From Alphaproteobacteria bacterium (GTDB lineage Bacteria > Pseudomonadota > Alphaproteobacteria > Micropepsales > Micropepsaceae), in the NCBI GenBank assembly GCA_003246795.1, contig QKCS01000216.1, positions 1 through 27,061 on the forward strand: 27,061 nucleotides of DNA, written 5' to 3'. The notes under the pieces were generated by a model. The model was not told the origin of the DNA and searched no databases. It saw nothing but the letters and a program-made list of their open reading frames with translations. The position numbers and the translations under genes are program-made. This document shows, piece by piece, positions 1-27,061 of the stretch. Every line of letters begins with the position of its first letter. The first letter of the stretch is position 1.

Positions 1-644
1 AGAGAAATCGCGGCTTTGAGCTGAAACGGCCCGACGGCCAGGCGCGTCAGGGCCTGTACATGCCCGAGGCAGCCCAAAGTCCGGCCCAAATCCCGGGCAA
101 AGGCGCGCACGTAGGTCCCTTTGCCGCAGACCATTTCGAACACGCCGTGGCCGGCATCCGGCACGTCGACGAGCTCCAGCCGGTGGATATGAGCTTCTCG
201 CGCCTGGAGTTCGACGGTCTCGCCGTCGCGCGCCAAATCGTAAGCGCGCTCGCCGTCGACTTTGACAGCCGAAAACGCGGGCGGCGTTTGCATGATCCGA
301 CCCACGAACGCCGGAAGCGCGCGAACGATGTCGTCAACGGAAGGACGCGCCTCGTTCCGTCGAACAACGTCGCCTTCCGCATCGTCGGTCGCCGTTTCCG
401 CGCCCCAACCGATCGTGAAGCGATACGCCTTTCGCGCCTCGACGAGATACGGAACCGTCTTCGTCGCCTCGCCGAACGCAAGCGGCAGCACGCCGCTCGC
501 CAGCGGATCGAGCGTACCCGCATGTCCGGCTTTGTTCGCATTCAGCAACCGGCGCGCGATCGACAAGGCCTTCGTCGACGTCAAGCCGAGCGGCTTATCG
601 AGAACGAGCCAGCCGTGAATGGCCTCGCCCTTACGCCTCGCCAT
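1..644 (-). CDS. truB: tRNA pseudouridine(55) synthase TruB, 3' end truncated by the window edge
   Basis: Not in the ORF track because it has no stop in the window. Manual translation from ATG at 644 gives [23 protein letters not shown]...[17 protein letters not shown]...[14 protein letters not shown], with the catalytic GTLDP motif. The start overlaps the rbfA 3' end by 14 nt. Confidence 0.96.
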
Positions 645-1047
645 CGTCCGAATTCGTCTTCAGGTCCCGTGCCACCTTCTCGGACCGCAGCAGTTCGTCG
701 ATGTGGTGCGCCTCGTCGTAGGACTTGTCCTCGACGAAGGTCAGCGCCGGGGCATAGCGCAACTGAAGCGCCTGCCCCACTTGCGAGCGCAAATACGGCG
801 CGGAACGATTAAGCCCCTTCATCACCTCGTCGACATGCGCACCGGCGAGCGGAATTGCGAACACCGTGGCGTTCTTCAAATCCGGGCTGATGCGAACCTC
901 CGACACCGTCACTGACACGTTGGCAAGTGCCGGATCGTGCAGATCGCCGCGCATCAACACGCGTGCGAGGATATGGCGAATTTCCTCCGCCACGCGCAGC
1001 TGCCGCTGGCTGGGTCCGTGCTCCGATCGTGAAGGTCTGCGTGCCAT
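631..1047 (-). CDS. rbfA: 30S ribosome-binding factor RbfA
   Basis: C-terminal 138 aa of ORF 631..1326: [13 protein letters not shown]...[18 protein letters not shown]...[12 protein letters not shown]. Start taken as ATG 1047. Lies directly upstream of truB. Confidence 0.95.
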
Positions 1048-1057
1048 GAAGTGCGGG

Positions 1058-1086
1058 CTTCTATCGGCCTTTGCGCCGCAATCCAA
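1058..1086 (-). promoter_or_regulatory. Possible sigma70-type promoter for rbfA-truB
   Basis: Minus strand TTGGAT-N17-TAGAAG ends 10 nt before the rbfA ATG. Weak consensus match only. Confidence 0.25.
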
Positions 1087-1090
1087 GCGT

Positions 1091-1235
1091 TTATGACGGC
1101 TCGTAGGCGAACGCCGCGACCCACGGCGCGAGCGCGGGCAGGATCGGCGCCAAGAACGGCCTGTAATTCCGCCACTTTCCCCACGACACGACGTGGCTTC
1201 GTTATTGGCGCAGCGCCGACGCGCGGCGGCCCGCG
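1091..1235 (-). pseudogene. Probable decayed 3' remnant of a (TPR-)sulfotransferase-family gene
   Basis: A stop-bounded frame (1094-1201) reads ...WGKWRNYRPFLAPILPALAPWVAAFAYEPS*. This resembles the G(R/K)W..Y...LAP(V/I)LP.LAPW...FGY C-terminus I recall from proteobacterial sulfotransferase-domain proteins. Adjacent frames give ITKPRRVVGK and ARAAARRR, consistent with frameshifts. Recognised from memory, not searched. Confidence 0.5.
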
Positions 1236-1250
1236 CAACAAGAACCATCA

Positions 1251-2468
1251 TTACTCCAAAACGAACTCGGCCCGCGGCCGGATCAAACGTCCGCTCGCCC
1301 GCTGCTCGAACACGTGCGCGAGCCAACCGACCGACCGCCCCATGGCGAACAGCGCCAGCGCCGCGCCCGCCGGCAAGCCAAAGCGGCGCTCGATGGCCAA
1401 CAAAGCGAAATCGACATTGGGCTCGACACCAGCCATTGAACGGGCGGCATCCAGAACGCCTGACATCACCGCATCCGGCTCGACGACCGAAAACAGCTCG
1501 ACCGCTCGCGGATCGCCGTCGCGATAGAGGAAGTGACCGAAGCCCGGCAGCATCTCACCGTGCTGCAGCCGGTCCGCGACGGCGGTTTCCGCATCGCCCG
1601 CCCGCTCGATCCCGCTCAAGAACATCCGGACGCGATCGCTTGCCCCGCCATGAAGCGGGCCGCTCACAGCCGCAATCCCTGCCAGCACGCAATGCGTCAG
1701 CCGCGCGCCCGTCGACGCCACGACGCGCACGGCAAACGTCGATGCATTCAATTCGTGGTCCGCGAGCAAGACGAGCGCACGGCGGATCGCGTCGGCCGCC
1801 TTCGGCGTCTTCCATGCCCGCGCGACGGCTTCATGGATCGGCACGTCGATGGGCCGATTGATCCCGGTGATGGCCGCCACAACCGCTTGGACCAGCCGCG
1901 CCCCCGCGTCGAACGCCTGCGTGCTCGGTCTGCCGGCGGACGGCGGCTCGCGCGTCGTCAACAACGGCAGCAGCGTCGCCGCTCGATCCGGCGCACGCGG
2001 CGGCAGGAATCGGGTTGCAACCTCGGTCCAACCCGGCACGGCGCGCGGATCGAAGCGCGCCTCGGCGAATAGATCGGCGTCGCCGATGTCCCAAAGCAAC
2101 CGCGCCGCTTCTTCAAGCGTCGCGCGCCGCGAAAACGGAAGCGCCTCCTGCGCCCGATAGAAAATTCGATCGTCCTCGAAATGCGTGATCCGCGTTTTCA
2201 GGACAGGAAGGCCGAACTCGAGCGCCGTCGCCGCCGCCGCGCGCGGCCGGCGCATGCGCGCCTTGCGCGCGACAAGACCGTGAATGTCGGCGGCGACGTA
2301 CAAACTCGCCTTCGGCACTGTCGGATGCGGCGTCGAACGAACGAGACCGCGGCTGACATACGCGTAAAGCGTCGCCCGGCTGACCCCCAGCACCTTGGCC
2401 GCCGCGGCCGCGTCGAGCAGCGCATCCGGTCTGCGGAGCGCCTGCTTTCCGCCCTTTTGAGGCTTCAT
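1251..2468 (-). CDS. Citrate synthase-family protein with N-terminal MerR/excisionase-like helix-turn-helix
   Basis: N-terminus LLDAAAAAKVLGVSRATLYAYVSRGLVRS is HTH_17-like. It is followed by the citrate synthase motifs DHELNAST, GPLHGGA, GFGHFLY, DPR, PNVDF and LIRP. ATG 2468 preferred; TTG 2486 is the alternative start. Confidence 0.9.
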   Translation of the reverse strand: MKPQKGGKQALRRPDALLDAAAAAKVLGVSRATLYAYVSRGLVRSTPHPTVPKASLYVAADIHGLVARKARMRRPRAAAATALEFGLPVLKTRITHFEDDRIFYRAQEALPFSRRATLEEAARLLWDIGDADLFAEARFDPRAVPGWTEVATRFLPPRAPDRAATLLPLLTTREPPSAGRPSTQAFDAGARLVQAVVAAITGINRPIDVPIHEAVARAWKTPKAADAIRRALVLLADHELNASTFAVRVVASTGARLTHCVLAGIAAVSGPLHGGASDRVRMFLSGIERAGDAETAVADRLQHGEMLPGFGHFLYRDGDPRAVELFSVVEPDAVMSGVLDAARSMAGVEPNVDFALLAIERRFGLPAGAALALFAMGRSVGWLAHVFEQRASGRLIRPRAEFVLE

Positions 2469-2493
2469 ATTGATATATTGATTCAAGATTGAC
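2464..2493. promoter_or_regulatory. AT-rich candidate operator in the divergent promoter region
   Basis: ATTGAT (2469), ATTGAT (2477) and ATTGAC (2488) direct repeats, plus the palindrome TTGA-T-TCAA (2478-2486). 23 of 29 nt in 2464-2492 are A/T. Confidence 0.55.
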
Positions 2494-2517
2494 GACGATG
2501 CGCCACCATTCCACCTT
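2489..2517 (+). promoter_or_regulatory. Possible sigma70 promoter of the plus-strand citrate synthase paralog
   Basis: TTGACG-N17-CACCTT. The -35 box is good, the -10 box is weak. SD GAGGAG at 2534-2539. Confidence 0.3.
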
Positions 2518-2545
2518 TTCGACCGATTGGAAAGAGGAGATCGCC

Positions 2546-3622
2546 ATGCGTTCGGGCTTGGACAACGTCGTCGCCGCCGAAACCGTGTTGAGCCACGTCG
2601 ATGGCGAGGCCGGACGATTGATCATCCGCGGATCCGATCTCGAAGACCTGGCCGGCCATGCGACGTTCGAGGAAGCGACCGTGCTTCTGTGGGACGGCGT
2701 TGTCCCCGATGCGCCCACTGCGGAACTCGCGGCGCCCTTGGGGCACGCGCGCGCTCGGGCATTCGATCGTTTCCGGCCGCTGAAGAACGAAACACGTGGC
2801 TTGAGCGCCGTCGAAGCCATGCGCCTGTTGCTGTCGTCGATGCCGGACGGCAAACGCGCCGAAGAACCCGTTGCTCTGCTGGCGGCCGCCGGCGTCGCCG
2901 CCGCCTTTGCAACACGCGTCTCGCAAGGTCTCGAACCAATTGCGCCCAATCCGGCGATGTCACACGCGGCCGACGTCTTGCGTATGATCCGCGACAAGGC
3001 AGGCGACGCGGAAGAGGTTCGCGCCTTCGAAACCTATCTCGTCGCGGTCATCGACCACGGCTTGAACGCCTCGACTTTTACAGCGCGTGTCGTCGCTTCG
3101 ACGGCGGCAGGACTTCCCTCCGCGGTCGTGGCCGCGCTCTGCGCGCTCAAAGGCCCGCTGCATGGCGGGGCCCCCGGCCCGGTTCTCGACATGCTGGATG
3201 CCATCGGTACGCTCGGCAACGCCCGCGCCTGGCTGATCGACGCCATCAAGCGCGGCGAGCGGCTGATGGGCTTCGGCCATCGCGTCTATCGCGTGCGCGA
3301 TCCGCGCGCCAACGTGCTCAAAGTCGCCGTCGCAAAGCTGAAGGGCCGCTCGAACCGGATCGCCTTCGCCGAAGGCGTCGAAGCCGCCGCCCTGGAAGCC
3401 CTCAAGGAATTGAAGAGCGATCGTCGCCTGGACACCAACGTCGAGTTCTACACCGCGCTGTTGCTGGAAGCGCTCGACATTCCACGCGCAGCCTTCACGC
3501 CGGTCTTCACCCTCGCCCGCACGGCCGGCTGGATCGCACACGTAAGGGAGCAGGAAGCGAACGGCCGCCTGATCAGACCGCAATCGCGCTATGTCGGTTC
3601 GTGGCCGGTGCAGGCGGCCTGA
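2546..3622 (+). CDS. Citrate synthase / 2-methylcitrate synthase family protein with Glu at the catalytic Asp position
   Basis: MRSGLDNVVAAETVLSHVDGEAGRLIIRG, DHGLNASTF, GPLHGGA, GFGHRVY, DPRA, TNVEFY, LIRP. ATG 2546 has SD GAGGAG, so the ORF-track start at 2489 is probably too long. Confidence 0.92.
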   Translation: MRSGLDNVVAAETVLSHVDGEAGRLIIRGSDLEDLAGHATFEEATVLLWDGVVPDAPTAELAAPLGHARARAFDRFRPLKNETRGLSAVEAMRLLLSSMPDGKRAEEPVALLAAAGVAAAFATRVSQGLEPIAPNPAMSHAADVLRMIRDKAGDAEEVRAFETYLVAVIDHGLNASTFTARVVASTAAGLPSAVVAALCALKGPLHGGAPGPVLDMLDAIGTLGNARAWLIDAIKRGERLMGFGHRVYRVRDPRANVLKVAVAKLKGRSNRIAFAEGVEAAALEALKELKSDRRLDTNVEFYTALLLEALDIPRAAFTPVFTLARTAGWIAHVREQEANGRLIRPQSRYVGSWPVQAA

Positions 3623-3625
3623 CGG

Positions 3626-6328
3626 TCACAGCGTCCGCTTGACCGTCTCGACCTCGAAGCACTCGATCTGGTCGCCCTTTTGGATGTCCTGATAGTTCTC
3701 GAACGCCATGCCGCATTCCTGGCCGGCGACGACTTCCTTCACTTCATCCTTGAAGCGCTTCAGTGTCGAGAGCGTGCCCTCGTGGATCACGACGTTATCA
3801 CGCAGCAGACGCACTTTGTTGCCGCGCAAGACCTTGCCTTCCGTCACGCGGCAGCCGGCGACCTTGCCGACCTTCGTGATGTTGAAGACCTCCAGTATCT
3901 CTGCATAGCCCAGGAAGTTCTCGCGCAGCGTCGGGGACAAGAGGCCCGACATCGCCGCTCTGACGTCGTCGATGATGTTGTAGATGATCGAGTAGTAGCG
4001 GATTTCGACGCCGTCGCGTTTGGCGATGTCGCGAGCTTCCGCCGTCGCGCGCACGTTGAACGCAATGATCGGCGCGCCCGATGCGCGCGCCAGCAGCACG
4101 TCGCCTTGCGTCACGCCGCCGACGCCCGAGTGCAGCACCTGCACCTTGACCTCGTCGGTGCCGAGCAAGTTCAGCGCGTTCGCGATCGCCTCGACCGAAC
4201 CCTGCACGTCCGACTTGACGACGAGCGGCAATATCTTTGTTTCGCCCTGTTCCTTCTGCGCCAGAACCTGATCGAGCGACGCACGCGCGCTGGAACGCAC
4301 ACGCGCCTCTTTCTTCTTGCGGGCGCGGAAGTCGGCCACCTCGCGCGCGCGCGCGTCGTTCTCGACGACCGAAAAGTCGTCGCCCGCTTCCGGTGGCGCC
4401 GACAAGCCCAAAATCTCGACCGGTTCCGAAGGCCCCGCGCTCTGTACTTGCTCACCGCGTTCGTTGACGAGCGCGCGCACCCGGCCCCACTCGGCGCCGG
4501 CGACGACGATGTCGCCCACCTTCAACGTCCCGCGCTGCACGAGGACGGTTGCGACCGGACCGCGGCCCTTGTCCAGCTTCGCTTCGACGACAGCGCCCGA
4601 TGCCGGGCGGTCGGGATTGGCCTTGAGGTCGAGGATTTCCGACTGAAGCAGGATCGCCTCTTCGAGCTTGTCGAGGTTCGTCTTCTTCGTCGCCGAAACC
4701 TCGACGGCCTGCGTATCGCCGCCCATGGACTCGACCACGACTTCGTGGCTCAACAGCTCCGTCTTGACGCGATCGGGCGTCGCGTCGGGCTTGTCGATCT
4801 TGTTGATTGCCACGATCAGCGGCACCTTCGCCGCCTTCGCGTGATTGATGGCTTCGATCGTCTGCGGCATGACGCCGTCGTCCGCGGCAACGACCAGCAC
4901 GACGATGTCGGTGACCTTCGCGCCGCGTGCGCGCATTGCCGTGAACGCCGCGTGGCCGGGCGTGTCGAGGAACGTGATCTTCTTGCCCGACGGCAAGTTC
5001 ACCTGATAGGCGCCGATATGCTGCGTAATGCCGCCCGCTTCGCCCGCGACGACATCCGTCTCGCGCAGGGCATCGAGCAGCGAGGTCTTGCCGTGGTCGA
5101 CGTGGCCCATGATGGTCACGACCGGCGCACGCGGCAGCAACGACTCTTCCGCGTCCTCTTCGCCCGCGAGGCCTTCCAAAACGTCGGATTCGGCGACGCG
5201 TTTGACCGAGTGGCCGAACTCCTCGGCGATGAGCTGTGCGGTGTCCGCGTCGAGCGCGGTGTTGATCGTCACCATCTGCCCCTGCTTCATCAGGGTCTTG
5301 ATGATGTCGACCGCGCGCGTCGCCATGCGGTTCGCGAGATCCTGGACGGTGATCGCCTCGGGAATGACGACCTCGCGCACGATCTTCTGCGGCGCCTCGG
5401 CCTCTCTCACGCCGAGCTGCGCGCGCTGCGCGCGCTGAACATGGCGCTTATAGGCCGCGATCGAACGAACGCGCTCGGAATCGTCGAGGGCGGTCACGAC
5501 GCTGAGTTTGCCGGCTCTGCGATTGTCGTCACGGCGCGGTGCGGTAGGTGCTTTCGCCGGGGGCTTGCCTGGCGCCCCACCCGCCTTCCGGCGCGCACCG
5601 CGACCGTCATCGTCCTCCGCACCCATCGGCCGACGGGGCGGGAAGCCTGAGCCGGGCGTCGGCACAGATGTCCGGCCTGGCGCGGGACCGCGTGCGCCGG
5701 CAGGTCCGCTGCGACCCGGCGCACCGCCCGGACGCGGCCCGGCGCCGCCAGGACGCGCACCCGTGCGCGACGGCGACGCCGTCGTGCGCTCGTCGGGAGC
5801 ATCCAACCGGCGGCGTGCTTCGTCCTCAGACTTGCGTCGCGTTTCGTCCTCGACGGTGCGACGCGCGTCTTCCTCGGCTTTGCGCTTCGCAGCGAGTTCC
5901 CGCTCGCGCGAAAGACGCTCGTCCTCTTCGGCCCGGCGCTTTGCTTCTTCTTGGGCGCGGCGACGCTCTTCTTGCTCGGCAACGCGAGCGTCCTTCAGAG
6001 CCCGTGAGCGCGCTACCTTCTCTTCCTCGGTCAGCGTCCGCAGCACCATACCGCCCGATTTCGGCTGCACAGGCTGCGGCTTCGCCGCACGCCCCGAAGC
6101 GGTGGCAGGTGTTTTCTCTTTTGCCGCCTCGGCCTGCTTCGGCTCAGCCTTTGGCGCGGCGGCGCCCGGACGGACCGACGACCGCTTCTTCTCAACGACG
6201 ACAGCCTTCGAGCGACCATGACTGAACGCTTGGCGCACGACCCCCGTGTCCCGTTTCACGGACAACGTTTTCGGTCCGCCAGCAGCGTGCAACGTCTTGT
6301 CGCCGTCCGGGGTCTTCCTGTCAGCCAT
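3626..6328 (-). CDS. infB: Translation initiation factor IF-2
   Basis: G-domain motifs [17 protein letters not shown] and NKID; C-terminal GQECG. ATG 6328 is preceded by AAGGA. Confidence 0.98.
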
Positions 6329-6377
6329 GCGTATCCTTCGATCCTTCCAAACTCTGCACGTCGATTTGCATTCATGC

Positions 6378-6396
6378 GCCGAAACAAAAGTTCGGC
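6378..6396. other. Small hairpin in the ylxR-infB spacer
   Basis: Minus strand GCCGAA-CTTTTGT-TTCGGC, with no U-tract after it. Confidence 0.3.
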
Positions 6397-6405
6397 CCGC
6401 GGTCA

Positions 6406-7059
6406 TTAGGCCGCGCCCCACTCCGGCGGACACAAAACGCGGAAGCCGCCAAGGCGCTCAGCCTCGATCACAAACCGATCCGAGAGCGACCCTGCCGTGA
6501 GCGCAGCATGTACCACACTTTCCCGGCCGAATGCCAAGCCGATTTCGGCCTGAGCGAGGCATCCGACGACCGGAATCTGGCCGCGCCGCCGCGCAAGGCC
6601 GACAAGCTTCTCGCGGTCCGCGGAGCCTGAATCGCTTGCCTCCACGAGTGCGGCGATCCGTCCGCGTTTGTCCCGAAAAATCTCCTCAACCTGCGCGAAC
6701 CCGATAACGGCCTGACCCGCCCGCCGCGCGAGCCCAAGAAAATCAATGCACCGTTTGACCAGCAATCCTTCGACCTGCGCCGCAAGATCGGCCGGACATT
6801 TCACGGCAGCCTTCGCGGCCTTCGAAAACAGACCGCGCTCGCACGCCCGCGCGATCGTTTCGCGCTTCGCAGTGACCCACATCCCGCGGCCGGGAAGCTT
6901 CTGGGCGAGATCGGGCACGATCATGCCGTCCGGCCCCATCACAAAGCGCACCATGACGGCGGGAGGCAGGACCTCGCCCGTCGCGATGCAGCGCCGGTGT
7001 GTACCTTCGACGCCTTCGTCCACGTCGGATGTCGCGCCGCGACCGCGGCTTCGCGTCAC
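6406..7059 (-). CDS. ylxR: YlxR/DUF448 RNA-binding protein fused to an L7Ae-like domain
   Basis: RRCIATGEV...MVRFV...PDL...KLPGRGMWV (DUF448), then [14 protein letters not shown] (L7Ae/YlxQ-like). GTG 7059 overlaps the nusA stop (GTGA). Confidence 0.88.
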
Positions 7060-8663
7060 TCTGTGGTTTCCTCCGCCGCTTCTTCGGCCGCGACCTCTTC
7101 TTCCGCCGCCGGCTCGGGCGCTTCGATCCAACCGACGGCGACGCGCGCGGCCATGATGATCGCGTTTGCCTCGTCGGCCGTCATGCCGAAGTTCTCGAGC
7201 AACCCCGGCTGACGTTTGCGCTCGCCGTCGACGGTCTCGTTCCAGCCCAAGAGGTCGTCGGTCGCGCAGCCCGCAACATCCTCGACCGTCTTGACTTCGC
7301 CCTCGCCCAAGGCGACCGCCATCGCCGGCGTAATGCCCTCGATCCCCATGACGTCGTCGTCGACGCCCAGTTCGCGGCGCTTCTCGTCGTAGATCGCGTT
7401 TTGCCGTTCGAGAAATTCCTGGGCGCGGCGCTGAAGCTCGTTGCCTGTCTCTTCGCCGATACCCTGGATCTCCGCGAGTTCCTCCGGCGCGATGTAGGCG
7501 AGATCCTCGATCGAGCTGAAGTTCTCCGACGCAAGCAACTGCGCCAGCGTCTCGTCGACGTCGAGCGCGTTCATGAACAGCTCCGTGCGCTTGCGGAAGA
7601 GCTCCTGCCGGCGTTCGGATTCTTCAGCCTCCGTCAAAATGTCGATCTGCCAGCCGGTCAGTTGAGAGGCCAGACGGACGTTTTGTCCGCGCCGCCCAAT
7701 GGCAAGCGACAATTGGTCGTCGGGCACCACGACCTCGATGCGACGCGCATCTTCATCCAAGACGACCTTCGAAACCTCGGCTGGCGCCAGCGAGTTCACG
7801 ACGAAGTTCGCCGCATCGTACGACCACGGGATGATGTCGATCTTCTCGCCCTGCAGCTCCTGAACCACGGCCTGTACGCGACTGCCGCGCATGCCGACGC
7901 AGGCGCCGACGGGGTCGATCGACGAATCCTTCGACACCACGGCGATCTTGGCCCGAGAACCCGGATCGCGCGCCACCGACTTGATCTCGATGATGCCGTC
8001 GTAGATCTCCGGCACTTCCTGCGCGAACAGCTTCGCCATGAACTGCGGATGCGTCCGCGACAGGAAGATCTGCGGTCCGCGCGCCTCGCGCCGAACGTCG
8101 TAGATGTAGGCGCGAATCCGATCGCCCGTGCGAAACGTCTCACGCGGCAGCAATTCGTCGCGCCGCACGAAGGCTTCGCCGCGGCCCAAGTCGACGACCA
8201 CGTTGCCGTACTCGACGCGCTTCACCGTGCCGTGCACGACCTCGCCCACACGGTCGCGATATTCCTCGAACTGCTTCTCGCGCTCGGCGTCGCGCACCTT
8301 TTGGAAGATGACCTGCTTGGCGGCTTGCGCCGCGATGCGGCCGAAGTCGATCGGCGGCAGCGGCTCGGCGATCAAGTCGCCCACTTGAGCGGCCGGGTTC
8401 CGAATCTGCGCTTCCTCAAGCGTAATCTCCGTCGCCTCGTTTTCGATCTTCTCCACGACAAGACGAAGGCGGTGTAGCCGGGTCTCGCCCGTTTTCGGGT
8501 CGATCTCGGCCTTGATCTCGTTGTCTTGCCCGTAGCGCGACTTCGCCGCTTTTTGGATCGCCTCTTCCATCGCCGCGATCACGACCTGCTTGTCGATCGA
8601 CTTTTCCCGCGCGACCGCGTCGGCGATCTGCAGCAGTTCAAGCCTGTTCGCACTAACAGCCAT
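7056..8663 (-). CDS. nusA: Transcription termination/antitermination factor NusA
   Basis: [14 protein letters not shown]1 domain, KH motifs [20 protein letters not shown] and [15 protein letters not shown], and acidic C-terminal repeats. Confidence 0.98.
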
Positions 8664-8669
8664 TTATCT

Positions 8670-9209
8670 TCACTCCGTTTGCGCCGAGTTCTTGCCGGCG
8701 GCCTTTCTGCGTTTCAAATCCTCTGCGATCAGATCGTCGGTAAGAACGAGCTTCGCCTCGCCGATCGACATGTAGGGCACGGCCAGTTCGCCACGCCCGC
8801 GTTCGGGCCCTAGGTCTGTCTCGATGACAACGTCCTCGCCCCGCAATCCCTGCAACGTGCCGCGCAAGCGCTTTCGCCCGTCGAGCGGATATTTCAACTC
8901 GACCCGCGCCTCGTGTCCTGCGTAGGTCTCGAAATCGCGCCGCCGCGTCAGCGGCCGGTCGATTCCGGGCGACGACACTTCGAGCACGTACTCGCTTTCG
9001 ATCGGGTCGACCTCTTCGAAGGCGGCTGAGATCGCGCGGCTCAGCGCCGCACAGTCGTCGACATCCATCGTGCCGTCGGGCTTCTCTGCCATGACCTGCA
9101 GGACCGGACGGTTCGCGCCGGTGAGACGCACGCGCACCAGTTCGAAGCCCATCGCTTCGGCGATCGGCTCGATCAGTCGTTCAAGTTCCGCGACGCGCGT
9201 CGTCGACAA
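8670..9209 (-). CDS. rimP: Ribosome maturation factor RimP
   Basis: GFELVRV...DDCAALSRAIS...YVLEVSSPGIDRPL. TTG start with AAGGTG just upstream. Lies upstream of nusA. Confidence 0.96.
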   Translation of the reverse strand: MSTTRVAELERLIEPIAEAMGFELVRVRLTGANRPVLQVMAEKPDGTMDVDDCAALSRAISAAFEEVDPIESEYVLEVSSPGIDRPLTRRRDFETYAGHEARVELKYPLDGRKRLRGTLQGLRGEDVVIETDLGPERGRGELAVPYMSIGEAKLVLTDDLIAEDLKRRKAAGKNSAQTE

Positions 9210-9237
9210 TGGACACCTTGCAAATGCGTTTCCCCGC

Positions 9238-9282
9238 CCGGCTGAGTTACCTCAACCAGAGAACAAGCAGATCATCTTGTCC
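9238..9282 (-). promoter_or_regulatory. Structured 5' leader of the rimP-nusA-infB operon (two tandem hairpins)
   Basis: GGACAAG-N8-CTTGTTC, then CTGGTTGAG-GTAA-CTCAGCCGG (GNRA loop with G.U pairs). Confidence 0.45.
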
Positions 9283-9294
9283 GGGAATGCGGGG

Positions 9295-9323
9295 AATATA
9301 GCGATGGGCGACCGCCGCGCCAA
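9295..9323 (-). promoter_or_regulatory. sigma70-type promoter for the rimP-nusA operon
   Basis: TTGGCG-N17-TATATT. The GCTATA context matches alphaproteobacterial -10 boxes. Confidence 0.55.
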
Positions 9324-9335
9324 GGCCCGTTCGAG

Positions 9336-10061
9336 TCAAATCCGAACAAACCGCAGGTAGACACACCGCCGTCCCGCCTGAAGGGCCTTCCGCTCGTACC
9401 GCGTCGCGGGCCAATCGGCGGGACGGACGCGCCAATCGGCGGCCTTCTCCGCCGCCCAGCGGAAGCGCCCGTCGCGCATCAGGTGCGAAAGCGCCCACGA
9501 CGCGTAGTCGGCATGGTCCGTTGCAAGCCTGAACTCGGCCCCGACCTTCAAGACGCGCGCGAGATCATCGAGCGTCTGTTTTTGAACGAAACGACGTTTG
9601 TGATGCCGCGCCTTTGGCCAAGGATCGGGGAACAGCACGAATATCTTCGACAGCGAAGCGTCGGACAAACGTCGAAGAACGTCGCGCGCATCGCCCACAT
9701 GCACGCGCACGTTCGAAAGGCTCACCGTCTCGATTTGGTCGAGCAGCTTGGCCACGCCATTCACGAACGGCTCGCAGCCAACGAATCCGATGTCCGAGTG
9801 GATGCGCGCCTGTGCGGCCAGATGCTCCCCGCCCCCGAAACCGACTTCGAGCGCGACCTCGCGCGCACCCGGAAACAGCGCCCGCAAGTCAATGGACCCG
9901 TCGGGAAGAACGACCTTCGGCAACAGCGTTTCGATGAGCGCCGCTTGACGAGAACTCAGCGGCCGGCCCAATCGCCGGCCGTAGAGGTCGCTGCGCCGCC
10001 GCGCGGGCGTCGTCAGGCGGCGAGGCTCTTGAGCTGCGGCACCAAATCCGTGCGTTCCCAC
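9336..10061 (-). CDS. trmB: tRNA (guanine-N7)-methyltransferase TrmB; start uncertain
   Basis: [39 protein letters not shown]. The true start may lie near 10016, overlapping the metK stop. Confidence 0.93.
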
Positions 10062-11179
10062 GAGAAGCCTCCGTCGGCTTCGGGCGCCCGGCCGAAATGG
10101 CCATAGGCCGCCGTGCGCGCATAAATCGGTCGATTGAGCTTCAGATGCTCGCGAATGCCGCGCGGCGTGAGGCTCACCAATTCGGGTAAAGTCTTTTCGA
10201 CCTTCGTCTCGTCAACGTTCCCCGTACCATGCAGATCGACATAGAAAGACATCGGATCGGCCACGCCGATCGCGTAGGCAATCTGAATCGTGCAGCGCTC
10301 CGCCAAGCCGGCCGCGACCACGTTCTTCGCGAGGTACCGCGCCATATAGGCCGCCGAACGGTCGACCTTCGTCGGGTCCTTGCCGGAAAACGCACCGCCG
10401 CCGTGCGGTGCCGCGCCGCCGTATGTATCGACGATGATCTTGCGGCCCGTGAGCCCGCAGTCGCCGTCCGGCCCGCCGATCACGAAGCGCCCGGTCGGGT
10501 TAACGAACAAGCCGTCGTCGGGACACATCCACCCGTCCGGCAGCGACGCCTCGATGTAAGGCTTCACGATCGCGCGGATGTCGCGCTGGTCGAGCCCGTC
10601 GATATGCTGCGTCGAGACGACGACCTTCGTCGCCCGCACCGGTTTGCCGTTTTCGTAGAGCAGCGTCACCTGACTCTTGGCGTCGGGCAACAGCTCCTTC
10701 GCCTTGCCCGAATGACGGGCATCGGCCATGGCCTTCAATATCTTGTGCGACAGCAGGATCGGCGCCGGCATGAGCTCGTCCGTCTCACGACAGGCATAAC
10801 CGAACATGATCCCCTGATCGCCCGCGCCTTCGTCCTTGTTGCCCGCGGCGTCGACGCCGACGGCGATGTCGGCGGATTGCGAATGGACGAGGCATTCGAC
10901 GCGCGCGTTGCGCCAGTCGAAACCTTCTTGCTCGTAGCCGATAGCTTTGATCGCGCCGCGCGCCGTCTCGATCATCTGATCATGGCCGACGGCTTCCGGG
11001 CCGCGCACTTCGCCAGCGAGAACCACCCGGTTCGTGGTCGCCAGCGTTTCGAGCGCAACGCGCGCCTCGGGCATCTGGCTGACCATGAGATCCACGATCG
11101 AGTCCGAAATCTGATCACACACCTTGTCGGGGTGACCCTCTGAAACGGATTCGCTTGTGAAGAGATAATTCTTTCGCAT
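10013..11179 (-). CDS. metK: S-adenosylmethionine synthetase
   Basis: [48 protein letters not shown]. Confidence 0.98.
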
Positions 11180-11204
11180 ATCGGTAAGGCACTCGTCGTT
11201 CAGG

Positions 11205-11246
11205 AAAAAAAGAGCCGCGCTTGTCGCGGTCGCGAAAAGCGCGGCT
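11205..11246 (-). terminator. Intrinsic terminator between the XRE regulator and metK
   Basis: Minus strand AGCCGCGCTT-N14-AAGCGCGGCT followed by CTTTTTTT. Confidence 0.75.
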
Positions 11247-11270
11247 TTCTGTCAGGGATAGTCCGTTACG

Positions 11271-11741
11271 TCAAGCGCGTTGGGCTTCACGCAGCTCCAC
11301 GACGCGGAAATCCGGATAAACTTCTTCGTCGCCCGTGAGCGACTTCACCAGTTCGAGCATGCGCTTGCGCACGCGCGGGTCTGTGATCTTCGTGAACGCG
11401 CGCACCAGCTGGAAGCCTTCGGCGCTCGACACGAATTCCATCATGTAGGGGCCCTGATCGGCGTCGCCGGTCGGGGTGTGGCCGGGCGCGCGCCGCGCGC
11501 CGTTCTCGCCGACCGGAACGTCGTCGAAGAAGTACGACACCGGAACGCCAAGGATGTGGGAGATTTCATAGAGCCTGCTGGCGCCGATACGATTGGCGCC
11601 CTTCTCGTACTTCTGAACCTGCTGAAACGTGAGGCCCAGAAGTTCGCCAAGTTTTTCCTGGCTCATTCCGATCAGCATCCGACGCAAACGAACGCGGCTG
11701 CCGACATGCGCATCAACAGATGAGGGTTGCTTTTTGGCCAA
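11271..11741 (-). CDS. phrR: XRE/Cro-CI HTH regulator of the PhrR/PraR type
   Basis: VDAHVGSRVRLRR...SQEKLGELLGLTFQQVQKYEKGANRIGASRL. TTG start 9 nt after AGGAG. The lnt-regulator-metK position is where rhizobial phrR/praR sits. The symbol is inferred from synteny. Confidence 0.85.
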   Translation of the reverse strand: MAKKQPSSVDAHVGSRVRLRRMLIGMSQEKLGELLGLTFQQVQKYEKGANRIGASRLYEISHILGVPVSYFFDDVPVGENGARRAPGHTPTGDADQGPYMMEFVSSAEGFQLVRAFTKITDPRVRKRMLELVKSLTGDEEVYPDFRVVELREAQRA

Positions 11742-11825
11742 GGGGGGGAACTCCTGTTACGACTGACAAAGACGCCTGATTGCAGCACCAGCCAACAACC
11801 AAGCTCCACGGTACGTCATTGTCGT

Positions 11826-11846
11826 GGTCGTCTTTTTTTGACGACC
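11826..11846. repeat. Perfect inverted repeat upstream of the XRE regulator
   Basis: GGTCGTC-TTTTTTT-GACGACC. Confidence 0.6.
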
Positions 11847-11936
11847 TTGCCCCCCGAGGGCACTGTGCAGGCACGTATAAGATCGACGCCATCTTAGATT
11901 GACGTCTTCGGTTCGGCAATGTGGTGGGGGCCCAAC

Positions 11937-11967
11937 GGTTGCAGCGCGCCCCTCGCGCTTTGCAACC
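11937..11967. repeat. Long hairpin downstream of lnt
   Basis: GGTTGCA-GCGCG-CCCCT-CGCGC-TT-TGCAACC. Confidence 0.55.
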
Positions 11968-12024
11968 TGAAAACCAAGCCAGCCCCCAGTAGCCAACCTG
12001 GACTTCAATGATTCTCACTTAATG

Positions 12025-13662
12025 CTACGTGGTTGTAATGGTCAACTGCCTTGTGTGGGTCGGCCGGTAAAAAAACGAGCCTACACCGACCAGTGCGAGC
12101 AGAAGCGCGGCAAAAATCGTGTCGCCGACGAACGCGTAAACCGTCGGCGCGAGCGGCTTCGGCAGTGCGGCATCCAGGAATCCTGTCTTATCGAGTCCAA
12201 GCGACGAGATGATTCGCCCGTAAGGATCGATCACTGCGGAAACACCCGTATTTGCTGCACGAACGATCGCAAGGCCCTCTTCCGCGGCGCGGACTTTCGC
12301 GATTCCCAAGTGCTGATACGGCCCCGTCCACGGCCCGAACCATGAGTCGTCCGTCATGGTTACGAGCCACGCGGGTCGATGTCCCGGTTCGGTCACCGCG
12401 CCCGGAAAAATCACTTCGTAGCAAATCAAAGGACCGAAGGGCGGTGTCCCCGAGATAGCCATCGTCCGCACGCCGGACCCTTCGGTATAGCCGCCCGATC
12501 CCCCCGTCAGCTTGGTGATCCCAAGCGGCTCGAGCCATTGATAGAAAGGCAAGTATTCGCCGAACGGCACCAAATGGGACTTGTCGTAGACGCCGAGCAC
12601 GCGCCCGTCGCCGGAGATGGCGGCCATGCTGTTGAAGAAGCGCTGCTTGCCGCCTTCCTCGTCGCGGCGAACGACGCCTGTCAGGAGAGTCGTGCTCGGC
12701 GGCAAAACTTCTGCGATTACTTTGAGCCCCACTGGCTCCGAGAGAAGCAGGAACGGCGGCGCCGCCTCCGTCCAAATGACGTGCGTGCGCGTCTCGAGGC
12801 CGGGCGCACGCGTAAGGTCGAGAAGCGTCCGCCAGTTGCGCTCCATCAAGTCCTGCTTCCACTTCTCGGCTTGCGGCACGTTGGGCTGAACGATGCGAAG
12901 CGCAATGTCGGGGAAAACCGGCGCGGGCGCCGACGGCAGCCGAATCCATCCGAACAAGAAGAGCGCCGCCAAGATTGCGGGCGGCACGATCAACGGCCAC
13001 GCCTGCGACGATCGGCGGCCATTGGCGTCGAAGACGGCGGCCGGCGACAACACGGCGACGAGCGTCGCCAAGCTCAACCCGTAAACGCCGATAAGCGACG
13101 TAATCTGGAACATCGCGTCGAAGCCCGACCAAGCATAGCCGGGCAGGTTCCACGGAAGCCCTGTCAAAATGTGGCCGCGCAACCACTCGGCTGCCGCAAC
13201 CGATGCGGCAAGCAGCACGACGCGCGCCGAGCCCACCGACCACCGCAGACGCGCGACACCGGCGGCCGCAGCAAAGAAAAGCGCGAGCCCGCCCGGAAAC
13301 AAGACGGCGACAAACGGCAAGAGCCACGCATGGCGCTTCGCATCGACGACGAAGGCAAAGCCGACCCAATGCAAGCCGATGAAGAAATAGCCGGCGCCGA
13401 ACGCCCACCCGCAGATCGCCGCCGCAGCCCACGGCCTGCGTGCGCCGTCCGTCCCGTCGATGATGAACACCAACGCCGGAAAGGTCAGAAACAAGATCGG
13501 CCACGCATAGAACGGCGCGTACGCCAACGCGGAAACCGCGCCAAAACCCGCCGCAACGAGAAGCCGCCGAACGCCGCGCATCCCGCGCAGCCATGCTGCC
13601 GCGTCCGCGGCGCGTGAGAGGATATCGATACGGCGAAGTCCCTGAAGTACCGAGCTAACCAT
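12025..13662 (-). CDS. lnt: Apolipoprotein N-acyltransferase
   Basis: Hydrophobic N-terminal half; QPNVPQ, WTE, YDKSHLVPFGEY and ICYE (nitrilase E-K-C triad); RAANTGVS. Confidence 0.96.
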   Translation of the reverse strand: MVSSVLQGLRRIDILSRAADAAAWLRGMRGVRRLLVAAGFGAVSALAYAPFYAWPILFLTFPALVFIIDGTDGARRPWAAAAICGWAFGAGYFFIGLHWVGFAFVVDAKRHAWLLPFVAVLFPGGLALFFAAAAGVARLRWSVGSARVVLLAASVAAAEWLRGHILTGLPWNLPGYAWSGFDAMFQITSLIGVYGLSLATLVAVLSPAAVFDANGRRSSQAWPLIVPPAILAALFLFGWIRLPSAPAPVFPDIALRIVQPNVPQAEKWKQDLMERNWRTLLDLTRAPGLETRTHVIWTEAAPPFLLLSEPVGLKVIAEVLPPSTTLLTGVVRRDEEGGKQRFFNSMAAISGDGRVLGVYDKSHLVPFGEYLPFYQWLEPLGITKLTGGSGGYTEGSGVRTMAISGTPPFGPLICYEVIFPGAVTEPGHRPAWLVTMTDDSWFGPWTGPYQHLGIAKVRAAEEGLAIVRAANTGVSAVIDPYGRIISSLGLDKTGFLDAALPKPLAPTVYAFVGDTIFAALLLALVGVGSFFYRPTHTRQLTITTT

Positions 13663-14647
13663 TCACCGCGGCCATCGGCTTGTGGTGATCGCCCTGATCA
13701 TCAGCCGATGCGTCCGCGTTGCCGTCGGCATCTTTGCGTTTCGTCACCCGCACGCGCAACCGTTTAAGCCGCCGCGGATCCGCGTCCAGCACTTCGAACT
13801 CGATACCCGCCGGATGCATCACGATCTCGCCCCGTTGCGGCACGCGGCCGACGAGCGAAAACACGAGGCCCGCAAGCGTATCGATCTCTTCGGCTTCTTC
13901 CTCGTCGACGAGCTTGAAGCCGACGGCCTTCTCGATGTCCTCGAGATCGGCCCGCGCGCTGGCGTCGAACCCACCGTCCTTGCGCGCAACGATCGAGAGC
14001 GCCTCGTCCGTGTCGTGCTCGTCCTCGATGTCGCCCACGATCTGTTCGACCAGGTCCTCAATCGAAACCAAGCCGTCGGTTCCGCCGTATTCGTCGATGA
14101 CCAGGGACAAGTGAATGTGTGTCGATTGCATCTTCACGAGCAGGTTGATCACCGGCATGGACGGCGGCACGAACAGCACGTCGCGGCGGATATCCTGAAT
14201 CGACTTCGGATGCGGCGCCCCTTCCGTCTCGGGCATCGCCATGCCGATCAAGTCCTTGATGTGAACCATGCCGATCGGGTTGTCGAGCGTGTCGCGATAG
14301 ACGGGCAAGCGCGAATGCTGGGCATCGCGAAAGATGCCCACGAGTTCGGGGAGCGACGTCTCCTCCTCGACCGCGATGATGTCGGCACGCGGGACCATGA
14401 CGTCCGCGACCTTGAGCTCCCCGAATTTGAGCAGCTTCAGCATCATCGCGCGTTCGGACCGCGCGAGCGGCCGGTCGGTCGCTTCGCTTTCCTGGATTAC
14501 GGCCTCGAGGCTCTCGCGCAGGGCCGCGGCCTCGTCCTTGCCCAAAAGGCGGCGCACGAACGCCGAAAACGCCTGCGGCCAGAAGGACGGTCTTTGACTG
14601 TCGGGAACGCTGTCCGCGCTGGACGGGTCCGAATCTGAATCAGGCAC
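13655..14647 (-). CDS. corC: CBS-pair/CorC-HlyC domain protein (CorC/YbeX/TlyC family)
   Basis: VADVMVPRADI, HSRLPVY, VIDEYGGTDGLVSIEDLVEQIVGDIEDEHD, C-terminal CorC domain. GTG start overlaps the ybeY stop. Confidence 0.9.
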   Translation of the reverse strand: MPDSDSDPSSADSVPDSQRPSFWPQAFSAFVRRLLGKDEAAALRESLEAVIQESEATDRPLARSERAMMLKLLKFGELKVADVMVPRADIIAVEEETSLPELVGIFRDAQHSRLPVYRDTLDNPIGMVHIKDLIGMAMPETEGAPHPKSIQDIRRDVLFVPPSMPVINLLVKMQSTHIHLSLVIDEYGGTDGLVSIEDLVEQIVGDIEDEHDTDEALSIVARKDGGFDASARADLEDIEKAVGFKLVDEEEAEEIDTLAGLVFSLVGRVPQRGEIVMHPAGIEFEVLDADPRRLKRLRVRVTKRKDADGNADASADDQGDHHKPMAAVNG

Positions 14648-15122
14648 GGGACCTAGCTCTCGGCACGTAAGGATTGGGGATACCCATGGTCGAAAGGATG
14701 GCGACTTCGAGCCCCTCCATCAAGCGCGCAGCCTGCGCGCTGTGGTGATCATAGCCCAGCAAATGTAAAAATCCGTGTAAGATCAAATGCTTAGAGTGGC
14801 GGATAACAGGCTTCTTTTGTGCCTTTGCCTCGCGAAAAACGGTCTCGTGGGCAAGCGCCATCCCGCCAAGCGGAATCTGGGGGTCCGGAAACGAAAGCAC
14901 GTTCGTGGGCCGGTTCTTGGCGCGAAACCGGTTGTTAAGCTCTTGAAGCCGCGCATCGTCGGCCAGAACGACCGCGACCTCACCGACGGCCTGCCCCGCG
15001 ACCTCGGGCCGTCGTGCCGCCGTTCGCAGCAGCGCCCGGATGTCGGACCCAGCCTTCGGCCACGTCGTGCGCCAAGCCGGACATTCGATCCGCACTGCAA
15101 TCGTGAGCGACTTAGACGCCAT
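14640..15122 (-). CDS. ybeY: rRNA maturation endoribonuclease YbeY
   Basis: RAKNRPTNVLSFP and the metal motif HGFLHLLGYDH. ATG 15122 overlaps the phoH stop (TGATG). Confidence 0.93.
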   Translation of the reverse strand: MASKSLTIAVRIECPAWRTTWPKAGSDIRALLRTAARRPEVAGQAVGEVAVVLADDARLQELNNRFRAKNRPTNVLSFPDPQIPLGGMALAHETVFREAKAQKKPVIRHSKHLILHGFLHLLGYDHHSAQAARLMEGLEVAILSTMGIPNPYVPRARSRA

Positions 15123-16111
15123 CACTCCTGCCGCTTGGGCCGGCGCGTGTCGTAAACGGCATAGGCGCGGACGATCCGCTGCACCAGCGGATGACGAACG
15201 ACATCGGCTTCCGTGAACTCGACCATCTCGACGCCTTCGACGTCGGCAAGCACGGCCCGCGCTTCGGCGAGGCCCGAAGACACGCCCGGCGGCAAATCGG
15301 TTTGCGTCGGATCGCCCGTGACCGCCATCCGCGCACCCTCGCCGAGACGCGTCAGAAACATCTTCATCTGCTGCGGCGAGCAGTTCTGTGCTTCGTCCAG
15401 GATCACGTAGCAATGCGCCAGCGTGCGCCCGCGCATGAACGCCAGCGGCGCGACCTCGATGATACCTTCGTCCAAACGCCGCTGAATCTGTTCGGCCGGC
15501 AGCATGTCATAGAGCGCGTCGTAGAGCGGCCGCAGATAGGGATCGACTTTTTCCTTCAGATCGCCCGGCAAGAAGCCCAAACGCTCGCCTGCTTCCACCG
15601 CGGGACGCGACAGGATCAAGCGGTCGACCTCGCCGCGCGCGAGCATGCTCACGCCGACGGCGACGGCCATGTAGGTCTTGCCCGTGCCTGCCGGTCCAAG
15701 ACCCAACACAAGGTCATTGCGCAGCAGCGCTTCCAGATAACGCGCCTGTCCCGGCGTACGCGGCCGAATGTTTCGCTTCGGCGTCGTGACGCTCGATCCG
15801 CTGGGCACGACGGAGTCCGCGTTCAGCCCCAATCGGATCGCGCGATCGACGTCGGCCGTCGAAACGTCTTGCCCGTCCTCCGCATGAGCGTAAAGCTCAC
15901 GAAGCACTTGCGCGCCGTGCGCGCGTGCCGCACTCGCGCCATGCAGGGTGAAACGGTTCCCGCGCCGCGTGATTTCGACGTTCAGCTTGCGCTCGATTTC
16001 GGCCAGATGTCGGTCATGCGCACCGACGACGCGCGCCAAGACTGCATTGTCGGCGAATTCGAGCTGCGAGCCCTGCGCTTCGTCGCGCGCCTTTTTCGAT
16101 TTCGTGCTCAA
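15122..16111 (-). CDS. phoH: PhoH-family ATPase (PhoH/YbeZ)
   Basis: Walker [51 protein letters not shown] 16111 overlaps the miaB stop (TTGA). Confidence 0.95.
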
Positions 16112-17472
16112 TGGGCCACCGCGGCGATCGGAGTTCTGGCCGTCGAAACGAGCTCGCCGCGCAGACTGTGCGGCATCACTTCGCTGACGCGCACGCTCAC
16201 GATATCCCCGATCGCATGGTCCGGCGCAACGACATGAACCGCCTGAAGATAAGGGCTGCGTCCGATCAATTGTCCGGGATAGCGCCCGGGCTTTTCCAGC
16301 AGCACATCGATTGATCGGTCGAGGCAATCTTGCGCAAAGGCGGTCGCCTGTTCGTCCAGCAACGCCTGCAGACGCGCCAGCCGATCGGCCTTCACGTCGT
16401 CGGGAACTTGCTTGCGTGCGGCGGCGGCGGGCGTCCCGGGCCGCGCCGAGTACTTGAATGAGAACGACTGCGCGAACCCGACTTCGCGCACGAGGTCCAA
16501 TGTCGCTTCAAAATCGCGATCCGTTTCGCCCGGAAACCCGACGATGAAGTCGGACGAAAGCGCAATGTCCGGCCGCGCCGCACGAATGCGCCCGACAAGC
16601 CGGCGATAGTCGTCCGCCGTATGGCCGCGATTCATCGCTTCAAGCACGGTGTCCGATCCGGCCTGTACCGGCAGATGCAGATACGGCATCAGCTTCGCTT
16701 CGTCGCGATGGGCCGCAATGAGTTCGTCGTCCATGTCGCGCGGATGGCTCGTCGTGTAGCGCAGACGCTCTAGGCCACCGATGCGCGCCAAGTGGCGGAT
16801 CAGCTGGCCGAGCCCCCACGCCTCGCCGTCCACGCCCGCGCCGTGAAACGCGTTGACGTTCTGACCGAGCAACGTGATCTCGCGTACGCCGAGATCGACG
16901 AGATGCCGCGCCTCCGCCACGATCTGTGAGACGGGCCGCGAATACTCGGCCCCGCGCGTATAGGGTACGACGCAAAACGTGCAGAACTTGTCGCAGCCTT
17001 CCTGCACCGTCAGAAATGCTGCCGGTCCTTCGACGGCCTTCGTTTCCGGCATCGCATCGAACTTGTCGTCGGTCGGGAATTCGGTGTCGAGCGCCTTGCC
17101 GTCCCGCCCGAGTCTCGCGACGAGTTCCGGCAGCCGGTGATAGACCTGCGGTCCGACGACGATGTCGACGAGATCGGACCGGCGAAGCATCTCTTCGCCT
17201 TCGGCCTGCGCGACGCATCCGGCGACGGCCACGATCATGCGCTCGCCCTGCGCCGCCTTTTCCTGCTTCAGTGCCCGCAGCCGCCCCAACTCCGAATAGA
17301 CCTTCTCCGCCGCCTTTTCGCGGATATGGCAGGTGTTCAAAACCACCATGTCCGCCCCATCCGGCGCATCGACGATCGCATAGCCGTGCGGCGCCATCAC
17401 GTCCGCCATGCGGGCGGAATCGTAGGCATTCATCTGGCAGCCATACGTCTTGATGAAGAGCTTGCGCGTCAC
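16108..17472 (-). CDS. miaB: tRNA-i6A37 methylthiotransferase MiaB
   Basis: TYGCQMN, NTCHIRE, GCVAQ, radical-SAM CDKFCTFC, C-terminal TRAM domain. Confidence 0.97.
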
Positions 17473-17478
17473 GTGGCC

Positions 17479-17506
17479 AGTCTAGCCGCTAATCGGTGAA
17501 TGAAAA
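17479..17506 (-). promoter_or_regulatory. Candidate promoter giving a leaderless miaB transcript
   Basis: TTTTCA-N16-TAGACT. The -10 box (GCTAGAC context) ends 6 nt before the GTG, and there is no SD. Confidence 0.45.
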
Positions 17507-17540
17507 GCGGCCGCACATATGAGTGAACGCGGGATCAAAC

Positions 17541-18431
17541 TCAAGCCGTGTTCGGCTGTAAACCATCGCCGGAGATCGGTCGGACTTCGATCGGCTCGTC
17601 TTCGTAGGCGGGCCCAACGGCGCCCGGACGGCCCGCCAGCGCATGCGCCACGCCGTCGGCGACAAGACGCTCGCATTCGGCGGTGAGTTCCTTGCGCGAC
17701 CGAAACTGATCCAACGTCAACGGCGGATGATAGTGCACCATCACGTCGATCGGTCCCAGGCAAAACGCTTCCCACAGATGGGGCACGAGCTCCATGTCGC
17801 CGTACCACGCAAAGAAGGGCCGCAGCTCCCGCCCCAAGGGAATGCCGTGCAGACGCGTGTAAGCGATCGAAACGGGTTGCACGAGCACGCGGCGCACCTG
17901 TCCGTCGGCGTCCTTGACCATCGCATCCGCGGAACTCAAGAGCGCGCTCTTGAACGGCAGGACGCGATTGCCGTCGTTCGACGTGCCTTCGGGGAACAGC
18001 ACGATCGTGCCGCCCTGCTCCAGCCGCTCGCGGATACGGTCGCGTTGCGCGGCGGCGCGCGTGCGACGCTCGCGTTCGACGAAGACCGTACGCGCGAGTT
18101 TCGACAGCGTTCCGAACAAAGGCCAGTTCGCGACCTCCGACTTCGCGATGAACGCGACGGGGATCACGGCGGCGAGCACCGGCATGTCGAGGTAGGACGT
18201 GTGGTTCGATGCAAGCAGCACGCCGCGCTCCCGGCACGGCCGCCCGAAGGTTTCGACGCGAATGCCCAAGAGCGCGCAAAGTCCCCGCGCGTACTTGATC
18301 GGCAGCGTGTCGCGCAGCGCCCAATTGAACTTCAGCGCCAGCCATTGCAGCGGCACGAATCCCACCGTCAGAGCCAGGAACCCCGCCGACACCCCGACGC
18401 CACGCAGGGTTCGCATGACGTCGCGCCTCAT
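17541..18431 (-). CDS. Lysophospholipid acyltransferase, probable lyso-ornithine-lipid acyltransferase (OlsA-like)
   Basis: NHTSYLD (HX4D), FIAKSEV, FPEGT. Sits next to miaB, as I recall for rhizobial olsA. ATGA overlap with fur. Confidence 0.88.
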   Translation of the reverse strand: MRRDVMRTLRGVGVSAGFLALTVGFVPLQWLALKFNWALRDTLPIKYARGLCALLGIRVETFGRPCRERGVLLASNHTSYLDMPVLAAVIPVAFIAKSEVANWPLFGTLSKLARTVFVERERRTRAAAQRDRIRERLEQGGTIVLFPEGTSNDGNRVLPFKSALLSSADAMVKDADGQVRRVLVQPVSIAYTRLHGIPLGRELRPFFAWYGDMELVPHLWEAFCLGPIDVMVHYHPPLTLDQFRSRKELTAECERLVADGVAHALAGRPGAVGPAYEDEPIEVRPISGDGLQPNTA

Positions 18432-18862
18432 TTCTTGCGCTTCTTTTCGCCGTTGGCGCCTTCGAGCGGGACGCCGTACAACTCAAGCCGGTGATCGACG
18501 AGCTTGTAGCCCAACTTCTCGGCGACTTGCCGCTGAAGCTCTTCGATTTGCTCGTTGTGAAACTCGATCACCTGCCCCGACTGAACGTCGATCAAGTGGT
18601 CGTGATGTACATCCGGTATCTCTTCATACCGCGAACGGCCGTCGCGGAAGTCATGCCGCTCGAGAATGCCTGCTTCTTCGAGCAGCCGGACGGTTCGATA
18701 GACGGTCGCGATACTGATGTGCGAGTCGATGGCGGCCGCGCGCCGGTGCAATTCCTCCGCATCCGGATGATCGTGGGCTTCGGACAGCACGCGGGCGATC
18801 ACCCGGCGTTGTCCCGTCATCCGCAGACCCTTTTCGATGCAGAGTTTTTCGATCCGATCCAT
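18428..18862 (-). CDS. fur: Fur-family metalloregulator (alphaproteobacterial Fur/Mur clade)
   Basis: GLRMTGQRRVI...DHPDAEEL...ISIATVYRTVRLLEE...HHDHLID; no CXXC pairs. Confidence 0.95.
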   Translation of the reverse strand: MDRIEKLCIEKGLRMTGQRRVIARVLSEAHDHPDAEELHRRAAAIDSHISIATVYRTVRLLEEAGILERHDFRDGRSRYEEIPDVHHDHLIDVQSGQVIEFHNEQIEELQRQVAEKLGYKLVDHRLELYGVPLEGANGEKKRKK

Positions 18863-18952
18863 CGTTCACCGTGTGCAGCGAGCACCTGAAAGTTTGTAGT
18901 CCATTCCGCGCCGCGCCGAAAGCAGGCCAATTTCCCTGAACAGAGTGCGGGC

Positions 18953-19420
18953 TTAAGGCTGGTTAAGAGGTTTCCGCATCACGAGAGCATCGCCGCTTTC
19001 CGCACCATGTCGATAGTACGCCGAACGCCGCCCCACGACGGAAAAACCGTCACGCTCGTAAAGTTTGCGGGCGACCTCGTTCCGCTCTCCGACTTCGAGA
19101 AAGATCTGGTGCGCGCCATCGGTCCGCGCCAGATCGCAGGCAGCCGCCAACAATCCGCCGCCGAGACCGGACTGCCGAGCATCCTGCGAAACGCAGAACG
19201 TCAGCACCTCCGCATCGTCGACCACGACCTGCATCATGATGAACCCCAAGAGGGCGTCGTCCGCGTCGCCAACGGCAAGCAGCGCAAAGACGCCGTCGCG
19301 TGCGAGCAACGCTGCGATCGCCGCTTCCGGCCAGGCGTCGGGAAATGCCGACGCGTGCAGTGTCGCCATCGTCCCCGCCGCATCGGGCCCACCGCGGATG
19401 ATCCGAAAAGTTTGCCTCAT
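18953..19420 (-). CDS. rimI: RimI-like GNAT N-acetyltransferase
   Basis: Last 155 aa of ORF 18953..20164: EVLTFCV...RQSGLG, IFLEVGERN, LYERDGF...GRRSAYY, DALVM. ATGA overlap with tsaB. Confidence 0.88.
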   Translation of the reverse strand: MRQTFRIIRGGPDAAGTMATLHASAFPDAWPEAAIAALLARDGVFALLAVGDADDALLGFIMMQVVVDDAEVLTFCVSQDARQSGLGGGLLAAACDLARTDGAHQIFLEVGERNEVARKLYERDGFSVVGRRSAYYRHGAESGDALVMRKPLNQP

Positions 19421-20085
19421 GACGGAAGCTTGGCGTCCGGTGCACGCAGATATGCCGGCGTCGCCGGATAGCGTGCGGGATCCGCCTTCGCCGCGCGCTG
19501 CGCCAACAGCTTCGTGTCGATGCGCCGGACGTCCACGGTCGCCACGTCGCGCTCCATCAGACCGGCGACGACTGTCGCGCCGGAACCGGTCAGAGCCGCC
19601 GGTTCGGGAAGCATCCGTTCGAAGAGCGCCGCCGCGTCGCCAACCAGCAAGACGGCAGCCGTGGACAACGGCTCGACCATCGAATCGAACGCCTGAGCGT
19701 AGAGTTCGCCGCGCTTGGCATCGATCGCCGCCCCAACGCTGCGCCCCGGCTCGGCGCGCACCGCCTGCGCCGCAAGACATTCGAGCGTGGTCACGCCCAA
19801 GATCGCCGCGCCTGTCGCAAGCCGGATGCCTTTCGCAAACGCAAGTCCGACGCGTACGCCCGTGAAGGCGCCCGGACCGACAGTGACCGCGATACGGTCG
19901 AGCTGTTGAAACGTGATCCGGGCCGACGCGAACATGTCCGCGACCAGCGGCGGCAACGTTTCCGCCTGTGTTCCCGGTGGGTTGTCGGCTTCGGCACTCG
20001 CGATCACGTCGCCATCCCGCGTCGCAAGCGCTGCGCCGACCGGACCGAACGAAGTGTCGATCGCAAGAACCAGACGATCGTTCAT
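19417..20085 (-). CDS. tsaB: t6A37 biosynthesis protein TsaB (YeaZ)
   Basis: VLAIDTS, IAVTVGPGAFTGVRVG, IDAKRGELY, PAYLR. Confidence 0.93.
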   Translation of the reverse strand: MNDRLVLAIDTSFGPVGAALATRDGDVIASAEADNPPGTQAETLPPLVADMFASARITFQQLDRIAVTVGPGAFTGVRVGLAFAKGIRLATGAAILGVTTLECLAAQAVRAEPGRSVGAAIDAKRGELYAQAFDSMVEPLSTAAVLLVGDAAALFERMLPEPAALTGSGATVVAGLMERDVATVDVRRIDTKLLAQRAAKADPARYPATPAYLRAPDAKLPS

Positions 20086-20672
20086 ACGATCTGGCAGGCC
20101 TCGTCGAATGCAAGGCGCGGCGAGCGCGGAAACACGCCGCTAGGATCGCCATAGCCCAGACCACAAATGAAATTCGACTTCACGCTCGAGTTCGGAAAGA
20201 ACTCTTGATCCACGCCCGCATTGTTGAAGCCCGACATCGGCCCGCAGTCGAGCCCGACGGCGCGCGCGGCCATGATCAAATATGCGCCCTGCAGCGTCCC
20301 GTTGCGAAACGCCGTCGTCTCGATGAGTTTGTCGTTGCCGACGAACCAGCTGCGCGCGTCGGCGTGCGGAAAGAGCTGCGGCAGCTTTTCGTAAAACTTG
20401 TAGTCCGTGCCGATGATGACGGTGACCGGCGCGGTCATGACCTTGTTGACGTTTCCAGGCGCCAAATGAGGCTCCAAGCGCTCGCGGCCTTCCGGCGTCG
20501 AAACGAAGACAAAGCGCGACGGCGAACAATTGGCGCTCGTCGGACCCATCCGAAGCAGATCGTAGAGCGCATGCAGCAGCGTCGGCGAAACCGGCCGGTC
20601 CTGCCACTTGTTTTGCGATCGCGCCGAGCGGAACAGCTGATCGAGAGCTTCGTCGGAAATGGCGTGATGCAC
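20082..20672 (-). CDS. rutE: RutE/YcdI-like nitroreductase-family protein (putative malonic semialdehyde reductase)
   Basis: LDQLFRSARSQNKW, GPTSANCSP, FRNGTLQGAYLIMAARAVGLDCGPMSGF, NFICGLGYGD, RSPRLAF. GTG 20672 with GAGG upstream; 196 aa. The symbol denotes the family, not proven orthology. Confidence 0.88.
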   Translation of the reverse strand: MHHAISDEALDQLFRSARSQNKWQDRPVSPTLLHALYDLLRMGPTSANCSPSRFVFVSTPEGRERLEPHLAPGNVNKVMTAPVTVIIGTDYKFYEKLPQLFPHADARSWFVGNDKLIETTAFRNGTLQGAYLIMAARAVGLDCGPMSGFNNAGVDQEFFPNSSVKSNFICGLGYGDPSGVFPRSPRLAFDEACQIV

Positions 20673-20752
20673 GTGGGAGCCCCTCGTTCTTGTCCGAACG
20701 CGTCCGCTTGTAGCAAGACCCGCGCGGCGCGGGGAAGCCCGCGTGGAAACGT

Positions 20753-21319
20753 CTAGGCAGACACGGCTTCGACCGTGTTCACCTCGGGAATGTAGTGGCG
20801 CAGCATGTTTTCGATGCCGTTCTTGAGCGTCATCGTCGAAGACGGGCATCCGGCGCACGCGCCGCGCAAGTTGAGGAACACGGTGCCCGACTTGCTCTCG
20901 AAGCCTCGGAACACGATATCGCCGCCGTCCTGCGCGACCGCAGGGCGAATGCGCGTGTCGAGCAATTCCTTGATCTGATCGACGATCTCCTCGTCTGCCG
21001 GATCGTATTCTTCCCGCGGCGCCTCGACCGCGGTCTCGCCCTCTATGACAGGCAAGCCTTGGGTAAAGTGCTCCATGATCGCACCCAGGATCATCGGCTT
21101 GAGCTGCGGCCAATCGGCGCCATTCTTCGTCACCGTGATGAAATCTTCGCCGAACATCACGCCGGCGACGCCATCGATCTCGAACAAACGCTGGGCCAAG
21201 GGCGACTTCGCCGCGGACGTGCGCGTCGGGAAGTCGGCGGCGCCCTCGGCCAGCACGGGCCGCCCGGGCAGGAACTTCATGGTCGCCGGATTGGGCGTCG
21301 ATTCCGTTTGGATGAACAT
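20753..21319 (-). CDS. nfuA: NfuA/NifU-family Fe-S carrier (NFU N-terminal domain plus NifU-C)
   Basis: MFIQTESTPNPATMKFLPG, IRPAVAQDGGDI, LRGACAGCPSSTMTLKNGIE. Confidence 0.93.
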   Translation of the reverse strand: MFIQTESTPNPATMKFLPGRPVLAEGAADFPTRTSAAKSPLAQRLFEIDGVAGVMFGEDFITVTKNGADWPQLKPMILGAIMEHFTQGLPVIEGETAVEAPREEYDPADEEIVDQIKELLDTRIRPAVAQDGGDIVFRGFESKSGTVFLNLRGACAGCPSSTMTLKNGIENMLRHYIPEVNTVEAVSA

Positions 21320-21358
21320 GGGCTGCGCCTGTAGTTAGAAGAGCTTCTCAAGGTACAT

Positions 21359-22567
21359 TTGGCGGTCGTGAGCGAAAGTCAAGGCAAGCTCAAGCTCGGC
21401 GCACTGGGCGGCTCGGCCGCGGCGCATTTCCTGGCGGATCATCGAGGCGAAGGCCTGACGATCGAGGCGATTCTCGACGGCATGGCCACGCGCGCGATTA
21501 ACGATGGCATACCCCTACTTCGCGTGTCGATAAGCCTGTCCGACTATCGCCCGGACGTGATCGGCCGTTCGTACGCCTGGATGCGAGATCACGGCATCGA
21601 AATCGTCGACCGCGCCTACACGCCAAAGCGCAGCGAAACCTACGTCGAGAGTCCGATCAAAATCATCCACGACGGCGCCGACGCTTTGCGCCGTAGCCTT
21701 GAAGGTCCCGACGCACAACTCGACTTCGCGGTGACGCGTGAACTCGCGGAGAAGGGCGCGACGGACTACGTCGGCATGGCGATGGACTTCTCCGACGGCA
21801 CGCGCCAATTCGTGTCGTGGGCGACGGACCGGCCGGGCGGCTTTTCGACCGACGAGATCACGTTCTTTGATCTACTTCTGCCGCTCATGTGCATGCGCCT
21901 CGAACTCGCGCATGCGCGCCGCATCACCGAACAGCTGCTCACGACCTATCTGGGCAACGATGCGACGCGGCGCATCATGTCGGGCGACATCCGCCGCCTG
22001 CCGGGCGAGGACATCGCCGCGGTCATCTTCTATTGCGACCTTCGCGGCTTCACGCGTCTGACCGAGCGCCTGCCGCCGACCGAAGTCATCGCGCTCTTGG
22101 GCGAATACTACGACGCAGTCGCGGGCGCCGTGCGCCTGCACGGCGGCGACGTCATCAAGATGATCGGCGACGGCATGATCGCGATCTTCCCCATCGCACC
22201 CGGCATCGACGTCGGTCGGGCGGCCCGCGAAGCGCTGGACGCCGCACGCGAAGCCCGGGCGGCCTTGGCTGCCGTACCGCCCGAACGCCTTCCCAAAGGC
22301 GTGCCGCCTCTGCTCGCCGGGTTCGTTTTGCATGTCGGCCAGGTCACCTTCGGCAACATCGGCAGCCGGGACCGCCTCGACTTCACCGTCATCGGCCCCG
22401 CCGTGAACGAAGTCGCGCGGATCGAACCCCTGACGAAGGTGCTGGGTCACGCGCTTCTGTTGACGGCGGCGTTCGCCCAACTGCCGTCGGACATCGAAAC
22501 GCGTTCGCTCGGCTTCCACGTGCTACGCGGCGTCCGCGAACCCCGCGAGATCTTCACGCCGGCCTAG
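21359..22567 (+). CDS. Soluble class III adenylate cyclase with an N-terminal GAF-like region
   Basis: FYCDLRGFT, IKMIGDG, LHVGQVTFGNIG, RLDFTVIGPAVNEVAR. Start is TTG 21359 or GTG 21368. Confidence 0.9.
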   Translation: MAVVSESQGKLKLGALGGSAAAHFLADHRGEGLTIEAILDGMATRAINDGIPLLRVSISLSDYRPDVIGRSYAWMRDHGIEIVDRAYTPKRSETYVESPIKIIHDGADALRRSLEGPDAQLDFAVTRELAEKGATDYVGMAMDFSDGTRQFVSWATDRPGGFSTDEITFFDLLLPLMCMRLELAHARRITEQLLTTYLGNDATRRIMSGDIRRLPGEDIAAVIFYCDLRGFTRLTERLPPTEVIALLGEYYDAVAGAVRLHGGDVIKMIGDGMIAIFPIAPGIDVGRAAREALDAAREARAALAAVPPERLPKGVPPLLAGFVLHVGQVTFGNIGSRDRLDFTVIGPAVNEVARIEPLTKVLGHALLLTAAFAQLPSDIETRSLGFHVLRGVREPREIFTPA

Positions 22568-23073
22568 GCAAGCCCGTCGATCGCCTCGTCGCTCAAATGG
22601 CCGGGCACGATCGTCACTGGAATGGGATAGGCCTGCTGCGCCTGCTGAGCGACAAGCGACACCAGAGGTCCCGGCCCCTCGCGCGCCGTTCCCGACGCCA
22701 GCACCAGGATCGAGATGTCGGGATCTTCCGTGAGCAGGTCCATCAGCACGTCGCGCGACTTTCCTTCACGGATGACGATTTCGGGAAAGAGGCCCGAAAG
22801 GTGGTTCACCTCCCGCGCCGCCTCGTAGAGCATCTTCTCCGATTCCTGCATCGCCTCTTCGCGCATCGCGTCTTCGACCGAACGCCAATGCTGAAAATCG
22901 GCGGGCGAAACGACGGTCAGCAGTGTGACGAGACCGCCCGTGTGCTCCGCGCGCCGCGCCGCATAGCGCAGCGCCTTCCGATGTTCGGGCGACTTGTCGA
23001 CGACGACAAGAAACTTGCGCCGCCGCGGCGCCTCGCTCTCGCTCGTGGGTCCTGCTTCGGACATGGCTGTCAC
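22564..23073 (-). CDS. Universal stress protein (UspA family)
   Basis: KFLVVVDKSPEHRKALRYA, ILVLASG, GPGPLV, PIPVTIVP. Start is GTG 23073 or ATG 23064. Confidence 0.88.
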   Translation of the reverse strand: MTAMSEAGPTSESEAPRRRKFLVVVDKSPEHRKALRYAARRAEHTGGLVTLLTVVSPADFQHWRSVEDAMREEAMQESEKMLYEAAREVNHLSGLFPEIVIREGKSRDVLMDLLTEDPDISILVLASGTAREGPGPLVSLVAQQAQQAYPIPVTIVPGHLSDEAIDGLA

Positions 23074-23095
23074 GATGACACGTCGCCGCCGTCCG

Positions 23096-24109
23096 TCAAC
23101 CCACGAAGCCGACGACGCGCCGCACGTCCGCGATCACGGGCGCGGCAAGCGCGCGCGCTTCTTCCGCGCCTTTGTGCAGAAGCCGGTCGATCTCCGCCGG
23201 ATCGGCGAGCAGCCGCCGCATCTCCGCCGCGATCGGCGAAAGCTTCGAAACGACGAGCTCCGAAAGCGCGCCCTTGAACGCCGAGAACTGCGCCCCGCGA
23301 AACCCGTCGAGCACCGCCTGTTTCGGCTGTTCCGAAAACGCGGCGTAGATCGAGATCAGGTTGTCGGCTTCGGGCCTGCCTTCGAGTTCTTTTTCCGCTT
23401 CCGGCAAAGGATGCGGATCCGTCTTGGCCTTGCGGAACTTCTGCGCGATCGCATCGGCGTCGTCGGTCAGATTGATGCGCGAGTAGTCCGACGGATCGGA
23501 CTTCGACATCTTCGCGGTCCCATCGCGCAAGCTCATGATGCGCATCCCGGGCCCCTGGATGATCGGTTCCGGAAGCGGGAAGAAATCGGCCACGCCGAAG
23601 TCATTGTTGAACTTTTGCGCGATGTCGCGCGCGAGCTCGACATGCTGCTTCTGGTCGTCGCCGACCGGCACATGCGTCGCCCGATAGGCCAGGATGTCCG
23701 CCGCCATCAGAACGGGATAGGCGTAAAGGCCGACGCTCATCGCCTCGCGATTCTTGCCGGCCTTGTCCTTGAATTGGGTCATGCGGTTCAGCCAGCCGAT
23801 GCGCGCCACGCAGTTGAGCACCCATGCGAGTTCCGCGTGGGCGGCGACCTGGGACTGATTGAAGATGATCGACCGCTTCGGATCGACGCCGCTCGCCATG
23901 TAGGCGGCCGCCACCTCGCGCGTCGCTTGCGCCAAGCTCTTCGGGTCGTGATCGACCGTCAGCGCGTGCATGTCGACGACGCAATAAATGCAGCGGTACT
24001 GATCCTGGAGCTTGAGCCAGTTGCGGATCGCCCCGAGGTAGTTGCCGAGATGCAGGTTCCCCGTGGGCTGCATCCCTGAGAACACCAATGAATTGTGCGA
24101 TCCGCTCAT
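23096..24109 (-). CDS. trpS: Tryptophan--tRNA ligase
   Basis: [42 protein letters not shown]. Confidence 0.98.
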
Positions 24110-24156
24110 GAGGTTAACGTCCGAGTCGAAAAAGGCCCGGCGTTATGCGCCAGAGG

Positions 24157-24174
24157 AGCACTTGCCCGCAAGTG
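24157..24174. other. Hairpin in the glnD-trpS spacer
   Basis: GCACTTG-N4-CAAGTGC with no adjacent U-tract. On the minus strand it overlaps TTGCGG-N18-CATAAC, a possible trpS promoter. Confidence 0.35.
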
Positions 24175-24184
24175 CGCCGGTGCA

Positions 24185-26986
24185 TCAGCCCGTCTGCTTG
24201 GCCGCACGTTTCCGGCGGGGCACCCGCACGCTTCCGTCGCCGAGGGCCTCGCGCACCTTCTTTCGAATGTCGTCGAGCCGTTGGGCGTGCGTGATCTTCA
24301 GCCCGAACCCGTCTTTCACGTAGAACACGTCGACCGCCCGCTCGCCGTACGTCGCAATCTGCGCCGAGTGAATCGTCAGCCCCGCCGCGAACAACGCCCG
24401 CGTCAGGTCGTGCAGCAAGCCCGGCCGGTCCCGTCCGTTCACCTCGATGACGGTGTAGGTGTCGGACGCGCTGTTGTCGACGAGCACGCGAGGCTCGACG
24501 CGAAACGCCGCTTCGCGGCGGCGAACTTGGCGCGCATCGATCACCTTGCGCGGCACGACTTGCCCCGTCAGAACGCGCTTGATCGTGTCGCGCAACCGCT
24601 CGATCCGCCGCGCATCGGTCAGCGACTTGCCGCCCGTGTCCTGAATCGAGAACAAGTCGAGCGCCATGCCGTCCGTCGTCGTGAAAATCTTCGCGTCCAC
24701 GATCGTCGCCCCGCACATCGCGACCGCGCCGGCGAGTTGCGAGAAGAGACCGGGATGGTCGCCGGTATAAATCGACACCTCCGTCACCGACCGGAACGTG
24801 TCGGTCTTGGACGACAGATTAAGCCGCTCATGCGCTTCGTCGGCCGCGCGCGCCTGGCGCGCTTGCGCCTCGTGCGTGTCGGTGTCGAGCGCGAGCCAGT
24901 AGGGGTCGTAGTGCCGCGCGAGAGCGCGCTGGCGCGCCTCCTCCGGCCAGTCGGCGAGCCGCGCTTCGAGCGCGCGCTTGGCCTCGGCCACCAGTTGCGG
25001 CCGTGCCGTCGCGCCGAACCCGCCCGACATCTGGGCCTCGGCTTCGAAGTAGAGCTGCCGCAACAACTGACCCTTCCAGCCGTTCCACACACCCGGCCCG
25101 ACCGCGCGGATGTCGGCTACGGTGAGGCACAACAGCAGACGCAAACGTTCCGGCGATTGCACGACGGCGACGAAGTCGCGGATCGTCTTCGGATCGGACA
25201 GATCGCGCTTCTGCGCGACGTCGCTCATCACCAAATGATAGCGCACGAGCCACGCGACGCTTTCGGTCTCGTCCGCCGTCAGACCAAGCCGCGGACACAA
25301 CGCCAGCGCGACCGCCTCGCCTTCCGTCGAATGATCGCCTTTTCGTCCTTTGGCGATGTCGTGCAGGAGGATCGCGACGTACAGCACTTCGCGCGAGAGC
25401 ACCTTGTGGATGATCTCGTGCGCAAGCGGATGCGCATCGCGATAGTCGCCCCGCTCGATCCGCGCCAGATGCCCGATCGCACGGATCAGGTGCTCGTCCA
25501 CCGTGTAGTGATGGTACATGTTGAATTGCATCTTCGCGACGATCCGCCCGAAATCGGGAACGAAGGCGCCGAAGACGCCGGCTTCGTTCATCAGCCTGAG
25601 CGTGCGCTCGGGGTCGCGTCGCGAGCACAGAATTTCGAGAAAGAGCTTGTTCGCTTCCTTGTTCGCGCGAAGGTCGTCGTCGATCAGCCCGATATTCCGC
25701 GTTACGTGCTTCAGCGCATCCGGATGGACGTCCACGCCCTTTTGATCCGCCAAATGAAAGAGGCGCAGGAAATTCACGGGATCGGCGCTCAGGATAACCG
25801 GGCCGTCGATATTCAACCGGTTCTGTTCGATGAAGAACCCGTCCGCATCGATGCGTTTGCGTCCGATCGTCGGAATGATGCGCCCGAACGTCGGCCAAGG
25901 CTTTCTGTGCTGCGCTTCCAATGCCGCACAGAAGATGCGCGTCAGGTCGCCGACGGTCTTGGCCGTCAGGAAGTAGCGCTGCATGAACCGCTCGACGCCG
26001 CGCTCGCGCCCTCGGTCCTCGAACCCCAGACGCTTTGCGAGCTCCATCTGCACGTCGAACGTCAGCCGCTCCTCGGCGCGCCCGGTCTGAAAATGCAGAT
26101 GGCAGCGGACGAGCCACAGGAACTCTTCGGCCTCCGTGAACGCATCGAACTCGTCGGCCGTCAGGAATCCGGCGCCGACCAGTTCCGAAACGTCCTCGAC
26201 TCGGTAGAGATACTTGGCGATCCAAAAGAGCGTGTGCAGATCGCGCAGCCCGCCCTTGCCGTCTTTGATATTGGGCTCGACCAGATAGCGGCTCTCCCCG
26301 GCGCCGGCGTGACGATTGTGCCGTTCCGCGAGCTTGGCCTCCACGAAGTCGCGACCTGATCCGGTTACCACTTCCTTCCAGAAGCGTTCTTTGAGCGTCC
26401 CGAACAGCGCGTCGCGCCCGCAGATGAAGCGTGCTTCAAGAACGGACGTTCGGATCGTGTAGTCCGATCGTGCGCGGCGGATGCACTCGTCGATCGATCG
26501 CGTCGCATGCCCGACCTTGAGGCCGAGGTCCCAAAGAAGGTAGAGCAGGAACTCGACGACACTCTCGCCCCAGGCCGTCTGCTTGTACGGCAGCACGAAC
26601 AGCAGATCGATGTCGGACCCAGGCGCAAGCGCGCCGCGTCCGTACCCGCCGACTGCGACGATGGCGATGTGTTCCGACTCGGTCGGGTTCTGTGCATAGA
26701 ACACGTGCTTGACCGTGAAGTCGTAAAGCACCTGGATCAGCGTGTCCGTCGCGGCCGACAGCATCTGCGCGGTGCCGAGCCCCGTCCCGCCCGACTCGAG
26801 ATGGCGCCGCGCCTCGTCGCGCGCTTGCGCCAAAGCCTGCTTGAAGAGCGGAAGCGTCGCGGCCCTGAGTCGCGCGACATCGGCGCCCTGTTCGCGCGCG
26901 AGCGCCGTCAGCGCATGCCGCAGCGCATCGCCCGGCTTGGCGCCGTCGTCGGGTCCGCCTTGCGGCGCTTCGCGATCCACACCCAT
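24185..26986 (-). CDS. glnD: PII uridylyltransferase / uridylyl-removing enzyme GlnD
   Basis: Nucleotidyltransferase AVGGYGRG...SDIDL, EPNIKDGKGGLRD, HD domain HYTVDEH...LLHDIAKG, two ACT domains. ATG 26986 has AAGGA upstream; TTG 27040 is the alternative. Confidence 0.97.
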   Translation of the reverse strand: MGVDREAPQGGPDDGAKPGDALRHALTALAREQGADVARLRAATLPLFKQALAQARDEARRHLESGGTGLGTAQMLSAATDTLIQVLYDFTVKHVFYAQNPTESEHIAIVAVGGYGRGALAPGSDIDLLFVLPYKQTAWGESVVEFLLYLLWDLGLKVGHATRSIDECIRRARSDYTIRTSVLEARFICGRDALFGTLKERFWKEVVTGSGRDFVEAKLAERHNRHAGAGESRYLVEPNIKDGKGGLRDLHTLFWIAKYLYRVEDVSELVGAGFLTADEFDAFTEAEEFLWLVRCHLHFQTGRAEERLTFDVQMELAKRLGFEDRGRERGVERFMQRYFLTAKTVGDLTRIFCAALEAQHRKPWPTFGRIIPTIGRKRIDADGFFIEQNRLNIDGPVILSADPVNFLRLFHLADQKGVDVHPDALKHVTRNIGLIDDDLRANKEANKLFLEILCSRRDPERTLRLMNEAGVFGAFVPDFGRIVAKMQFNMYHHYTVDEHLIRAIGHLARIERGDYRDAHPLAHEIIHKVLSREVLYVAILLHDIAKGRKGDHSTEGEAVALALCPRLGLTADETESVAWLVRYHLVMSDVAQKRDLSDPKTIRDFVAVVQSPERLRLLLCLTVADIRAVGPGVWNGWKGQLLRQLYFEAEAQMSGGFGATARPQLVAEAKRALEARLADWPEEARQRALARHYDPYWLALDTDTHEAQARQARAADEAHERLNLSSKTDTFRSVTEVSIYTGDHPGLFSQLAGAVAMCGATIVDAKIFTTTDGMALDLFSIQDTGGKSLTDARRIERLRDTIKRVLTGQVVPRKVIDARQVRRREAAFRVEPRVLVDNSASDTYTVIEVNGRDRPGLLHDLTRALFAAGLTIHSAQIATYGERAVDVFYVKDGFGLKITHAQRLDDIRKKVREALGDGSVRVPRRKRAAKQTG

Positions 26987-27061
26987 TCGTCCTTCTTCAG
27001 GCGGAGCCGGCTGCAAATGCGAATCCGAACCCGGTCCCAATCCGCAACGGCGCTACACCCC

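What the first reader, a model, noticed from the sequence alone, without database searches (positions are those of the whole stretch)
1251..3622. Divergent cassette: HTH-fused citrate synthase facing a stand-alone citrate synthase paralog
Seen: a 405-aa protein with a MerR/excisionase-type HTH (GVSRATLYAYVSRG) joined to a full citrate synthase fold lies head-to-head, 77 bp apart, with a 358-aa citrate-synthase-family gene. Established: divergent regulator/target layouts are typical of autoregulated metabolic units, and enzyme folds are often reused as ligand sensors. Inference: the fusion is an enzyme-derived transcription factor (a possible trigger enzyme) that reads oxaloacetate, acyl-CoA or citrate and controls its partner. 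I recall similar pairs being annotated only as 'citrate synthase family' in other bacteria and know of no characterised function, but I cannot verify novelty without a search.
Basis: partly seen in the sequence, partly recalled or inferred. Interest (0 to 1): 0.78.

Follow-up and report, generated by a model that had tools for sequence, protein, structure and literature searches.

The report
Citrate-synthase-fold gene regulator with operator
A protein annotated as a citrate synthase is most likely a DNA-binding switch that uses a citrate-synthase body as its metabolite sensor and controls the minor citrate synthase gene beside it, through a DNA site that is nearly unchanged across several bacterial phyla; I found no paper describing this family as a regulator.

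Summary
A 405-aa protein (1251-2468, minus strand) has a MerR/Xis-type winged helix-turn-helix, a flexible linker and a complete citrate synthase (CS) fold. It lies head to head, 77 bp apart, with a 358-aa CitA-type CS (2546-3622).

New here: a 23-bp site, TCAATCTTGAATCAATATATCAA (2470-2492), abuts the fusion's start codon. It or a close variant precedes the fusion gene in 78 of 81 loci from Alpha-, Beta- and Gammaproteobacteria and Acidobacteriota, whatever gene lies opposite: CitA-type CS, prpB-prpC-acnD, a CoA-transferase or a citrate transporter. It occurs once per genome, always at this locus.

In 197 good alphaproteobacterial genomes, 14 of 16 CitA-type CS genes sit head to head with a fusion.

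The fusion keeps the oxaloacetate/citrate-binding residues. It has lost basic residues that true CS keep around the CoA site.

Its Caulobacter counterpart is, by inference, CitC, which does not complement an E. coli gltA mutant.

Best reading: a local one-component transcription factor with a CS-fold sensor. This is comparative evidence only; DNA binding, ligand and sign are untested.

Earlier agents of this scan reported the same family in at least 24 other genomes. I found no paper describing it as a regulator.

The parts
1251..2468 (-). Fusion gene, 405 aa: winged HTH, linker and citrate-synthase-fold body (the regulator)
   Evidence: ORF and translation; Pfam Citrate_synt 1e-58 with a weak HTH_17 hit; AF2 mean pLDDT 89.6
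2253..2420 (-). Codons for residues 17-72: MerR/Xis/BldC-type winged helix-turn-helix (strand, two helices, two-strand wing, helix); recognition helix in SRATLYAYVSRG
   Evidence: AF2 secondary structure; Foldseek best hits BldC, SoxR-DNA and Xis, TM 0.76-0.81 by target, E about 0.04; L27 Y35 Y37 S39 R40 G41 invariant in 78 sequences
2214..2252 (-). Codons for residues 73-85: basic, Ala-rich linker (RKARMRRPRAAAATALEF), low model confidence
   Evidence: pLDDT below 50 for residues 78-84
1254..2213 (-). Codons for residues 86-405: complete citrate synthase fold. Oxaloacetate/citrate-site residues are kept (H238 N241 H273 H312 R321 D353 R397). Basic residues that true CS keep near the CoA site are replaced.
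   Evidence: Foldseek against M. tuberculosis CitA and PrpC, TM 0.69-0.76 over about 350 columns; column counts for 64 fusions against 50 enzymes
2470..2492 (-). Conserved operator TCAATCTTGAATCAATATATCAA (TCAA / TTGA / TCAA half-sites); it abuts the fusion's ATG
   Evidence: Present in 73 of 81 loci by the strict pattern and in 5 more as a TCAAGATTGA variant. Information content is near maximal inside the site and near zero outside it. It is the only exact hit in the window's own genome, and there is one hit per genome, at the fusion locus, in 5 genomes of 4.5-5.6 Mb.
2489..2517 (+). Predicted partner promoter (inference): -35 TTGACG (2489-2494, overlapping the operator's proximal half-site), 17-bp spacer, -10 CACCTT (2512-2517)
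   Evidence: Read. Across 73 loci the bases corresponding to -10 positions 2, 5 and 6 are the best conserved outside the operator (positions -21, -24, -25). The simple consensus scan did not report it.
2534..2539 (+). Shine-Dalgarno-like GAGGAG, 6 nt before the partner's ATG
   Evidence: Sequence
2546..3622 (+). Partner gene: CitA-type (PRK12350) citrate synthase, 358 aa, with Glu in place of the catalytic Asp (TNVEFY), as in B. subtilis CitA and M. tuberculosis CitA
   Evidence: alignment to 2c6x; Glu in 39 of 50 neighbouring enzymes
3626..6433 (-). infB (context): convergent with the partner, stop codons 3 bp apart
   Evidence: Pfam IF-2, GTP_EFTU and IF2_N
631..1047 (-). rbfA (context): 203 bp downstream of the fusion on the same strand
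   Evidence: Pfam RBFA on the ORF, Met at ORF residue 94

Best explanation
The 405-aa protein is a local one-component transcription factor. Its N-terminal MerR/Xis-type winged helix-turn-helix binds the 23-bp TCAA/TTGA/TCAA operator at 2470-2492. Its C-terminal body is a citrate synthase fold that serves as dimerisation module and ligand sensor. The operator abuts the regulator's own start codon, so occupancy should limit its own transcription. It also overlaps the predicted -35 (TTGACG) of the divergent promoter of the CitA-type citrate synthase gene, so occupancy controls that gene; the sign (repression or class-II-like activation) is unknown. The sensed ligand is most likely oxaloacetate or a citrate-type hydroxy-acid bound in the retained acid site. 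Ligand-driven closure of the two CS domains would reposition the HTH pair. Shown by computation: architecture, fold, residue pattern, operator conservation and uniqueness, and gene pairing. Inferred: DNA binding, ligand, allostery, promoter positions and sign.
For: (1) Architecture: a winged HTH (BldC, SoxR and Xis as nearest structures), a low-confidence linker and a full CS fold. (2) Operator: consensus tatcGTCAATCTTGAtt.AattaATCAAtaTa lies immediately upstream of the fusion gene in 78 of 81 loci from Alpha-, Beta- and Gammaproteobacteria and Acidobacteriota, with unconserved flanks. There is one exact copy in the window's genome and exactly one, at the fusion locus, in each of five other genomes; the reversed control pattern gave none. 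(3) The recognition-helix residues Y35 Y37 S39 R40 G41 are invariant in 78 sequences, which matches the invariance of the half-sites. (4) The site follows the fusion gene, not the neighbour. Divergent neighbours are CitA-type CS (49 of 80), prpB-prpC-acnD in 7 Lysobacteraceae (the position a prp regulator usually holds), a family-III CoA-transferase (12) and a CitMHS citrate transporter. (5) In 197 good alphaproteobacterial genomes the fusion occurs in 21. PRK12350-type CS occurs in 16, of which 14 are head to head with the fusion; the other two score at the cut-off. (6) Acid-site residues are kept in 59-64 of 64 fusions. Positions that are K/R in the neighbouring enzymes (269, 313, 316, 318, 346, 347) are mostly S/T, P, P, G, T/S, G in fusions. 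(7) A C. vibrioides protein with HTH_17 plus Citrate_synt lies 75 bp head to head with a 361-aa CS. This matches the adjacent citB/citC of Berge et al. (bioRxiv 10.1101/799742, also PMC7083601), where CitB but not CitC complemented E. coli gltA. (8) The fusions form one clade (support 94/98), separate from partners, PrpC and GltA-like enzymes.
Against: There is no experimental evidence of DNA binding or regulation for any member. The Pfam HTH hit in this protein is below the gathering score, and Foldseek E-values for the small domain are weak (about 0.04). The catalytic triad H273/H312/D353 is intact here and D353 is almost invariant (63 of 64); a pure sensor would not obviously need it, so residual catalysis is possible. 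My assignment of the lost basic residues to the CoA site rests on memory of pig and archaeal CS structures, not on a tool. The equation CitC = fusion is inferred from adjacency and domain content, not from an accession match. No sigma-70 consensus promoter was detected in the intergenic DNA. Related genomes are not independent, so the counts overstate the number of independent observations.
Confidence: 0.75

Rival explanations
1. Trigger enzyme: the fusion is still an active (methyl)citrate synthase or citryl-CoA-type enzyme that also binds DNA, so catalytic turnover rather than simple ligand binding sets its regulatory state, as in PutA or BirA.
For: The His-His-Asp triad is intact in this protein, and H273 and D353 are nearly invariant across the family. 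The full CS fold is modelled with high confidence.
Against: The basic residues that neighbouring true CS keep around the second catalytic His and before the NVD/E motif are systematically replaced. H312 is Asn, Lys or Gln in 5 of 64 members. Caulobacter CitC, the inferred ortholog, did not complement E. coli gltA. An earlier finding of this scan reports a branch that has lost the catalytic residues (e1-2469947; not checked here).
Confidence: 0.15
2. Partner-switching subunit: the CS body forms heterodimers with the neighbouring CitA-type enzyme, so the fusion tunes enzyme activity, or is titrated off DNA by its partner, rather than sensing a small molecule.
For: CS enzymes are obligate dimers with shared active sites (established knowledge). 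Fusion and partner are paralogs that are co-inherited; their trees agree for several pairs.
Against: 31 of 80 fusion loci have no CitA-type partner yet keep the same operator. Fusion and partner are only about 30-39% identical and form distinct clades. No complex prediction was run.
Confidence: 0.05
3. Ordinary enzyme with an incidental N-terminal extension, or an excisionase-like recombination factor; the conserved DNA is just a promoter.
For: The Pfam HTH hit is sub-threshold. HTH_17 also includes excisionases. The proximal half-site reads TTGACG on the partner strand, which is a good -35 element.
Against: 23 bp with dyad and direct half-sites are conserved across phyla far beyond promoter hexamers, irrespective of the neighbouring gene and once per genome. 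No integrase or mobile-element genes flank the locus. The HTH residues are invariant.
Confidence: 0.03

Closest known systems
Caulobacter crescentus CitB/CitC (CCNA_03757/03758; Berge et al. 2020, bioRxiv 10.1101/799742, also held as PMC7083601)
   Same: Adjacent CS paralogs. A C. vibrioides protein with HTH_17 plus Citrate_synt lies 75 bp head to head with a 361-aa CS. Caulobacter loci L031, L062, L066 and L071 carry the same operator. CitB is an active CS; CitC did not complement E. coli gltA.
   Different: The passages I retrieved from the paper treat CitC only as a putative citrate synthase and report no DNA binding or regulatory test. The identity of CitC with the fusion is my inference. 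The window's proteins are about 45% (fusion) and 57-59% (partner) identical to the Caulobacter ones.
Bacillus subtilis citA-citR (minor citrate synthase with a divergent LysR-type regulator; own knowledge)
   Same: The partner's best solved relative is B. subtilis CitA (2c6x, E 1.9e-73), with the same Asp-to-Glu change. It is a minor CS gene controlled from a divergent regulator gene.
   Different: The regulator here is not LysR-type. It is a MerR/Xis-type HTH fused to a CS fold.
MocR/GabR/PdxR regulators and trigger enzymes such as PutA, BirA and NadR (own knowledge)
   Same: A DNA-binding domain fused to a complete enzyme fold that serves as the ligand sensor; typically local regulators, often divergent from their target.
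   Different: Different HTH class (GntR winged helix in MocR) and different enzyme fold (aminotransferase, proline dehydrogenase, biotin ligase). I found no description of a CS-fold sensor.
MerR family (SoxR, CueR) and MerR-like BldC / excisionases
   Same: Winged-HTH topology; nearest structures are BldC, SoxR-DNA and Pukovnik Xis. Family member P0142 passes the Pfam MerR_1 cut-off. BldC reads direct repeats and MerR proteins read dyads; this operator has both.
   Different: No long coiled-coil dimerisation helix and no MerR effector domain; the CS body presumably provides dimerisation. The operator overlaps and lies upstream of the predicted -35 rather than filling a 19-20 bp spacer.
PrpR regulators of the 2-methylcitrate operon (sigma-54 Fis-type, GntR-type; PMC9765439, PMC12153269)
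   Same: In 7 Lysobacteraceae loci the fusion sits divergent from prpB-prpC-acnD, the position a prp regulator occupies.
   Different: Unrelated protein family. In the window the target is a CitA-type CS, not a prp operon.

Membership tests
Citrate synthase family (Pfam PF00285), fusion protein | Citrate synthase fold (large and small helical domains) | tested here: met
   Pfam 1e-58 over residues 86-399; Foldseek TM 0.69-0.76 to M. tuberculosis CitA, PrpC and T. thermophilus CS
Citrate synthase family (Pfam PF00285), fusion protein | Catalytic His-His-Asp and the oxaloacetate/citrate-binding His, Asn and Arg | tested here: met
   H238 N241 H273 H312 R321 D353 R397 are present here. They are kept in 59-64 of 64 fusions; H312 is N/K/Q in 5.
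Citrate synthase family (Pfam PF00285), fusion protein | Basic residues lining the CoA site (roles recalled from pig and archaeal CS structures) | tested here: not met
   Positions that are K/R in 23-44 of 50 neighbouring enzymes (269, 313, 316, 318, 346, 347) are mostly S/T, P, P, G, T/S, G in fusions. The window has S, F, R, G, A, G.
Citrate synthase family (Pfam PF00285), fusion protein | Citrate synthase activity | not testable with these tools
   Indirect only: Caulobacter CitC, the inferred ortholog, failed to complement E. coli gltA
NCBIfam equivalog or subfamily CS models, fusion protein | Score above a curated cut-off | tested here: not met
   Best hit NF009005 at 151.8 bits against a 332-bit cut-off; all 21 hits are below their cut-offs and cover only residues about 218-403
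CitA-type citrate synthase (NF009005 / PRK12350), partner protein | Score above the curated cut-off over the full length | tested here: met
   422.9 bits against 332, residues 1-356; best PDB relatives are B. subtilis CitA and M. tuberculosis CitA
MerR family transcription factors | N-terminal MerR-type winged HTH | tested here: inconclusive
   Pfam MerR 16.4 bits and HTH_17 22.2 bits, both below their cut-offs. Structural neighbours are SoxR, BldC and Xis at TM 0.76-0.81 but E about 0.04. A relative passes the MerR_1 cut-off.
MerR family transcription factors | Long antiparallel coiled-coil dimerisation helix followed by a C-terminal effector site | tested here: not met
   After the wing there is a 14-residue helix (59-72), then a low-confidence linker, then the CS body
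MerR family transcription factors | Operator dyad inside an over-long (19-20 bp) -35/-10 spacer | tested here: inconclusive
   One possible reading is TTGATA, 18 bp, GACGAT. The conserved flanking positions fit better with -35 TTGACG at the operator edge and a 17-bp spacer. No transcription start data are available.
One-component regulators with enzyme-derived sensor (functional class) | DNA-binding domain and sensor in one chain, with a cognate conserved site next to its own gene and target | tested here: met
   for the site; for the pairing. Binding itself is untested.

The most novel reading that the evidence does not exclude
A large, unrecognised family of transcription factors uses the open-to-closed domain movement of a citrate synthase fold, triggered by oxaloacetate or a citrate-type acid, as its allosteric switch. 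Cells would then have a direct sensor of the TCA-cycle entry point. It represses itself and, from a site overlapping the -35 region, switches a back-up citrate synthase. In other lineages it switches the methylcitrate operon, a CoA-transferase or a citrate transporter instead. Residue 272 (Leu against Arg/Lys) would retune the ligand.
Probability: 0.4. Interest if true: 0.8.

Novelty: new variant of a known kind. Interest (0 to 1): 0.72.

Why it matters
Thousands of genes named 'citrate synthase (family protein)' would be regulators rather than enzymes. That changes metabolic reconstructions and counts of citrate synthase paralogs. It would add a new sensor fold to bacterial one-component regulators, and a direct transcriptional read-out of oxaloacetate or citrate at the entry to the TCA cycle. 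It would also explain why minor CitA-type synthases in Proteobacteria come as gene pairs, and give a function to Caulobacter CitC. The near-invariant operator and recognition helix make the hypothesis easy to test, and the system could serve as a biosensor part.

Tried and rejected
Rfam scan of 1-7000 at E up to 1 gave no match, so a known riboswitch or leader RNA in the intergenic DNA is not supported.

The sigma-70 consensus scan of 900-3800 found no promoter in the 77-bp gap and no terminator count above the shuffled controls. The promoter assignment therefore rests on my reading of conserved flanking positions.

I first considered a MerR-style promoter with the operator filling an 18-bp spacer (TTGATA ... 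GACGAT). I prefer -35 TTGACG / -10 CACCTT, because positions -21, -24 and -25 are the best conserved bases outside the operator. Neither reading is proven.

A promoter for the fusion gene itself could not be assigned. The gene has no Shine-Dalgarno sequence here; it may be leaderless, but the distance from motif to start varies between loci.

An HMMER search of 1.8 billion representatives with residues 1-100 mainly returned the same family or fragments of it; no alternative architecture was identified. One 773-aa hit (P0144) gave only marginal, mutually inconsistent Pfam hits and was not pursued.

Literature searches for HTH/citrate-synthase fusions, 'citrate synthase family protein', CCNA_03758, SCO5831 and the Pfam names found no paper describing the family as a regulator. 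The held library is incomplete.

In the tree several added reference CS rows (L094, L095, L097, L098) had very long branches, probably because my crude longest-ORF extraction picked wrong frames. I use only the single fusion clade and ignore the placement of those rows.

An excisionase role was rejected, because there are no integrase or mobile-element neighbours. Recent duplication of the partner was rejected, because the clades are separate.

No RNA-seq or read mapping was attempted.
Full report
OBSERVATION. The minus-strand ORF 1251-2486 has its first ATG at 2468. It gives a 405-aa protein that contains GVSRATLYAYVSRG. Pfam places Citrate_synt on residues 86-399 (E 1e-58). It gives weak hits to HTH_17 (residues 17-43, 22.2 bits against a 27-bit cut-off) and to MerR. 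The plus-strand gene 2546-3622 encodes a 358-aa citrate synthase (CS): Pfam E 5.7e-99, NCBIfam NF009005/PRK12350 at 422.9 bits against a 332-bit cut-off. The start codons are 77 bp apart. The description is correct in every particular.

THE PARTNER. Its best solved relatives are B. subtilis CitA (2c6x, E 1.9e-73) and M. tuberculosis CitA. Like them it has Glu in place of the catalytic Asp (TNVEFY). It is therefore a CitA-type minor CS. In a sample of alphaproteobacterial genomes, most carry a longer GltA-type CS elsewhere in addition. The window's own genome is a 64.5%-complete bin. Only these two CS-family genes were found in it, which does not show that gltA is absent.

THE FUSION PROTEIN. 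An AF2 model built on 78 homologs has mean pLDDT 89.6.
- Residues 17-72 form a strand, two helices, a two-strand wing and a helix.
- Residues 73-85 are a low-confidence linker.
- The rest is a complete CS fold. Its best PDB matches are M. tuberculosis CitA and several PrpC and CS structures (TM 0.69-0.76 by target over about 350 columns).

Modelled alone, the N-domain is closest to BldC, SoxR bound to DNA and a mycobacteriophage Xis (TM 0.76-0.81 by target, rmsd about 1.8 A). The E-values are weak (about 0.04), as expected for 52 residues. One family member passes the Pfam MerR_1 cut-off. There is no MerR-type coiled coil, so the CS body presumably supplies the dimer (CS enzymes are dimers; established knowledge).

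RESIDUES. I compared 64 fusions with 50 neighbouring enzymes.
- Kept in fusions: the residues that bind oxaloacetate or citrate in CS, and the catalytic triad. These are H238, N241, H273, H312 (59 of 64), R321, D353 (63 of 64) and R397.
- Lost in fusions: positions that are Lys or Arg in the enzymes (269, 313, 316, 318, 346, 347). In fusions they are mostly Ser/Thr, Pro, Pro, Gly, Thr/Ser and Gly.

From my memory of pig and archaeal CS structures, these basic residues surround the CoA phosphates. That assignment is not a tool result. The pattern suggests an acid-binding pocket that no longer holds acyl-CoA in the usual way. None of the 21 NCBIfam CS models reaches its cut-off on the fusion.

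THE OPERATOR. I aligned the DNA upstream of the fusion gene in the window and 80 related loci. A conserved element appeared: tatcGTCAATCTTGAtt.AattaATCAAtaTa.
- The strict core TCAA[TC][ACT]TT[GA]A is present in 73 of 81 loci.
- Five more loci have TCAAGATTGA-N8-ATCAA with one or two mismatches.
- Information content is near maximal inside the site and near zero in the flanks.
- The loci come from Alpha-, Beta- and Gammaproteobacteria and from Acidobacteriota.

In the window the site is 2470-2492 and abuts the fusion's ATG. The pattern TCAAYNTTRAN8ATCAA has one exact hit in the window's genome. It has exactly one hit, at the fusion locus, in each of five other genomes of 4.5-5.6 Mb; the reversed control pattern gave none. 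By base composition I estimate about 0.01 chance hits per genome. The recognition-helix residues Y35, Y37, S39, R40 and G41 are invariant in 78 sequences, which parallels the invariant half-sites. A known RNA element is not supported.

GENE NEIGHBOURHOODS. Of the 80 best loci from one genome per species:
- 49 have a head-to-head CitA-type CS.
- 7 Lysobacteraceae have divergent prpB (PEP_mutase family), prpC and acnD, so the fusion sits where a prp regulator normally sits.
- 12 (Burkholderiales, Azospirillaceae and relatives, one Terriglobales) have a divergent family-III CoA-transferase.
- One Bradyrhizobium has a CitMHS citrate transporter.
- The four closest bins other than L003 have a beta-lactamase-fold gene.

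The operator is present in all these classes, so it belongs to the fusion gene rather than to any one target.

In an even sample of 197 good alphaproteobacterial genomes, 21 carry the fusion, one copy each. Sixteen of 201 genomes have a PRK12350-type CS above the cut-off. Fourteen of these, including the window, are adjacent and divergent to the fusion. The other two score at the threshold, 332-334 bits.

PROMOTER GEOMETRY (inference). On the partner strand the proximal half-site reads TTGACG (2489-2494), a good -35 element. Seventeen bases later lies CACCTT (2512-2517). Across loci, the positions corresponding to -10 bases 2, 5 and 6 are the best conserved outside the operator. The partner's start codon lies a median of 58 nt from the operator edge. 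GAGGAG precedes the ATG by 6 nt. On this reading the operator covers about -31 to -53 of the partner promoter and also the start of the fusion gene. That fits autorepression combined with either repression or class-II-like activation of the partner. The sign cannot be decided from sequence.

LINK TO EXPERIMENT. Berge et al. (bioRxiv 10.1101/799742, also PMC7083601) report that C. crescentus has adjacent citB and citC. CitB complements an E. coli gltA mutant and CitC does not. A citBC double deletion is viable but could not be combined with loss of citA. A protein labelled C. vibrioides has HTH_17 plus Citrate_synt and lies 75 bp head to head with a 361-aa CS. I therefore infer that CitC is the fusion ortholog. 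The passages I retrieved from the paper treat CitC only as a putative synthase.

EVOLUTION. In a maximum-likelihood tree the 33 sampled fusion bodies form one clade (94/98). It is separate from partners, PrpC and GltA-like enzymes, and several fusion and partner subtrees agree. This suggests one old origin and co-inheritance. Some added reference rows were unreliable; see the section on what was tried and rejected.

VERDICT. The protein works like a one-component regulator with an enzyme-derived sensor, as MocR/GabR regulators and trigger enzymes do. It has the CS fold, but it failed the test for the basic residues near the CoA site and is below every curated CS model cut-off. It is not a canonical MerR protein.

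I found no paper that describes the family as a regulator. Public names are 'citrate synthase (family protein)'. Earlier agents of this scan reached the same reading on at least 24 other genomes. I treat those as leads; the operator, pairing and Caulobacter points were re-derived here. DNA binding, ligand and sign remain to be shown at the bench.

Noticed in passing
window 631-8663; L003:1-7351: The CS pair is inserted inside the conserved rimP-nusA-ylxR-infB-rbfA-truB cluster, between infB and rbfA. The partner and infB converge with stop codons only 3 bp apart (3622 and 3626). rbfA follows the fusion gene after 203 bp on the same strand. The relative L003 (70% identical fusion) has the same infB-[pair]-rbfA-truB order; two other genomes of the same family (G008, G166) do not.
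   Followed up: partly
L029, L055, L060, L067, L074, L078, L079 (about 2700-6200 in each): In Lysobacteraceae (Luteimonas, Pseudoxanthomonas) the fusion is divergent from prpB-prpC-acnD and carries the same operator. This looks like a non-orthologous replacement of the Fis-type PrpR described for Xanthomonas.
   Followed up: partly
fusion residue 272 (window codon 1653-1655, minus strand): The residue before the first catalytic His (GP-L-HGG in true CS) is Leu in 25 of 39 fusions next to a CitA-type CS. It is Arg in all 18 fusions next to prp operons or CoA-transferases, and Lys/Arg next to the beta-lactamase-fold gene. It may determine ligand specificity, but the comparison is confounded by relatedness.
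   Followed up: partly
L005, L007: Two bins titled 'uncultured Flavobacteriaceae' carry fusions 59-65% identical to the window's and branch inside the alphaproteobacterial clade. The bins are probably mislabelled or contaminated.
   Followed up: no
L040 (Terriglobales, Acidobacteriota): Its fusion nests among Burkholderiales sequences (Xylophilus, Cupriavidus) and shares their CoA-transferase neighbour. This suggests horizontal transfer of regulator and target together.
   Followed up: no
L004-L007, about 3600-4950: After L003, the closest relatives of the window's fusion lack a CS partner and face a beta-lactamase-fold (PF00144) gene. In these the second catalytic His is Asn or Lys. The operator variant is GTCAATCTTAAATCAACGTGTTAAC.
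   Followed up: no
G000 (whole bin): Only two CS-family genes were found in the window's genome and no GltA-type CS. The bin is 64.5% complete, so this may be an assembly gap.
   Followed up: no
L023, L046, L058 and others (CoA-transferase neighbour): The divergent family-III CoA-transferase is 464-523 aa, and Pfam covers only its C-terminal half (from about residue 206). The first 200 or so residues are unassigned.
   Followed up: no
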